Shown here: positions 1 to 64,000 of the stretch, piece by piece
Layout of the letters: every line of letters starts with the position of its first letter
Position numbering within the stretch: position 1 is the first letter of the stretch
Assembly (NCBI GenBank): GCA_039028615.1
Contig: JBCCHT010000006.1
Coordinates: 160,001-224,000 of the forward strand
DNA length: 64,000 nucleotides
Reading direction: 5' to 3'
DNA from: Myxococcota bacterium
GTDB taxonomy: Bacteria > Myxococcota_A > Polyangia > Nannocystales > Nannocystaceae
Program-made: the position numbers and the translations under genes
The notes under the pieces: model-generated
The model's input: only the letters and a program-made list of their open reading frames with translations
What the model was told of the DNA's origin: nothing
The model's database searches: none

Positions 1-950
1 GACGACAAGGGGTAGCGCGAGGCGACCACGCTCTGGATCCCGGCTCGGTGCAGGCGCTGGGCCACGCTACCGATGCGATTGCCCGGCTCGCCCATGTTGC
101 CGCCGTCGCACGCCGACACCACGACCAGGCGCAGGTCGTGCGCATACGGGGCCAGCAGCTGCTGGAGTCGACCGGGATCGACCACCACCGGGCGCCCGTC
201 GTCGCCCTCGGCATCGAAGCTCAGGCCGAAGGTCGAGCCGGCCACCGCCCCGTGACACAGCAGATGCATCGCACGAAACGGCCGCCCCTCCGCGTCGGCG
301 GCATCGAGGCGATCGGCGATCGCCCCGTACGACGCGTTGCTCACCACGTCCACTTCGCCCTGCCCGGCCTTGTCCACCGCGGCTTCGATCGCCTTGGTCT
401 GCTCGGCCGCGGGCACGCCTCCTCCGGCCGCCGACCACACCACCAACAAGCGCCCCAGGCCTTCGGTGGCGCGAGCGCTGGCCTCGACGGTGGACGTGCC
501 CGGCCACGCGTAGCGCAGCAGCACGTGATCGAGCGCGCCGAGGTGCTGCCCGTCCGCGCGCAGCGTCAGCAACTCCCAGGGCAAAGCGTACAGCTCGGCC
601 GCCGCGGAGCGAATGGTCAGGTGCACGCGTCGCCGGGCGCTCCGCGCTTCGACGATCGCCGCTTCGTGTCCGCCCCACCCCGCCGGCTCGAGGAACTCGC
701 GGAGCAGGCTGCCGACCGAAGCCACCGTCGCCGGGTCACGGTCGGGATCGCGAATCTCGTCGAGGTCGCGCAGCAGCTCGCGATTCCACGGCATCTCGGC
801 CGTCTCGTACGCCCCCTGGCGACTGCGCACGAGGTACTTTTGGCGAGTGAAGCGGAAGGCGAACGCGTCCTCGGCTTCCTGGGCGCGGACGAACTCGAGT
901 TCGATGCAAACGGGCTCGTCCGACGAGGCAGTGGAGGTCGGTGCGTTCAT
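1..950 (-). CDS. CHAT-domain (caspase-like, clan CD) protein, 5' part only; runs off the window start
   Basis: Not in the ORF track because it has no stop in the window. Hand translation from ATG at 950 is open to position 1: MNAPTSTASSDEPVCIELEF...ELYALPWELLTL...RAMHLLCHG...LRLVVVSACDGG...GIQSVVASRYPLS. LPWELL, HxxCHG, VxSAC and VVAS are hallmark CHAT motifs. Confidence 0.85.
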   Translation of the reverse strand, partial: MNAPTSTASSDEPVCIELEFVRAQEAEDAFAFRFTRQKYLVRSRQGAYETAEMPWNRELLRDLDEIRDPDRDPATVASVGSLLREFLEPAGWGGHEAAIVEARSARRRVHLTIRSAAAELYALPWELLTLRADGQHLGALDHVLLRYAWPGTSTVEASARATEGLGRLLVVWSAAGGGVPAAEQTKAIEAAVDKAGQGEVDVVSNASYGAIADRLDAADAEGRPFRAMHLLCHGAVAGSTFGLSFDAEGDDGRPVVVDPGRLQQLLAPYAHDLRLVVVSACDGGNMGEPGNRIGSVAQRLHRAGIQSVVASRYPLS

Positions 951-1211
951 GCGCGTGGGAGGACATCCTATCACTGCACCTACATCGCGCCGATCGACCC
1001 ACCGAGGGCCGCTGGAGCCGGCGCCGATCGGGCGGCACCGCCCCGGAGCCGTTACGACGGCCGCAGACGCGAATTCGGGCGTTCCCTGACGCGGTTTTTG
1101 CCCTCGGATTTCACCGACGCTCACCACCGCGCCGACGGTCCAAACAGGCGGCGCTCACGAGATGCTCCCCGGCTCTTGTTCCCCCGAGGGCCTTGGTCCA
1201 ATGTCAATGTC

Positions 1212-2876
1212 ATGCGCTTGCGCCCCTTGATGACCTGCTCCGCCCTACTCCTTGGCGCTTGTTTCGATCCCCCCGACGCCCCCGCCGACAGCGAGACCGA
1301 AGCCGCGACCGGCACGGCGGGCGAGACCGACACCCCGTCGACCGCGACGGACCCCGTCGCCACCACCGACCCCGCCACCACGACGGACCCGGACACCACC
1401 GAGACCCCCGAGACGACGACGGCGGGCGACCTGCCTCCCACCATCGAGCTGATGGTGGGCGGCTCCGCGTCCCCGGGCCCCCTGACCAGCTCGGCCCTGG
1501 TCCCGCTGCAGGCCGACGTCACCGACGACGGCACGGTGACGTCCGTCGACTTCCACCAAGACGGCGTCCTGCTGGGCACCGACGACTCGGCCCCCTTCAC
1601 CTTCGAGGTGCTGATGACCAGCATCGACGCGGGCGACTACGAGTTCACCGCGACCGCGACCGACGATGCGTCTCAGCAGACCGAGAGCGACCCGGTGTCG
1701 CTCACCGTCGACATCGACGGAGGTGGCGTGGCCGCGGTGGCCAACGGCCTGTTCCAGTCCGGCGGCCTCATCTTCCAGCCCGGCGGAGGCCTCGTCGTCG
1801 ACAACGACGGCAACGTTATCGTCCAGTCCTCGCTGTCCACCGCCGACTTCGAGGTGACCGGCCTGGGCTCGCTGAGCCTCTCCCCTGATCTGTCGCGCAC
1901 CAACTGGCAGATCTCGGTGCCCACGTCGCTCGTGGAGGGCGAAAACCAATGGCTCATGATGGGGCAACCATGGCTGAGCCCCGATGGCTCCCAGGTGGTG
2001 ATGGGGGCCAACAACCTCGGCGTCGAAGGTGTCGTCGATCCCAACCTCGTGCTCACGCGCGTGGCCACCGACGGCAGCGGCGCGCTGCCCTTCTTCGAGC
2101 TCATGGCGGACCCGGAGGGCGAGTTCCTCAACGTGGGCGGTCTGGCCCAAGATCCCTCGGGCAACGTGATCATGCACGGGCCCGACGACGCGCTCACCAA
2201 GCTCGACCCCGCCACCGACACCATCGTCTGGCAGGCCCCCGTCGGCGCGGTCTGGGACCTCACCGATCTCGGCGGCATGCGACTGCGGACCGACTCGGAA
2301 GGCGACATCATCTTCGACCAGATGGACTGCGACTTCTCAGCGAGCATCTGTGATCTGCGGACCAGCAAGATCCGCGGCTTCGATGGCGTCGAGCAGTGGA
2401 ACGAGGCCATCCCCGCCGATCCGGACAACGTCTTCCTGCACGCAGGAGGCTCCGCTCCCGGCCCGGATGGTCAGGTCATCACCGCCCAGGGGCTCTCGAC
2501 CGCCATGGGCCAGGGCATCCGCATCGTGCTGCGCGACGACAGTGGCACGACCATCGAGGACTACACCCTCGAGGCCCGCGGGGGCTCGACCTTTGCGGTG
2601 GCCGACATCGCCTTCGACGCGCAGGGCTATGTCGTGCTCGTGGGCACCCGGTTCATCAATGGCGAGCAAGAGATGCGAGAGGCCTTTGCCATGCGCTTCG
2701 ACACCGAAGGCAATCAGGTGTGGCAGCGCTCGATCGGCTTCGGAATGATCGAAGACCAGGGCCTGGCTCTGGCTCTGGATACTCAGGGACACGTGCTCGT
2801 GCTCGGCATGAGCGACATCGACCTCGTGTTCTTCGCGTTCACGGGCGACCTGTGGGTCGCCCAGCTCGACCTGTAA
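1212..2876 (+). CDS. Lipoprotein with Thr-rich linker, bacterial Ig-like domain and beta-propeller-like C-terminus
   Basis: Start reassigned to ATG 1212 (MRLRPLMTCSALLLGAC, lipobox LGAC). Ig-like signature ADVTDDGTVTSVDFHQDGVLLGTDDSAPF...TATATDD. Repeated DxxGNV(I/V) blades. Confidence 0.8.
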   Translation: MRLRPLMTCSALLLGACFDPPDAPADSETEAATGTAGETDTPSTATDPVATTDPATTTDPDTTETPETTTAGDLPPTIELMVGGSASPGPLTSSALVPLQADVTDDGTVTSVDFHQDGVLLGTDDSAPFTFEVLMTSIDAGDYEFTATATDDASQQTESDPVSLTVDIDGGGVAAVANGLFQSGGLIFQPGGGLVVDNDGNVIVQSSLSTADFEVTGLGSLSLSPDLSRTNWQISVPTSLVEGENQWLMMGQPWLSPDGSQVVMGANNLGVEGVVDPNLVLTRVATDGSGALPFFELMADPEGEFLNVGGLAQDPSGNVIMHGPDDALTKLDPATDTIVWQAPVGAVWDLTDLGGMRLRTDSEGDIIFDQMDCDFSASICDLRTSKIRGFDGVEQWNEAIPADPDNVFLHAGGSAPGPDGQVITAQGLSTAMGQGIRIVLRDDSGTTIEDYTLEARGGSTFAVADIAFDAQGYVVLVGTRFINGEQEMREAFAMRFDTEGNQVWQRSIGFGMIEDQGLALALDTQGHVLVLGMSDIDLVFFAFTGDLWVAQLDL

Positions 2877-2882
2877 CGCGGC

Positions 2883-4598
2883 TCAGCCGAGGTCGAGACC
2901 CAGCGCGTCTCGGCCTGCGGCGGAGTAGCGATCGACGAGGTCCTGGAACTCTTTGCGGCCCAGGTTCAGGTCGCACTCGCGCAGGATCTTGTTGGCCCCC
3001 ATCTCGCCCGCCAGGTACAGGCCAATCGCTCGCTCGAGCGACTCGGCATCGACATCCGGGGCGAGAACCACGGGAGCGACCTGCGGCACGGCGCCGGGGG
3101 TCACGGATGATGGCGACACCGCGGGCGAGGGCGACAGCCCCAGCGCGGCGTAAGGATCGAGCGCCGCTTCGGCCCGCTGCACGACCGGCTGAATGGGCAA
3201 TCGAGCCGCCGGATCACCGAGCAGCACGTACCCCGCCAAGTCGTTGCGCAGCATCCACAGGTGGCCGCGCCGCTCGGCATCGTCGACGTGGCTCTCGATG
3301 AGCGCGGTGAGCTCGGTGTTGGTCTGGCCGTAGTGTCGCAGCAGCTCGCGGAAGGCCACGCCCACCCGGTCGTGCCGCAACAGCCCCGACAGCACGTCGA
3401 CGAAGCGATCGGGGCGATTGACGGGCTTGCTCGTGTCGAGCTCGCGGAAGCTGTAGGTCCACGCCAAGTCGACGTGACCGATGAACGCCAAGGGCCCGTC
3501 GGGGCTGGCCAGCACCGCCTTGGGCACGGCCGCGGTGAAGGGCCGACCGTCGACGGGAAGGCTGGCGGGCACCGCCTCGAGCGAGCCCTGGAAGTGCCCC
3601 GCCGACTGGAGGTTGCGCAGCCACGGCTCGTACTTGCTGGTGCCCGGCGTGCCCGCCCCGAAGCAGGCCATCATGAACCATAGCCCGCCGGGCATGAATG
3701 CTTGGCCGTCGAGGGCTTCGCCCGTGAGCAGCCCGCCCGAGCGACCGAAGCTCATGCCGCCCTGGAACAGGCGCTGTTTTTCCGCCGAGCCCCAGCCTCC
3801 GCGAGGGGCCCCCGCGCCGTGGCTGATGGTGAACAAGAGGCCCGGCTCGGCCTTGATCGCCTCTTCCAGCAGCGGCCCCGGCTTGGGCGTGTAGCCGTGG
3901 TCGACCTCGATGAGCTCGGAGGCGAGAAAGTCTCCCTCCCCGTGGTAGCGCCGGGCGAGGGTGAGGCCGGGCTGCATCAAGCTGCGATGCCCGACGGTGG
4001 TGGCCGAGGTCCGATCGCGCACGGTGTGGAACACGGCGCGCGCCTGCGGAATGGTGGCGGGAGAGTCCTCCCAGCGCAGGACCTTGTCGGCGTAGGTCTC
4101 GTAGTCGCGGGGCTCGGCGAACGCCAGCCGCCCCACGTAGCCATCGGAGCCCAAGATGACCTGGAGCTCGGCCGAGACCTGATCGAGATCGCCCAGGATG
4201 AGCAGGTAGCGGGGGATGTCGCGACGCCGCACGTGCGGCCCCTCGAACTCCTGCTTGCGCCAGCGCGAAGCCTCGGCCGCGGACTGCTTGGGCGGCACCC
4301 GATAGATCTTCACCTCGTGGCCGCCCTGCTGCTCGCGTCGCCGGGCGATCAGTCGCTCGATGCGACCGAGCAGCTCGTCGCCGCTTTCGCCCTCGGGCGC
4401 GATGACCCCCCAGCGCTGGCTGGCCAGATCATTGGCGTCGCGCGACTCGTCCCACAGGTGCTCGGGGTCCTCGTAGCCCGAACCGCCGCCCTCGCCCTCG
4501 CCCGCGCCCTCGGAGGAGACCGGGGTTTCCAGTACGGGCTCGAGCTCGTCGGCATGCACCAGCAGCAGCTCGGTATCGTCGACGGTCGGCTTTGCCAC
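2883..4598 (-). CDS. Peptidase C25 (gingipain)-like clan CD cysteine peptidase, no signal peptide, possible C-terminal HTH
   Basis: Motifs YLLILGD, VGRL, FTISHG (His), MACFGAG (Cys), AFIGH and YVLLGDP occur in C25-like order. GTG start. Confidence 0.7.
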   Translation of the reverse strand: MAKPTVDDTELLLVHADELEPVLETPVSSEGAGEGEGGGSGYEDPEHLWDESRDANDLASQRWGVIAPEGESGDELLGRIERLIARRREQQGGHEVKIYRVPPKQSAAEASRWRKQEFEGPHVRRRDIPRYLLILGDLDQVSAELQVILGSDGYVGRLAFAEPRDYETYADKVLRWEDSPATIPQARAVFHTVRDRTSATTVGHRSLMQPGLTLARRYHGEGDFLASELIEVDHGYTPKPGPLLEEAIKAEPGLLFTISHGAGAPRGGWGSAEKQRLFQGGMSFGRSGGLLTGEALDGQAFMPGGLWFMMACFGAGTPGTSKYEPWLRNLQSAGHFQGSLEAVPASLPVDGRPFTAAVPKAVLASPDGPLAFIGHVDLAWTYSFRELDTSKPVNRPDRFVDVLSGLLRHDRVGVAFRELLRHYGQTNTELTALIESHVDDAERRGHLWMLRNDLAGYVLLGDPAARLPIQPVVQRAEAALDPYAALGLSPSPAVSPSSVTPGAVPQVAPVVLAPDVDAESLERAIGLYLAGEMGANKILRECDLNLGRKEFQDLVDRYSAAGRDALGLDLG

Positions 4599-4667
4599 AG
4601 AGGATCCTCGGGCTTCATTCTACCCGAGGATCCTCGAAGCGAAAGCGGCGAAACTCGCAGCGCCTCG

Positions 4668-7598
4668 TCAGCGGCGTCGATGGAGCCAACCGAGGACCAG
4701 CAGCGAGAACCAGCCGACGCCCAGGGGTCCGCCGCCCGAACCCGAGGTGCAGCCGCAACCCCCGACGCCTCCGTCCGCCGACGCGGGGCCCTCGCCCGTG
4801 CTGCCGCCCGTGCCCGAACCATCGCCCGCGTCACCGCCCGAGGTCAGGGGCCCGGCCGTCTCGTCGGCGGCTCCTTCTTCGCCGCCGCCCTCGGACGTGT
4901 CGCCGCCTTCTTCTCCCGTGCCGCCCGGCGGAGGCTCGGACTCGCTCGTGCACTCGGCATCGCAACCGTCGCCGTCCTCGGTATTGCCGTCGTCACACTC
5001 TTCGCCGTCGGAGACGATGCCGTCGCCACACGCCGGCTCGGCCACCTGCACCACGCACAGCGCATCCACCGTCCAGCCGCCGAAGTGCAGGCCCGCGTCG
5101 CTGTCGAGTTCGAAGGCCAGCTGGATCTGGTCGTCGACGATGAAGTCTTGCAGCGGAAGGTCGTGGAACCGCCACTCGGCATCCAGGTGGTGCGTGGTGT
5201 GGCTCTCGGTCTCGAGGTTCTGCCACAGCTCCTGGCCGTTGGCGTACAGGGTGGCCTGGTCGAAGAACGCGTCCTCCACCGTGAGCCAGCGGCGATAGTG
5301 AAGCCGCACGTCGTCGAAGCCGGCCACGTCGATCGTCGGGCCGATGGCGCGGGTATTCGAGTCGGGCGCGTAGAGTCCGTCTTGAGACAGCAGCACCCCG
5401 TCGTCGTCGTAGGGCTCGGTGGGGTCGACTCCCCCGCCCATGAGCGGACCGAAGTCCCAGCTGCCGCTCGGGTCTTCGAAGGTCCACTCGCTCTGGTCGG
5501 CTTCCGCATCCAGGCAGTAGATGGGCAGCGCCACCCCGAAGAAGGTCTGGTACCAGGGGTCGGCAGGATTGGAGGGCAGCAAGCTCTGGAAGCCGTTCGT
5601 GTAGCCGAACGAGACCTGATACTCGACCACGACCCCCGCCTCCTGCGAGGGGATGAGCGCCACCCAGGTGCCGGCCATGTCGGTCATCGGCGCGGCGTTG
5701 ATCTCCTCGGACCCGCGCTGCCGCCAGCTCAGCTCGGCGGTGTCGATGCCCACCGGGCAGCCGGGGAACGAAATCGCCTCGAGGTTCAGCCGAACTTCGC
5801 GACCGCCATCGACGGGCACGAGCTCGACCGTCGACCCTCCGAGCTGCCCCGGGTCGAGCAAGCCGTGCGCCTCGAAGGCGGCATTGATCTCGCAGCCGTT
5901 GGGCGTGCCATTGAGCAAGTTGCCGTCGTCGTCGTCGTAGATCAGCGTCTCGGCGTACATCGAGGGGATGTCCACCGCGCGCCGCGTCGCCTCGTAGTAG
6001 ATGTGATCGACATGATCACGCCCCGCCTCGTCGCCCATGATGGCCATGAGTGAGGTCCGCAGGTCCCACAGCGTGCCGCCGATGATGCGCCCCGTCTCGT
6101 GCACCGTGCCGATGTCTTCGGGCCAGTGCCACTCATAGTCGGGCGGATCGAGCTCGCGCAGGGCATCGTCGTTGTAGAAGAAGCCGCGCCCCATGCCCGA
6201 GTCCTCGACGATGGTCGCCGCGAGGTAGTCGCTGACGCCCTCGGAGAGCGGGGAGTTGAAGGTCCCCACCCCGGGGATGAGCGACTGGTGATGCACCGAG
6301 TGCCCCGCCTCGTGATAGACGACGTCGGCGAGTCGGGCCGTGTTCTGGCAATCGCCGCTGGCCCGCAAGAAGTACAGCGAGTCGCCGTCGGAGGCGGCGT
6401 TGCAGCTGCCCTCGAGGTTGACCGACACGTCCATCGAGTCGTCGAGCCACCCGAAGGTGGGGTCGATGCCCCGGACGTACTCCTTGGCGATGTTGGCGTG
6501 GATATAGGCGGTCAGCTGAGCGTCCGCGAACTCACCGTTGCCCGCTTCGCTCCACACCACCGTCTCGCCGTCGGCGATGGGGAAGCTCGCCGTGACCTCC
6601 GCGCCCGGACCATTGTCGACATCGACGAAGCTGCCCTGGACGCTGGTCCCGAGGGTCGTGGGATCGGCGGAGAGGGTGAACTCGCCCGCCCCATTGGTGA
6701 CCGTCGGGTTGCCGCCCTCGGTCACGAACAAGTCGGGCGCCACCGCGTTGTAGCGCGGCACGCCCGGATAGCGGGTGGGGACATCGAACTGCACCGTGCC
6801 CGCGGTGCTCATCCGCTGCTGCCGAGCGACGGGCTCGCCCGTGTGCGCGTCGAGATAGACCGTCCAGGAACCGAGCGGCTGCGTCGCGTCGACGACGACG
6901 GTGACGACCTCGTGATAGCGAAAGCGGACGCCATCCCAGACCGGCAGGACGACACGATCGCCGGGGGTCGAGTCGAGCGTGGCCGGAGCGAAGTCGTCAT
7001 CGATCCACGCACGGGCCCGAGTCACGGCCTCTTCGGTGGAGATGACCGGGCCGGTCGCGGGGGCCAGCTCGACGCGCGGCAACGCCTGCGAGGCCGCGTA
7101 CACCAGCGAGTCCGCCTTGAAGCGCAGGCTGAGCTGTCCGCCCAGCACGACGATTCCGTCGTGCCGCTGGACGAACCCGACGCTGCGGATCCCCGCCGAC
7201 ACCGTGTTGCTCACCAGCTCGAAGTCGTCGGCGTCGCTCCCCGGGGCCAACACGTCGACATGCCGAGCGAGCCAGTCGCGTGCCCAGGTCTCGGCCACCG
7301 CGGCCGACTCCATCACACCCGGCGTCGGCAGCCCCGCCGTGATGATCCCGCCGGGCGCCTCCCGGGCGCGATCCCATGCGATCCACGCCCCGGGGACCTC
7401 GTGACGCAGCGACACCAATCGACGCTCGGCCGGCCCCGGCTGTGCTTGGACCGAGCCCCAGACCACGCCGGGCGCAGGCGCCATCACGGCACCGCTGGCC
7501 AGCTCGAGCCCCTGCACCGTCAGCGGGTCGCGTGCTGCCGCCGCAGACGAGCTGGACAGCCCGGCCCACGACAATGCGACCAGCGTCGCCCACGACAT
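4668..7598 (-). CDS. Secreted M4/M36-type zinc metallopeptidase with Cys-rich repeat and MYXO-CTERM-type tail
   Basis: VVYHEAGH (HExxH) and downstream SEGVSDY. N-terminal FTP/PepSY-like propeptide. CGDGIVSDGEECDDGNTEDGDGC repeat. C-terminal GCGC...LLVLGWLHRRR. GAAGAGGGG precedes ATG 7598; start uncertain. Confidence 0.8.
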   Translation of the reverse strand: MSWATLVALSWAGLSSSSAAAARDPLTVQGLELASGAVMAPAPGVVWGSVQAQPGPAERRLVSLRHEVPGAWIAWDRAREAPGGIITAGLPTPGVMESAAVAETWARDWLARHVDVLAPGSDADDFELVSNTVSAGIRSVGFVQRHDGIVVLGGQLSLRFKADSLVYAASQALPRVELAPATGPVISTEEAVTRARAWIDDDFAPATLDSTPGDRVVLPVWDGVRFRYHEVVTVVVDATQPLGSWTVYLDAHTGEPVARQQRMSTAGTVQFDVPTRYPGVPRYNAVAPDLFVTEGGNPTVTNGAGEFTLSADPTTLGTSVQGSFVDVDNGPGAEVTASFPIADGETVVWSEAGNGEFADAQLTAYIHANIAKEYVRGIDPTFGWLDDSMDVSVNLEGSCNAASDGDSLYFLRASGDCQNTARLADVVYHEAGHSVHHQSLIPGVGTFNSPLSEGVSDYLAATIVEDSGMGRGFFYNDDALRELDPPDYEWHWPEDIGTVHETGRIIGGTLWDLRTSLMAIMGDEAGRDHVDHIYYEATRRAVDIPSMYAETLIYDDDDGNLLNGTPNGCEINAAFEAHGLLDPGQLGGSTVELVPVDGGREVRLNLEAISFPGCPVGIDTAELSWRQRGSEEINAAPMTDMAGTWVALIPSQEAGVVVEYQVSFGYTNGFQSLLPSNPADPWYQTFFGVALPIYCLDAEADQSEWTFEDPSGSWDFGPLMGGGVDPTEPYDDDGVLLSQDGLYAPDSNTRAIGPTIDVAGFDDVRLHYRRWLTVEDAFFDQATLYANGQELWQNLETESHTTHHLDAEWRFHDLPLQDFIVDDQIQLAFELDSDAGLHFGGWTVDALCVVQVAEPACGDGIVSDGEECDDGNTEDGDGCDAECTSESEPPPGGTGEEGGDTSEGGGEEGAADETAGPLTSGGDAGDGSGTGGSTGEGPASADGGVGGCGCTSGSGGGPLGVGWFSLLVLGWLHRRR

Positions 7599-7775
7599 GA
7601 CCCCTCTTCGTCGATCGATCCCCACGACTGTCGTGTACGCGATGACCCGGCCCGAGCCCATGAGTTCTCCCACCACGGGAGCATTGGCGCGGGATCGGTA
7701 GGGGTAAGTACGACCTCGATCGGCGACCGCGGCGATCGACGACGAGCGCGCCGGGGATCGAGCCTGTGACCACGC

Positions 7776-8663
7776 CTAGAAGCGCCAGCGCAAGCCGAGC
7801 GACGCCTCGCGCTTCGAAACGCCGACCGACACCGTCACGTCTTTGGGCTCTCGCTTCTTGTCGCGGGCCAGCAGCACGCCGCCGACCACCCCGAGCCCCA
7901 CGCCGACGCCGACCAGCGCCGCGCCGACGCCATAGTCGATGTTGCGCACGCGCTCGGCCCTCGAGACCTCGGTGGCGTACTCGGGAATGTTCGGGTCCCA
8001 GCCGGCCGCGACCAGCTGTTCTTCGTACCAGGGAACCTGGCGAGCGCCCGCGACGAACAAGCCCACACCACCCAAGATCGAGGCACCGCCCGCGACCATT
8101 AGGCCGATCGCCAGCGGGCGTCGGGACTTGGCGGGCTCCGGCTCGGGTTCGGGCTCAGGCTCGGGTTCGGGTTCGGGCTCAGGCTCGGGTTCCGCCTCGG
8201 GCTCAGGCTCGGGCGCGGGCATCAGGGTCTCGATGGCCTCGAGCCTCACCAGCGCCGTGTCGGGCGCAGGCGTCGAGCTGGAGTTGGCGACCTCGAGGTC
8301 GGCGAGGAACATCCGCAGCACGGTCTGCCCGCGGACCAACGAGGCTTTGTCGCCCCGAGCCCGGAAGTCCTCGACCGCGGCCTGCCCCGCCTCGAGGGCC
8401 ACGAACTCCCCGACGGTGGACACCCGCAGGTCGGTGGGCATGGCCTCGTAGGCCGCCGCGTAGGACTCGAGCGCCTCGGCGTGCCGGCCCGCCACCGCGT
8501 GCTCGTCGGCCTCGGCGATGAGCTGCTCGAAGTCACCGCTCGGGGCCGCCTGCACGACCGGAGGGGCTCCCACCAGCGCAAACGCCAGCGCGAGGCTCGT
8601 CACCAGCCTCCCAGGGGCGTTGTGTCGTCGTTCGAGCATCGGCAGCCGCTTCGCTCGCATCAT
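7776..8663 (-). CDS. Exported protein: TPR-like helical N-domain, (PE)n linker, C-terminal hydrophobic hairpin
   Basis: Signal-like LALAFALVGAPPVVQA, ADEHAVAGRHAEALESYAAAY, PEPEPE tract, two Gly-rich hydrophobic segments, terminal SLGLRWRF. Start uncertain. Confidence 0.65.
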   Translation of the reverse strand: MMRAKRLPMLERRHNAPGRLVTSLALAFALVGAPPVVQAAPSGDFEQLIAEADEHAVAGRHAEALESYAAAYEAMPTDLRVSTVGEFVALEAGQAAVEDFRARGDKASLVRGQTVLRMFLADLEVANSSSTPAPDTALVRLEAIETLMPAPEPEPEAEPEPEPEPEPEPEPEPEPEPAKSRRPLAIGLMVAGGASILGGVGLFVAGARQVPWYEEQLVAAGWDPNIPEYATEVSRAERVRNIDYGVGAALVGVGVGLGVVGGVLLARDKKREPKDVTVSVGVSKREASLGLRWRF

Positions 8664-8761
8664 CCCGCACGCAGGGACAGCGTCAACCCAAAAGCCCCCG
8701 TTGCGTTCGAATGTTGTGTAGGCGGGACGATCTGCCCGACAATCGAGCGCGCGGCCGCACC

Positions 8762-10744
<1,983 letters not shown>

Positions 10745-10796
10745 AGGGCGAGGAGGCAGTGAGCCTCCCCGCCCTCGCGTCGAGCACCCGACCGGA

Positions 10797-11747
10797 CTAG
10801 CCGGCGTTCATGCGTGCACTGGCGGCAGCGAATCCTTCGTCGTGCGGCGTGCTCACCTGCTGCGCGGTGATCATCGCGTCGCGCAGCTGCGCCCCGAGGT
10901 CCTTCATGGCCCCCGGCGAGTGCGGGATGAGGATGGTGTTGGTGGCCGACGAGGCGCCGACGTCCTTGAGGGTGTCGAAGTACTGGGTCATCAGCACCAA
11001 GTTCATGACGTCCTGCGGCGACGCGCCGGGGATGCTGCGCTGGAACTCGTCGACCGACTCGCGCAGGCCGTCGACGATGGCCTTGCGCTGCTCGGCGATG
11101 CCGCGACCGGCCAGGGCCTTGCTGTCGGCGTCGGCCTCGGCGGCCTTCACCCGGATGATCTTGTCGGCCTCGCCCTTCTCGGCGGCGGCCAAGCGCATGC
11201 GCTGCGCCGCGTTGATCTCGTTCATGGCGGCTTTGACCTTGGCGTCGGGCTCGATGTCGGTGACCAGCGCCTTGACGATGCCGTAGCCGAAGTCGCCCAT
11301 GACCAGGGCCAGCTCGTTCTTGACCGCGTCGGCGATCTCGTCCTTCTTGCTGAACACGTCGTCGATCTCGATGGAGGGCACCCGGGCCCGGACCACGTCG
11401 AACACGAAGCTGCGGATCTGCGTGGCGGCGTCATCTAGGCGGTAGAAGGCCTGGTAGACCGCCTCCGGGATGATGAAGTACTGCACGGAGACGACCACGT
11501 GGACGAATACGTCGTCCTTGGTCTTGGTCTCGACCTCGACGTCGAGCTGCTGCACCCGAAGGTTGGTGCGCCCGGCCACGCGCTCGATGAACGGAATCTT
11601 GATGTTCAAGCCCGGCTGCGCCACTCGAACGAAACGACCGAAGCGCTCGATCAGGCCCAAGGTCTGCTGACCAACGACGAAGACGCTCGATGCCAGCAAG
11701 ACGAGCGCCAGAAACGACGCCACGCCAATCGCGATGTAGATGTCCAC
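10797..11747 (-). CDS. SPFH/band 7 domain membrane protein
   Basis: N-terminal TM, IERFGRF...PGLNIKIPFIE, ETKTKDDVFV, AMNEINAAQR, LMTQYFDTL. Start reassigned to GTG 11747. Confidence 0.9.
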   Translation of the reverse strand: MDIYIAIGVASFLALVLLASSVFVVGQQTLGLIERFGRFVRVAQPGLNIKIPFIERVAGRTNLRVQQLDVEVETKTKDDVFVHVVVSVQYFIIPEAVYQAFYRLDDAATQIRSFVFDVVRARVPSIEIDDVFSKKDEIADAVKNELALVMGDFGYGIVKALVTDIEPDAKVKAAMNEINAAQRMRLAAAEKGEADKIIRVKAAEADADSKALAGRGIAEQRKAIVDGLRESVDEFQRSIPGASPQDVMNLVLMTQYFDTLKDVGASSATNTILIPHSPGAMKDLGAQLRDAMITAQQVSTPHDEGFAAASARMNAG

Positions 11748-12021
11748 GCGGGGGCAACCGCGGGCGCGACGAGGTATTTCGACGATCGGACTCCGATCTG
11801 CACCTCGACGCCCACGGGTGCCCGGGCGTGTTCTCCGCCCGACGGGACGCTCGCGATCGACCAAGGGTCAGCAGCCATGTGACATCGTTTCTCGGCCACT
11901 GGCGCACCCGCGACGAAAAATCGACCGGTGGCATTTCTTTTTGGCGATGGAATCTCGGTTGGGGGGACAATCTGGGGGTGAGGTGCGGGCTAGGCCTGCT
12001 CGCGCCGGAGGGCGTATTCGA

Positions 12022-13692
12022 ATGCAACGAGGGTACAGAACCTGGGGCCCGGCCGTGGTGCTGGCCGCGTTCGCCACCGCATGCGGGGACGACGGGGGCA
12101 CGGCGGCGACCACCGAAGGGACCTCCACGACCCAAGGGGACGGCAGCAGCGGCTCGGCGAGCGCCGACGAGACGGGAGATGACGGCACCCCGTCGTGCGG
12201 CGAGGCCTCGGTGGGCCCGACCCCGCTGCGTCGCATGACTCGGCAGCAGTACGCCAACGCGGTCCGAGACTTGATCGGGCTGGACATCGACGTGTCCTCG
12301 CTCGACGGGGACGAGAAGGTCGGCCCCTTCGACAGCAATTTCTCGGCCCCGGTCTCGCCCGTGCAGGTCTCGCAATACCGCATGCTGGCCGAGTCGGTGG
12401 CCCAAAGCGCGGTCGAGGACCTCGACGCCTTGTTGCCCTGCGCGCCCGAGTCGGACGGCTGCCTCGAGCAGTTCGTGGACAGCTTCGGGCGTCGTGCCTT
12501 CCGTCGACCGCTCACCGACGCCGAGGTGAGCATGTACGCCGAGCTCGGCGGCTCCGATCCCCTCGAGGACCACGCTCGGCTGGCCATTCAGGCCATGCTG
12601 CAGTCGCCCTACTTCCTGTATCACCTCGAGCTGAGCCTGCCCGATCCGGCGACCGGCCCCGATTCGGTGGTCGCGCTCGGTCAGTACGAGCTGGCCAGTC
12701 GCCTGTCGTTCTTCCTGTGGGATTCGGTGCCCGACGACGTCTTGCTCGATGCGGCGGCCATCGACGAGCTGAGCACGCCGGAGCAGCTGCTGGCCCAGGC
12801 CGAGCGCATGCTCGAGGACCCCCGCGCCCGCGAGGCCGTGGCCGCGTTCCACGAGCAGTGGCTGGGCATCGACGAGCTCGAGATCATCACCAAGGATCCC
12901 TCGGTCTATCCCGACTACAGCCACGAACTCCGCGACGCGATGCGCCACGAGACGCGGCGTTTTTCGTCCTCGGTGGTGCTGTCGGGGGATGGTCGGCTCG
13001 AGACCTTGCTGACCGCGCCCTACTCGTACCTCGAGGGGCCGCTGTACGAGCTTTATGGGGTGGAGCCGACCGGGGCCAGCGTGGGCGAGCCGGTCGAGCT
13101 GCCCGCGGGCGAACGCGCGGGCCTGCTGACCCAGGCGAGCTTCTTGGCCGTGCACGCCCACTCCAACCAGAGCGGGCCCATCCAGCGCGGCGTCACGGTG
13201 CGGGCCAACCTGTTGTGCACGCAGCCGCCGCCGCCCCCGCCAGACCTCAACGTCATCCCGCCCGACCCCGATCCCAACGCGACGACCCGGGAGCTGTTCG
13301 AGCAGCACACGGCCGACCCCGCGTGCTCCGGCTGCCATGTGCTCATCGATGGCATCGGCCTCGGCTTCGAGGGCTACGACGGCCTGGGCGCGTTCCGAAC
13401 GGAGGAAAACGGCTTCGACGTCGACCAGTCCGGCTCGCTGGTGGGCACGGACGTCGATGGCGAATTCGATGGCGTGGTGGAGCTGGCCGGGATGCTCGCC
13501 AATAGCCAAGACGTCCGCCAGTGCGTGACCCGCCAGTGGTTCCGCTACGCCTTCGGCCGCATCGAGACCGACGAAGACACGTGCTCCATCGAGAGCCTCG
13601 ACGAGCACTTCGAGGCCTCCAACCACGACATTCGCCAGCTGCTGATCGCGCTCGTGCAGACCGACGCGTTCCGCTACCGGGTGACGCAATAG
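12022..13692 (+). CDS. DUF1592/DUF1588-family lipoprotein with heme-c motif
   Basis: Lipobox ATAC. LRRMTRQQYANAVRDL, FGRRAFRRPL, MLQSPYFLY, YELASRLSFFLW, RAGLLTQASFL, CSGCH (CxxCH). Confidence 0.85.
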   Translation: MQRGYRTWGPAVVLAAFATACGDDGGTAATTEGTSTTQGDGSSGSASADETGDDGTPSCGEASVGPTPLRRMTRQQYANAVRDLIGLDIDVSSLDGDEKVGPFDSNFSAPVSPVQVSQYRMLAESVAQSAVEDLDALLPCAPESDGCLEQFVDSFGRRAFRRPLTDAEVSMYAELGGSDPLEDHARLAIQAMLQSPYFLYHLELSLPDPATGPDSVVALGQYELASRLSFFLWDSVPDDVLLDAAAIDELSTPEQLLAQAERMLEDPRAREAVAAFHEQWLGIDELEIITKDPSVYPDYSHELRDAMRHETRRFSSSVVLSGDGRLETLLTAPYSYLEGPLYELYGVEPTGASVGEPVELPAGERAGLLTQASFLAVHAHSNQSGPIQRGVTVRANLLCTQPPPPPPDLNVIPPDPDPNATTRELFEQHTADPACSGCHVLIDGIGLGFEGYDGLGAFRTEENGFDVDQSGSLVGTDVDGEFDGVVELAGMLANSQDVRQCVTRQWFRYAFGRIETDEDTCSIESLDEHFEASNHDIRQLLIALVQTDAFRYRVTQ

Positions 13693-13712
13693 GAAGACAA
13701 CGGGAACCGACC

Positions 13713-15059
13713 ATGCCGACCATCGTTCGACCTCGATTCTCCCGCCGTCACCTGCTGCGCTCGCTGGGCCTCGGTGCCGCCGCCGCGCCCTTCCTGCCGC
13801 TGCTCGAGAGCGCGGCGGGGGAGCCCGAAGCCCCGCCCAAGCGCCTGCTGCTGTTCTTCCATCCGCACGGCGTCATCCGGGACACCTGGCTGCCCCAAGG
13901 CACGGAGACCGACTTCACGCTGCCCACCATGCTCGAGCCGCTGGCGCCCTTCCAAGATCGCATGGTGGTGCTCGACGGCCTGCAGATCGTGCCCAGCGGT
14001 CCTCCGGGCGGGCCGCATACGGTGGGCCCCGCGTACCTGTTCACCGGCTCGCCCATGCTCGCGGGCGACGACTTCATGCACCCCAGCAGCGGCGGGCCGC
14101 ACGGGTGGGGTAGCTCGCAGTCCATCGAGCAAGCGGTGGCCGACGTCATCGGCACGACCACGCCCTTCCGCTCGCTCGAGCTCGGGGTCCAGGTCGGGGG
14201 CAACCACCCCGGCAGCCGCATGAGCTACCTCGACGCGGGCTTCCCCCTCGCCCCCGAGCCCAACCCGCACGCGATGTTCGAGTCGATCTTCGGCAGCATC
14301 GGCGTCGACACGGAGACCGCGGCCAAGCTCAAGGCGGAGCGGCTCAGCGTCATCGACACCATCCTGCCGCAACTGGAGACGCTGCAGGGCCAGGTCTCGA
14401 GCTTCGACCAGATCAAGATCGACGCCCACCTCACCGGGATCCGGCAGATCGAGCAGGCCCTGAGCGCCGAGTACGTGTGCCAGGCCCCCACGCTGGGCGA
14501 AGCGGTGGAGCTGCCCAACAGCAACTACGAGGAAATGGGGACCATCTCGCGCCAGCAGATCGATCTGCTGGTCGACTCCTTCGCCTGTCAGGTCACCAAC
14601 GTCGCCAGCCTGATGTATCGGCGGGGCGAGAACGACAACTTCCCCTACCCGCACCTGGGCATCGCCGACAGCCACCATCAAACAAGCCACGCGGGCGACT
14701 CGGACACCGAGGCGCACGCGCTGCTCACCGACATCTATCGGTTCTACGCGGAAGAGCTCGCGTACCTCGCCCAGCGCCTCGACTCCATCGTCGAGCCGGA
14801 CGGCAGCACGATGCTCGACAACACCCTGATCGTGTGGGGCAGCGAGGTCGCCAAGGGCAACACCCACGAGTGGACGAACATGCCCTTCGTGCTGCTGGGA
14901 GGCGCGGGCGGGGCAGTCCCGGGCGGGCGCTTCTTGAGCTATCCGGGGCGAAACCACTGCCAGCTGCTGGTCTCCGTGGCCAATGCCATGGGCCTGCCGA
15001 TCACCGAGTTCGGCGGCTTCGACGACGGCAGCGGACCTCTGCCCGGGCTGGTCGGATGA
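13713..15059 (+). CDS. DUF1552-family Tat-exported protein
   Basis: SRRHLL twin-arginine signal, PKRLLLFFHPHG, EPDGSTMLDNTLIVWGSE, LLGGAGG. Directly follows the DUF1592 gene, as is typical for this pair. Confidence 0.85.
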   Translation: MPTIVRPRFSRRHLLRSLGLGAAAAPFLPLLESAAGEPEAPPKRLLLFFHPHGVIRDTWLPQGTETDFTLPTMLEPLAPFQDRMVVLDGLQIVPSGPPGGPHTVGPAYLFTGSPMLAGDDFMHPSSGGPHGWGSSQSIEQAVADVIGTTTPFRSLELGVQVGGNHPGSRMSYLDAGFPLAPEPNPHAMFESIFGSIGVDTETAAKLKAERLSVIDTILPQLETLQGQVSSFDQIKIDAHLTGIRQIEQALSAEYVCQAPTLGEAVELPNSNYEEMGTISRQQIDLLVDSFACQVTNVASLMYRRGENDNFPYPHLGIADSHHQTSHAGDSDTEAHALLTDIYRFYAEELAYLAQRLDSIVEPDGSTMLDNTLIVWGSEVAKGNTHEWTNMPFVLLGGAGGAVPGGRFLSYPGRNHCQLLVSVANAMGLPITEFGGFDDGSGPLPGLVG

Positions 15060-16396
15060 ACCGGAGTCCTGCACGTCACCTCGCGAGCGGAGCCGTGGCC
15101 TTCGGGCTCTCGCTCGCCGCATCCGGCTCGGCCCAGGCCGAGCCGCTCGGGCTGCTGGTGGTCGAACACGATGCGGGCGCAGTGCTGCGCTTCGGCGAGG
15201 GCGGCGACCTCAGCACGGCGGAGCGCTTCGCCACCGGGCTCTCCGATCCCTACGGCCTCTGCGTGGGTCCAGGCGGAGACATCTACGTGGCCGAGTCGGC
15301 GACCGGCGAGATCACGGTGATCACCGAGGGCGGCGACTTCACCGACGCCATGCCCTTTGCGTTCGCTACGTTCACGCCCGTCGACCTGTGGTGCACCGAG
15401 ACCCAGATCCTGGTCTCGACTCCGATCCCGCCGTTGCCCGTCATCGCCGACATCACCCAGGGCGGCGACTTGCTGCTGAGCATCGAGCTTTATGCCACGG
15501 GGCTGCCCGCCCCGATCGGCATGACCCGCGACGGCGAGGGCAACCTGTTCTCGGCCAACGGCGCGGGCATCTTCGACGTCACCACCCCCGGCGACTTTGC
15601 GATGGCCGAGCCCTTCGCCACGGGGCAGTCGGTCCTGACGATGACGTGGACGGGCGAGGCGCTGTGGGGGGGCCACTCCGCGCTCCCGGCCATCTACGAC
15701 CTCACGCCCGGCGGCGACCTGACCATGGCCGAGCCGGTGGCCGTGCTGCCCACGGTGGGCGCCGGTCACATCGACGGCCTGCTCACCACCCTCAGCGGGG
15801 AGACCTACGCGGTGACCGGCAACGAGATCTACGAGGTCGGTGCGGGTGGCGACCTGACCATGGCGACGCCCTTCGCCACGGGACTGCAGACGGGGGAGCG
15901 CGGGTTCGTGGGCATGCTGGAGCACATCTGCTCGGCCGATGCCGACTGCTCCGATGGCGATGCCTGCAACGGCATGGAGCAGTGCGTGGACAATCGCTGC
16001 CTGCCGCCCGAGCAACCGCTGTCGTGCGACGACGGAGACGCCTGCACCGAAGACAGCTGCGAAGCGAGCCGGGGCTGCATGCACGAGACCATCGCCAACT
16101 GCTGCGACGAGGACTTCGACTGCACGGTCGACGAGCTGTGTGACCTCGAGGCGATGGTCTGCGTCCCGGTGGGCATCATCACGACCGGCCTCGATGGCAC
16201 GGGCGATGGCGACGACAGCGGCACGGCGGGCGGCCTGACCACGGGCGGCGAGCTGCCCACGGGGGCGACCGACGACGCAGGCGCAGCGGATGCGGGCGAT
16301 GGCGGCTGCAGCTGCCACCAACCCGGCGGAGAGGGGCCAGTCACGCTGGCGTGGCTGCTGCTGGTGCTGGGATGGCGCCGCCGGCCAGCGTCATAG
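15056..16396 (+). CDS. Secreted repeat (beta-propeller-like) protein with Cys-rich repeats and MYXO-CTERM-type tail
   Basis: ATGA overlap with the DUF1552 stop. Signal peptide, repeats of consensus xxGGD(L/F)TxAxPFATGL, CDDGDACTEDSC, terminal GCSC...WLLLVLGWRRR. Confidence 0.8.
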   Translation: MNRSPARHLASGAVAFGLSLAASGSAQAEPLGLLVVEHDAGAVLRFGEGGDLSTAERFATGLSDPYGLCVGPGGDIYVAESATGEITVITEGGDFTDAMPFAFATFTPVDLWCTETQILVSTPIPPLPVIADITQGGDLLLSIELYATGLPAPIGMTRDGEGNLFSANGAGIFDVTTPGDFAMAEPFATGQSVLTMTWTGEALWGGHSALPAIYDLTPGGDLTMAEPVAVLPTVGAGHIDGLLTTLSGETYAVTGNEIYEVGAGGDLTMATPFATGLQTGERGFVGMLEHICSADADCSDGDACNGMEQCVDNRCLPPEQPLSCDDGDACTEDSCEASRGCMHETIANCCDEDFDCTVDELCDLEAMVCVPVGIITTGLDGTGDGDDSGTAGGLTTGGELPTGATDDAGAADAGDGGCSCHQPGGEGPVTLAWLLLVLGWRRRPAS

Positions 16397-17476
16397 CCAG
16401 GGAAAGCGCCGAGACACCCGCGACATCACCTTGCCCGCGATCCGCTCGCCCCGCTCACGCAGCCGATCGCGCTTGCGAGGGCGGACCTTGGGATCGAGCT
16501 TCACCCGTGCGAACTCGGCTTCGAGCCCCGCTCGCTCGCCCGGCAGCAGGCGCAGCTCGGCCGCGGTGGCATTGGCCCGGACCTGAGCCGCGGTGCTGCC
16601 TCCGGCGATGACCGCCGTCACCCCGGGCCGCTCGAGGACCCACGCCAGCGCGATCTGGGCCTCGGCCACCCGATGCCGCCGCGCCAGCGGCTGCAGGCCG
16701 CTGACCCGCGCCGCCTCGACCCGCGCCACGTTGGTGGGATGAAACAGCGGGTTGTAGCGACGGTAGTCGTCCAGGCCCAGCCGTCGCCCCTTGGTCATGC
16801 GCCCGGCCAAAAGCCCGTGCAGCAGCGGAGAGTAGGCCAAGAAGCCGCAGCCGTGCTCGTGCACCGCGTCCATGGCCCCGCGCTCGATCTCGCGGCGCAG
16901 CAGGCTGTACTCGGACTGGAGACTCGCCAGCGGCCGATCGCCGAGTTCCTGCCGGGCCTCGTCCACCTGCGCGGCGGAGAAGTTGCAGACGCCGACGGCC
17001 TTCACCTTGCCCTCGTCGCACAGCCGCCCCAGCTCGCCCATGGTCTCCGCCAGCGGGACCGAGGTATCGGGATGATGCACCTGGCACAGGTCGAGCGACT
17101 CGATGCCCATGCGCTGCAGGCTGCTCTCCACGTCGCGACGCACCGTGGCTGGCCGGCCATCGCGACGGACGACCCGCGGCGTCCCCGACTCGTCGTTGGA
17201 GGTGAACAGCACCTCGCCGTGGTCGTCGTCCCAGCGCAGGCCGACCTTGCTCAGCACCTGCACCCGGTCGCGCCGGTCGGCGATCGCCCGCCCCACCATG
17301 CGCTCCGACTCGCCGAACTCGTACAGCGGCGCCGTGTCGATGCTGGTGATGCCGATGTCGATGGCCGCGTGCAGGGTACGGACACGCTCGCCGGGGTCAC
17401 GGCGCGCAAAGGCCTGGGTCCCGTAGACGATGGGAGAGACGTGCAGACCAGAGGAACCGAGCGGACGAGGTTGCAT
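16391..17476 (-). CDS. Aldo/keto reductase
   Basis: IDTAPLY, SKVG, QVHHPD, GVCNF, QSEYSLL, YSPL, QIALAW. Start at ATG 17476. Confidence 0.92.
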
Positions 17477-17571
17477 GGCGAGAGCGCGGGACAGCGGAGA
17501 CGATACGGCCCGGAGCAAGCGGAGTACACCCGGGGTGGAATCGAGCCCGGCGGCGCACTACGGTACGAGTC

Positions 17572-18390
17572 ATGACCCTCACGGTCGTTCGACACGACGA
17601 CCCCGCCGCGCTGCTACGGCGGGCCCGGCCGTTCCTGCTTCGCGACGAACCCGAGACCTCGCTGATCCTCGGGGTCGCCCAGAACCTCGCGCCCGACCGA
17701 CCGGGACCGCTGCTGCTCACGGTCGAACGCGACGACGAGGTGCGAGCGGTCGCCCTCCACATCGCGCCCCATAGTCTGCTCGTCACCGACGTCGCCCCCG
17801 AGGATCGAGCCGCCCTGCGCACGACCTTGCTCGAGCTCGTCCCCGACCTGCCGAGCATGACGGGACCCATGGCGACCGTCGACGCGCTCCGCACGGGATG
17901 GCCGCAGGCCCACGCCACCGTGCACATGCGGCTGCACAAGCTCGAGCGGTTGATCGAGCCGCCCGTGCCCCCGGGCCAGGTACGCCTGGCCACCCCCGCC
18001 GACGCCGACGCGCTCGCCCCATGGGCCCAGGGCTTCACCAAAGACAGCGGCTCCGACGACCCGCGGCCCGGCGCGGAAGTGCTCGCCCCCTATCTCGACA
18101 ACGGCACGCTGTACCTGTGGGAGGACGGGCAGGCGCGCTGCATGGTGGGGTGGTCGCGCGACACACCCAACGGCGCGTCGATCAGCCTCGTGTACACGCC
18201 GCCAGCGCATCGCGGCCGCGGCTATGCCACCGCGCTCGCCGCCCATGTCAGTCGACTCCTGCTTTCGCGGGGCAAGCGCTTCTGCGTACTATTCACCAAC
18301 TTAGCCAATCCCACCGCCAACGCGATCTACGCCCGCATCGGATACGAGCCACTGAGTGACCACTCCACGTGGTCCCTTCGCGCTCCGTGA
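17572..18390 (+). CDS. GNAT-family N-acetyltransferase
   Basis: VYTPPAHRGRGYA acetyl-CoA motif and LFTNLANPTANAIYARIGY. Confidence 0.9.
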   Translation: MTLTVVRHDDPAALLRRARPFLLRDEPETSLILGVAQNLAPDRPGPLLLTVERDDEVRAVALHIAPHSLLVTDVAPEDRAALRTTLLELVPDLPSMTGPMATVDALRTGWPQAHATVHMRLHKLERLIEPPVPPGQVRLATPADADALAPWAQGFTKDSGSDDPRPGAEVLAPYLDNGTLYLWEDGQARCMVGWSRDTPNGASISLVYTPPAHRGRGYATALAAHVSRLLLSRGKRFCVLFTNLANPTANAIYARIGYEPLSDHSTWSLRAP

Positions 18391-18507
18391 TCACACTCAC
18401 CTACTGCACGGTTCGTTGCAATGATCGTCGCTGCGGTTCGTCTCACCAACTGCGTGACGAGGATCGCTCGCACATTCACCCGCGTCTCCTAGGCTGAAGG
18501 CAACCCC

Positions 18508-19089
18508 GTGATCACCCAGCTAGTCGCCGCCGCCATGATGATGTCCTTTGCACCCCACGTGCCGTGGGTCGAAACGGACGTCGCCGATCTGTCACCCCAG
18601 GGCTTGTCGCACCAGGAAGTCCTCCGCATCGACCCGGACTTCGGCAAGAACCATCACGACATCGTGGTGGACTCGTGGACGCTGGCCGACAACCCGGAGA
18701 CCATCTCCGAGGTGCGCATGTGGTGGCTGCACAGCAAAGAGAACGACGAGCGCAGCCCGTTCGGCAAAGGCGTGCGCCGCTTCGTCAACCTCGACTACGA
18801 ACGTCGGGGCCCCCGGAGCTTCGCGGTCATCCTCAAGGGCGAGCGGCGTCAGTGGTCCTTCGACGTCGAGCTCGGTGACGACGGCAAGGCCATCGCGCTC
18901 GCCGACATCACCACCCGCGGCGGCACCGTGGTCAAGCGCTGCGAGGCCGAGTCGGCCAAGCTGCTCGTGCGACGGGTGATGGGGATCCCCATGGGGCTCA
19001 AGGGGCTCGAAGTGACCTGCCGCGACAGCGCGGGCAAGAAGCATCGCGGCACCCTCCCCGAGCGCAAGATCAAGCGACGACGTCGCTGA
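18508..19089 (+). CDS. Hypothetical exported protein (weak DUF4833-like resemblance)
   Basis: Typical codon usage and signal-like N-terminus. The family resemblance is from memory only. Confidence 0.6.
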   Translation: MITQLVAAAMMMSFAPHVPWVETDVADLSPQGLSHQEVLRIDPDFGKNHHDIVVDSWTLADNPETISEVRMWWLHSKENDERSPFGKGVRRFVNLDYERRGPRSFAVILKGERRQWSFDVELGDDGKAIALADITTRGGTVVKRCEAESAKLLVRRVMGIPMGLKGLEVTCRDSAGKKHRGTLPERKIKRRRR

Positions 19090-19311
19090 CGGGACCACCA
19101 GGAGCAAAGCAGGCGACGGCGGCATCGAGCACCAGCTCGATCCCGCCGTTTCCCGTTTTGGGACACCGCGTTCCGCCGAAGGTCCGCGTCAACTCCGCGG
19201 GAGGTCAAAGTGGCAGCAGGTAAGCATGGTCGGTCCGTGTGTGCCGCTGCTACAGTCGGCGCCCCGCGGAGGCCCCATTGGCCCATTCGCGCGCGATTCC
19301 AGGAGATGACG

Positions 19312-21075
19312 ATGAAAGCCACCGTGATGGAGGTCTTCGACAAGACCGCCGAGAAGCACGCCCAACGTCCCGCGCTCAAGGTCAAGCGAAACGGCAAGTG
19401 GGTGACGACGACCTGGCGGGAGTACCACGATCAGGTCCGAGCCGCGGCCAAGAGCTTCATCGCTCTGGGTCTACAGCCCGGCAAAGGCGTGTCGATCATC
19501 GGGTTCAACAGTCCCGAGTGGGTCATCTCCGACGTGGGAGCGATCTATGCCGGTGGTTGCCCGGCGGGCATCTACACCACCAACGCGCCCGATCAGTGCC
19601 ACTACATCGCCAGCCACGCCGAGGCTCAGGTGGCGGTGGTCGAGAACGCGGCGCAGCTCGACAAGTTCCTCCAGATCCGAGACCGCCTCGAGGACCTCCA
19701 GGCCATCGTGATGATGGAAGGCGACCACGACGACGAGAACGTCTACTCGTGGGAGGACTTCCTCGCCAAGGGCAAGGACCTCGACGACTCCGTGCTGCAG
19801 GAGCGCATCGACGCCCAGAAGCCGGACGACGCGTGCACGTACATCTACACCTCGGGCACCACGGGTGACCCGAAGGCGGTGATGATCAGCCACGACAACA
19901 TCACGTGGACCGCCGAGGCTGCACTGAACTCGTTGGGCGCCGCCGATGGCGACCGCATGATCAGCTACCTGCCGCTGTCGCACATCGCCGAGCAGATCGT
20001 TTCGCTGCATGGCCCCATCGTCAACGGTTCGTGCACCTCGTTCGCCGAGAGCATCGACGCGCTGGGTGACAACCTCAAAGAGGTGCGACCGACCATCTTC
20101 CTCGCCGTGCCGCGCGTGTGGGAGAAGATCCAGGCCAAGATGGTGGCCACGGCCGCGGGCAACAGCGGTCTCAAGAAGAAGATCGGCGCCTGGGCGCGGG
20201 GCATCGGCATCAAGGGCGGCTACGCCACCCAGGAAAACAAGCCCCTGCCGCTGTTCTGGGGCGTCGCCGACAAGCTCGTGTTCTCCAAGGTTCGCGACGC
20301 GCTGGGCCTGGACCAGTGCCGCATCGCGGTGACCTCCGCCGCCCCAATCTCCAAGTCGACCCTCGAGTTCTTCTTGAGCTTGGGCGTGCCCATCATGGAG
20401 GTCTACGGCATGTCGGAGTGCACCGGGCCGGCCACCGTCTCGCTGCCCGACTCGTACCGCACGGGCTGGGTAGGCAAGGTGCTGCCCGGGGCCGAGGTCA
20501 AGATCGCCGAGGACGGCGAGATTTGCATGCGCGGCCGCCACGTCTTCAAGGGCTACTACAAGAACGAAGCGGCCACCCAAGAGGCGCTCGACGACGACGG
20601 CTGGCTGCACTCCGGTGACATCGGCGAGCTCGACAACGGCTTCTTGCGCATCACCGATCGCAAGAAGGACCTCATCATCACCGCGGGCGGCGAGAACATC
20701 GCGCCGCAGGTCATCGAGGGCAAGCTCAAGAGCATCGCCGTGGTCAGCCAGGCGGTGGTGGTCGGCGACCGCCGCAAGCACCTGTCCGCGCTGCTCACCG
20801 TGGACGAGACCAAGCTCGACGAGACCATCCGCGAGTCGGGCAGCAGCGCCAAGACCATGGAAGAGGCCTCGAAGGACGACAAGGTCCAGCAGTGGCTCAT
20901 GTCGCAGGTCGAGCAGGTCAACAAGGACCTCGCCCGGGTGCAGACGATCAAGAAGATCAAGATGCTCCCCGCCGACCTCAGCATCGAGGGTGGCGAGCTG
21001 ACGCCGACCATGAAGGTCAAGCGCAAGATCGTGAACCAGAAGTACGCCGACATGATCGAGGCGTTCTACGCCTGA
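19312..21075 (+). CDS. Long-chain fatty-acid--CoA ligase (AMP-binding)
   Basis: YTSGTTGDPK, YLPLSH, YGMSE, GWLHSGDIG, RKKDLIITAGGENIAP, ELTPTMK. AGGAG at 19301 precedes ATG 19312. Confidence 0.95.
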   Translation: MKATVMEVFDKTAEKHAQRPALKVKRNGKWVTTTWREYHDQVRAAAKSFIALGLQPGKGVSIIGFNSPEWVISDVGAIYAGGCPAGIYTTNAPDQCHYIASHAEAQVAVVENAAQLDKFLQIRDRLEDLQAIVMMEGDHDDENVYSWEDFLAKGKDLDDSVLQERIDAQKPDDACTYIYTSGTTGDPKAVMISHDNITWTAEAALNSLGAADGDRMISYLPLSHIAEQIVSLHGPIVNGSCTSFAESIDALGDNLKEVRPTIFLAVPRVWEKIQAKMVATAAGNSGLKKKIGAWARGIGIKGGYATQENKPLPLFWGVADKLVFSKVRDALGLDQCRIAVTSAAPISKSTLEFFLSLGVPIMEVYGMSECTGPATVSLPDSYRTGWVGKVLPGAEVKIAEDGEICMRGRHVFKGYYKNEAATQEALDDDGWLHSGDIGELDNGFLRITDRKKDLIITAGGENIAPQVIEGKLKSIAVVSQAVVVGDRRKHLSALLTVDETKLDETIRESGSSAKTMEEASKDDKVQQWLMSQVEQVNKDLARVQTIKKIKMLPADLSIEGGELTPTMKVKRKIVNQKYADMIEAFYA

Positions 21076-21105
21076 GCATCGCTCCGGCTCGGTTCGTGAA
21101 AAACG

Positions 21106-21139
21106 GAGGTCGGCCCCACGGGGTCGGCCTCTTTTGTTT
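21106..21139 (+). terminator. Rho-independent terminator after the acyl-CoA ligase
   Basis: GAGGTCGGCCCC / GGGGTCGGCCTC stem (two G-U pairs) followed by TTTTGTTT. Confidence 0.75.
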
Positions 21140-21204
21140 GGGATCTCGGCGCCTTGGCGCGATCGACTTGCCGGTCGCGGTCGGGCTGAGATATTGCCGA
21201 AGCA

Positions 21205-21600
21205 ATGGCCAGTGGCGTCGTTCCGCCCCTCGTTTGGGTCTTTGTTGCCGGGGGCACGGGCGCCACCCTGCGCGTGGTGCTGGGCGGCCTCATCGACGAG
21301 CGCTGGTCCGACCGACTGCCCTACGTGGGGACCTTGGTGGTGAACCTCATCGGGTGCTTCGCCATCGGGCTGGCCGCGGCCGCGATTCCACCGGGCACGG
21401 CTCGCACGGCGGTACTCGGCGGACTCCTGGGCGGCTTCACCACCTACAGCGCGTTCGCGCTGTTTTCCCACGACCTCATCCGCGACCAGCAGCTCGGCGT
21501 GATGGCGCTGCAGATCGGGCTGCACCTGGTGCTCGGGGTCGTGCTCGCGGCGGCCGGGGTCGCCCTGGGGCGAATGCTCTTCGGCCCGCTGCCGCAGTAG
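21205..21600 (+). CDS. crcB: Fluoride efflux channel CrcB/FluC
   Basis: AGGTGATLR, GTLVVNLIGCF, GLLGGFTTYSAF. 131 aa with four hydrophobic segments. Confidence 0.9.
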   Translation: MASGVVPPLVWVFVAGGTGATLRVVLGGLIDERWSDRLPYVGTLVVNLIGCFAIGLAAAAIPPGTARTAVLGGLLGGFTTYSAFALFSHDLIRDQQLGVMALQIGLHLVLGVVLAAAGVALGRMLFGPLPQ

Positions 21601-21610
21601 GAGCACATCG

Positions 21611-22816
21611 GTGGTGGCCCCGTCCGTGTTCGCCTCGGGTCCGCTTCAGCGAAGCCCGGACACGCAGGTGGCGGCACGGGTCCTGGAGGCTGCGTTGGCG
21701 GCGGTCGATCCGGGCGCGTGCGTGCGTCGGGCGTTGCGGGTGGAGGCCGACGCGATCGAATCAGGACGGCACCGCATGGCGCTGCGCGATGATGCTCGGG
21801 TGTGGCTGATCGCGGTGGGCAAAGCGGCCGAGGCCATGACGCGGGCGGCCGTGCCCCCGCTGGGTGCACGGCTCGCGGAGGGGCTGGTCGTGGCCAAGCA
21901 CCCGTCCGACGAAGTTCTCGACTCGCGGGGGCGCATCACGACGGTGGTGGGGGCACACCCGGTCCCCGATGAACGCAGCCTCGCCGCCGGGCAGGCGGTC
22001 ATCGATTTCGTGCAGCGGGCGGGCGAGCAGGACCTCGTGGTGATGTTGTTGTCCGGGGGTGCGTCGTCGTTGATGGTCGCGCCGCTCCCCGGCACGAGTC
22101 TCGAAGACATCGCGGCCCGAGGTGACGCGCTGCTACGCAGCGGGGCCCCCATCGAACAGATCAACGCAGCCCGGACCCAACTCGATCGACTCAAGGGCGG
22201 CGGCCTGCTGCGACTGGCGGCCCCGACTCGCGTGCTGAGCCTGGTGCTCTGCGATGTCGTGGATGCCCCGCTCTCGGTGGTGGGCTCGGGACCGACGATG
22301 CCCGGGCCCATGGTCGCCATCGCCGACAACGATGCGGCCGTGCACGCTGCCCTGGCCGCCGCCCGAGCCGAGGGCTGGGCCACCGAGCGCTGGCCCGCCC
22401 TGCGCGGAGAAGCGCGGGTGGTCGGCCAGCAGCTCGCGCAACGGCTCCGCGACGCGAAGGTCACCACTCCCACCGTGTTCGTGGCCGGCGGCGAGACGAC
22501 CGTGACCGTGCACGGCCGAGGCCGTGGCGGTCGCAACCAAGAGCTGGCCCTCGCCGCCGTCGAGCCTCTCGACGGTCATGCCCATCGAACGCTGATCACC
22601 CTGGCCACCGACGGCGAAGACGGGCCCACCGATGCCGCGGGCGCCGTCGTGCGGGGCCGAACCGCGGCCGATGCTCGGGCCCGGGGCTTCGACGTCGCCG
22701 CGCGGCTCGACGACAACGATGCCTACCCGGTATTCGAGGGCACGGGTGATCTGCTACGAATCGGTCCGACCGGGACCAATGTCTGTGACCTCGTCCTCGG
22801 CCTCGCTCGACCATGA
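21611..22816 (+). CDS. Glycerate kinase, MOFRL/DUF4147 type
   Basis: AVGKAAEAM, HPVPD, LSGGASSL, KGGGL, GGETTV, GRGGRNQE, TDGEDG, PTGTNVCD. Confidence 0.92.
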   Translation: MVAPSVFASGPLQRSPDTQVAARVLEAALAAVDPGACVRRALRVEADAIESGRHRMALRDDARVWLIAVGKAAEAMTRAAVPPLGARLAEGLVVAKHPSDEVLDSRGRITTVVGAHPVPDERSLAAGQAVIDFVQRAGEQDLVVMLLSGGASSLMVAPLPGTSLEDIAARGDALLRSGAPIEQINAARTQLDRLKGGGLLRLAAPTRVLSLVLCDVVDAPLSVVGSGPTMPGPMVAIADNDAAVHAALAAARAEGWATERWPALRGEARVVGQQLAQRLRDAKVTTPTVFVAGGETTVTVHGRGRGGRNQELALAAVEPLDGHAHRTLITLATDGEDGPTDAAGAVVRGRTAADARARGFDVAARLDDNDAYPVFEGTGDLLRIGPTGTNVCDLVLGLARP

Positions 22817-23796
22817 CCGATGAACTCCCCCTCGTCATCGTGAGCCGGGCCTTGCCGCCCGGTTGGCTCGATCGCCTCGAAGGCTCGTGCCGCCTGCTGG
22901 TGGGCGACGCCGACACGCCGGGCTTCGAGCCGCACCTGCTCGAGGCCCTCCCCCAAGCCCAGGGCCTGCTGTGCCTGCTCACCGAGCGCGTCGACGATGC
23001 CCTGCTCGCTCGAGCGCCGCAGCTGCGCGTGGTGAGCAACATGGCGGTCGGGGTCGACAACATCGACGTACAGGCGTGCACACGGCGAGGCATTCCGGTC
23101 GGCAATACGCCGGGGGTGCTCACCGAGGCCACCGCCGACCTCACGATGGCCCTGCTGCTCAGCGCGGCACGCCAGCTCCCCACCGCGGCCCAGGATGCCC
23201 GCGAAGGCCGATGGTCGACCTGGTCTCCCACGGGCTGGCTCGGACTCGACCTGCACGGAGCGACCTTGGGCATCGTGGGCCTGGGCAAGATCGGGCAGGC
23301 CGTCGCGCGTCGAGCCCGGGGCTTCGGCATGACCCTTCGCTACGCCAGCCCCAGCGCCAAGCCGCAGGCGGAGGCAGAGCTCGGGGTGCAGCGCATGGCC
23401 CTGCCCGAGCTGCTCGCCGCGTGCGACATCGTCTCGCTCCACGTGCCGCTGTCGGAGCAGACCCGCGGGCTCATCGACGCCGACGCACTGTCCCGCATGA
23501 GGTCGTCGGCGCTGCTCGTCAACACCGCGCGAGGACCCATCGTGGACTCGGCCGCGCTCGAGCAGGCCTTGCGTGCGGGCCAGATTGCCGGGGCCGCCAT
23601 CGACGTGACCGACCCCGAGCCCCTGCCCGCCTCGCACTCGCTGTACTCGTGCCCCGGGCTGCTCGTGCTGCCGCACATCGGCTCGGCCACCCACGGCACC
23701 CGACGTCGCATGGCCCAGCTCGCCGCCGACAACGTGCTCGCCGGGCTCGCCGGTCGACCCCTGCCCCACACGGTCAACCCCGGCGTCGGCCGCTGA
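22813..23796 (+). CDS. D-2-hydroxyacid dehydrogenase (glyoxylate/hydroxypyruvate reductase type)
   Basis: AVGVDNID, NTPGVLTEATAD, GLGKIG, NTARG, PEP, LPHIGSAT. ATGA overlap with the kinase gene. Confidence 0.93.
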   Translation: MTDELPLVIVSRALPPGWLDRLEGSCRLLVGDADTPGFEPHLLEALPQAQGLLCLLTERVDDALLARAPQLRVVSNMAVGVDNIDVQACTRRGIPVGNTPGVLTEATADLTMALLLSAARQLPTAAQDAREGRWSTWSPTGWLGLDLHGATLGIVGLGKIGQAVARRARGFGMTLRYASPSAKPQAEAELGVQRMALPELLAACDIVSLHVPLSEQTRGLIDADALSRMRSSALLVNTARGPIVDSAALEQALRAGQIAGAAIDVTDPEPLPASHSLYSCPGLLVLPHIGSATHGTRRRMAQLAADNVLAGLAGRPLPHTVNPGVGR

Positions 23797-23806
23797 TCCG
23801 ACCTCG

Positions 23807-24433
23807 CTACAACTCCGGGAAATTGTCGTAGCGAAGGCTGGCGCCGTCGAACACGATGCGACGCCTCCGATACGGGCTCCAGTCGGCAGGGTCGGTCTTC
23901 ACGAACATCGTCGGCTTGGAATTCGTGGGCGCGGAGAACAGGAATTGTCCGGTGCCGTCGACGACATCGAGGGTACTGATGGCATTGCCATGGTCGAGGA
24001 CGAACGAGACCTCGTTCGTCGCACCGGGCTGAATGAGCCCGGTCAGCTGCGGCAGGCCACTTCCCCCGCCCGTGAACGAGATCTCGAACTCGACCTCACC
24101 GACCCCCGCGGGGGCCTCGTTGACGAACTCCACCGCCATGCGCACGTCTGTCCCCGGGGCGCTGCACGTCTGCCCGAGCACCGACTCCACACCGGATTGG
24201 CACTGCTCCACGAGCGCGCCGACCACGAGGTTCGGATCGACACCGTCCTCGCCGGCATTCTCGCAATCGTCGACGATGCGATTGACTGCGTTCTGAGTCG
24301 TGGACGGATCACAGCCTTGCGTGCGCAGCCTCCCTGCGAGGTGGTCGATCGCGTCTTGGCAATCCCGACAATCCCCGCAGCCCGAAACGACCGCAACGAC
24401 GAGCCCCACAGCGATCGCGTCGAACACCTTCAT
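23807..24433 (-). CDS. Hypothetical lipoprotein
   Basis: MKVFDAIAVGLVVAVVSGC lipobox and Cys-rich N-terminus (CGDCRDC). Start at ATG 24433. Confidence 0.65.
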   Translation of the reverse strand: MKVFDAIAVGLVVAVVSGCGDCRDCQDAIDHLAGRLRTQGCDPSTTQNAVNRIVDDCENAGEDGVDPNLVVGALVEQCQSGVESVLGQTCSAPGTDVRMAVEFVNEAPAGVGEVEFEISFTGGGSGLPQLTGLIQPGATNEVSFVLDHGNAISTLDVVDGTGQFLFSAPTNSKPTMFVKTDPADWSPYRRRRIVFDGASLRYDNFPEL

Positions 24434-24578
24434 CCCGTTCACACTACGCCTCGGACGGACCATTGACGACTCGGTCATGCGACGGCCCTCGTCATCGCCG
24501 CCCCGAACGAGCCGAGACTCGGCGGACGCGGCACGCGAACGCAGTTCGTTGGCGACCGGGATGCCGCGACCAGACTCG

Positions 24579-25286
24579 CTACGCGAAGGGGTCGGCCGCC
24601 TCCGGCATTGGCCCGCGCTCCACCGCCGCCGCGGCCTTTCGCAGCGCCGCCGCTCGGCTCTCGATGGCGGCGAAGTTGCCGGCCGCCATATCGGCCGGCT
24701 CGAATAGCCCGGTCGTCATCCCCACCGACCACGCCCCGGCCTCGAACCACTCGGCGATGTTGTCGAGGAACACCCCGTTGGTGGGCACGACCCGCACGAA
24801 GGGCAGCGGCGCCAACGCGGAGCGTAGCCACGTCGGGCCGCCCGCGGGCATGGGGAAGAGCTTGACCAGCGGCGCCCCGGCTCGATGCGCGGTGACCATC
24901 TCGGTGGGGGTGTGCACGCCCGGCAAGATCGGCACGCCCAGCTCGTTCGCGGTCGCGATCACCTCCAGGTCGGTGATCGGCGAGACCAAGAAGCTCGCCC
25001 CCGCATCGACCGCGGCGCGGGCCTGGTCGGGGGTCATCACCGTGCCGGCACCGACCACCAGTCGCTCGAGACCGCCCAGGGTCACCTGCCCCGCGCGCGT
25101 CGAGAACCGGGAGATCAGCCCCAACGCGTTCGGCGTGGTCATGGTGAACTCGATGAGCCGAATCCCGCCCCGTACGGCCGCATCCATGGCCTCGGAGGCA
25201 AGTCCCTCGTCGCGAGTCCGCAGGATGGCCGTGAGCCGATGGCGCCACAGCGCGGCGAGAAAGTCGTGGTGGGGATGTTGGGTCAT
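24579..25286 (-). CDS. eda: KDPG/KHG aldolase family protein
   Basis: AILR, IEFTMTTP, VGAGTV, GASFLVSP, PGVHTPTE, VKLFP, VPTNGV. Confidence 0.85.
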   Translation of the reverse strand: MTQHPHHDFLAALWRHRLTAILRTRDEGLASEAMDAAVRGGIRLIEFTMTTPNALGLISRFSTRAGQVTLGGLERLVVGAGTVMTPDQARAAVDAGASFLVSPITDLEVIATANELGVPILPGVHTPTEMVTAHRAGAPLVKLFPMPAGGPTWLRSALAPLPFVRVVPTNGVFLDNIAEWFEAGAWSVGMTTGLFEPADMAAGNFAAIESRAAALRKAAAAVERGPMPEAADPFA

Positions 25287-25410
25287 GGCGAGAGTGGCGC
25301 CGTCCGGCACCGTCCCCCGCATCGTAACAAGTGGCGTGTAAGGGGACCGTTCATCCCCCGTTGGTCTCCCCGCCTTGGCCTCCGTTCATCCGACGGGCAT
25401 TCTGAACGGG

Positions 25411-26277
25411 ATGCTCCCCTCCGCGTGCTTCGCCGTCGTGACGCTCCTGTCGTCCGGACCCGCCGAAGCGGCGCCCACCGAAATCGCGGCGCCCGGCAGC
25501 GAACCCGCGCCGCCGGCCGTGCAGGCCCCGGCCGCGATCGCAGAAGCGAAGGCCGAGCCCCCGGACACCACGCCCGCTGCGAGCCCGAGCCCGAGCCCGG
25601 CGAAGGAACGTACTGCCAGCCCGGCGACGCCTTCCTCACCCGCCCCCACCGAGGAGGCGACGACGCCCGAGCCCGAGACCGAAGCGCAGGACGAGCCCAG
25701 CAGTGCCACCGAGGGCCGCGCCGCTCGGACCTACCCACGGCTGGTGATCGCGGGCGGCCCCCTCATCGGCCCGCACGCGATCGGCAACGAGGAGTGCAAG
25801 TCCGAAGAGGCGCGCTGCGAGACCAAGGGCTCGTTCTTCGGCTTGGGCGGTCAGGTCGAGCTTCGCGGTCGACTGTGGCGCCCGCTGTACCTGCACGTCC
25901 GCGGCATCGCGGTCCGCAACGTCTCGCCCAACGACCCCATCTACGGGGGCATGGTCGGGGGCGCGTCGGGCCTGGGTCTATACGGTCGCCGCATCTTCGG
26001 CCGCGCCGAGTACATGTTCGTGCAAGCGCTGGGCGACAACGCCTTCGAGCCGCCCTTCTTCGACGGCGACGTGGCCACCGACGACTGGGGCAACCACGCC
26101 GGGATGGTGGCGGTGGGCTTTCGTCAACCCCTGCCGCACCACCTTTCGATCGAGCTGTGGGGCGGCGTGATGTTCGGGCCGAAATCGATCCGTCAAGTGC
26201 CTCAGCAGCTCCCCGACGAGCGAGTACTGACCACCTTCCAGCTCGGCGTCTCGCTGGCCTGGGACGCCTGGCGGTAA
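25411..26277 (+). CDS. Hypothetical exported protein, probable small outer-membrane beta-barrel with Pro/Ala-rich N-terminus
   Basis: Signal peptide, alternating amphipathic Gly/aromatic strands, C-terminal FQLGVSLAWDAWR. Confidence 0.65.
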   Translation: MLPSACFAVVTLLSSGPAEAAPTEIAAPGSEPAPPAVQAPAAIAEAKAEPPDTTPAASPSPSPAKERTASPATPSSPAPTEEATTPEPETEAQDEPSSATEGRAARTYPRLVIAGGPLIGPHAIGNEECKSEEARCETKGSFFGLGGQVELRGRLWRPLYLHVRGIAVRNVSPNDPIYGGMVGGASGLGLYGRRIFGRAEYMFVQALGDNAFEPPFFDGDVATDDWGNHAGMVAVGFRQPLPHHLSIELWGGVMFGPKSIRQVPQQLPDERVLTTFQLGVSLAWDAWR

Positions 26278-26424
26278 CCCCCGACACGGTCTCGACTCGC
26301 GGCGGCGACGCACGAGGGGGGATCGAACGACGGACGAACTACGCTCGTCGGCAATTGTCGCGACAGGGGCAGCGTATGGCGTTGCCCTCACGCGTGGGCC
26401 TGCCGTAAAAGCGGCGGCCCCCGC

Positions 26425-28497
26425 ATGGATCTCCAGCATCTCAACCCCAGCCAACGAGCCGCGGTAGAACATGTCGACGGGCCCTTGCTCGTCCTCGCCG
26501 GAGCGGGCTCGGGCAAGACGCGCGTCATCACCCACCGCGTCGCCCGACTGCTCGAGCTCGGCATCGTGCCCTCGCGCATCGTGGCGCTGTCGTTCACGAA
26601 CAAGGCGGCGGGCGAGATGCGCGAGCGGCTCGGCAAGATGGTCGGCACCGGCATCGCCAGCGAGCTGACGATGGGCACCTTCCACAGCCTGGGGGCCAAC
26701 ATGATGCGCCAGGATCCGGAGCCCTTCGGGCTGCCCGGGTCCCGCTTCTCCATCCTCGACCAGGGTGACGTCTACGGCGTGGTGCGAGGCCTGCTGCGCG
26801 AGCACGGGCACCACGGGGCGGGCGGCGACCGACGCTTCGACCTGGGCGCCATCGTCCAGCGCATCAGCCTGTGGAAGAACGACTTCGTCACGGCCGAGAA
26901 CGTCGAGCAGCAGATCGTCGACGAGTACGACGTGGTCGCCGCTTCGATCTACGAGGCGTACGACGACAAGCTCCAGACCCTGGGCGCGGTGGACTTCGAC
27001 GACCTGGTGTGTCGCATCGCCTTCGTGCTCAAGCACAGCGAGGAGGCCCGCAACCGCTGGCAGGGCCGCTTCGACTTCGTGATGGTCGACGAGTACCAGG
27101 ACACCAACGGCGCCCAGCTCGAGCTGCTCCGCCAGCTGGTGCGCCCGCCCTACAACCTCGGGGTGGTCGGTGACGACGACCAGGCCATCTACGGCTGGCG
27201 CGGGGCCAAGGTCGAGAACATCCTGCGCTTCGACGAGCACTATCCCGGCGCCAAGGTCATCAAGCTCCAGGAGAACTACCGCTCGCGGGCGCAGATCCTC
27301 ACCGCCGCCAACTCGGTGGTGCAGAACAACAAGACCCGCCACGACAAGGAGCTGGTCATCACCCGGGGCAAGGGCGAGCCCGTCCAGCTCGTGGTGGCCG
27401 ACGACGGCGCCCAAGAGGCGGGCTGGGTCGGCAAGAAGATCCGTCGCCTGGTCGTGGACGAGGGCATCCCCGCCGACGAGGTCGCGGTGCTCTACCGCTC
27501 CGCCCTGCAGGCCAAGCGCATCGAGGAAGAGCTGCAGCAGCACGGCGTGCCCTACCGGGTGCTGGGCGGCCAGTCGATGTACGACAAAAAAGAGGTCAAG
27601 GACGCGCAGGCCTACCTCAAGGTGCTGGTGAGCCCGCGTGACGAGCTCGCCCTACGGCGCGCGCTCGAGACCCCGCCCCGCGGCATCGGAGCCAAGAGCA
27701 TGCAGCGGATGGCCGCCTGGAGTCAGGCCAACAAGGCCCCGCTCATCGAGGCCGTCCATCAATACGCCGAGATTCCCAACCTCCCCTTCCGGGCGACGGA
27801 GTCGCTGAAGTTCTTCTCCGGGCTCGTCCGCCGCCACCAGAGGCGCGCCCGCGAGGCCGGGGTGGCCACCGCCCTGGGCGAGATCCTCGAGGCCATCAAC
27901 CTCAAGGAGCACGTGCGCAAGGAAATCGGCTCCGACACCGCCGCCGACCAGCGATGGAACGGGGTCAACTGGCTGATGGGCAGCATCGATCGCTATGAGC
28001 AACGCATGCGGGGCAAGGGCAAGCCCCCGCGATGGTCCGAGTACCTGGGCACGGTGGCCCTCGACAAGAGCAGCACCACCGACGAGGAAGAAGAGAACAA
28101 CGCCATCCGCGGCAAGGTCACCCTGGCAACGCTGCACAGCGCCAAGGGCCTCGAGTGGGACCAGGTGTTCATCATCGGCGTCGAGGAAGGCACCATGCCC
28201 CACCGTCGCGTCGCCGCCCCGCGGGCCAGCGATGCCATCGCGGGAGACATCGAGGAAGAGCGTCGGCTCTTTTATGTGGGCATCACCCGGGCCCGCGAGC
28301 GCCTGTGGCTGTGCCGGGCCGCCGGGCGCATCGACCGGGGCAAAGAGATTCCTCGACCGCCCAGTCGCTTCCTCGAGGAGCTGCCCGAGGACGACACCGT
28401 CGCGCTGTACAACATCCAAAAAGAGGAAGAGCTGTCCGTCTCGGCCATCGACGACATCGCGTCGGCCTTCCTGTCGCAGATTCGTCCGCCCGACTGA
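26425..28497 (+). CDS. UvrD/Rep/PcrA-family SF1A DNA helicase
   Basis: LNPSQ, AGAGSGKT, FTNKAA, TFHS, VDEYQD, VGDDDQAIYGWRGA, ENYRS, TLHSAKGLEW, EERRLFYVGITRA. Confidence 0.96.
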   Translation: MDLQHLNPSQRAAVEHVDGPLLVLAGAGSGKTRVITHRVARLLELGIVPSRIVALSFTNKAAGEMRERLGKMVGTGIASELTMGTFHSLGANMMRQDPEPFGLPGSRFSILDQGDVYGVVRGLLREHGHHGAGGDRRFDLGAIVQRISLWKNDFVTAENVEQQIVDEYDVVAASIYEAYDDKLQTLGAVDFDDLVCRIAFVLKHSEEARNRWQGRFDFVMVDEYQDTNGAQLELLRQLVRPPYNLGVVGDDDQAIYGWRGAKVENILRFDEHYPGAKVIKLQENYRSRAQILTAANSVVQNNKTRHDKELVITRGKGEPVQLVVADDGAQEAGWVGKKIRRLVVDEGIPADEVAVLYRSALQAKRIEEELQQHGVPYRVLGGQSMYDKKEVKDAQAYLKVLVSPRDELALRRALETPPRGIGAKSMQRMAAWSQANKAPLIEAVHQYAEIPNLPFRATESLKFFSGLVRRHQRRAREAGVATALGEILEAINLKEHVRKEIGSDTAADQRWNGVNWLMGSIDRYEQRMRGKGKPPRWSEYLGTVALDKSSTTDEEEENNAIRGKVTLATLHSAKGLEWDQVFIIGVEEGTMPHRRVAAPRASDAIAGDIEEERRLFYVGITRARERLWLCRAAGRIDRGKEIPRPPSRFLEELPEDDTVALYNIQKEEELSVSAIDDIASAFLSQIRPPD

Positions 28498-28528
28498 GCG
28501 GCGTCGGAACAGCGCCGAGCCGCGAATG

Positions 28529-28565
28529 AAAAAAGGCCGCCCCCACCGAAGTGGGCGCGGCCTTT
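28529..28565. terminator. Probable bidirectional terminator between convergent genes
   Basis: AAAAAAGGCCGCCCCCAC-CGAA-GTGGGCGCGGCCTTT hairpin flanked by A- and T-runs. Confidence 0.75.
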
Positions 28566-28588
28566 GTCATGCCTTCGCGTGGGTCGTA

Positions 28589-29464
28589 TCAGCCGCCGAC
28601 GCAGGCGCCGGGCACGAGGGCCAGCGCGGTGCCGTCGATGCCGATCTCGGGCAGCTGGCAGGTCTCGCCCATGGCGCAGTCCATGTCCTCGTTGCAGGGC
28701 GAGCACACGCCCAGGACGGGGATGCCCATGATGGCGGCGGGGGCACAGTTGCCCGACACGCACTCTTCGCCCATGCCCATGAGGTCACAGCCCTGGTCGT
28801 TGTCGACGGTCATCGCATCGACGCAGCTGAAGAAGCCGCCGATGTTGGTGATGTCGTAGGTCGGGGCGCACTCTTGGCCGTCGCAGGCGCTGTCGTCGGT
28901 GCACTCGCCACAGGTGCTGGCCTCGAGGATGCCCGGGACCGAGATGAGGGTGCCGCACTCGAGACCCTTGCCGCAGGCGTCGGTGGTCTCGCAGCTCTCG
29001 CCGATCTCACCGGTGGTGGAGCACACGGCGGGGACGCCGGTCAGCGGGTTGCCGAAGTTGCAGCCGAAGCCGGTGGTCTCGGCACAGTCCGCGTCCTCGT
29101 CACACTCGGAGCAGACGCCGCCCAAGGGGCCGACCACGAAGCAGTTGCCGGACATGCAGTCGCACTCGGCGTCGGCACAGGCAGCTCCGAGCTCGCCCTC
29201 CATGGTGCACTCGGCGGTGGTGGCCGGGTCGGTGGTGGCCTCGTCGGTGGTGGCCGTGGTACCGGGATCCGTGGTCGCGCCGCTGTCGGCGTCGGTGGTG
29301 GCCGGCATGGTGGTCGCGCCCGGCCCGGAGGAATCCGAGGTCGCGGCATCCGTGGCACCGCCGGTGGTGTCGTCGTTGCTGCTGCTGTCGTCGCCGCAGG
29401 CGGTGGTGAATCCGAGGGCCAGGACCAGCGAGGCGCCAGTAAGAAGCTGAAGCTTGTTCATCAT
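28589..29464 (-). CDS. Cys-rich lipoprotein
   Basis: Lipobox TTAC, Thr/Asp-rich linker, then repeated CxxxxxCxSGNC / CSECxxDxDC modules. Confidence 0.8.
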   Translation of the reverse strand: MMNKLQLLTGASLVLALGFTTACGDDSSSNDDTTGGATDAATSDSSGPGATTMPATTDADSGATTDPGTTATTDEATTDPATTAECTMEGELGAACADAECDCMSGNCFVVGPLGGVCSECDEDADCAETTGFGCNFGNPLTGVPAVCSTTGEIGESCETTDACGKGLECGTLISVPGILEASTCGECTDDSACDGQECAPTYDITNIGGFFSCVDAMTVDNDQGCDLMGMGEECVSGNCAPAAIMGIPVLGVCSPCNEDMDCAMGETCQLPEIGIDGTALALVPGACVGG

Positions 29465-29693
29465 GTCAAAAGACTCCCTTTTGCCGCAGGCAGGCGCGGC
29501 TCAAACCGATCAACGTTCGGGGCATCCTGGCGGATGAGGGCGCGGTTCGTCCAGCGCCTTTTCGTGGGGTCCCGCCAGATCCACCATTCCTAGGACCACT
29601 GCTTTGGCGCACGCAACGCCAGTAACGATCGGTGCATGCTGAGGCCGGACCTATGAGTGGGCCACCCTCGGGCCCGGTCGGGCTGGGGCCAAA

Positions 29694-30080
29694 CTACGAA
29701 TCGGCGGGGCTCGCCGGGATGGTCACGACGGCGTCCGAACCGTCCTGGCGCACGGCGAATGCCTCCAAACGGCCGCCCACGCAAGGACCGCGATCACACA
29801 GCCCGGTCGCGGGCACGTAGCAGGCGCCGTGCGTGCGGCAGATGATGCGGTCGACCTTCGGTGCCCAAAATCGCCCCGTGCCCATGTCGAGGTCCAGGGG
29901 GACATGGGCACAACGGTTGCGATAGGCGACGAGCGATCCCTGACCCTGGGCATCGCGCAGCATCATGACGAAGCCCTGGGCCTCGTCCTCGCCATCGGCG
30001 AACGCAAAGGTGCGCGCATCGCCGTGCTCGAGGCTGTCGACCTCGGGCACGCGGACCTGCTGCGGTGCCGTCTCGGCCAT
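29694..30080 (-). CDS. Rieske [2Fe-2S] ferredoxin
   Basis: NRCAH and ICRTHGA Rieske motifs, TGLCDRGPC. Confidence 0.88.
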   Translation of the reverse strand: MAETAPQQVRVPEVDSLEHGDARTFAFADGEDEAQGFVMMLRDAQGQGSLVAYRNRCAHVPLDLDMGTGRFWAPKVDRIICRTHGACYVPATGLCDRGPCVGGRLEAFAVRQDGSDAVVTIPASPADS

Positions 30081-30092
30081 CGCCGCTCGCCG

Positions 30093-31253
30093 TCAGCGCG
30101 CGGCGTAGAGCCGGCTGAGGTCCTTGGCCAGGTTCTTTTGGTGGGCCTCGAGCGTGCCGCCACCGATCTCGAGCAGCTTGGCGTCTCGCCACAGTCGCTC
30201 GATGGGGTACTCGCGGCAGTAGCCCGCGCCGCCCATGACCTGCATGGCCCAGTCGGCGACCTCTTTACCCACGGGTGCCGCCACCAGCTTGGCGGCGTCG
30301 GTGCCCACGCGGTTGTTCACGTCGGGGCCGACGTTGCCCGCCACGTTGTAGGTCAGGGCCTTGGCCGCCTCGGTGCGCGCGTAGCCCTCGGCGAGGTAGC
30401 GCTGGATCTGACCGAAGTTGGCGATGGGCTGACCGAACGCGGTGCGCTCGTTGGCGTAGCTGACCATCAGCTCCACGCAGCGATCGGCGATCCCCACGCT
30501 CATGGCGGCGAGGGTCAGGCGCTCGATCTCGAGGTTCCGCATCATGTGGGTGAGGCCGTCGCCCTCTTTGCCCAGCAGGTTGTTCGCGGGCACGCGGCAG
30601 TCCTCGAAGATCAGCTCGGACATCGTCGAGCCCCGCATCCCGAGCTTGTCGATGTGGTTGCTGCTGGAAAAGCCCGGGCAGTCGCGGTCGACCACGAAGG
30701 CCGTCACCCGGCCATCGACCTTGGCGTACACGAGGAAGCAGTACCCCTCGCAGCCGTTGGTGATGTACGTCTTGGTGCCGTTGAGCACGTAGTGGTCGCC
30801 GTCACGAACCGCGGTGGTGCTCATGCCGAGCACGTCGGTGCCGGCCCCGGGCTCGGTCATGCCCATGCCCGCGACCCACTCGCCCGACAGGACCTTGTCG
30901 AGGTAGCGCTCGCGCTGCTCCTCGTTGGAGCAGTTGTAGAAGTTGTTCACGAACAGCATCGAGTGGGCGAGGTACGCCAGCGTGAAGCCGGGGTCGTACT
31001 TGGCCAGCTCGTGGTGGACGATGACCGCGGCCACCGCGTCCATGCCCGCGCCGCCATCGTCGATGGGCACCGTGACACCCAGGACCCCGAGTTCCCCCAG
31101 CTTCTGGAACAGCTCGACGTTGAGATGACCCTTCTCGTCGAACTCGGCGGCCTGCGGCTCGACCTCGCGTCGGGCGAACTCGGCCACGGTTTGCCGCAAC
31201 AGGGCATGCTCTTCGGTGGGGTTGAACAGACGCTCGGAGGGGCGCTCGGCCAT
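30093..31253 (-). CDS. Acyl-CoA dehydrogenase (isovaleryl-CoA dehydrogenase-like)
   Basis: MGMTEPGAGTD, LNGTKTYITNG, KLGMRGS, ERTAFGQPI, QVMGGAGY, RDAKLLEIGGGT. Start reassigned to ATG 31253. Confidence 0.93.
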   Translation of the reverse strand: MAERPSERLFNPTEEHALLRQTVAEFARREVEPQAAEFDEKGHLNVELFQKLGELGVLGVTVPIDDGGAGMDAVAAVIVHHELAKYDPGFTLAYLAHSMLFVNNFYNCSNEEQRERYLDKVLSGEWVAGMGMTEPGAGTDVLGMSTTAVRDGDHYVLNGTKTYITNGCEGYCFLVYAKVDGRVTAFVVDRDCPGFSSSNHIDKLGMRGSTMSELIFEDCRVPANNLLGKEGDGLTHMMRNLEIERLTLAAMSVGIADRCVELMVSYANERTAFGQPIANFGQIQRYLAEGYARTEAAKALTYNVAGNVGPDVNNRVGTDAAKLVAAPVGKEVADWAMQVMGGAGYCREYPIERLWRDAKLLEIGGGTLEAHQKNLAKDLSRLYAAR

Positions 31254-31477
31254 CGGCTCTACTTTGCGTCCTGGGGCCCTTGGAGGAAAGCGCGGGACGA
31301 CTGCGAATTCTCTCATGTCGTCCGCAAACCCGCCCTTACGCCCCAAAGGGAACGCACATTCCCGGTTCGCCCGACAATTTTCAGACGCAACGCTCGATGT
31401 CATCGACGACATCGATTGCCGCAACCGAGCAGTCGGTTGCGCTCCAAGTGGCGACGATCGCGAAGGTGGCAAGGACC

Positions 31478-34400
31478 ATGCAGTACAGGCGGCTCGCCAT
31501 GCTTCGCCGTCGCAGCGCCGTCGCCCTGCTCCTGACCCAAGCCCTCGCGTGCCAACCGGTACAGACGTCGGGCGGGGGGGCAGAACCCGCCTCCCCCGAC
31601 ACGCCCTTCGTCGCCTCACCCGGCCGTAGTGAAGGTCTGGTCTTCCCGCCCGCCTCGGAGGCCAACCCTCGCCGGAAGCTGCCTCGCGGCATCGCCAAGG
31701 CCGAAGCCGAGGCCAGCGACCGGAGCACCCGCGTCGAGTGGCCCGAGCTCGACGGCGCCGGCAAGTTCGAAATCGTCGGTCAGACGCTGTACATCCACTT
31801 CAATCGCTCGATTAAGCCGCCGCCCAAAGACGAGCCCGCTCTCACCATCGAGCCGGCCGTCGACGGCGAGATCTCGTGGTCGAATCCCTGGGTCCTGGCC
31901 TTTCGCGCCGAGGCTCCGTTTGATCCGGAGACCGAATATACGGTGGCGCTGGGCGACCTCCACGACGTCGAAGGCGAGCCGGCGGCGGAAGGGTGGACGG
32001 GCGTGTTCACGGCGGAACCGCGAGTGCACATCGCGGGCAAGGTCATCAGCTACCTGCCCGAGGCCGGCGCCCCCCAAATGGTGACGGTCCGACCGCACGA
32101 GGGCCCGCAGGTCGGCCCCGCAGTGGCGCCCGAGGTGCTCTTCGATCAGCCGGTGACCTTGGCGCAGGCCAAGACCCAGCTCGAAGGCGAGGTCGACGGC
32201 AAGCCCTGCGAAATCACCCTGGCTCACCCGGAAAAGGACCTCTTCGACGGCGCCGCCGTCGACCGGGAGCACGTGGTGATCGCCCGCCCCGCCAAGGCGC
32301 TCGATGCCGGCTCGTCGCTGGTGCTGCGCGTGAGCGAGCCCGACGGCTCCGACGATGTCGAGTTCGCGTACGAGGTCGCCGAGCCCCTCGCCTTCGAGAA
32401 GATCGAGTGCGAGGAGGACTACTGGCGCGACGACACCTGCACGTGGAAGGACCAGGTCCTGTCCACGCAAGGCGAGCGCGTCAAGGTTCGCTTCAACAAC
32501 CCCATCGGCACCAGCGACAAGGCCCTCGGGCGCAAGCTGAAGGTGAGCCCTCGGGTCGACGAGCTACGGATCCAGCGCGACCCCTGGGCCAGCGACGGCA
32601 CGGTCTGGATCTCGGGTCGCTTCAAGCCCTCGACCACCTACCGGGTCGAGCTCGGCCGGGTCAAAGACCGCTTCGGCTCGCGCAGCGCCGCGCCGCTGAA
32701 GTTCGAGGTCGACGTGGCCCCCATGGCGTCGAGCGTCTCGATGCCCGAGGGTCAGCAGGTCCTCGACGAGGCCGCCAGCCGCACCTTTGCCATCACCACC
32801 CGCAACGTGAAGGAAGCCCGCCTCGACCTGTGGGAGGTCGAGCCCAACGCACGGGCGTGGACCGAGGCGCGTCAGCGCGTCAGCGCCCGCGAGCGCCCCA
32901 TCTCCGCCCCGGACCTGAGCATCCCCGTGCGCCCTCGAAGCCGACGCGACAAGCCGGTCACCACCCGCCTCGACCTGCTCGACTCGTTGGCGCCCGGCAA
33001 GACCTACCTCGCGCGCCTCGAGCTCGGCCACGCCGCATTCGGAGCACCGCCGCCCGCCTATCCCGAGTGGGCGATGGCGGCTCGGCCCTCGACCGCTCTC
33101 ATCACCCCCCACGACGACCGAGCGCTGGCCGTGCACGTGCACGAAGGCACCGACAAGACGCTAATCCAGGTCGCGCGGCTCGGCGACGGCAGTCCGGTCC
33201 GCGGCGCGCAGGTGCTGGTCGACGGGACCCGGCAGCCGGGGATCAAGACCAACGCCGATGGTGTCGCCGTGCTGAAGCGACCGCTCGACGCGGACACCGC
33301 TCGACGCGTGCACGTGGTCGAGGTCGAGTCCGACGATCGCCGCGCCGTGCTGGCCCTGGGTGTCGGCTCGCTCGACGAGCGTGAGCTCGCCCCGGAGCTG
33401 GCCGGCACGCCCGCCCCGCTCGAGGATATCCGCGCCCTGCTGTTCAGCGACCGCGGCGTGTACCGCCCCGGCGCCACCGTGGAGCTCAAGGGCATCGTCC
33501 AGTTCCGCAAGAAGGGCCGCCTCCACCCCGCCCCCGCCATGCCGGTCGGGATGCGCATCCACTCCCCCACGGGCAAGGAGGTCTTCGCCGAAGCCAGCGT
33601 GACCTCGACCATGGGCAGCACGGTGGACAGCTTCTCGGTCCCCGCCAACGCCGAGATCGGCCGCTACCGCGTCGAGCTGGTCGCCCCGCTCCGCGCCAAC
33701 GCGGTCATCGCCCGCTACGGCATACAGGTCGCCGAGTTCGAGCCCCCGCGCTTCACCGTCGACGTGGAGACCAAGGCGGCCGAGAGCGGCAAAAAGCTCG
33801 AGGGCACCGTCAACGGCCGCTACCTGTTCGGCGCGGTGATGGAAGACGCGCCCGTGACCTGGACGCTCCGCCGCAGCCCCGCCGCCATGCCCAAGGGTCC
33901 GCTGCCGAGCAAGGGCTTCGTGTTCCGCCCCGTCCGCAGCTACTGGGAGGACGACGACACCGAGGCGTGGGTCCGCGTGGGTGAAGGCCAGCTCGACGCT
34001 CGCGGCCTGCTCGCGGTGACCCCCGCCGTGGAGCTGCCCGCCGACCAGGGCCCGCAGCGCTTCGTGCTCGAGGCCGAGGTCACCGACGAGTCTCACCGTG
34101 CCATCGCCAGCCGCAGCTCGGTGGTCATGCACCCCTCCGAGCGCTACGCCGGCATCAAGCTCGCCGAGCGCTGGCTCGACGTCGGCACTGCGATTCCCAT
34201 GGAAGCCGGCGTCGTCGACCAGAGCGGCGCCACGGTGAGCGGCGTGCCCGTGGAGCTGAGGCTCGAGCACCTCGAGTGGAAGCGCGTGCGCAAGCCCGGC
34301 CCCGGCGGCGCCGCCAGCCAGCGCTGGCACCAGGTCTCCGAAGAGGTCGCGCGCTGCACCACCAAGGGCGCCGACACCTCGGCGTGCTCGCTGGTGCCCA

Positions 34401-37216
34401 AGCGCTCGGGCACCTACCGCGTCAGCGCGTGGCTCGACGGGCGCCGAGGCGGCTCGATGCGCGTCTGGGCCTGGGGCCGCGGCTCCACCACCGCCGCGCC
34501 GTCCCCCGGGCGGCGGCTCGAGATCATCGCCGACCGCAGCGGCTACGAGCCCGGCGACACGGCCGAGCTGATGGTCCGCAACCCCTTCCCCGCGGCCACC
34601 GCGATCCTCACCGTGGAGCAGGGCGGCATCCTGCACCACGAGACGCGGCAGGTGACCGAGTCCGCGGTGCGCTTCGACGTGAAGCTGGGCAACGAGCATG
34701 CCCCGCACGCCCACGCCACCGTGACCCTGCTGCCGCGAGACGCCAAGGACGACGCCCGCGTCGACTGGAAGATCGGCGCGGTGCGGTTGCCCGTCGACCT
34801 GAGCGACAACCGGCTCGACGTCACCATCGCCAGCGACCAAGACCGCTACGCCCCCGGTGACTCGGTAGACATCGTGATCGACGTCAGCCAGTCCGGCACC
34901 GCCATCGAGGGGGCCGAGGTCGCGCTGGCCGTGGTGGACGAAGGCGTCCTGCGCATGACCAACTTCCACGCGCCCGATCCCGTCTCCGCCCTCTACCCGG
35001 GGCAGGGCCTCAACTTCCGCGTGGACGACAGCCGTCGCCTGCTCGCCGAGCAGCTCGGCCGCAGCCATGTCGCGGGTGACGGCAGCGGAGCCGGAAGCCA
35101 CAGCGTGGTCTCCACCCGCAAGAACTTCGTCAAGACCGCCCTGTGGAAGCCGCAGCTGCGGACCGACGCGGACGGCCGGGCCCACGCTCGCTTCACCTTG
35201 CCCGACAACCTCACCCGCTTCCGCATGATGGCGGTGGTGGTCGACACCGAGGGTCGCGGTGGCGTCGACGAGGACGACTTCGAGGTCCAAAAGCCCCTCA
35301 TGGCCATCCCCGCCGTGCCGCGCTTCGCCCTCATCGGCGACAAGTTCGAGGCCGCCGTGCTGGTGCACAACAACCAGGAGACGACCCAGACCGCGGCGGT
35401 GTCCGAGGGCGGGATGACCAAGACCGTCGAGATCGCCGCGGGCGGCCGGGCGCGCGTGCCCTTCGAGCTGTCCTTCTCCAAGGGCGGCACGAAGCTCCTG
35501 CACTTCACCGTCGCCGACGCCGAGGGCACGGTCCGCGACGCCGTCCAGGTGAAGGTGCCCGTCCAGGCCCCCGGCATCGACGAGCGCCCCAATCTGCACG
35601 GCACCTTCCTCGGGAGCCAGGAGGTCACCCTCCGGGTCCCCGAGAAGGTCTTCGCCGACGCGACCGGGGACGACTTCGTCACCGTCACCATGGGCGAGAA
35701 CCTGTGGCCGGAGCTGGGCACTCGCCTGCAGTACCTGCTCGGCTACCCCCACGGCTGCGTCGAGCAGACCACCTCGAGCACGCTGCCGCTGCTGGCCGCG
35801 CGCGAGATTCTGCCGCGCCTGGGCATGACCCCCTACGACGACGACGAGCTGCGCAAGATGATCGAAGCGGGCGTCGTGCGACTGTCCACCATGCGGACCA
35901 GCGCGGGCGGCCTCGCCTACTGGCCGGGCGGACACGAGCCCAACCCCTTCGGCACCGCCTACGCCACCCTGGCCATCGCCCGCGCCCAGGAGCTGGGCAT
36001 CGAGGCCCCCGAGGGCATGGTCGACGGCATGCGCGACTACATGCTGAGCATGCTCGAGAGCGACTCGTTGCCCCATGGCTACGGGGTCGAGGTCCGTGCC
36101 TCCTTGGCGCTGGCGCTCGCCGAGCTCGAGGCCCTGCCGCCCGAGCGCGCCGACTCGCTGTGGGACACCGTGCCCGCGCAAGGAGCCTTCGGCGTCGGCA
36201 CCCTGGCCCTCGCCCTGTCGACGCTGCCCGGACAAGAGGACCGCGTCGAGAGCCTGCTCGACCAGCTCGAGGCCTCGTTCGGTGACGACGGGACCCTCCG
36301 CTCCGAGCGCAAGGACGACGACTTCCTCTACTTCGGTTCCGATCGTCGCACCACGGCGCAGGCCTTGATCGCCTTGCACCGCCTGCGCCCGCAGTCGCGG
36401 GTCGTGCCCCACCTCGTGGGCAACCTCGTCCGCATGACGCCGGGCTACACCACCCAGAGCACCGCGTACTCGCTGCTCGCCCTGGCCGAGAAGATCCAGG
36501 ACGAGGACGGCACCGCGTCTCGTCAGCGGGCCCTGCTCGACGGCGAGGTGCTCACCCCCGAGGTCTCGGGCGCCATGGCGCTGGGCCCCAACATCCGTCG
36601 CTATCGGATCCCGCTGTCGAAGCTGCGCGGGCGCTCGATGACCCTGACCCTGCAGAGCGAGTCCACCCGTGCCCAGGCCTTCATGGTCTCGGCCCGCTGG
36701 CGCCGAGCCGGCGCGGGTACGGAGACGCTCGCCGAGACCACCAGCGAGCACGGCCCCGACCTGTACCGCGTGTACACCGATGCCAAGGGGCGCTCCATCG
36801 ACCCCACCGCCATCGAGCCGGGACAGGTCCTGCGGGTGGTGTTGCTCGCCCGCATGCCGCGGGACCTGCCGAGTGAGCGACGCGGCTACCTGGCCCTGAC
36901 CGATCGGATCCCCGCCGGATTCGAAGCCATGCAACCCGACCTGTGGACGGTGGCCACCGTGCCCGAGCTCGACGACTCGCACCCGCTGTACGACCACCTG
37001 CGGTGGCGCGGAGGCTCAGCGGACCACCTCGAGCTGCGGGACGACCGAGCCCACTTCTACTTCGACCGTGTCTGGGGACAGTGGGCGCATGCCACCTACC
37101 TCATCCGCGCGACCACGCCGGGCATCTTCGCCACGCCGCCGGCCATGGCGGAGCTGATGTACGAGCCGGACAGCGCTGGCTACACCGACGCTCGCAACTT
37201 CACCGTCGTCCAGTAA
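31478..37216 (+). CDS. Bacterial alpha-2-macroglobulin (lipoprotein)
   Basis: Lipobox ALAC. SDRGVYRPG, LAVVDEGVL, LPDNLTRFR, thioester motif YPHGCVEQT, DRIPAGFE, ATTPG...AELMY. Confidence 0.95.
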   Translation: MQYRRLAMLRRRSAVALLLTQALACQPVQTSGGGAEPASPDTPFVASPGRSEGLVFPPASEANPRRKLPRGIAKAEAEASDRSTRVEWPELDGAGKFEIVGQTLYIHFNRSIKPPPKDEPALTIEPAVDGEISWSNPWVLAFRAEAPFDPETEYTVALGDLHDVEGEPAAEGWTGVFTAEPRVHIAGKVISYLPEAGAPQMVTVRPHEGPQVGPAVAPEVLFDQPVTLAQAKTQLEGEVDGKPCEITLAHPEKDLFDGAAVDREHVVIARPAKALDAGSSLVLRVSEPDGSDDVEFAYEVAEPLAFEKIECEEDYWRDDTCTWKDQVLSTQGERVKVRFNNPIGTSDKALGRKLKVSPRVDELRIQRDPWASDGTVWISGRFKPSTTYRVELGRVKDRFGSRSAAPLKFEVDVAPMASSVSMPEGQQVLDEAASRTFAITTRNVKEARLDLWEVEPNARAWTEARQRVSARERPISAPDLSIPVRPRSRRDKPVTTRLDLLDSLAPGKTYLARLELGHAAFGAPPPAYPEWAMAARPSTALITPHDDRALAVHVHEGTDKTLIQVARLGDGSPVRGAQVLVDGTRQPGIKTNADGVAVLKRPLDADTARRVHVVEVESDDRRAVLALGVGSLDERELAPELAGTPAPLEDIRALLFSDRGVYRPGATVELKGIVQFRKKGRLHPAPAMPVGMRIHSPTGKEVFAEASVTSTMGSTVDSFSVPANAEIGRYRVELVAPLRANAVIARYGIQVAEFEPPRFTVDVETKAAESGKKLEGTVNGRYLFGAVMEDAPVTWTLRRSPAAMPKGPLPSKGFVFRPVRSYWEDDDTEAWVRVGEGQLDARGLLAVTPAVELPADQGPQRFVLEAEVTDESHRAIASRSSVVMHPSERYAGIKLAERWLDVGTAIPMEAGVVDQSGATVSGVPVELRLEHLEWKRVRKPGPGGAASQRWHQVSEEVARCTTKGADTSACSLVPKRSGTYRVSAWLDGRRGGSMRVWAWGRGSTTAAPSPGRRLEIIADRSGYEPGDTAELMVRNPFPAATAILTVEQGGILHHETRQVTESAVRFDVKLGNEHAPHAHATVTLLPRDAKDDARVDWKIGAVRLPVDLSDNRLDVTIASDQDRYAPGDSVDIVIDVSQSGTAIEGAEVALAVVDEGVLRMTNFHAPDPVSALYPGQGLNFRVDDSRRLLAEQLGRSHVAGDGSGAGSHSVVSTRKNFVKTALWKPQLRTDADGRAHARFTLPDNLTRFRMMAVVVDTEGRGGVDEDDFEVQKPLMAIPAVPRFALIGDKFEAAVLVHNNQETTQTAAVSEGGMTKTVEIAAGGRARVPFELSFSKGGTKLLHFTVADAEGTVRDAVQVKVPVQAPGIDERPNLHGTFLGSQEVTLRVPEKVFADATGDDFVTVTMGENLWPELGTRLQYLLGYPHGCVEQTTSSTLPLLAAREILPRLGMTPYDDDELRKMIEAGVVRLSTMRTSAGGLAYWPGGHEPNPFGTAYATLAIARAQELGIEAPEGMVDGMRDYMLSMLESDSLPHGYGVEVRASLALALAELEALPPERADSLWDTVPAQGAFGVGTLALALSTLPGQEDRVESLLDQLEASFGDDGTLRSERKDDDFLYFGSDRRTTAQALIALHRLRPQSRVVPHLVGNLVRMTPGYTTQSTAYSLLALAEKIQDEDGTASRQRALLDGEVLTPEVSGAMALGPNIRRYRIPLSKLRGRSMTLTLQSESTRAQAFMVSARWRRAGAGTETLAETTSEHGPDLYRVYTDAKGRSIDPTAIEPGQVLRVVLLARMPRDLPSERRGYLALTDRIPAGFEAMQPDLWTVATVPELDDSHPLYDHLRWRGGSADHLELRDDRAHFYFDRVWGQWAHATYLIRATTPGIFATPPAMAELMYEPDSAGYTDARNFTVVQ

Positions 37217-37248
37217 GCCCCGCTCGACCAAAAACCGGAGACCACGTC

Positions 37249-39696
37249 ATGGACCGCCGATCCCCGACCCCCCCGAAGCGCACTCGACCTCGCCGCCGCC
37301 GTCGGATCGTCGTCGTCGCGCTCGGCCTGCTGGTGACCGTGGCGTGGATCTCCTGGGCGGCCATGTGGTCGTGGCTCCGCAGCGAGGTCGACCGCCCGCG
37401 CGAGTCGCTGAACGACGACTGGTACTCCGGGCACCGGGTCCTCGACCGCGAGGGCCGGCTGCTCCGCGAGCTGCCCGGTGAAGAGGGTCGACGCGGGCAG
37501 CCGCTCGCGCTCGACGAGGTCGGACCGCGACTCATCGCCGCCACCGTGGTCAGCGAGGACGCGCGCTTCTTCGAGCACGAGGGCGTCGACGGCGGGGCCA
37601 TCGTGCGGGCGGTGGGACAGAACCTTCGGCATCGGCGCGTCGTCTCGGGCGCGAGCACCATCACCCAGCAGCTCGTCAAACTCCTGGATACCCGCGGTCA
37701 GCCCGGCGTCCGCGATCCGTGGGTCAAGCTGCGCGAGGCGGCCCGGGCTGCCAACCTCGACGAGGCGCTCGCCAAAGAAGAAATCCTCGAAGCCTATCTC
37801 AATCGCCTTCCCTACGGCCATGGGCTCGTGGGGCCCGAGGCTGCCGCACGAGGCTACTTCGGCGTGGCCGCCCGCGACCTGTCGTGGAGTCAGGCTGCGT
37901 TCCTCGCCGTGCTGCCGCGCGCCCCCTCGTTCCTCGATCCCTATCGTCACCACGACCGCGTCACCTTGCGGCAGCACGCCCTGCTGCACGCTCTGCACAA
38001 CGCCGGTGAAATCGATGAGCCGCAGCTGCACCGTGCTCTGGCGGAGGCCGTCAAACCGCGTGAGCTCGAGCGTCCTTTTTCCGCTCCGCACCTGGTGGAG
38101 ACCCTGCGCCAGCGCGGTCAGCTGAGCTCGGGCACCACCACGCGCACGACCCTCGACCTGCCGTTGCAGCAGGACGTCGAGGGGCTCGTTCGGACCCACA
38201 TGGCCCGCATGGTCGAGCACGGCGCGGGCGATGCCGCCGTGCTGGTCGTCGACAACGCCACCGCCGAAGTGCTCGCCTACGTCGGCTCAGCCGACTTCCA
38301 TGATCCCACCATCGCCGGCCAGGTCGACATGGTCGTCGCCCCGCGCCAGCCCGGCTCCACGCTCAAGCCCTTCGTCTACGCGCTGGCCTTCGAGCAGGGC
38401 CACTCGCCCGTCGAGCTTTTGGCCGACGTCCCCACCACCTTCCGCGAGGGGCCGGGGCACGTCTACGCCCCCCGCAACTACCACGGCCAATTCACCGGTC
38501 CCGTCTCCGCTCGCGTGGCCTTGGCGACCAGCCTCAACGTGCCCGCCGTGCGCCTCGCCGCCGATCTACCCCACGGCGAGCTGCTCGAGACGCTCCAGAG
38601 TCTGGGTCTGCACAGCCTGACCGAGCCCGCCGAGCACTACGGCCTCGCATTGGCCTTGGGCAGCGGCGAAGTCGGCCTCCGCGAGCTGACCGAGGCCTAT
38701 GTCGCGCTGGCGCATGGCGGTGAACATCGACCCCTGCGCACCATCCTCGACGCCTCGGAAGGCCCCCGCACGCAGGTCTTCGAGCCCTACGCCGCCGCGG
38801 CCATCACCGAGGCGCTGTCGGACCCGATGGCCCGCATTCGCCTGTTGCCCGCCGGCCATCGCCCCTTCGACATCGGCTTTCCCGTCGCGCTCAAGACCGG
38901 CACCAGCTCGGGCTACCGCGACGCCTGGACGGTCGGCTTCACCCACGAGCGTACCGTGGCGGTGTGGATCGGCAACGCCGATGCCACGGCCATGAACGAG
39001 GTCACGGGAGCGGGCGGAGCGGGTCCTTTGTTCGCCGACGTCATGCGGCGCGCCATGGAGACCGTGCCCACTCGCGAGCCGCTGTGGGACTCTTCGCTGC
39101 TGACGACGGTGGAGGTCTGCCCGTTCTCCGGCCAGCGCCCGGGGCCCGCCTGTCCGCATGCGGTTCAGCGCAAGCTTGCGCATGAGCACATTCCCCATGA
39201 GGCGTGCACGATGCATGTGCACGCGACGCCTCGCCCCTCGACCTCGCGGCCTTTCACCTGCGACCCCGAAGGGCATGCCTCCATCGCGGTGCTGCCCGAG
39301 GAGTACAACGGCTGGCTCGACGAGCGGCCGGTCGGGGCGCCGGGCGAGGATGCCAACGGCACGCCGTGGCTGGCTCGTGCGCGGGTTCCGGGCTGCGCCG
39401 AGCAGACCGATCGTCCGACGATGGCGATCGTGGAGCCCGTGAATGGGGCGGTGGTGTGGTCGGGGCGCGATGGTGATGTGGTCGAGTTGCGGGCGGAGCT
39501 TCAGGGGACGACTCGGGAGCCGGACACGGTTGTTTCGGAGGTCGAGTTTGTGGCCGATGGTGAGGTGGTGGCTCGGAGTGCTTGGCCGTATCGGGCGTTG
39601 GTGGAGTTGGGGCCTGGGGATCACCGGGTGGTGGCGCGGCCTCGTCGATCGCGGTCGGGCATGCCTACGCAGGGCGCTCGCTTTAGTGTTCGGTGA
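37249..39696 (+). CDS. pbpC: Penicillin-binding protein 1C (transglycosylase/transpeptidase)
   Basis: SEDARFFEHEGVD, SGASTITQQL, RQPGSTLKP (SxxK), SLN, KTGTS. Directly downstream of alpha-2-macroglobulin. GGAG precedes ATG 37249. Confidence 0.93.
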   Translation: MDRRSPTPPKRTRPRRRRRIVVVALGLLVTVAWISWAAMWSWLRSEVDRPRESLNDDWYSGHRVLDREGRLLRELPGEEGRRGQPLALDEVGPRLIAATVVSEDARFFEHEGVDGGAIVRAVGQNLRHRRVVSGASTITQQLVKLLDTRGQPGVRDPWVKLREAARAANLDEALAKEEILEAYLNRLPYGHGLVGPEAAARGYFGVAARDLSWSQAAFLAVLPRAPSFLDPYRHHDRVTLRQHALLHALHNAGEIDEPQLHRALAEAVKPRELERPFSAPHLVETLRQRGQLSSGTTTRTTLDLPLQQDVEGLVRTHMARMVEHGAGDAAVLVVDNATAEVLAYVGSADFHDPTIAGQVDMVVAPRQPGSTLKPFVYALAFEQGHSPVELLADVPTTFREGPGHVYAPRNYHGQFTGPVSARVALATSLNVPAVRLAADLPHGELLETLQSLGLHSLTEPAEHYGLALALGSGEVGLRELTEAYVALAHGGEHRPLRTILDASEGPRTQVFEPYAAAAITEALSDPMARIRLLPAGHRPFDIGFPVALKTGTSSGYRDAWTVGFTHERTVAVWIGNADATAMNEVTGAGGAGPLFADVMRRAMETVPTREPLWDSSLLTTVEVCPFSGQRPGPACPHAVQRKLAHEHIPHEACTMHVHATPRPSTSRPFTCDPEGHASIAVLPEEYNGWLDERPVGAPGEDANGTPWLARARVPGCAEQTDRPTMAIVEPVNGAVVWSGRDGDVVELRAELQGTTREPDTVVSEVEFVADGEVVARSAWPYRALVELGPGDHRVVARPRRSRSGMPTQGARFSVR

Positions 39697-39707
39697 TCGA
39701 GTTTAGT

Positions 39708-40465
39708 CCGCGTCATCTCGCGTGCGTACATCCGGTAGGCTCTGCTCTATCGATGGCTGGGAGTGCTTCGAGGCCGCCTGCACGTGTTTCGAGCGAAGGG
39801 CTCGCCTGTTGACGGCTGGATCCCTCCCCGGACGTGCTCGTCGGTCGTTGCACCCGGCTGTTTCGCGACCACATTGGGGAACGACTCCGCGCGACCGGGC
39901 CCCCTCCATCCTACGCGGCTTCGCTTCAGCCCTCCCCCCGCGTCGTCTCCCGTCCGTACAGCGATCAGTTCCTGCTCTATCGATTGCTAGGAATGCTCCG
40001 CATTGGCTTGCGAATGTTCGAGCGAAGGGCTCGCCTGTTGACGGCTGGACCCCTCCCCGGACGTGCTCGTCGGTCGTTGCACCCGGGTGCTTCGCGGCGG
40101 TACTGGGGAACGACTCCGCGCGACCGGGCCCCCTCCATCCTACGCGGCTTCGCTTCAGCCCTCCCCCTGCAGCACCTCCCGTGCGTGCACTCAGCAGTTC
40201 CTGCTCTATCGATGGCCAGGAGTGCTTCGCATTGGCTCGCGGAGTGTTCGAGCGAAGGGCTCGCCTGTTGACGGCTGGACCCCTCCCCGGACGTGCTCGT
40301 CGGTCGTTGCACTCGGCTGCTTCGCGGCCACTTGGGGAACGACTCCGCGCGACCGGGCCCCCTCGATCCTACGCGGCTTCGCTTCAGCCCTCCCCCCGCG
40401 TCGTCTCCCGTGCGAGCACACAACGAACCCAGCTCTGTCGAAGGCCAGGAGCCCTTCGCGTTGGC
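39708..40465 (+). repeat. Tandem array of a ~230-bp non-coding structured repeat (about 3.3 units)
   Basis: Anchor CTGCTCTATCGAT at 39742, 39972, 40201, with a degenerate copy at 40430. Core CGAAGGGCTCGCCTGTTGACGGCTGGA at 39794, 40023, 40253. Period 229-230 bp. Confidence 0.95.
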
Positions 40466-40686
40466 GCCGGCGGTCGGCAGAGGCTGTGGCTTGCAGCCAC
40501 TCTCCAGCTGTTCGTAGCCCGTTCTGCAGCCTGGCGGTTTGGAACGTTTGGGCGTTCCGTCTACGGCTACTGCGGCGAAAGTGATTTCCCTGGCATCAGG
40601 CCGAGTCACGTTGATCCCGGAGTTTTGGCCAGTGTTTCCTCGGCCGCATGGTGGGTCGTATCCTGTGGCCGCAGAGTTGTCTCTCG

Positions 40687-41169
40687 ATGAGTTCGTCGAC
40701 CTCCAAGCTCTACCTCGTGCCACCTCTGGAGCCCGGGAGTTTCGACTGGCAGATCTGGTTGACCGAAGACGAGGCGAACGATCCCTACGAGAAATCCGCT
40801 CATGTGAACGACGGCACCCGTTATCTCGTCGTTCTCGAGGGCATGGCACTGGCCGAGTGCACGGCCCACCACCTCTCGGAGGTGTACTTGTGGAGCGATG
40901 GTTCGGGGGACCACGACAACTACGTAGTCCTTCGCATCGAGGTCGTGCTGGACTCCGAGCGCTGGCAGACGCTGCCGTGGGGCCACCGTTCCCCGGGCGA
41001 GCTGTTCTACGGGTGGAGTCACTACGAGGACGAAATGATCCGCGACGACCCCGAAGGCATCGGTTGGAAAATGGCGAGCTGGGAAGAAGTCGAGCAAGCA
41101 CTCGCGGCCGGAGAATGCAGGCTGGAGTACTTCGACGGCCACCGACACCCGCCAAAGCCCCAAGCGTGA
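40687..41169 (+). CDS. Orphan hypothetical protein (160 aa, acidic, Trp-rich) between the inverted repeat arrays
   Basis: Protein-like composition (MSSSTSKLYLVPPLEPGSFDWQIWL...), unlike the Arg/Pro-rich shadow ORFs. Start could be 40648 or 40687. Confidence 0.7.
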   Translation: MSSSTSKLYLVPPLEPGSFDWQIWLTEDEANDPYEKSAHVNDGTRYLVVLEGMALAECTAHHLSEVYLWSDGSGDHDNYVVLRIEVVLDSERWQTLPWGHRSPGELFYGWSHYEDEMIRDDPEGIGWKMASWEEVEQALAAGECRLEYFDGHRHPPKPQA

Positions 41170-41265
41170 ACATCAGCTGGACAGGACCACATCGTTCCTC
41201 ATGGTAAGAACTCCCCTGTCACAACTCGTTACACAGACCTTCTCGCCCAGCCCCAAACTACGCTT

Positions 41266-41745
41266 CACCTCGAAGCACTCCCCCCCCCATCGATAGAGCG
41301 GGGCCTGCTGTATGCGCGCACGGGAGATGATGCGCGGGGAGGGCTGAAGCGAAGCCGCGTAGGATGGAGGGGGCCCGGTCGCGCGGAGTCGTTCCCCAAT
41401 GTGGTCGCGAAGCAGCCGGGTATAACTACCGACGAGCACGTCCGGGGAGGGATCCAGCCGTCAACAGGCGAGCCCTTCGTTCGAACACTCGGTAAGCCAC
41501 CTCGAAGCACTCCCCCCCATCGATAGAGCAGGGCCCACTGGCGGTACGCACGGGAGACGACGCACGGGGAGGGCTGAAGCGAAGCCGCGTAGGATGGAGG
41601 GGGCCCGGTCGCGCGGAGTCGTTCCCCAAAGCGGTCGCGAAGCACCCCGCTGCAACTACCGACGAGCACGTCCGGGGAGGGATCCAGCCGTCAACAGGCG
41701 AGCCCTTCGCTCGAACATTCCGCCAGCCCCCTCCAAGCACTCCCG
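41266..41745 (-). repeat. Inverted array of the same ~230-bp repeat (about 2.1 units)
   Basis: ATCGATAGAGC at 41289 and 41519; GGCGAGCCCTTCG ending at 41479 and 41709. These are reverse complements of the 39.7-40.4 kb unit, period 230. Confidence 0.95.
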
Positions 41746-41813
41746 ACCAACGCCAAAGCCCCCTCGGCAGCTCCCAAGGTGCGCCGTCCCCCCAGCCTCC
41801 CGCCGAGACGAAT

Positions 41814-43031
41814 TCACCCCACCCGCGGCGAATACCGAGCAAAGTACTGCCGCATGAGCCACCGCCGAAACCAAACATTGATCGCCGGAAAGTCGATCTT
41901 CAAAGCCCCATAGACCACCAACGACCGCCCCCCCAAACTAACCCCATACGCAAACCGAGGCCGCAACACATGAGGCCGCAACACCGGCACCTCCCCCCGA
42001 TTCTTCGGCGCATGCTCAGCCAAGATCGCAACATTGCGCGCCACCACCTTCGCCTGCCAAAGGCACTCGATGGCCCGCTGCATCGTCGGCCAGACCCCAT
42101 CTCCGCCCACCACTCGCACCGCATCCCCGCACGCGAAGATCTCCGGATGCGTAGGCTCCGGCGTAGGAAAGCACTGCAACGTCGGCCCCACCGCCAGCCA
42201 ACCATCGTCGGTCCGCGGCAGCCCCAAGTGCTCGAGAATCGGCGCCGGCCGAATCCCCCCCGCCCAGAAGGTCAACGCCGCATCGAGCGATTCCACCGTC
42301 TCCTCGTGACGCAGTTGCACCGACGACGGCCCGGCTTCGACCAGTCGCGTCTCCAAGCGCAGATCGACCCCCTGCCCCACCAACGCCGAGGCCGCCTTCC
42401 GCCCCACCCCGGCCGCGAGCTCGGGCAGTAGCCGGGCCCCAGCACTCACCAACGTGACCGCCGGCGCCCGCCACCCCTCGGGTCGCCGCCGCCGCAGCAA
42501 GGCCAGCTCGCCCGCCAGCTCCACGCCAGAGATGCCACCGCCCACCACCACCATCCGCGGCTCGGCCGATGCATCCCCCTCGGACCCCAGCGTCTCCGCC
42601 AGTCGCGGCCGCGCCTCGTCGATCTCCGCCTCGAACTTGTGCCCGAGCATGTGCTCGGCCCCGGGCATCCCCGGCGGGGGCGTGACCACGGAACCCAAGG
42701 CCACGACCACGAAGCGCGCCGCGATCCGTCGCCCCGACCCCAGCTCGACGACCTTGCGCTCGGGATCGAAGGACACGACCTCGTCGCAGACGAAGTCGGT
42801 GCCCGGCAGCGAGCGCACGAAGTCCTCGGTGGGCAGGATGCTCTGCTCGTCCGTGAGCACGCCGCACAGCCGCTCGTGCACCAAGGGGATGTAGCCATGA
42901 CTGCGCTGCCGATCGACGACGGTGATCTTCAGCGGTTTGGACAGGCGGCGCTGGATCTGGAGCACGACCTCGATGCCGGCGAAGCTCGCCCCCAGCACCA
43001 ATAAGTCGGTGCGCTCAGGTGCCGAAGACAT
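41814..43031 (-). CDS. NAD(P)/FAD-dependent oxidoreductase (NDH-2/Pyr_redox_2-like)
   Basis: LVLGASFAG, VVALGS, VVGGGISGVELAGEL, FWAGG, IFACGD. Start at ATG 43031. Confidence 0.88.
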   Translation of the reverse strand: MSSAPERTDLLVLGASFAGIEVVLQIQRRLSKPLKITVVDRQRSHGYIPLVHERLCGVLTDEQSILPTEDFVRSLPGTDFVCDEVVSFDPERKVVELGSGRRIAARFVVVALGSVVTPPPGMPGAEHMLGHKFEAEIDEARPRLAETLGSEGDASAEPRMVVVGGGISGVELAGELALLRRRRPEGWRAPAVTLVSAGARLLPELAAGVGRKAASALVGQGVDLRLETRLVEAGPSSVQLRHEETVESLDAALTFWAGGIRPAPILEHLGLPRTDDGWLAVGPTLQCFPTPEPTHPEIFACGDAVRVVGGDGVWPTMQRAIECLWQAKVVARNVAILAEHAPKNRGEVPVLRPHVLRPRFAYGVSLGGRSLVVYGALKIDFPAINVWFRRWLMRQYFARYSPRVG

Positions 43032-43848
43032 GCACCTTGTCCCGGACCGAGGCGGGGAAGCGCTCTTGGACGATGCGCTCGGCATCGGCCTTGGTATGGC
43101 GCGCGCTCCGGTGCACCAACACCAGGGCCTCTCCCTCGAACTGCTCGGCCCGCTCGATCATCTCTTCGACGTGGGTATGGCCCCACTGCCGCACCTGCTC
43201 GGGAGTGCGACGCTCGTCCCAGCCGGTCACCTCGTGCACCAGCACCCGGCACCGCCGCAAGTCGGGCTCCCGATCGAACAGCTCGATCTGCGTGTCACCG
43301 GTGACGCAGATCAGCGGCTCGATGTGCGTCTCGGTGATCGTCTCGCCGCGACGACGACGGGCGCCCAGCTCTTCGCCGGGCAGGCCCTTGAGCGACTCCA
43401 GCAAGCGCTCGCTCCGTCGCTCGAACATCCACGCCAGTGATGGCACACGATGCACCGAACGCAAGCAGCGGGCGTGTCCCTGGCGTAGCGGCACGGTGCT
43501 GCCCGGCGCGTGCCCGTGCAGGTCGACCTCGATGTCGAAGTCCTCGATCTCTTCCCAGGCGGCGAAGATGCGCTGCAGCGGGTCGAGGATTTCCTCGGGG
43601 ACGTGCACGGCCGGCGCCCCGCCCCGCACCATGTGCCGCTGCGAGACCATGTACGGCAGCCCGCCCAGGTGATCCTGGTGCCCGTGCGAGACGAGGATGG
43701 TGTCGAAGCGCATCTGGCCCGGCACCATGGGCGCGGCATCGAACATCAGGCCCAGCTCGGGGACCATCAGGCACGTGCGCACGCCGCCCAGGGCCACCCC
43801 GCGGAGGGTCAGTCCGGCGACCTTCAGCTCATCGTGACCGAGTCTCAT
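43015..43848 (-). CDS. Metallo-beta-lactamase-fold hydrolase, short tRNase Z-like
   Basis: SHGHQDH (HxHxDH), HRVPS, TGDT, HEVT, GHTH, LVHRSARH. Start at ATG 43848. Confidence 0.8.
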   Translation of the reverse strand: MRLGHDELKVAGLTLRGVALGGVRTCLMVPELGLMFDAAPMVPGQMRFDTILVSHGHQDHLGGLPYMVSQRHMVRGGAPAVHVPEEILDPLQRIFAAWEEIEDFDIEVDLHGHAPGSTVPLRQGHARCLRSVHRVPSLAWMFERRSERLLESLKGLPGEELGARRRRGETITETHIEPLICVTGDTQIELFDREPDLRRCRVLVHEVTGWDERRTPEQVRQWGHTHVEEMIERAEQFEGEALVLVHRSARHTKADAERIVQERFPASVRDKVHVFGT

Positions 43849-43900
43849 GCGCGGTAGGCCCCGGCTCGAGCGCCCGACTTGCGGGCGCTCGTCGTCGCCA

Positions 43901-46168
43901 TCAGCTGACGAAGTTGCGGTTCGGGGTCCACAGGACCTGGGCCGGAGCGGCCGCGGGCGCAGCTGCGGCCTGGCCACTGCTGACCCGAGTCTCGAGCACC
44001 GCCTTGGCCGCGACCAGCACCTTGGCGGGCGACACGACGATCTGGTCCTCGAGCACGACGCTCTGGGGCACGCCCGGCACCGCGTCCTGACCCAGCACGC
44101 GCGTGGCCACGTGACGCTCACCGAAGTGCTCGTGCACCGACCCCTGGAGCTCCCGGCCGATGCTCGAGAACACGCGGTCCTCGTGCACGACCAGCAACCG
44201 GCCAGTCCGGCCGACGCTCTCGTAGATGGTCTCGAGGTCGGGCGGCACGATGGTCCGCAGGTCGATGAGGTCGACGGAGACGCCGTCGGCGGCGAGGGTC
44301 TTGACCGCCTCCTGGCAGAACAAGGTGCAGCGACCCCAGGTCACGATGGTGAGATCGTCGCCGCGCTGCAGGTGCGCCGCCTTGCCCAGCGGGACGCGGA
44401 AGTCCTCGGGCAGCGGGGGCGCATGACCCTCGAAGGCGATGGCGCGCTTGAGCTTGCGGACCTCTTCGGGATCGGTGGGCTCGCCTGGGAACGCGTCGCC
44501 GAGCGTCATGCGGTACAGGCCCTTCGACTCGAAGAAGAGCACGGGTCCGCTGTACTCGGCCGCCGTTCGCAAAAGGCCGTACATGTCGCGCGAGGTCGAG
44601 GGCGCCACGATGGTCAGGCCCGGGATCGCCCCGTAAAAGCCCTCCATGCACATCGAGTGGTACACGGCGCCGCCGTGCAGCGGCTCGACGGGCAGGCGCA
44701 CGATGACGTTGGCCCGCACGCTCGAGTCCGAGGTCCACAGCAGGTTCCCCATGTGCACCAGCCAGTGCAGGGTATTGAGGCTGTAGTCCGAGAACTGGAT
44801 CTCCGGCAGCGCGGTCGAGCCCTCGTGCAGGGCGAAGCCCAGCGCCGCGCCCAGGATGAAGGGCTCGTTGATCGGTGCGTCGCGGACCTGGTTGGGGAAC
44901 GACTCGTGCAGACCCTTGGTGGCCTGCATGACGCCGCCCTTGGCCCCCACGTCCTGGCCGTAGATCCAGGTCATGGGGTTGTCGCGCAGGATGGCCCCCA
45001 TGGCCGCCCGCACCGCGCCGTTGATCGAGATGATGGTGCGGCGACCGGTGGCCGGCGCCTCCTCGACCTCGGGGAAGGGATCGCGAATGTTGTCGTAGAT
45101 CCGGTCGTAGCTGGGGTGCGGCTCCGACTCGGCCTGCTCCATCGTGTGCACGATGTGGGCGTCGGCGTGGGCTCCGAGGCGGCCGAGCTCGTGGCGGGCG
45201 TAGTAGTCCTTGGACTCGCCGTCCTTGCGCCGAATGATGTCGTCCGGCGCCAGGATCCCGCGATCGACCAGGGCCTGACCGAAGTCGATGAGCGGGTCGT
45301 ACTCGTGGAACTTGAAGGTGACGTCGGCGGCCGAGCTGTGGTCATTGAGCCGCGAGAGGTTGCGAACCCACATCAGGGCCGGCTTCTGCTCGTTGCGGCA
45401 GTACAGCGCGGCGTCGCGGGTGGTCTCGTAGACGTCGAGGAAGTCGTTGCCGTCGCAGGTGAAGTACTTGAAGCCGAACGCCTTGGCGTAGGACTCGAAG
45501 TCTCGGATCCCGCGGCCGTCCTCGGGCTTGACGCTGATGGCGACGTTGTTGTCGGTGACGGTCAGCAGCCAGGGCAGCTGGAGGATGGACGCCCCGGTCA
45601 TGCCCTCGTGGACATCGCCCTCGGCGCAGGTTCCGTCACCGATGATGCACTGGCACAGCGCGTCGGTATGGCCCTTGTGCACCAAGCCCTGCGTGTAGCC
45701 GATGGACTTGGAGACCTGCATGCCCAGCGCCGACTGGATCGGCAGGGTGTTGTGGGCCAGGTCGTTGAAGTGGGCCGTCATCTGGCGGCCGCCGCTCCAC
45801 GGGTCGGTGGCGCGGGACAGCTGCTGCCGCATGTGGTTGAGGTGGAAGTCCTCGTGCCCCTGCAGCCGGCTCCACAGCGCGAGCAATGAAGCGGAACGGT
45901 AGTGACCGGCGATGGCGAAGGCCTCGGGGTTGGCGACCTCGTGCAGCGCCAGCGCGGTCGCGGTGCCGTGGATCTCCTCGCCTGGGCCCCAGATGGCGAA
46001 CTTCACCTTGCCCTTGAGGCACTCCTGCACCACGCGCTCCACATGGAGGCGCGCCAAACACGCTTCGTGGTACGCGAGCTGCAATCGCTCGGTGGTCAGC
46101 TCCGGAAATTCATCCAGGCGAGCCAGGTCATACTTGAGCGTCCGAACCGGCGAGGATCCTTCGGGCAT
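43901..46168 (-). CDS. Fused 2-oxoacid dehydrogenase E1 alpha+beta (TPP-dependent; branched-chain type likely)
   Basis: GDGTCAEG...DNN TPP motif, HSSA, GQDVGAKGGV, DAPINE, PEIQFSDY, DLRTIVP. Confidence 0.9.
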   Translation of the reverse strand: MPEGSSPVRTLKYDLARLDEFPELTTERLQLAYHEACLARLHVERVVQECLKGKVKFAIWGPGEEIHGTATALALHEVANPEAFAIAGHYRSASLLALWSRLQGHEDFHLNHMRQQLSRATDPWSGGRQMTAHFNDLAHNTLPIQSALGMQVSKSIGYTQGLVHKGHTDALCQCIIGDGTCAEGDVHEGMTGASILQLPWLLTVTDNNVAISVKPEDGRGIRDFESYAKAFGFKYFTCDGNDFLDVYETTRDAALYCRNEQKPALMWVRNLSRLNDHSSAADVTFKFHEYDPLIDFGQALVDRGILAPDDIIRRKDGESKDYYARHELGRLGAHADAHIVHTMEQAESEPHPSYDRIYDNIRDPFPEVEEAPATGRRTIISINGAVRAAMGAILRDNPMTWIYGQDVGAKGGVMQATKGLHESFPNQVRDAPINEPFILGAALGFALHEGSTALPEIQFSDYSLNTLHWLVHMGNLLWTSDSSVRANVIVRLPVEPLHGGAVYHSMCMEGFYGAIPGLTIVAPSTSRDMYGLLRTAAEYSGPVLFFESKGLYRMTLGDAFPGEPTDPEEVRKLKRAIAFEGHAPPLPEDFRVPLGKAAHLQRGDDLTIVTWGRCTLFCQEAVKTLAADGVSVDLIDLRTIVPPDLETIYESVGRTGRLLVVHEDRVFSSIGRELQGSVHEHFGERHVATRVLGQDAVPGVPQSVVLEDQIVVSPAKVLVAAKAVLETRVSSGQAAAAPAAAPAQVLWTPNRNFVS

Positions 46169-46336
46169 GGCGACGGTTGCTCCTTATGGGTCGACCGCCG
46201 ACCCCCACGGTCGCCGTCGACTCGCGCCGAGCCTATTCGATCAAACCGTGCCTCTCAACGACCACGGGGGCCTGCAAGGGCCCCCGCGGTGTGTGCTTAC
46301 GCTTCGATTTTCGTTGAGGAATTTCGCTTGGCCTTT

Positions 46337-48679
46337 TTATTGACCGTACGGGTTGTAGCCCCCCGGTCCGGGCGGTTGGCCCGGCTGCGGCGGATACCCC
46401 GGCTGCGGCTGTCCCGGCTGCGGCGGGTACCCCGGTTGGGGCTGTCCCGGCTGCGGCGGGTACCCCGGTTGGGGCTGCGCCATCCCCGGCTGCGGCTGTC
46501 CCGGCTGCGGCGGGTAGCCGCCCGGCTGCGGCATTCCCGGCTGACCCGGGGGCGGAGCCATCCCCGGCTGCGGCTGACCCGGCTGCGGCGGGTAGCCACC
46601 CGGCTGCGGCATTCCCGGCTGACCCGGGGGCGGAGCCATCCCCGGCTGAGGCATCCCCGGCTGACCCGGAGGCGGTGCCATGCCCGGCTGAGGCATTCCC
46701 GGCTGCCCGGGAGGCATCCCCGGCTGACCCGGAGGCATCCCCGGCTGCCCCGGTGCGGGAGCCATGCCCGGCTGCGGCTGACCCGGCTGACCCGGGTATC
46801 CACCCGGCGCCGGCTGACCCGGGGCGTGAGCCATGCCCGGCTGCGGCTGTCCGGGCTGACCCGGCTGCTGGCCGAACTGGCCCGCGTTGGCGGGAACACC
46901 CGGGATGTCCGGGGCCCCCGCAGCCATCGCCTCGAGGGCTTGCTTGGCGGCGGGACGGGGATCGGCCCCCTCCATCTGCTCGCGAACCTCGAAGTAGATC
47001 CGCAGGGTCATCGCGGCAAAGATCGGCGTGATCGCAGCGGTCACCACGTTGGTGACCAAGGAGCTGAGGGCCCCCGCCACTCCGGCCATGTACTCGCCGA
47101 TTCCAGCGAGCAGCCCGAAGATCACACCGACGATGGCGATCGCCACACCGGCCGTGACGAACAGGATCAGCGCGCCGATGATGGTCCGGCCGATGACCGG
47201 CTTCCACAGCTCGAGGCTGCGCATATTGAGGTCGATGAACTTCTTGTCCGTCTCGAACAACCAGATCGCGCCGACGAAGAAGCCGAGCGGGAAGAAGGTG
47301 AACGGACCGACGAGGCCGCCGATGATGCTGGCGACGATGAAGCTGACGATGCTCATGCCGCCGCGCCCCAGCACCGCCTTATAGGCGTCGATGAAGCTGA
47401 CCGGCGTGCCGAAGTGCGCCTGCGCGATGAAGTAGAACACCGCCGGGAAGGTGATGATCCCGGCCAGGTTCAGCAGACCACCGATGATCACGCCGACCGC
47501 GGGAATGGTGACCAGCGCGAACAGCAGCATGATCAAGCCCGCGAGGATCAGCGGGGCACCCACGACCAACACGGACTGGATCAGGTTGGCCATCACCAGC
47601 GAGATGCCGGCCTTGATGTCGTCCATGAACCCGCCGCTGCTGGTCTCGGCCGCCGCGAAGGCTTGGTTCATGCCCTGACCGACTTGCTGCATGCCCTGGT
47701 TGAACTGCTGCCCGGCTTGACCGAACTGTCCTTGGGGCGGCTGCCCGGGCTGGCCCGGCATCCCCGGCTGGCCCGGCGGCTGCCCGGGAGCACCCATGCC
47801 CGGCGGTTGGCCTGGAGCACCCGGCATCCCGGGTTGACCCGGCGGCTGCCCGGGAGCACCCATGCCTGGCGGTTGACCCGGTGCGCCCGGCATCCCCGGT
47901 TGACCCGGCGGCTGCCCGGGAGCGGCCATGCCCGGCGGTTGACCCGGTGCACCGGGCATCCCCGGTTGACCCGGCATCCCTGGCTGTCCGGGGGGCTGAC
48001 CCGGTGCGCCCATCCCAGGCGCGGGAGGTTGGCCGGGCATGCCCGGCTGTCCGGGAGGCTGACCCGGTGCGCCCATGCCCGGCGGTTGCCCCATGGCACC
48101 CGGCGGCTGACCTGGCATGCCCGGCTGCCCCGGGGGTTGCCCCGGTGCGCCCATGCCCGGCGGTTGCGCGGGGGCGCCGGGCGGCTGGCCCGGTGCGCCG
48201 AGGGTGCCGGCGGAAGGAGGATAGCCCGGACGGGGCCCGGCCGACATCGGCGGGTTCACGCCGGGGATCGGCGGCGGAGGTCCTCCACCCGGCGCGGCGC
48301 CGGGCGCTGCTCCGGCAGCCGGCGGCGCGCCACCGGGCGCGAACATGGTGCGGCTCGCCGGCTGTGCGGCGGCCCCCGGAAAGTCGATGTGCTGGACGGT
48401 GATCGTCGACTGACCCAGTCGCACCGCGTTGCCGATCCCCATCTCGACGGGACCGGTGATTCGCTCACCGCTGGGAAGAAACGATCCGTTCGTCGAACCG
48501 AGATCTTGAAAGACGAGCTTGCCGTTAGTGAATCGAAGCTCGGCGTGCCGACCGGACACTTGAGCATCCATGAGGGCGATGTCACCGACATCGCGGCCGA
48601 TGACGATCGACTCCTTGTCGAACGGCTTAGTTTCCGGGGGACGTCCCGAGTACTGGACGTACAGGGTGTATAGCGCCAT
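46337..48679 (-). CDS. FHA-domain membrane protein with two Pro/Gly/Gln-rich repeat tracts
   Basis: FHA motifs IGR, VSGRHA, DLGSTNG. (PGQP/PGM)n tracts on both sides of a multi-TM segment. AGGAG precedes ATG 48679. Confidence 0.88.
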
Positions 48680-48806
48680 GTGGCTCCTGGGGTGCGTGGG
48701 CTCCCGGAGTGTCACAAATGGCGGCGGTCTCGCGCAACTCGCTGCGCACAGATTCTCGACCGCGTCGGATCGAATGTTCGCGAACCGGTCCGCCCGGCTC
48801 AGCGAG

Positions 48807-49037
48807 TCAAGACCAAAGCTCGACGAACCAGACGATCAAACGCGAAAACCATGACTCGGGCCAATGGGCGCCCAGCAGGGCCCCACTACCAAAAAGGACC
48901 CCGATCACCGTGCTGGGCAACAGAACCCAGCCCACGGCCCACGATGCCCAGCTCTTTTTGCCTTCGGGCTCGGAATCGCCGGAGCCGGCCTCGGTGGCCT
49001 CGCTCGTGCTCGGTTGCTTACTTTGAGGATCCGACAT
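48807..49037 (-). CDS. Small membrane protein (76 aa)
   Basis: Polar N-terminus followed by a Trp-rich hydrophobic segment. Co-oriented with its neighbours. Confidence 0.6.
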
Positions 49038-49073
49038 CGTGCGGAAATCTCCTAGGGGCCAGCGACGGTCCGC

Positions 49074-50138
49074 TCAGGGCTGGGCCTCGGCCGGGGTGGG
49101 CTCGGGCTCGAACGGCCACTGTTTGCGTTCCAACACCCGTTTGCGGTTGGCCTCGTCGATCCACGGGTCTTGGGTCTCGGGCACGGCCGCGTAGCTCATC
49201 CAGCTGCCGGCCTTCCACGCGGGATCCTCCGGCTCGTTGATGTCCACGGCCCCCATGAGCCGACTGAGCCGGTGCAGCAGGGTCCGCAGATGGGTCTCTC
49301 GGTGGCCATTGGTGCCATAGACGACCCCGTAGGCCCCGTTGAAGGGATCGTCCTCGGTGGGCGGGCCCGCGCGCTCGGGGCTGGTGCCGTCGAAACGACG
49401 ATCGGTGAACCCGAGCAAGATCTGCGACCCCTCCCGGGGGCGCGTGCGGAGGTCGTCGAGCAGGGCGGCAGCGTTCATGCCCTCGGAGGGCACGGACCAG
49501 CGACCGACCGCCCACAGCTGGAGGCGGATGCCGAACTGCTCCTCGTAGATATGGGAGGCCCGGCTCACCGTGCGCTGCACGACGTCGATCCAGTCGGGAC
49601 GCGCGTCGATGAAGGAGCGATCGACCAGCACCTTGACTTGGACCACTTTCTCGACTCCACGGGCCTCGGCGGCGGGACCCTCGAGGGGATCGACCTTGGT
49701 CCGCGGCGGCGGCAGTGGAGCGGGCACCCCCGCGACGGCGCCGTTGTTGGTCGGCGGCACGGCGGGGCTGGTCGGCGCGGGCTGAGGCGGCTGCACGGGA
49801 GGCTTCGCCGGTTGAGGTTGGGGCTCGACCTTGGCGACCACCTCGGGCTTGGTGTCGGGCTCCGACTTGGTGTCGGGCTCCGACTTGGTGTCCGCGTCGC
49901 TCTCGGGCGCGTCGGACTTCGACTCACTCTTGGACTCGTCGGACTTCGACTCGCTCTTGGACTCTTCGCCCGGCACCTCGACGTCGATGCCGAGCCAGTC
50001 ACGCTCGAAGCCGAGGATCCCGGCTCGATTTTCGACCCCGCAGTACACCCCGCAACTGAACAGCCCGAAGATCAGAGACAGCGGCCCCCCGAACAGGATG
50101 GCCAGTTTCGCGATGGCGATGATGCGCGTGCGGTTCAT
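49074..50138 (-). CDS. Membrane-anchored reprolysin/M12-like protein with degenerate zinc motif
   Basis: N-terminal TM, low-complexity linker, VKVLVD...ASHIYEEQFGIRLQL, TLLHRLSRLMGAVD where HExxHxxGxxH is expected, SWMSY Met-turn-like. Confidence 0.6.
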   Translation of the reverse strand: MNRTRIIAIAKLAILFGGPLSLIFGLFSCGVYCGVENRAGILGFERDWLGIDVEVPGEESKSESKSDESKSESKSDAPESDADTKSEPDTKSEPDTKPEVVAKVEPQPQPAKPPVQPPQPAPTSPAVPPTNNGAVAGVPAPLPPPRTKVDPLEGPAAEARGVEKVVQVKVLVDRSFIDARPDWIDVVQRTVSRASHIYEEQFGIRLQLWAVGRWSVPSEGMNAAALLDDLRTRPREGSQILLGFTDRRFDGTSPERAGPPTEDDPFNGAYGVVYGTNGHRETHLRTLLHRLSRLMGAVDINEPEDPAWKAGSWMSYAAVPETQDPWIDEANRKRVLERKQWPFEPEPTPAEAQP

Positions 50139-50279
50139 CGAGGAGCCGAGAGTATAGAGCGGACGGGGGCACAAGTCCGATGGTTGCAGGCCTATTCCCA
50201 CCCCGGGACGACGGCCCGAACCTGGGGCATCGAGCCCCGATGACACCGCCATCCGCGCATGGAGGGAAGAGGTCGGCCT

Positions 50280-50957
50280 TCAGGCCGGGAAGTCCCGTAC
50301 GTTGAGCAGCCCACGCTCCGCGAGAGATACGACTTCGGTTCGCGTGACCACCAGGTGATCGATGACCGGGATGTCCAGCATGACCCCGATGCTGGCGAAG
50401 CGATGGGTGAGCAGCAGGTCGGCGTCGCTCGGATCCGGCTCGCCGCTGGGGTGGTTGTGGACCAAGATCACCGAGTGCAGCCCGGCCTGCACCAGCGGGC
50501 GAAACACCTCGCGGGGATGGACGTGCACCGCCGCAGCCGAGCCCACCGCCACCGTGCGGACCAGCTGGAGCCGCTGCCGGACGTCGAGGCCGAGAATGAG
50601 GAAGGTCTCCTGGGCGGCGCTGCCGAGCGAGGCCCGGAGAAAGTCGGCCACGTCCTCGGGACCCGAGATGGTCTGGGCGAAGGGCAGGCATAGTCGCGCG
50701 ACGCGACGACCGAGCTCGAACGCGGCGCAAACGGCGGTCGCCCCGGCCATACCGATGCCGGGGGTCCGGCACAGCTGACGGGGCCCTGCCCCTTGCAGGC
50801 CCACCAGGCCTCCGGCCTCCTGGAACAAGGCCATGCCTCGGGTCACGGCACGACCTCCGCCGAGGATGAGAGCCAACAGCTCGACATCGGCGAGGTGCTC
50901 GCGGCCAAAGAGCATCATGCGCTCGCGAGGGCGCTCTTGGGGAACGGACGTCATCAT
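50280..50957 (-). CDS. radC: RadC/JAB-domain protein
   Basis: ERPRER, ELLALIL, GIGMA...AAFELGRR, VHPREVF, HNHPSG.PDPSDAD, DHLV. Confidence 0.93.
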   Translation of the reverse strand: MMTSVPQERPRERMMLFGREHLADVELLALILGGGRAVTRGMALFQEAGGLVGLQGAGPRQLCRTPGIGMAGATAVCAAFELGRRVARLCLPFAQTISGPEDVADFLRASLGSAAQETFLILGLDVRQRLQLVRTVAVGSAAAVHVHPREVFRPLVQAGLHSVILVHNHPSGEPDPSDADLLLTHRFASIGVMLDIPVIDHLVVTRTEVVSLAERGLLNVRDFPA

Positions 50958-51122
50958 CGACCCTCGTCGTTTCAAGGGGCGTGCCGCGGGCAAGTTCGCG
51001 AAACCTCATCCCTGGCGTGGGGCCCTGGCCCACACGTGGGTCATTTCGTGGCCCAGGGTGGCCAACGGGCGGGCCAGCCCCGCTGCCGCATTGCGTCAGA
51101 CGCGTGCTATCGTTGCGGGCCA

Positions 51123-51716
51123 GTGCGAGCACCGCCCAATCGCCTTCGGCCGTGGTTGCACCCTCGCGTCATCGCCCGCTGGAGCGCCGTATTCGCGCTC
51201 CTGGCCGGGACCCACTGCGTCGACAGTGGATCCCCCGGGGTCGGCGGAGGGTCACCCGGTAAACAGGCTCCCGACGCGAGCGGACCGCCCGCGCCTCGAG
51301 TCGCCACCGCCCCGAGCAACGGCTTCAACGACGCGATCGCCTGGCGCTCGCTCGAAGACGGCTTGGCCGAGTCCGCGAACACCAGCATGCCGCTGATGTT
51401 GGTGGTGCACGCCAGCTGGTGTGGCAGCTGCAAGCGGCTCAAGCCCAAGTTCCAAGACGCCCGGCTGGCCGAGGTCTCCAACAAATTCGTGATGGTGAAC
51501 TCCGACCAAGACCTGGTGCCGGCCGTTCACCAGTACGTGCCCGACGGCAGCTATGTCCCCCGGGTGCTGTTCTTCGATCCGCAGACCGGCGAGCTGGACC
51601 CCGACCTGCTGAACCCCGATCGGAGCCGCAACCTGTACTACTACGGCCCCAAGGACGACTTGGTGGCCATCATGGAGAAGGCCCTCGAGCGCCATGGCAA
51701 CAAGACCAAGAGCTAA
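51123..51716 (+). CDS. Exported thioredoxin-fold protein (ERp18/AGR-like), WCGSC active site
   Basis: HASWCGSCKRL and PDGSYVPRVLFFDP. Hydrophobic leader. Start uncertain (GTG 51123 chosen). Confidence 0.8.
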   Translation: MRAPPNRLRPWLHPRVIARWSAVFALLAGTHCVDSGSPGVGGGSPGKQAPDASGPPAPRVATAPSNGFNDAIAWRSLEDGLAESANTSMPLMLVVHASWCGSCKRLKPKFQDARLAEVSNKFVMVNSDQDLVPAVHQYVPDGSYVPRVLFFDPQTGELDPDLLNPDRSRNLYYYGPKDDLVAIMEKALERHGNKTKS

Positions 51717-53568
51717 ACTGGCATGGGCGGGCCTGGCCGGGCTCGCCGTGCTGTCCGCCGGGCTCGCGACATTCGAATCCTCGAAGGCCGAGGCCGCTCG
51801 CCCTCCCGAGACCATGCCGGTCTCCGAGGTCAAGCCGGGCATGCGCGGCCATGCGGTCACCGTGTTCTTTGGCGACAAGAGCGATCGCTTCGAGATCGAG
51901 GTCGTCGACACGATGCGCAACTACCTGCCCAAGCAGGACGCGGTGCTGTTCCGCTCCAGCGACCCGCGGCTCGAGCACTCGGGCATCGTCGGGGGCATGA
52001 GCGGCTCGCCGATCTTCGTCGACGACAAGCTGGTCGGCGCGCTGTCCTACGGCTGGCGCTTCAACAAGGACCCGCTGGGCGCCCTGACCCCGATCTCCAA
52101 CATGCTGGAGGTGGGCGAGCTGCCCTACCGCCCCGACGTGCTGCCCCGCCCCACCGTCGGCCGCGGCCGCACGCGCGACGGCTCCAAGGCCTGGGCCGAC
52201 CAGATGCTCGGCCTGCAGACCTCGCCCCTGCCCGCCCGCCAGCGGCCGGGCGAGGCGGACGGCAGCATGGGGCTCGACCCCCTGCCCTTGCCGCTCACCA
52301 TCTCCGGGCTCGGCCCCTCGACCGCGCGCATGCTCGGCGACACCTTCGGCATGGTACCCGTGCGCGGCGGTGGTGGCCCCACCGGGCAGCAAACCGAGGA
52401 AGCCAAGCCCCGCAACTGGAAGCCCGGCGACTCGGTCTCGGTGGTCCTGATCCGCGGCGACAGCTCGGCCGCCAGCAACGGCACCATCACGTGGGTGGGC
52501 CCCAAGGGCAAGCGCCTGCTGGCCTTCGGGCACTCGATGTTCGAGGACGGCCCCAGCAACCTGCCCATCGCCGACGCGCACGTACACACCATCCTCAACA
52601 GCGTCGATCGCTCGGTGAAGATGTCGAGTCCGCAGACGATCCAGGGCGTGATGGTCCAAGATCGCCAGCCGGCCATCGCCCTGCGCACCGACCTGCGAAC
52701 CCCGATGATTCCGGTCTCGACCACGATGACCGGGCCCGACCCCGACCTGGCCCCGCGCACCTACGACAACGAGGTGGCCTTCGGCGTCGATCTCACGCCC
52801 AACCTCGTGGGGGGCATCCTGGCCGAGGCGGTCGACGAAGCGGGGCGTGACGCCACCGCGGTCGTCATTCAGCTGCACCACGAGATCGCAGTCGAGACGA
52901 CCAACGGGCCGCGCACCCTCGAGATCGACGAAGAGGTCTTCTTCCCGCAGGGCCTCATCGGGCGCATCCTGTCCCGCAGCCGGGGCGTCATCGCCATCGC
53001 GGCCATGCTCGACAACGACTTCGAGGTCGCCAAGATCCGCGGGGTCAAGCACGAGATCCGCATGCAGTACGGGTCGCCGATCGAGGCCATCGAGAAGGTG
53101 CGCCTGGTCGACCACGAGGTCCGCGAGGGCGACGTCGTTCGCCTGGCCCTGACCATGCGCGCCTACAAGGGCGACACCCGAGAGCTCGAGATCCCCATCC
53201 GCATCCCCGACGACGCGGGCGGCGAGGAGATCAAGATCGTGCTGACCGGCGGCGACGCGGCCGTGCCCTATCGCCCCATCGCGGACTCGCTCGACACCCT
53301 GCTCGACACCATCGCCCAGACCTACTCGCCGCGCTCGATCGTGGCCAGCGTCTATCGGCAGTCCGAGGGCCTGTCCACCAAGCACGGGCTCATCGAAGAC
53401 CTGCCCGACAGCGTGCTCGAGTCCCTGGTGGACCGTGGCAGCACCAACGACGCGGTCCGCTTCAAGCGGCTCGCCCGTCGCGTGATCCCCACCGAGACGC
53501 TCATCGAGGGCAAGCACACCCTCAAGCTCGACGTCCTTCCCCGCAAAGCTTTCGACGACACACCATGA
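51694..53568 (+). CDS. SpoIVB peptidase S55-domain protein
   Basis: EVKPGMRG, GIVGGMSGSP, LVGALSYG, LAFGHSM. Signal peptide. Confidence 0.88.
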   Translation: MATRPRAKLAWAGLAGLAVLSAGLATFESSKAEAARPPETMPVSEVKPGMRGHAVTVFFGDKSDRFEIEVVDTMRNYLPKQDAVLFRSSDPRLEHSGIVGGMSGSPIFVDDKLVGALSYGWRFNKDPLGALTPISNMLEVGELPYRPDVLPRPTVGRGRTRDGSKAWADQMLGLQTSPLPARQRPGEADGSMGLDPLPLPLTISGLGPSTARMLGDTFGMVPVRGGGGPTGQQTEEAKPRNWKPGDSVSVVLIRGDSSAASNGTITWVGPKGKRLLAFGHSMFEDGPSNLPIADAHVHTILNSVDRSVKMSSPQTIQGVMVQDRQPAIALRTDLRTPMIPVSTTMTGPDPDLAPRTYDNEVAFGVDLTPNLVGGILAEAVDEAGRDATAVVIQLHHEIAVETTNGPRTLEIDEEVFFPQGLIGRILSRSRGVIAIAAMLDNDFEVAKIRGVKHEIRMQYGSPIEAIEKVRLVDHEVREGDVVRLALTMRAYKGDTRELEIPIRIPDDAGGEEIKIVLTGGDAAVPYRPIADSLDTLLDTIAQTYSPRSIVASVYRQSEGLSTKHGLIEDLPDSVLESLVDRGSTNDAVRFKRLARRVIPTETLIEGKHTLKLDVLPRKAFDDTP

Positions 53569-55694
53569 TGGCCCGCCGCATTCGCACCATCTCCTACGCC
53601 AGTGCCACGCTCGCCGCGGCTCTGGTTGCCACTGCCCCGACCCCGTCTTCCGCGGGCGGCACCCGTAGCCTCGAGCTGTCCGACCACGGTGACTTCGACC
53701 GCGGCGAGACCGAAGGCGCCGCCATCGAGGCCAGCGGCCGCGTCACGGTGGGCTTCACCCCCGAGCGCGGCGAGCCGGTCGATGCCACCTCCGCGTTCTC
53801 CTGCCTCGGCCGCAAGGGCGAGGTGCTGGTGGGCACCGCCGACAAGGCCGCCGTGCACCGCGTCAGCGTGGGTACCCGCGGCAAGAACAAGGGCAAGGTC
53901 CAGGTCGAGCGCCTGGCCGAGCTGTCCGGCGTCGTGGTCACCGCGATGGCCGAGCTGCCCGGCGGCGACATCGTCGTGGCCACCCTGCCCGGCGGCAAGC
54001 TCATGCGCATGGACAAGCGGGGCAAGCTCTCCGACTTTGCCGAGCTCCCCGTCGATCACGTGTGGGCGCTCGAGGTCCACAAGGGCAAGGTCTACGCGGG
54101 CACCGGTCCCAAGGGCGAGCTGTTCGAGATGAGCACCTCGGGCAAGGACCCCAAGGTCGTGCTCGACGACTCCGACAAGCACATCATGAGCCTGCTGCCC
54201 GTCGGCGACGCCCTGCTCGTGGGCACCGCCCCCGGGGCCCGGCTGCTGCGCGTGGGCGACGAGACCGAGGGCGTCCTGCTCGAGGACTTCAACGGCGACG
54301 AGCTCAAGGACATGGTCACCACCCGCCAGGGGCTGATGGTCGCGGTCAACACCTTCGAAGATCGCAACCTCGGCTCGGTGGACGCGCTGGCCCAGAACCT
54401 GGCGCGGACCAGCCTGACCGGCACGCCGCCCGCGGGCGACCTCGCCCAGACCCGCCCGGCCAAGGCCGACGCGACCGTCTACCACGTCGACCTCGGCAAG
54501 GGCCGCGACCTCGACCGCGCCATGGAGGCCCCCTGGGATCGATGGTTCTCGCGCGACGGTCAGTACTTCACCTCGATGCTGGCCCTCGACGACACGGGCA
54601 CCGTGCTGCTGTCCAGCTCGTCGGAGGGCAAGGTCTACCGGCTCCGAGGCCCCCGCGACGCCGCCACCGTGGCCGACTTCGAGGAGCGCCAGAGCACCGC
54701 GCTGTGCCGCGCCGACAAGGGCCCGATCTTCGCCACCGTGGGTCAGGGCGCCGCCGCCTATCACCTGCAGGCCAGCCCCGCGGACAAGGCTCGCTACCGA
54801 ACCCGGGTCTTCGACGCCAAGCATCCCGCCGACTACGGGGCGCTGGTGCTGCGCGGCAAGGGCCCGCTCACCGCCCGCGTGCGTACCGGCCCCAGCATCG
54901 AGCCGGGCGAGCGGTGGTCGGAGTGGACCAAGGTCGAGCTGAAGTCCGCCCCCGGGGCGCAGTACCGCGGCGACCTGTCGAAGGCGAAGCGCCGCCGCTA
55001 CATGCAGCTCGAGATCGGCCTGGGCTCCCCCGACGCCGAGCTCCGCGAGCTGCGGCAGTTCTACGCCCCGGAGAACCTCGCCCCGCTGCTCGAGCGCGTC
55101 GACGTCAGCCGGCCCAGCTTCGACACCGATTCGGTCTCCGAGCCGAGCACCAAGGTCACCATTCGCTGGAAGGTCGACGCCCGCGATGACGACGACCTCA
55201 TCTACGACGTCCGGGCCCGCCCCGAAGGCACGGGCGAGACCCAGTGGATCCCGCTGCACAAAGACGACGAGCGCGTCACCAAGCGCGAGCTGTCGTGGGA
55301 CCTCAGCACCGTGCCCGACGGCGTCTACGAGATCGAGGTGGTGGCGAGCGACGAGCCCAGCAACGGGGCCGGGAATGCTCGCACCGACGAGCTGACCTCG
55401 GCGCCCTTCGTGGTCGATCGCCAGCGGCCTCGCATCGAGGACCTTCGCTTCGGCGCCGGCACCCTGAGCGCCACCGTCCACGACGACGGCGGCTACGTGC
55501 ACGACGTCGCCATTCGGGTCGACGACATGCCCTTCCAGCGGGTCGCCGCCCGCGACGGGCTCTACGACGAGCCGGACGAGGTCATCTCCGTCGCGCTCAC
55601 CGACCTGCAGCCGGGCACCCACCGCGTGGTGGTCCGGGCCCGCGACTCCTTCGGCAACATCGAGACCGAGGCGATCATCGCCCGCGTCGAGTAG
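53565..55694 (+). CDS. Exported beta-propeller plus Ig/FN3-like protein
   Basis: ATGA overlap with the S55 gene. Signal peptide, repeated YAGTG/LVGTA blades, C-terminal WDLSTVPDGVYEIEVVASD. Confidence 0.78.
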   Translation: MMARRIRTISYASATLAAALVATAPTPSSAGGTRSLELSDHGDFDRGETEGAAIEASGRVTVGFTPERGEPVDATSAFSCLGRKGEVLVGTADKAAVHRVSVGTRGKNKGKVQVERLAELSGVVVTAMAELPGGDIVVATLPGGKLMRMDKRGKLSDFAELPVDHVWALEVHKGKVYAGTGPKGELFEMSTSGKDPKVVLDDSDKHIMSLLPVGDALLVGTAPGARLLRVGDETEGVLLEDFNGDELKDMVTTRQGLMVAVNTFEDRNLGSVDALAQNLARTSLTGTPPAGDLAQTRPAKADATVYHVDLGKGRDLDRAMEAPWDRWFSRDGQYFTSMLALDDTGTVLLSSSSEGKVYRLRGPRDAATVADFEERQSTALCRADKGPIFATVGQGAAAYHLQASPADKARYRTRVFDAKHPADYGALVLRGKGPLTARVRTGPSIEPGERWSEWTKVELKSAPGAQYRGDLSKAKRRRYMQLEIGLGSPDAELRELRQFYAPENLAPLLERVDVSRPSFDTDSVSEPSTKVTIRWKVDARDDDDLIYDVRARPEGTGETQWIPLHKDDERVTKRELSWDLSTVPDGVYEIEVVASDEPSNGAGNARTDELTSAPFVVDRQRPRIEDLRFGAGTLSATVHDDGGYVHDVAIRVDDMPFQRVAARDGLYDEPDEVISVALTDLQPGTHRVVVRARDSFGNIETEAIIARVE

Positions 55695-55711
55695 CCGTCG
55701 AAGCCTCGACG

Positions 55712-55801
55712 ACGAAGGCCGCGGCGCCCCTCGGGGACCGCGGCCTCTTCGTTTCGAATGCACGAAGGCCGCGGTCCTCAAGGGGAGCCGCGGCCTTCTT
55801 T
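55712..55801. terminator. Two tandem related terminator-like hairpins
   Basis: ACGAAGGCCGCGG...CCGCGGCCTCTTCGTTT (55712-55754) and ACGAAGGCCGCGG...CCGCGGCCTTCTTT (55762-55801), between convergent genes. Confidence 0.75.
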
Positions 55802-55830
55802 GGTGGGGGCGCCGTAGGTGCCCGGTGCGC

Positions 55831-56172
55831 TCAGCCGGCCTTCTTGGCCGCGCGCTGGAGGCTCTGGGTCATGTCGACCAGGCGTCCGAGCGAGAGCGTC
55901 TTGAGGCTGTCGGCGAACTCGTGGTCCTTGGTCTGCCCCTTGAGCTCGAGGATCGCCTTCACCATGCCGTCGCGGCCGCCGAGCGCCTCGACCTTCTCGG
56001 CCAGGGCCACCAGGTGCAGCAGCTTCGCGTTGGAGGCGTACTTGAGGCGCTTCTTCTGCTCGTCGTCGCTCTCGCCGTCCAGGTTGTCGATGAGGGCCGC
56101 GACCTTCTCGACGAGCTTGTCCTTGGACTCGTACTTTTCCTTGACGATTTGGAGCGGGGTTTTCTTGGCCAT
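55831..56172 (-). CDS. Small Lys-rich helical hypothetical protein (113 aa)
   Basis: MAKKTPLQIVKEKYESKDKLV. Strong C/G third-position bias; GAGGAAG upstream. Confidence 0.8.
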   Translation of the reverse strand: MAKKTPLQIVKEKYESKDKLVEKVAALIDNLDGESDDEQKKRLKYASNAKLLHLVALAEKVEALGGRDGMVKAILELKGQTKDHEFADSLKTLSLGRLVDMTQSLQRAAKKAG

Positions 56173-56316
56173 TTTCCGTGTCTTCCTCGATGTTCGCCGC
56201 CATGAGCAGCTACGAGCTCCGTGCCGCGGATGCGACCCGGTTCCGGGGGGAAGTTCCCGCCGGGCCGCGGACTATGGCGTGCCTGGGCGACGACCGCAAG
56301 TGAGGCCGTAAAACGC

Positions 56317-57315
56317 TCAGGAGCCGCCCCCACGGGCCCCTTGCAGCCGCGTGACGATGGTCTCTAGGTCCTGCTCGGACGCCTTGGCGGTGGCGGTGAC
56401 CGCGGGTCCCGATGTGTCGAACTTCACGCTCTCCATGACCTTCGCGGGAACCCCGAAAGAGGTCGCCATGCCCTTCAGCACGCTGAACTGCTGCTCCATC
56501 GTCTGCTGGGTCTTCTTGGCGCCGTCCTCGGAGCCCACGTTCACGGCGGCGTAGAACTGCACGCCATCGCTGAGGTCGAGCCAGGCCGCGATGTCCTTGG
56601 GCTTCGGCGAGTCCGGGTCGGCGGCGGCCAGCTGCTTGCCCGCGGCCGCGGGCACGACCCCGGCAAACCATACGTGCTTGCTCGTGTCGGTGCGCTGCAG
56701 CGCCCGGCCGAGCTCACCGTCGAAGGCCGAGCGTCCCTTGCCATCGCGCAGGCGCTCGACATCGGGGATCCACGGCATGCCCACCACCAGCACCGTGTCG
56801 TCATCGATCACGTAGGCCAGCGTGCCGCGGTCGAGCTCGACGACCTTGCCTCCTTCGCGAATGACCCACGGTTTGTCGCCGCTGCTCTGGGCGACCTCGC
56901 GGACGGCACACTCGAGGGTCGAGGCCTTGCCCAGCCCCTCGGCCACGATGGCCGCGGCGAAGCGGAGCTCGCCCTCGGGATCGAGACCGAAGGTGACGCT
57001 GCGCCAGTGCTCGAGGCCGAGCTTGCAGCGCTGCAGGGCGTCGAGGGTGGTCTTGCCTTCGCGCAGGACCTCGTCCGAGTGCTTGCGCCACAGCCCCGTA
57101 CTCTGCAGCCCGGCCAGATCGACACCCCCCACCACCGTCGCCACATCGGGGATGGACCGCTTGGCCGCATCGAGCTGCTTAGCCGCGGCCGTCTGCGCGC
57201 TGGCTTTTTCGTTCGCCGCCGCGGGCGGGTCTTTCTTGCACCCGACGAGCAGCAGCAGCCCGGCTCCGACCAGGCTCGCTCCCCACCGCCGTCGCACTCG
57301 GTTCGCGCTACGCAT
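56317..57315 (-). CDS. Lipoprotein of unknown function (paralog of the adjacent gene)
   Basis: Lipobox LVGC. Shares IP..ATVVGG.DLAGLQ, CKLGL, SVTFG, GKSAFDG-like and DT.KHVWFAG with 57427-58344. Start uncertain. Confidence 0.8.
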   Translation of the reverse strand: MRSANRVRRRWGASLVGAGLLLLVGCKKDPPAAANEKASAQTAAAKQLDAAKRSIPDVATVVGGVDLAGLQSTGLWRKHSDEVLREGKTTLDALQRCKLGLEHWRSVTFGLDPEGELRFAAAIVAEGLGKASTLECAVREVAQSSGDKPWVIREGGKVVELDRGTLAYVIDDDTVLVVGMPWIPDVERLRDGKGRSAFDGELGRALQRTDTSKHVWFAGVVPAAAGKQLAAADPDSPKPKDIAAWLDLSDGVQFYAAVNVGSEDGAKKTQQTMEQQFSVLKGMATSFGVPAKVMESVKFDTSGPAVTATAKASEQDLETIVTRLQGARGGGS

Positions 57316-57355
57316 GCCGACCCATGGTGCCACTTTCATTCGGCGAACCAATTGA

Positions 57356-57387
57356 AAATGGGGAAGGCCCTACGACCTTCCCCATTT
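57356..57387 (-). terminator. Rho-independent terminator between the two lipoprotein paralogs
   Basis: Perfect 12-bp stem AAATGGGGAAGG / CCTTCCCCATTT; the minus strand ends in TTTTC. Confidence 0.75.
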
Positions 57388-57426
57388 CGGGATTTGGCGA
57401 AACCGCCGGGTCCCGGAGCCAAAGCC

Positions 57427-58344
57427 TTACATGAAGGCTTTGAGGCCCTCCATGCTCTTGGCGAGGTCGGCGTCGGAAGCCTTGGCCTCGACGGTGAAGA
57501 ACTCACCGCTGGTGCCGAACTTGACGCTGTTGATGACCTCCTCGGAGGTCTGGGCCTTGGCCATGTCCTTGAACATGCCGTCCCACATCCCCTGGACCTT
57601 GGTCTTGACCGACTCGGCCTCGTCGCCGCTGGCGAACCCGACCAGGATCTTGGTCTCGACGCCGCTGCTCAGGTCGGCGTAGCCGGCGAACGAAGCGGGG
57701 GCAGCACCGAGCTGCTCGGCCGCGCCCTTGCCCTCTTTCTCGGGGACCTTGCCGGCGAACCAGACGTGCTTGCCGGTGTCGGTCTTGCCCAGGACGTCCT
57801 TGAGCGAGCCGTCGAACGCGGACTTGCCCTCACCCTTGGTGAGCTTCTTGACGTCCTCGGCCCAGTCCTTGCCGGACACCACGAGGGTGTTGTCGTCGAC
57901 GACGTAGGCCACGGCGCCGCCGTTGGCCATCTTGAGGACCTTGCCGTCTTCTTCGGCGGTCCAGGGCTCCTTGCCCTCTTTCTCTTTGATCTTGTCGTGG
58001 GCGCAGTCGAGGTTCGCCTTCACGCCAATGCCGTCGGCAGCGATGACCACGGCCATCTTGTCGTCACCACCGTTGGGGTCGACGCCGAAGGTCACGCTCT
58101 TGAACTTGTCGAGGCCGAGCTTGCACTCGCCCATGGCGGCAAGCTGCTCTTTACCGTTGGACTCGACCATGCCCTTGAGGTTGTCGGTCCAGAGCTTGGT
58201 CTTCTGAAGGCCGGCCAGGTCGGCACCGCCGACGACGGTGGCAGCTTCAGGGATGAACTTGGCAGCGTCGCCGCCGCCACCCTTGCAGGCGGCCACGCCC
58301 AGGAGGGCAACGGCGAAGGTGGAGGTGGCAAACGTCCGTTTCAT
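57427..58344 (-). CDS. Lipoprotein of unknown function
   Basis: Start reassigned to ATG 58344: MKRTFATSTFAVALLGVAAC lipobox. Confidence 0.85.
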   Translation of the reverse strand: MKRTFATSTFAVALLGVAACKGGGGDAAKFIPEAATVVGGADLAGLQKTKLWTDNLKGMVESNGKEQLAAMGECKLGLDKFKSVTFGVDPNGGDDKMAVVIAADGIGVKANLDCAHDKIKEKEGKEPWTAEEDGKVLKMANGGAVAYVVDDNTLVVSGKDWAEDVKKLTKGEGKSAFDGSLKDVLGKTDTGKHVWFAGKVPEKEGKGAAEQLGAAPASFAGYADLSSGVETKILVGFASGDEAESVKTKVQGMWDGMFKDMAKAQTSEEVINSVKFGTSGEFFTVEAKASDADLAKSMEGLKAFM

Positions 58345-58506
58345 AGCGGGCTTCTCTACACGACGGGTACGGGGGGTGCAAGGCGAAAGTGGGGTCATGT
58401 CGGTTTTCCTGAACGCGGCGGTGGGGCACTCACTGGTGTCGACCAGCACCGCTACAGACGGACCTTGGCGCGCTCGGTTGCGGACGGTAGTGTCGATTAA
58501 GAACCG

Positions 58507-59202
58507 ATGCCCTGGAAACAGTACGAATTCAAGGGACAAACGGTGTACGTACGGGTGCTTCCCACCGGTAAACCCATCGTTCGCCATGGTCGCGTCGAGC
58601 TTCGTTACAAGCTCGGTGCTCGCAAATCTTATCGCGCGTCGCCCGATGGCCTCGAAGCCATGGAAGGCGACATGATCGAAGACAGCGAGATGAGCGGCAA
58701 CGCAGGTGCAGCCGCGACGACGGCCGCCCTCAAAGAGACCCCAACGACACCCGCCGACGCCGATACGATCGTCATCTACACCGACGGTGCGTGCTCGGGA
58801 AATCCGGGCCCAGCGGGCATTGGCGTGTACTTCGAGCGCCCCGGGCAATCCGTCGAAATCTCGGAGTTCCTCGGTAGCGGCACCAACAACATCGCCGAAC
58901 TGAGTGCGATTTTGCGGGGTCTACAGACCCTACGCGACGACGAACGTGAGGGTCTCATCCACCTCTATACCGATAGTGCATGGTCGCTCGGCGTGCTCAT
59001 CGGCGGGTGGAAGGCCAAGACGAACACGGACCTCATCGACAAGATCAAAGCGGAGATGGACACGCTGCCGCGCTTGGAGTTGCTCAAGGTTCGCGGCCAC
59101 GCCGGGCATCCCGGCAACGAAGAAGCCGACCGTCTCGCCACGCAAGCGACCCGCCGTGAAGCGTCGTCGGAGCCTCGAGTTCGACGCCGCCGGGTGAGCT
59201 GA
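58507..59202 (+). CDS. rnhA: Ribonuclease HI with N-terminal extension
   Basis: IYTDGACSGNPGPAG, TNNIAEL, YTDS, KVRGHAG, GNEEADRLA. Confidence 0.92.
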   Translation: MPWKQYEFKGQTVYVRVLPTGKPIVRHGRVELRYKLGARKSYRASPDGLEAMEGDMIEDSEMSGNAGAAATTAALKETPTTPADADTIVIYTDGACSGNPGPAGIGVYFERPGQSVEISEFLGSGTNNIAELSAILRGLQTLRDDEREGLIHLYTDSAWSLGVLIGGWKAKTNTDLIDKIKAEMDTLPRLELLKVRGHAGHPGNEEADRLATQATRREASSEPRVRRRRVS

Positions 59203-59381
59203 AGCGTCCCTCGTCGGGCCAGCCGGACAGCCGTAAGGCAAACCCCAGCGGGGCGTCCCGAATTATTCTCGCGCACGATCTCCGCCGTGCGCGAGGACGC
59301 GAGCGCATTCGTTCCGATTGAGGCCATAGGGGCCGCGCGCGCCATCGGGTCGTCCCTTCACGCGGCGCCGTGACCTCGCCC

Positions 59382-60284
59382 TTACGCGACCGCGTCGCGG
59401 AGAGGAACGGCACCTCCGCGGCGCGACAACAACTCCCATAACCGATCGTGTCGCATGCGCCACGGCACGCGGAGCTCGGGCTGCAATCGCCGCAGAGCCG
59501 CCGCCACCGGATCGCGATCGGGGTCGGCCAGGTCGATGCCGTGCAGCTCGAGATGAAAGTGCGCGCGCGCCAGGGCGGCACGACGTAGTCCGGCGGCCAG
59601 CGGACCGGACAGCGAGAGCAACGACGTCCCGATGAGCGGCAGTCGCAGCAGCGGCGAGACGGACATGGGCAGCTCCCACAGCGGCGCGTCGTCGCGACGA
59701 TAGGGCCGCGCGCGACCGAAGAAGGAGCGACCGCCCGTGGCCAGCGACTGCGACCGTCGACCGCGGAGGGCCATGTGCCCCATGACCGCCAGCTTGGCCG
59801 CGTAGTACGGCGGCGAAGGCAGCACCGAACTGTCGTAGTCGTAGCCGAGCGCCGCGACCCGAGCCATCAGGCCTGCGTCGTGGGTGTAGCCCGGCGCCCG
59901 GAAGCCCTGCACCGTCGCGCCCAGCTCGCGAAGTCGCGCGTCGCAGGCCTCGAGATCGGCCGCTTGCTGCGAGGCGGGCCATCGCACCAGGTCGTAGGCA
60001 TGGGCAAAGCTGTGGTTGCCCAGCTCGTGTCCCTCGGCCAGCGCCTGCCGAAGCAGCGCCGCGCCTCGTCCCGCCCGCTGCATGTCTCGCTCGAGGTCGC
60101 GACCGATGACGAAGAAGGTGGCCCGGGTCCCCGTGCGTGCGAACAGCTCGAGGAAGCGCGGGAGCCAGCGCTCGAGGCCGGCCTCCTCCTGCTCGGCGGT
60201 GGGCGGCGGCAAGCCGTGGATGCCGTGGTAGCAGGCCGCGTCGTCGAGGTCGACGCTCACCAACGTGGTCGGCACGGCTGCCAT
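59382..60284 (-). CDS. Polysaccharide deacetylase family protein
   Basis: SVDLDD, ATFFVIG, GHELGNHSFAH, GFRAPG, YDSS. Confidence 0.88.
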   Translation of the reverse strand: MAAVPTTLVSVDLDDAACYHGIHGLPPPTAEQEEAGLERWLPRFLELFARTGTRATFFVIGRDLERDMQRAGRGAALLRQALAEGHELGNHSFAHAYDLVRWPASQQAADLEACDARLRELGATVQGFRAPGYTHDAGLMARVAALGYDYDSSVLPSPPYYAAKLAVMGHMALRGRRSQSLATGGRSFFGRARPYRRDDAPLWELPMSVSPLLRLPLIGTSLLSLSGPLAAGLRRAALARAHFHLELHGIDLADPDRDPVAAALRRLQPELRVPWRMRHDRLWELLSRRGGAVPLRDAVA

Positions 60285-60300
60285 CGCGACTCCGGGGCGC

Positions 60301-61068
60301 TCAGGACTCGGGCACGTCGGAGTTCACCCCCGACGAAAGGTGAATCGAGACCATCAGGCGGGCCAAGTTGCGCAGCACTCGGGGCACGCGACGCGCCAGG
60401 TGGATCGACGGCGCGCGCTTCTCCTCGATGGTGACCGGAATCTCGCTGACCCGCAGTCCATTGCGCTCGGCCCGGATCACCAGCTCGCTGGCGAACACGT
60501 CGTGCTCGACCACGCAGCGCGCCACGACCGGCAGCACCGCCTCGCGCCGCAGCGCCTTGAGGCCGTGGGTATCCGTGCCGGAGAAGCCCAGCGTCACCCG
60601 CAGCACCGCGTTGTAGAACTTGGTCGCGGCGCGGCGAGGCAGCGGCCGGGTGTCTTCCGCCCCGCGCATCGCCTTGGAGCCGATGACCACGTCGACGGTG
60701 CCCGTGCGCAGCAGCTCGAGCGCCCGCAGGTGAAAGCCCACGTCGCACAGGTCGATTTCTTCGCAGATGACGAAGCGCCCCTGGGCCCGATAGATGCCCT
60801 CGCGCAGCGCCCCGCCGTAGTTCGGCTCGGGATACGAGATCATGCGGACCTGGGGTCGCTGCGCCGCGACCCGCTCGCCGATCTCCACCGTGCGGTCCTT
60901 GCTGCCGTTTTCCGCCAGCACCACCTCGTAGCGCAGGTCCGCGGCATCGAGCTTGTCGCACAGCTGGTTCAGGCTGTCCTCGAGGATCTGCTCCTCGTTG
61001 TAGACGGGGATGACCAACGACAGCTCGGGCTTGTCGTGGGCCTCCGCCTCGTTCAGCTCTCCGCCCAC
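60301..61068 (-). CDS. Glycosyltransferase family 2 (DPM1/ALG5-like)
   Basis: SLVIPVYNEE, ENGSKDRT, YGGALREG, EIDL, VIGSK, DTHGLKA, EIPV. GTG start at 61068 with GGAGG upstream. Confidence 0.88.
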   Translation of the reverse strand: MGGELNEAEAHDKPELSLVIPVYNEEQILEDSLNQLCDKLDAADLRYEVVLAENGSKDRTVEIGERVAAQRPQVRMISYPEPNYGGALREGIYRAQGRFVICEEIDLCDVGFHLRALELLRTGTVDVVIGSKAMRGAEDTRPLPRRAATKFYNAVLRVTLGFSGTDTHGLKALRREAVLPVVARCVVEHDVFASELVIRAERNGLRVSEIPVTIEEKRAPSIHLARRVPRVLRNLARLMVSIHLSSGVNSDVPES

Positions 61069-62384
61069 GCCGCCGCCTCCATGCCTTGAATGATGCTGTC
61101 TTCCATCGAATTGTAAATCCAAGCTCCGTAGCGTCCACAGGAGCGTAGCCCGCCTACCTGCTCGAGCCAGCCGTGGATGGTGCGCTTGGCTTCTTCGCAC
61201 GCATCGTCGAAGAGCACATAGGCGTACTCGATCTCGCGCAGGAGGCTGAACTCGATGTCGTCGGCCGAAGCCAGGGCGCCCATCGCTACGAGGTGTTTGA
61301 CGATCTGTGGCATGTCGGGCGTGCCAGTCCGATCGGCCAGCTCGACGTAGAGCGACCCGCGGCCGGGCGGGGCCATGGCCGGCAGGGCGTTGCTGTACAC
61401 CCCCACCCGGAAGAAGGGGATGTGGGGCTCGGGCACGTAGACCCAGTGCTCGTCGATCGGCGGCGCGGTGCGGGTGGCGATGTCGAGGTAGCGCCACGAG
61501 GTCCAGCGCAGAGCCGCCGCCGCGTCGCGGACCTCGGCCGGGGCGTCGGGGATCCGGGCGACCAGCTGCGGCAAGGGGATGCTGGAGACCAGGGCGCGGT
61601 AGTCGATCCAGTCGGGCTCCCCGCGGAGCTTGACCCGACGGCCCTGCACGTCGACCTCCTCGAGCGAGCGGCCCAGCTCGATCGCCTCCGGGTTGCGACC
61701 CCGTAGACGCGCCGCCATGGCCTCGGGCAGGTGATCGATGCCTCCCGCCCGCGGGTACGAGAAGCGGACGTTGTAGCCGAGCCCGTCCTGGCGGACGCCC
61801 AGCGCACCGCCGATGACCTGGTCGATCTCGGGCAGCGGGATGAAGCGCGAGCCCCAGTTGGGGGTCAGCTCCTCGGGGCCCACGCCCCATAGCTTGGTGT
61901 TGTAGGGGACGAAGAACAGCTCGGCCATGCCTCGGCCGAAGCGACGCTCGACGAACTCGCGAAAGGTCTTCGGGGCCGGGGCATCGGGGCGCGCCGACTC
62001 GATCTGCGCCTTCACGAAGTCGACCAGGGCCTCCTGCACCACGGGCAGCGGCAAGCCGTGCAAGTTCGCCTGAAACGGGTACGGCAACATGACCCCGTGG
62101 GTGTAGACGCCCGTGCGCCGCTCGATCTCCACCAGCTGACCCGGCTCGAAGAGCTCGTCGACCAGCGCCTTGACCCGCGAGTCTCGCAAGTGCAGCCAGT
62201 GACCGGTCACATCGAAGGTGTAGCCATCGCGTCGCTCGCTGCGGGCCTTGCCGCCCACGCGTTGCTCGCGCTCCACGAGGCGGAACGGGGCGTTTCGCAG
62301 GTGCAGCGCAGTGGATAGCCCGGTCAGACCTGCACCCAGGATCACTACGGGCAGACCTTCGGGCGACGTCACGTCCGGGACCAT
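61053..62384 (-). CDS. FAD-dependent oxidoreductase, UDP-galactopyranose-mutase/HemY-like
   Basis: ILGAGLTGL, VGGKARS, FDVTGH, PYPFQ, PYNTKLW, YPRAGG, GRYGAW.Y.SMEDS. Confidence 0.8.
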   Translation of the reverse strand: MVPDVTSPEGLPVVILGAGLTGLSTALHLRNAPFRLVEREQRVGGKARSERRDGYTFDVTGHWLHLRDSRVKALVDELFEPGQLVEIERRTGVYTHGVMLPYPFQANLHGLPLPVVQEALVDFVKAQIESARPDAPAPKTFREFVERRFGRGMAELFFVPYNTKLWGVGPEELTPNWGSRFIPLPEIDQVIGGALGVRQDGLGYNVRFSYPRAGGIDHLPEAMAARLRGRNPEAIELGRSLEEVDVQGRRVKLRGEPDWIDYRALVSSIPLPQLVARIPDAPAEVRDAAAALRWTSWRYLDIATRTAPPIDEHWVYVPEPHIPFFRVGVYSNALPAMAPPGRGSLYVELADRTGTPDMPQIVKHLVAMGALASADDIEFSLLREIEYAYVLFDDACEEAKRTIHGWLEQVGGLRSCGRYGAWIYNSMEDSIIQGMEAAAWAES

Positions 62385-62528
62385 ACCCGCGTTCGCCGAG
62401 GGAAGAAAAACCGCGTCTGAGTGCCCGCTCACGGGCGCGTAGAGCCGTGCTGCGCCGCACCACGCTCGGCCCTGCGGGGCGAGCGTCGGCCTGGACAGTC
62501 GGATCCGCGGCATGCACACTGCATCACC

Positions 62529-63473
62529 ATGGAGCTGCGAGGACTGGGCCGATACCGACTGGCGGACGAGTTTTCGGGCCCCAGCCCGCACGCCCGCTAC
62601 CATCATGCTCGGCACGAAGACGAGCCCGGCGACGACACTCCGGGCTACGTGGCCAAGCTATTGAGCCCGGGCCGCGGCGAAGACGGCCAGCGTCGTCGCG
62701 GCCAGTTCGAGCACGAGACGCGCCTGCTCAAGAGCTTCAATCACCCCTGCATTCCGACCCTGCACGCCTCTGGCGACCAAGACGGCGTCGCGTACATGGT
62801 GCTCGACCGGGTCGACGGGGTGAGCCTGGCTCGCCTGCTGCATCACCACACCGACACGCCGCGCCCGCTCACCAAGGAAATCGCGGTCTACGTCATGGGG
62901 CAGCTGGTCGACGCGGTGCGACACGTGCACTCGCTCGAGTACCTCGACGAGGGCGAGCCCGCCCCGCTGTCGGTCATCCATCGCGACCTCGGCCCGCACA
63001 ACGTGTGGGTCTCTCGCTCGGGCGACGTCATCCTCTACGACTTCTCCGTGACCTCGAGCGCGTGGCTGCCCGAGGCGCACGACGATCCCGGGGCCGGCAA
63101 CCTGGCGTACATGGCTCCCGAGCGGCTGGCCCCCGGGGCCCACGCCAACGAAAAGACCGACCTGTTCGGCATGGCCTCCATCCTGTGGGAGTGCCTGCGA
63201 GGCCAGCGGCTGTTCCAGGGCGCCACCGATGCCGCCACCCGCGAGGCCATCGAGCGCTTCGACATCAGCCAGCCCAGCCGTAGGGTCCCCGGCTTGTCGC
63301 CCAAGCTCAGCGAGATCGTCCGCAAGAACCTCGACCGCGATCCCGCCCGGCGCTACACCGGCGCCTACCAGATGCTGCAGCGCCTGGCCCAGGCCCCCGA
63401 AGCCAAGGTCGCCGAGCAATCGCGGCAGGCCCTGGCCGAGCTGGTGACCGAGGCCCTGTCCGCGAGCCAGTGA
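62529..63473 (+). CDS. Ser/Thr kinase-like protein with atypical motifs
   Basis: VAK, HRDLGPHN, DFS, YMAPE, DLFG. No Gly-rich loop. Start at ATG 62529. Confidence 0.85.
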   Translation: MELRGLGRYRLADEFSGPSPHARYHHARHEDEPGDDTPGYVAKLLSPGRGEDGQRRRGQFEHETRLLKSFNHPCIPTLHASGDQDGVAYMVLDRVDGVSLARLLHHHTDTPRPLTKEIAVYVMGQLVDAVRHVHSLEYLDEGEPAPLSVIHRDLGPHNVWVSRSGDVILYDFSVTSSAWLPEAHDDPGAGNLAYMAPERLAPGAHANEKTDLFGMASILWECLRGQRLFQGATDAATREAIERFDISQPSRRVPGLSPKLSEIVRKNLDRDPARRYTGAYQMLQRLAQAPEAKVAEQSRQALAELVTEALSASQ

Positions 63474-64000
63474 AGCCGCCGTCCGTCCTCGCTCCGTTGT
63501 GGGAGCACAAACGCCGCGTCCTGCCCCTGGGCATCGCGCTGTTGGTCACCTACGCGTACTTCGTGGGCGAGCCCGCGTGGAACCAGAACTCGCGCCTGGC
63601 TCTGACCCGCGCGCTGGTCGAGCACGGCAGCACGATCATCGACGACTACCACGTCACCACGGGCGACAAGAGCTACCGCGACGGCCACTTCTACTGCGAC
63701 AAGGCGCCCGGGGCTTCGTGGGCCGCCGTGCTTCCCTACGCCGCCTTCGTGGGGATTCGTCGGCTCACGGGAGGTGAGCTGCCGGGCGCCCGGGTCCGCC
63801 CGCTCGACCCCCGCGCGCCCGTGCCCGAGCCCGACGATCGCCAGCCCGGCGACGTGCTCGTCTACAACCTCGCGCACCGGGTCGCGCTCTATCTGTGTGG
63901 GCTCTTCACCGGGGTCTTGCCCACGGTCGCAGCCGCGATCGCGATGTTCCTGCTCGCGCTGCGGCAGAGCGCCGGTCGCCTTCGACCCGCGCTCATCGTC
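63470..64000 (+). CDS. Polytopic membrane protein, GT-C-like glycosyltransferase candidate; runs off the window end
   Basis: Not in the ORF track. GTGA overlap with the kinase stop. Translates ...IALLVTYAYF..PAWNQNSRLALTRALVEHG...GDKSYRDGHFYCDKAPGAS...LYLCGLFTGVLP and stays open to 64000. Confidence 0.7.
   Translation, partial: MKPPSVLAPLWEHKRRVLPLGIALLVTYAYFVGEPAWNQNSRLALTRALVEHGSTIIDDYHVTTGDKSYRDGHFYCDKAPGASWAAVLPYAAFVGIRRLTGGELPGARVRPLDPRAPVPEPDDRQPGDVLVYNLAHRVALYLCGLFTGVLPTVAAAIAMFLLALRQSAGRLRPALIV

What the first reader, a model, noticed from the sequence alone, without database searches (positions are those of the whole stretch)
39000..42600. Candidate undescribed system: inverted structured-repeat arrays with a mirror-symmetric, strand-specific C-depletion halo in the flanking genes
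Seen in sequence: pbpC (+) and the NDH-2-like gene (-) converge on two oppositely oriented arrays of one ~230-bp repeat that enclose a single orphan gene. Both genes stay in frame but lose third-position C on their coding strand near the arrays, gaining T and G. On each side the C-poor, G/T-rich strand is the one reading the repeat in the same orientation, so the bias flips with repeat orientation. By eye the inner spacers show the same polarity (40470-40686 T-rich; 41170-41265 A/C-rich on +). Inference: the repeat directs a local, strand-specific mutational process. One option is recurrent ssDNA exposure after nicking by a trans-acting HUH/RAYT-like enzyme, or an R-loop, followed by C deamination and error-prone repair giving C>T and C>G, resembling kataegis. 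No candidate enzyme is encoded next to the arrays.
Basis: partly seen in the sequence, partly recalled or inferred. Interest (0 to 1): 0.88.

Follow-up and report, generated by a model that had tools for sequence, protein, structure and literature searches.

The report
Hairpin repeat with one-strand mutation halo
Nearly every copy of a long hairpin-forming repeat in this marine bacterium's genome is surrounded by 0.5-1.5 kb of ordinary DNA in which one fixed strand has lost much of its cytosine, a repeat-anchored footprint that I found no description of and whose cause is still unidentified.

Summary
The ~230-bp unit contains a ~125-nt covarying hairpin (12 of 24 pairs compensatory), with 105 hits at 50 loci. 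Two further hairpin families and the genome's two RAYT-like genes carry the same halo. On the strand fixed by repeat orientation, third-position C falls from ~0.55 to 0.21. The halo reaches ~500 bp upstream and ~1.5 kb downstream. Ordinary convergent gene ends (1,722 pairs) and repeat-free orthologs of both genes lack it, while secY shows it in relatives where the repeat follows. It is independent of replication direction and of flanking-gene direction. Proteins stay conserved. Nearby tandem duplications are enriched, and their C>T and A>G rates are twice the complementary rates. Best reading: a hairpin-defined, strand-specific local exposure or re-synthesis of DNA by an unidentified factor. 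The mechanism is inferred, not shown.

The parts
37249..39696 (+). pbpC-like transglycosylase/transpeptidase gene, downstream of an alpha-2-macroglobulin gene; its 3' end carries the halo
   Evidence: Pfam Transgly and Transpeptidase; C3 gradient 0.66 to 0.10
39200..39765 (+). Left upstream halo (+ strand poor in C and A, rich in G and T)
   Evidence: 39400-39696: A .12 C .21 G .45 T .22
39766..40435 (+). Left array: three ~230-bp family-A units, each with a ~125-nt interrupted hairpin
40436..40686 (+). Left inner spacer (downstream halo of the + array), T-rich
40687..41169 (+). Orphan 160-aa ORF, GC 62%; passenger with no family
   Evidence: no Pfam match; Atlas feature hits all under 0.9 and TM under 0.5
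41170..41296 (-). Right inner spacer (downstream halo of the - array), A/C-rich on +
41297..41739 (-). Right array: two family-A units in inverted orientation
41740..42700 (-). Right upstream halo (- strand poor in C)
   Evidence: C3 0.13-0.26 over the last ~290 codons
41814..42998 (-). NDH-2-like pyridine nucleotide-disulphide oxidoreductase gene carrying the halo
   Evidence: Pfam Pyr_redox_2

Best explanation
The unit is a REP-like, long-hairpin intergenic repeat that marks one DNA strand. Around each copy that strand is repeatedly put through an error-prone state for ~0.5 kb upstream and ~1.5 kb downstream. Most likely the hairpin is recognised by an unidentified factor that nicks or primes there; strand-displacement synthesis then runs downstream, and the exposed strand takes C>T and A>G deamination-type changes, with C>G fixed at GC-preferring silent sites. 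The same local re-copying would generate the tandem arrays. Purifying selection keeps the proteins, so the change shows at silent sites. Shown here: hairpin conservation, an orientation-locked asymmetric halo, independence from fork and gene direction, the spectrum asymmetry and duplication enrichment. Inferred: ssDNA exposure, nicking or priming, and a dedicated factor.
For: Upstream flank keto-positive in 84 of 91 scored elements of families A, B and C. Same strength whichever replichore strand the repeat lies on (36 of 38 against 34 of 37, p=0.52). Genes on the opposite strand gain C and lose G on their coding strand (NNR A 0.155 to 0.39). Asymmetric reach over 18 isolated loci: upstream 37, 21, 4 and downstream 33, 24, 22, 16, 12, 9, 6, 0 percent keto excess per 250 bp, as expected from 5'-to-3' displacement. 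Polarised silent C retained at 16 of 54 proximal against 83 of 92 distal sites. Reciprocal secY test: C3 0.18, 0.26 and 0.29 where the repeat follows, against 0.35-0.76 in 25 other orthologs. In 14 nearby non-coding tandem arrays C>T is 2.0x G>A (p=0.002) and A>G is 2.0x T>C (p=0.008); distant arrays show no significant asymmetry. 14 of 31 non-coding tandem arrays lie within 900 bp of an element, a zone holding 3% of non-coding DNA. The two HUH/RAYT-like genes of this genome sit in the same kind of halo, and TnpA-REP cleaves ssDNA over more than 400 nt on both sides of a REP (PMC3333891 section 20).
Against: No cognate enzyme was found. RAYT does not co-occur; DUF559 and PD-(D/E)XK Rpn were not found in G000; the G000 GIY-YIG locus profiled has no halo. 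Copies in G083, G084 and G077 have little or no halo (means 0.05, 0.02, 0.04), and G002 is weak (24 of 30 positive, mean 0.11). Only 3 of 22 RAYT loci of the family show strong mirror halos (p=0.10). The fourfold C-to-G shift is as large as the twofold C-to-T shift, more than spontaneous deamination alone predicts, yet C>G asymmetry in tandem arrays is not significant (p=0.10). Tandem-array counts are consensus-polarised and not independent. No reads or polymorphism data show ongoing mutation. 11 of 42 strongest halos have no assigned element.
Confidence: 0.5

Rival explanations
1. Polymerase stall and error-prone gap filling, with no dedicated nuclease. The hairpin, which has G-rich internal loops on the A/C-rich strand, blocks copying of that strand. 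The gap is filled by a low-fidelity host polymerase whose wobble errors make the new strand G/T-rich.
For: Explains the absence of a co-occurring enzyme. The ~1.5-kb downstream reach matches the gaps of up to 2 kb at E. coli RRS repeats (PMC10592627). Two DnaE genes are present. It predicts the same C>T and A>G asymmetry, plus C>G.
Against: RRS acts only on the lagging template, whereas this halo ignores replichore. No consistent halo at the two E. coli RRS loci (only dusC's last ~75 codons are low). G004 has the strongest family-A halos but only one weak IMS-family match. It does not explain how the repeat spreads.
Confidence: 0.22
2. The genome's RAYT-like Y1 HUH enzymes nick near the repeats in trans.
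For: GTAG lies at the hairpin foot on the A/C-rich strand in 70 of 93 near-full copies. Both RAYT-like genes lie in halos, and the genes flanking the C13 copy are the 2nd and 3rd most C3-poor of 2,664 controls. Strong halos also occur at RAYT loci L030 and L040.
Against: Homologue in 2 of 8 repeat-bearing against 32 of 65 other genomes. None in G002 (95% complete) or G004 (88%), which have halos; 10 weak matches in G084, which has none. The repeat does not flank the RAYT loci tested (best E 0.097 over 11 loci). CT is not depleted. 16 of 93 copies have a changed tag.
Confidence: 0.1
3. The element is itself transcribed and seeds an R-loop or an RNA-primed displacement that exposes the sense strand.
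For: The polarity fits: the displaced non-template strand is the C-poor one. An invariant T-G pair lies on that strand (31 of 31). Most elements lie sense to the upstream gene (73 of 91).
Against: Halos are no weaker where the upstream gene points away (0.28 against 0.20), and they extend upstream of the element. No Rfam match. The two strands fold about equally well.
Confidence: 0.1
4. Selection, not mutation: C-rich, G-poor Rho-loading sequence is favoured on the opposite strand to end antisense or read-through transcripts.
For: The opposite strand is C-rich and G-poor. The shift looks like a uniform penalty on C, about 5-6 fold at both twofold and fourfold sites.
Against: It reaches 1.5 kb and holds for every gene orientation. 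NNY C does not rise on the C-rich coding strand (0.85 against 0.84). The asymmetry is present in recent non-coding duplicates, and duplications are enriched.
Confidence: 0.08

Closest known systems
REP/BIME/REPIN elements with RAYT (TnpA-REP), and TIRtrons/TIRYT
   Same: Intergenic imperfect hairpin with GTAG at the foot of one strand; inverted pairs and tandem arrays; locus-level amplification; strand-defined action over hundreds of nt in vitro (PMC3333891; PMC3733652).
   Different: The hairpin is ~125 nt in a ~230-bp unit, against 20-40 bp REPs (abstract of PMC3733652). It does not flank a RAYT gene and does not co-occur with one. CT is not depleted. No halo was reported in the passages read, and none is clear at E. 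coli rayT.
E. coli RRS (Replication Risk Sequences)
   Same: ~220-bp GC-rich structured repeat with a strand-specific effect that fades over up to 2 kb (PMC10592627).
   Different: RRS are two fixed copies acting only on the lagging template. Here 50 loci lie in either replichore orientation with equal halos. No mutational footprint appears in the RRS parts read.
Replication-associated keto skew and strand-displacement asymmetry (as in vertebrate mtDNA; recalled)
   Same: C>T plus A>G excess on one strand, giving G/T enrichment.
   Different: Local, about tenfold stronger than the replichore skew here (fourfold G shift +0.34 against about +/-0.04), and set by a repeat rather than by an origin.
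APOBEC/AID kataegis (recalled)
   Same: Strand-coordinated C>T and C>G that switches strand across a locus.
   Different: No TC preference, an A>G component, and no deaminase candidate near the elements.

Membership tests
REP/BIME-RAYT | GTAG/GTGG tetranucleotide at the 5' foot of a hairpin | tested here: met
   GTAG in 70 of 93 near-full family-A copies; 16 carry a variant. Families B and C show no such tag in their consensus.
REP/BIME-RAYT | The same repeat flanks a cognate RAYT gene | tested here: not met
   Model R1 gives best E 0.097 over 11 Y1 loci, among them the C13 RAYT locus. Neither G000 RAYT locus is among the 50 repeat loci.
REP/BIME-RAYT | Co-occurrence of repeat and RAYT across genomes | tested here: not met
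   2 of 8 against 32 of 65. Profile search of 5 of the 7 other repeat-bearing genomes: none in 3, marginal in 1, 10 weak in 1. Several are incomplete MAGs.
REP/BIME-RAYT | Short (20-40 bp) hairpin | tested here: not met
   The hairpin spans ~125 alignment columns.
REP/BIME-RAYT | ssDNA cleavage at C|T by the enzyme | not testable with these tools
   Indirect only: CT observed/expected 1.12 in halos against 0.85 elsewhere.
RRS | Effect only when the blocking strand is the lagging template | tested here: not met
   36 of 38 against 34 of 37, p=0.52; the replichore was inferred from local third-position skew.
RRS | G-quadruplex that stalls polymerase and leaves RecA/SSB-coated gaps | not testable with these tools
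   G-rich internal loops are visible on the A/C-rich strand; nothing more was tested.
APOBEC-type kataegis | TC-context preference | tested here: not met
Curated structured RNA families | Rfam match | tested here: not met
   0 matches at E<=1 over 39000-42600.
IS91/ISCR rolling-circle elements | Y2 transposase in the genome | tested here: inconclusive
   No PF04986 match, but the control genomes were also silent.

The most novel reading that the evidence does not exclude
Families A, B and C are non-autonomous targets of an undescribed hairpin-recognising nickase or primase that locally re-replicates one strand. This natural site-directed mutator biases 1-2 kb of flanking host DNA, amplifies neighbouring sequence and moves passenger genes held between tail-to-tail copies. 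Similar halos around unrelated hairpins in other bacteria would be the same class.
Probability: 0.3. Interest if true: 0.92.

Novelty: categorically new. Interest (0 to 1): 0.78.

Why it matters
Local mutation bias in bacteria is usually put down to replication direction or transcription. Here a third determinant, the orientation of a hairpin repeat, appears to override both, shifting silent sites 5-6 fold over 1-2 kb at about 70 loci of one genome. If it is mutational, it is a fossil record of an unrecognised strand-specific DNA transaction. It also gives a composition-only way to find such elements and their enzymes, and it confounds codon-usage and divergence analyses near repeats. How REP-like repeats act in vivo becomes testable, because the rival mechanisms predict opposite exposed strands.

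Tried and rejected
Literature searches found no description of such a halo (listings only; subscription journals are mostly missing, and no supplements were read). Enzyme hunt: clustering of ORFs near elements gave no recurring nuclease in G000. In G002 many elements lie beside Rpn-like genes, but PDDEXK_2 was not found in G000 and is plentiful in G005, which lacks the repeat; the second Rpn-like family is in all 5 genomes searched and has no halo in G000. DUF559 was not found in G000. Of three GIY-YIG loci in G000, one was profiled and has no halo. Y2_Tnp was inconclusive. MutS, UDG and IMS are present in all 5 genomes compared and do not separate strong from weak halos. The 16 genes at unexplained halos are housekeeping or unknown. 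No plasmid match; a pattern scan of genome contigs gave 27 loci, which were not analysed. No RNA holder listed. Substitutions inside the repeat core lean to G loss on the sense strand (G>A 21 and G>C 15 columns, against C>T 12 and C>G 10), which is opposite to the halo and unexplained. Folding energy does not pick a strand. E. coli RRS and rayT loci were inconclusive. PMC5285347 gave no spectrum passages. Genes were called with my own codon model, which missed the C13 RAYT-like gene, so atypical genes may be missed elsewhere.
Full report
Context. The window is G000:C6:160001-224000 of a 12.27-Mb, 94-contig, 68.3% GC genome, held by a marine metagenome run. That it is a myxobacterium is my inference from size, GC and gene content. 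Genes were called with my own codon model (9,465 genes).

The observation. Three + units and two - units, spaced 229-230 bp, enclose a 160-aa orphan between a pbpC-like and an NDH-2-like gene. Their last 120 codons have C3 0.16 and 0.14; 7 and 4 of 2,664 convergent control gene ends are as low, and the control mean is 0.51. Contigs of run X1 agree letter for letter across both halos, though X1 may be the source sample. In relative G001 the two genes abut, so arrays and orphan are an insertion.

The repeat. A profile finds 105 hits at 50 loci, in a major and a minor subfamily. Over 31 chosen copies from three genomes, a ~125-nt interrupted hairpin has 96.5% of cells paired and 12 of 24 pairs compensatory; 0 of 500 shuffles reach this and slid controls pair 37-55%. 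The copies are related, so the shuffle count is not a probability. GTAG lies at the foot on the A/C-rich strand in 70 of 93 near-full copies. There is no Rfam match. De novo clustering finds two more hairpin families (B, 21 hits; C, 15 hits) with the same oriented halo and a CCTGY start on the G/T-rich strand. Four other multicopy intergenic families of 6-16 members, one of them tRNA-like, show no halo. All 31 mixed-orientation clusters in G000 are tail to tail; G004 has one head-to-head pair (L122). Most inverted pairs hold no called gene; the passengers seen are unrelated to each other.

The halo. Upstream, C3 on the repeat-sense strand is 0.21, 0.26, 0.40, 0.49 and 0.54 in 200-bp steps. At 18 isolated single-orientation loci it reaches ~500 bp upstream and ~1.5 kb downstream. 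It does not depend on replichore (36 of 38 against 34 of 37; elements with short flanks or weak local skew were dropped). It does not depend on gene direction: 17 of 18 where the upstream gene points away and 67 of 73 where it points in, and opposite-strand genes gain C and lose G. Fourfold C goes 0.59 to 0.22 and G 0.31 to 0.65; twofold NNY C goes 0.85 to 0.50; NNR A goes 0.144 to 0.076; there is no TC preference. Of 42 strongest halos in the genome, 31 lie at families A, B, C or the RAYT-like genes and 11 are unassigned.

Ortholog tests. Five orthologs each of pbpC and the NDH-2-like gene lack the 3' gradient; one NDH-2 ortholog, L017, is C3-poor throughout. Polarised silent C is retained at 16 of 54 proximal against 83 of 92 distal sites; the proximal changes are C>T 20 and C>G 18. 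Protein identity is not reduced, while silent identity is (0.48-0.54 against 0.64-0.65). Reciprocally, secY ends with C3 0.18, 0.26 and 0.29 where the repeat follows, against 0.35-0.76 in 25 others (34-codon bin; one partial ortholog dropped; one lacks downstream DNA). Family A occurs in 8 of 73 family genomes. Halos are strong in G004 (8 of 8), moderate in G002 (24 of 30), near zero in G083, G084 and G077, and mixed in G051.

Mutation or selection. 14 of 31 non-coding tandem arrays lie within 900 bp of an element, against 3% expected. All 14 agree with the element's orientation, and within them C>T is twice G>A and A>G twice T>C; C>G against G>C is 1.7x and not significant. These counts are consensus-polarised and not independent. 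Together with the reach and the orientation independence, they favour a DNA-level process over selection for Rho sites, but no ongoing mutation was observed.

The agent. The only Y1-HUH genes found in G000 are two RAYT-like paralogs (313 aa, NHYH motif, 66% identical). Both lie in mirror halos, with their own short inverted motifs rather than family A. This links halos to an HUH locus. TnpA-REP cleaves over more than 400 nt either side of a BIME (PMC3333891: passages and section 20 read). But homologues occur in 2 of 8 repeat-bearing and 32 of 65 other genomes; none was found in G002 or G004, and only 3 of 22 RAYT loci have strong halos. Rpn, DUF559, GIY-YIG, Y2 and repair-gene repertoires gave no candidate.

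Comparison with known systems. REP/RAYT (PMC6006769, passages; PMC3733652, passages and section 16) shares the tag and arrangement but fails on size, flanking and co-occurrence. RRS (PMC10592627, parts 1 and 3 of 6) shares size and reach but is lagging-strand specific. The mtDNA and kataegis comparisons are recalled, not read. Seven searches found no report of such a halo. Four earlier notes of this scan describe similar halos around other hairpins in other genomes; they are unchecked leads, not support.

Verdict. The footprint is real, repeat-anchored and strand-locked, and it is probably mutational (about 0.9 summed over the non-selection readings). Displacement by an unidentified hairpin-recognising factor is my leading mechanism (0.5), then stall with error-prone gap filling (0.22), RAYT (0.1), an element-derived R-loop (0.1) and selection (0.08). 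The repeat itself is REP-like; the label 'categorically new' refers to the halo.

Noticed in passing
G000:C13:40455-41396 (L011/L018) and G000:C8:231440-232339 (L212): Two RAYT/TIRYT-like genes, each inside a strong mirror halo and flanked by short inverted motifs; the same motif recurs beside RAYT locus L030 of another genus.
   Followed up: partly
G000 families B (e.g. C7:60760-61778, C14:82539-83452) and C (e.g. C53:821-1546, C72:18549-19132): Two further long-hairpin repeat families with the same oriented halo and a similar foot, possibly one superfamily with family A.
   Followed up: partly
G000:C18:62629-63642: An ORF between inverted minor-family copies that my gene caller missed; by eye it resembles a macro-domain plus TIR/SEFIR defence-like protein (recalled, not scanned).
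   Followed up: no
L102-L121 (G002): Elements cluster with multicopy Rpn-like nuclease genes, kinases and a recurring hypothetical gene in duplicated islands.
   Followed up: partly
L109 (G002) and L124 (G004): An inverted element pair at the same secY-adk site in two species, absent in G000, suggesting long vertical persistence.
   Followed up: yes
G000:C11:155550-157000, C11:231316-231930, C83:5869-6501, C18:193090-193788: Strong halos without families A-C; some lie next to small hairpins, one just after a tRNA-like gene.
   Followed up: partly
L249 dusC 3' end and L250 lfhA 3' end (E. coli K-12): The last ~75 codons next to the RRS and to the rayT repeats are C3-poor (0.11 and 0.16); single loci, and lfhA is a pseudogene.
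   Followed up: no
window 31499-39696: Alpha-2-macroglobulin gene followed by pbpC, an ordinary conserved pair.
   Followed up: no

Follow-up and report, generated by a model that had tools for sequence, protein, structure and literature searches.

A repeated hairpin element flanked by strand-oriented silent-site skew in a Myxococcota genome

Local strand asymmetry in bacteria has been described as GRINS, the closest known system to the locus studied here as far as the available portions of PMC8256042 go. In those portions, GRINS show correlated GC and TA skews on the kilobase scale. They occur in high-GC bacteria, are strongest at third codon positions and recode working genes. They consist of duplicated coding regions (>80% identity) and have internal sign changes. 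Their authors propose C>T and A>G changes through error-prone replication and describe the mechanism as unknown.

Asymmetry between replichores has the same direction in the genome studied here, where G exceeds C and A, and T exceeds A and C. In the part of bioRxiv 10.1101/346874 available to us, A and C strand biases are 2.4 and 2.3 when mismatch repair is lost, and the C bias alone is significant in the wild type. A Pol I footprint 3' of the ColE1 origin is similar, in that synthesis in one direction marks the newly made strand with C>T and A>G for more than 1.3 kb (PMC3167613, in part). On that strand the error-prone enzyme left 140 C>T against 29 G>A, and 32 A>G against 9 T>C, along at least 1.3 kb (same portions of PMC3167613). 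Finally, REP/BIME repeats with their TnpA-REP (RAYT) are irregular hairpins found in large numbers between genes, as inverted doublets or in tandem, chiefly at the 3' ends of genes (PMC3333891, PMC8266576 and PMC6006769, in the portions available). In the TnpA-REP model a nick primes the host polymerase and units are amplified (PMC3333891, in part). The portions available of these three sources describe no skew of the flanks.

We analysed a window of 64,000 nucleotides (positions 160,001 to 224,000 of contig JBCCHT010000006.1, assembly GCA_039028615.1). Below, G000 is the genome of the window and C6 its contig. Compared with GRINS, the host gene that is skewed here is single-copy, a non-coding hairpin next to it sets the sign, and decay was measured on both sides. 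The skew of positions 41501-42500 exceeds the GRINS threshold (mean absolute value >0.15 over >500 bp), with GC -0.215 and AT +0.420 in 41501-42000 and GC -0.259 and AT +0.181 in 42001-42500. The GRINS duplication (>80% DNA identity) is lacking, and the only other match in G000 is a paralog with 29% amino acid identity. Unlike replichore asymmetry, the skew is about 8 times larger in log-odds, spans about 2.5 kb, is independent of the replichore and lies away from origin and terminus. The Pol I footprint belongs to a plasmid origin and an engineered error-prone polymerase (PMC3167613, in part), whereas the zone here, which we call a halo, is known from composition and has an upstream arm as well. 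Compared with REP/BIME, the hairpins here measure 120-165 nt instead of 20-40, and no RAYT is flanked by the main family (family A). A link to REP/BIME exists in that both RAYT-like genes of G000 sit in halos. In the literature searched, which excluded most subscription journals and supplements, we found no published description of an element-polarised flank skew.

Table 1. Features of the locus (window positions)
Feature	Position	Strand	Remarks
pbpC, penicillin-binding protein 1C, host gene	37249..39696	+	TIGR02073 556 bits, cut-off 494
Left halo arm, pbpC 3' end, plus strand G/T-rich	39100..39696	+	
Left array, three 229-bp units, cores 39788-39935, 40016-40164 and 40246-40393	39708..40465	+	
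160-aa ORF (173 aa if started at ATG 40648), flanked by the two inverted arrays	40687..41169	+	without skew of its own
Right array, two 230-bp units, family A cores 41338-41486 and 41568-41716	41282..41759	-	
FAD-dependent pyridine nucleotide-disulphide oxidoreductase (NDH-2/SQR superfamily), host gene	41814..43031	-	Pfam Pyr_redox_2 E 9.4e-35
Right halo arm, minus strand depleted of C and A and enriched in G and T at silent sites	41817..42700	-	peak 41817-42270; derived vs orthologs

The last 81 sense codons of the oxidoreductase (minus strand, 41817-42059) have third bases G52, T21, C8 and A0, and TTG makes up 6 of the 7 Leu codons. The hand counts of the initial annotation were exact on recount. 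It had also seen nearly the same proportions at the end of pbpC on the other strand, and these are A1, C9, G48 and T23 on the plus strand. Four-fold C/G counts of the oxidoreductase in 50-codon steps from the stop are 2/21, 4/20, 2/25, 8/25, 11/23, 10/20, 14/15 and 15/12. The G-richness is therefore gone by about 42.7 kb, close to the 42.6 kb estimated by eye. The name "NDH-2-like" was kept at the level of the superfamily only (Pyr_redox_2 E 9e-35), because in an NCBIfam search none of its families scored above cut-off for this protein. The right array has its upstream side toward the oxidoreductase stop. The ORF between the arrays has no Pfam or NCBIfam match, and its best Atlas feature score is 0.89, which we treat as a lead only. 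Immediately 5' of pbpC there is a very large lipoprotein gene (31499-37216, plus strand); the two are presumably an alpha-2-macroglobulin/pbpC pair.

Such gene ends are rare in this genome. We called 9320 genes in G000 with a hexamer model built for the purpose, and compared the 7170 of at least 600 nt that have a downstream neighbour. Their last 81 codons have on average A4.4, C40.3, G30.5 and T5.7 at third positions. Only 16 of the 7170 reach C3<=8 at the 3' end and 36 reach C3<=15; near the 5' end none of the 7170 reaches C3<=15. The binomial tail for C3<=8 is 2e-14, with codons treated as independent. A contig of one public sequencing run (X1) spans 41691-44522 with 0 differences, an agreement that is not independent, since X1 is probably the source sample. 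It is the one DNA run found to contain the site, with no RNA run listed, and its long contigs are identical to the assembly, so it yields no polymorphism.

The initial annotation placed the cause locally, unless the site was the replication origin or terminus, or repeat-free orthologs were equally C-poor. Neither is the case. Contig C6 keeps one replichore sign in 6/6 blocks of 50 kb, and its cumulative skew curve has no turn at the site. We rejected an origin or terminus, as there is no chromosome-scale sign switch of skew here. Orthologs of the oxidoreductase (68-71% identical) were found in 5/5 congeners, none with a repeat 3' of the stop. Their last 81 codons have C3 of 32, 41, 35, 32 and 18, against 8 here, and T3 of 8, 2, 7, 4 and 5. 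The ortholog with C3 of 18 is G-rich over the entire gene. In the relative G001, the stops of the oxidoreductase and pbpC adjoin, with nothing inserted between them. We also compared two-fold sites at which the orthologs have a consensus C, because four-fold sites are near saturation and single substitution steps are unreadable there. T is found in 14/17 halo sites (last 81 codons of the oxidoreductase and pbpC) vs 9/69 far sites (more than 270 codons in). As judged from these orthologs, the skew at this site is a derived state.

The comparison was reciprocal for G004, another carrier of the element. Genes adjoining its own copies are more G+T-rich than the element-free G000 orthologs in 6/7 cases, with one tie. 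Pooling four carriers, element-side genes are more G+T-rich than their orthologs in 11/16. The G001 loci show no overall halo (C329/G280 vs ortholog C317/G334), the one G087 locus has no net halo, and in G002 the halo is weak. The only outward-facing pair seen (locus L168, G004 C16:62000-68000) has a strong halo on one side and almost none on the other.

The repeats form a family of elements. Family A has a core of about 150 nt, with 98 matches in 68 arrays of G000. In this genome, 21 pairs of arrays lying within 8 kb face inward and none faces outward. The hairpin is long and irregular, and 8 of 15 consensus pairs show compensatory change among 27 sequences. This covariation score beats 500/500 shuffles and all slid controls, although the shuffle does not control for kinship. 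The fold of a single unit has no greater stability than that of shuffled sequences (z 0.84), and it is covariation only that supports the hairpin stem. The fold is more stable on the element strand only in subfamily A2 (21/23 as DNA); the corresponding counts are 39/65 in A1, 6/19 in family B and 4/12 in family C. B (20 arrays) and C (12 arrays) are sister families that share a stem-foot motif with each other and with A, and many of their copies bear halos.

The distribution is narrow. A covariance model finds family A in 9/73 genomes of the taxonomic family. A class-wide sample of 151 genomes has the element in 2, both of the same family, and family A is absent outside the family in that sample. 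Family B occurs in 4/73 genomes and family C was found in G000 alone. Other matches are one metagenome locus and two plasmid matches at chance level. A promoter/terminator scan gave nothing exceeding shuffles. Short tandem duplications occur in 16/45 element-bearing intergenic stretches vs 34/361 element-free ones (at least 600 bp).

Several inverted pairs enclose other sequence. At C18:62486-63873 of G000 the cargo is a 330-aa ORF of low GC3, which by eye resembles a protein of macro-type plus SEFIR/TIR-type. Elsewhere the enclosed sequence is a lipoprotein-like ORF or a non-coding linker. On C42, 3' of the gene ending at 19049, an internally deleted family A copy has kept its ends and lost the long stem; it adjoins a C-poor end.

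We tabulated what lies next to the 36 most C-poor gene ends. Known repeats adjoin 28 of them: family A (21, plus the deleted copy), B (1), C (2) and the short repeats of RAYT-like genes (3). The other eight have no recognised repeat (C11:231549, C18:193245, C20:157272, C25:51588, C35:115430, C44:61089, C83:5994 and C6:206336) and may represent lost elements or further families. The end at C6:206336 belongs to a low-complexity Pro/Gly/Gln gene. These eight ends, and the fact that only 35 of the 142 skewed regions in G000 adjoin a family A array and most do not, would suit a scenario in which elements insert into pre-skewed sites and orient by them. Against it, the element-free orthologs are unskewed here, and reciprocally for G004. 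The skew also peaks at the element and decays both ways. We consider this reversed order of cause hardly credible.

The polarity of the bias was determined in the four possible gene geometries. With a background of 0.43, four-fold G/(G+C) on the coding strand is 0.72 for upstream genes on the element strand and 0.19 for upstream genes on the opposite strand. Downstream, it is 0.22 on the opposite strand and 0.70 on the same strand. In the same order, 33/36, 6/6, 18/20 and 10/10 loci go in the expected direction; 3 of the 36 upstream genes on the element strand have reverse polarity. The bias follows the strand of the hairpin, not transcription, in all four geometries. Array orientation has no link to the replichore (33 vs 35). 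The local cause proposed by the initial annotation is supported. An effect on the coding strand or 3' end was not, since the orientation of the hairpin sets the strand, and in genes that approach it from its far side the coding strand is depleted of G. We rejected such an effect as sole cause, as the polarity in the four geometries follows the element.

A related explanation is transcription-associated mutation. The non-template strand would be exposed in R-loops of genes that end at the hairpin, and read-through would extend the effect downstream. It agrees with the fact that 76/89 upstream neighbours run toward the element on its strand. However, 6/6 upstream genes that point away show the polarity of the element (for example, G2/C46 and G4/C50 on the coding strand). 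Likewise, in 18/20 cases a downstream gene that converges on the element is depleted of G on its own non-template strand, and control gene ends show no effect. Transcription is therefore a very improbable source of the halo.

The extent was measured on 16 isolated arrays, which lack a partner for 7 kb around and are followed by 5 kb of contig. Upstream, the excess over local background is +0.42 (0-300 bp), +0.35 (300-600) and +0.11 (600-800). Downstream, it is +0.27, +0.28, +0.24, +0.19, +0.13 and +0.06 out to 2 kb. At 200 control gene ends the excess is about 0. The halo thus reaches from about -0.6 to +2 kb around the element, a zone of about 2.5 kb in which skew is maximal at the element and falls off on both sides. 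The mirror image in the window is two elements facing each other. In some inverted pairs (C16, C31 and C53) one copy dominates both sides.

A weak lobe of opposite sign lies 0.8-2.5 kb upstream in 74/88 arrays. Tails of partner arrays can cause it in this set, so truly isolated arrays were also scored (-1.2 to -2.5 kb); there it is found in 10/13, with a mean of -0.05 (p 0.02). The lobe yields an origin-like sign switch about 0.9 kb upstream of arrays.

To describe the base spectrum, we fitted 9429 halo codons. The weights relative to G are A 0.38, C 0.27 and T 1.01. The C/G ratio is 0.21-0.28 of background for all four 3' neighbours; there is no strong effect of the neighbouring base, and we rejected a deaminase-type sequence context. 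Gly codons shift more (ratio about 0.10). Leu CTN codons shift less, because of TTG.

The spectrum was then compared with the replication asymmetry of the same genome. Between leading and lagging strands of G000, four-fold G/C changes x1.37 and T/A x1.31, and two-fold T/C x1.30 and G/A x1.31. The same four contrasts in the halo (same vs opposite strand) are x10.9, x7.9, x8.0 and x9.7. In log terms this is 7.6-8.5 times the leading/lagging values across the four contrasts. The halo, an amino-to-keto shift on the element strand, reproduces the leading/lagging signature of its own genome with log-odds about 8 times as large. Its spectrum matches the published polymerase-error spectra.

An equilibrium model in which only C>T and A>G are raised gives about A.035, C.17-.19, G.67-.71 and T.09-.10, provided that C and G seldom interchange directly. 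The four-fold composition is also reproduced by selection against C and A, so composition cannot separate mutation from such selection. The element could have a function that needs about 2 kb of DNA with one strand rich in G/T (or the other rich in C/A), and selection at silent sites would supply it. This is in line with a core that is conserved and covarying (8/15 pairs, 0/500 shuffles as high) and with changes between copies that lack C asymmetry. A Rho-like form, with C favoured over G on the opposite strand and A and T neutral, is rejected: the constraint A=T costs 108 log-likelihood units and G=T costs none (sites treated as independent). Besides, the four ratios mirror the replication asymmetry, which selection need not do. 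To our knowledge, there is no keto-preferring factor. We regard selection as clearly unlikely.

The hairpin could also act passively. The hairpin or a bound protein would stall forks, or keep a gap or R-loop open, and the element strand would remain single-stranded and deaminate with no extra synthesis. This predicts the same polarity as re-synthesis of the strand. It accounts for the steep upstream arm, the lack of dinucleotide context and the fit of the equilibrium model. However, A drops almost like C, also at two-fold sites, where NNR codons have A in 49/796 against a background of 0.147. A loss of C cannot cause this, so it counts against passive exposure. The deamination of adenine is far slower than that of cytosine. 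Nor does exposure predict the longer downstream arm. Moreover, wild-type E. coli is without significant A bias in the available part of bioRxiv 10.1101/346874. Passive exposure is, in our view, unlikely.

Recent changes give a mixed picture. In 9 tandem repeats of the flanks, polarised by majority, forward changes (C>T, C>G, A>G) number 22 and reverse ones 17 (p 0.0009). When neighbouring copies of the element are compared, changes from C are not in excess, with C>T 30 against G>A 39 and C>G 21 against G>C 28. An excess is seen there for A>G alone, with 25 vs T>C 31 on fewer sites (p 0.009). The copy-to-copy test covered 11/12 clusters, and three-copy polarisation is weak in it and in the flank-repeat test. 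The conserved hairpin core has no strand asymmetry.

Our preferred reading, with a probability of roughly 0.55, is that the element triggers repeated local strand-displacement re-synthesis of its own strand. The 3' end of a nick or R-loop near or upstream of the hairpin would prime synthesis 5' to 3' through it. The element strand would be copied again and again from the opposite strand. G.dT and T.dG errors that stay uncorrected in the new copy would give C>T and A>G, and the displaced strand, through deamination, would add to both changes in the same sense. At four-fold sites, a GC-favouring turnover would then turn T to G. As a first guess, the initiating enzyme may be a nickase of the HUH/Y1 type. 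Synthesis primed in this direction would be expected to make the downstream arm longer. Since MutL is present, an escape from repair must be assumed.

Re-synthesis would account for the polarity in the four geometries, the null control ends, the independence from the replichore, the base weights and the match to the leading/lagging signature. We also count for it the derived state, the tandem duplications, the changes in flank repeats and the position of both RAYT-like genes in halos. Against it, we count the copies without C excess, the symmetric core, the halos that are absent or weak in G001, G087 and G002, and the cognate enzyme that was not found. The steeper upstream arm is not explained by polymerase direction alone, and the element strand folds more stably in subfamily A2 only.

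We searched G000 and its relatives for an enzyme. G000 has two RAYT-like Y1/HUH genes, at C13:40464-41393 and C8:231422-232315, which are 67% identical and score below the NCBIfam cut-off. Each lies between its own short inverted tagged hairpins, unrelated to family A, with mirror G/T halos in which the tagged strand is the G/T-rich one. This RAYT type was not found in the element carriers G001, G002, G004 and G035, and there are no Y1/RAYT matches in the carriers G001 (72% complete) and G004 (88% complete). No family A hairpin stands beside the RAYT-like genes of 22 loci (best E 0.06). Among RAYT-like loci of relatives, 7/23 have upstream G+T>0.52, and most are without a clear halo.

Family A shares with REP/BIME its many intergenic copies of an imperfect hairpin, arranged as inverted doublets or in tandem. 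No cognate Y1 transposase flanked by family A repeats was found in these loci and carriers. The foot of the family A stem has GTAG or GCAG, carried by the complement of the G/T-rich strand; against a 20-40 bp palindrome, the hairpin is longer by a factor of 3-4. Families B and C are without the GTAG/GCAG tag. The genomes G087 and G088 (loci L191-L200) have 18 and 16 weak matches to the RAYT model, and several of these genes have a short motif on their flanks, repeated without a change of orientation; the skew there is mild. In G002 (C63:24753-28103) an IS200-type Y1 gene lies between two inverted gene copies of 70% identity; its left flank is G-rich and the right one C-rich.

Other mobile elements were considered. 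Ends of IS1182 type were not supported, with no significant match to the A, B or C profiles among the loci fetched (14 + 30). An IS1182-type remnant on C20 of G000 shares the short end motif alone, without hairpin or halo. In inward pairs the shared motif is outermost; yet upstream bases pair beyond the stem of the same copy (columns 23-30 with 152-159). By eye, there is no target duplication at this site. The IS91 profile PF04986 gave 0 matches in a search whose control also gave no match. Retron msDNA-like repeats were rejected, as the nearest element match is 37 kb from the sole reverse transcriptase (C16:159887). That retron-type locus (C16:157000-163500) has its own upstream inverted repeats and nearby ORFs, unrelated to the hairpin family.

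Integron attC sites have paired terminal core boxes and stand in direct orientation after cassettes. Here, some copies have a box ending in AAC with no GTT partner in the fold, and copies are inverted about their cargo, so attC was rejected. Of the tyrosine recombinase matches, 0/10 adjoin an array. A known Rfam RNA was also rejected, with 0 covariance-model matches at E<=1 in 39600-41900. A family search of 14 proteins, including the cargo of G002 pairs, gave kinases, an IS66 fragment and others unmatched, with no shared enzyme.

A wider form of the re-synthesis reading can be drawn. The hairpins would be dispersed chromosomal mini-origins. Short and mostly one-directional rounds of synthesis would escape mismatch repair, leave an origin-like switch and recode the host genes. 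We hold this idea tentatively and find it doubtful. Such a process could be the missing source of GRINS.

The asymmetry of bacterial strands is regarded as something that replication imposes on the chromosome as a whole. In this genome, a small non-coding element bears an oriented private copy of it, which rewrites the silent codon positions of ordinary genes over about 2.5 kb. Near such repeats, predictions based on codon usage, of horizontal transfer and of origins may mislead. If the asymmetry is mutational, it marks an unrecognised local process of DNA synthesis. In that case, the element would be a 150-nt trigger in cis, usable to test the origin of GRINS-type skews.
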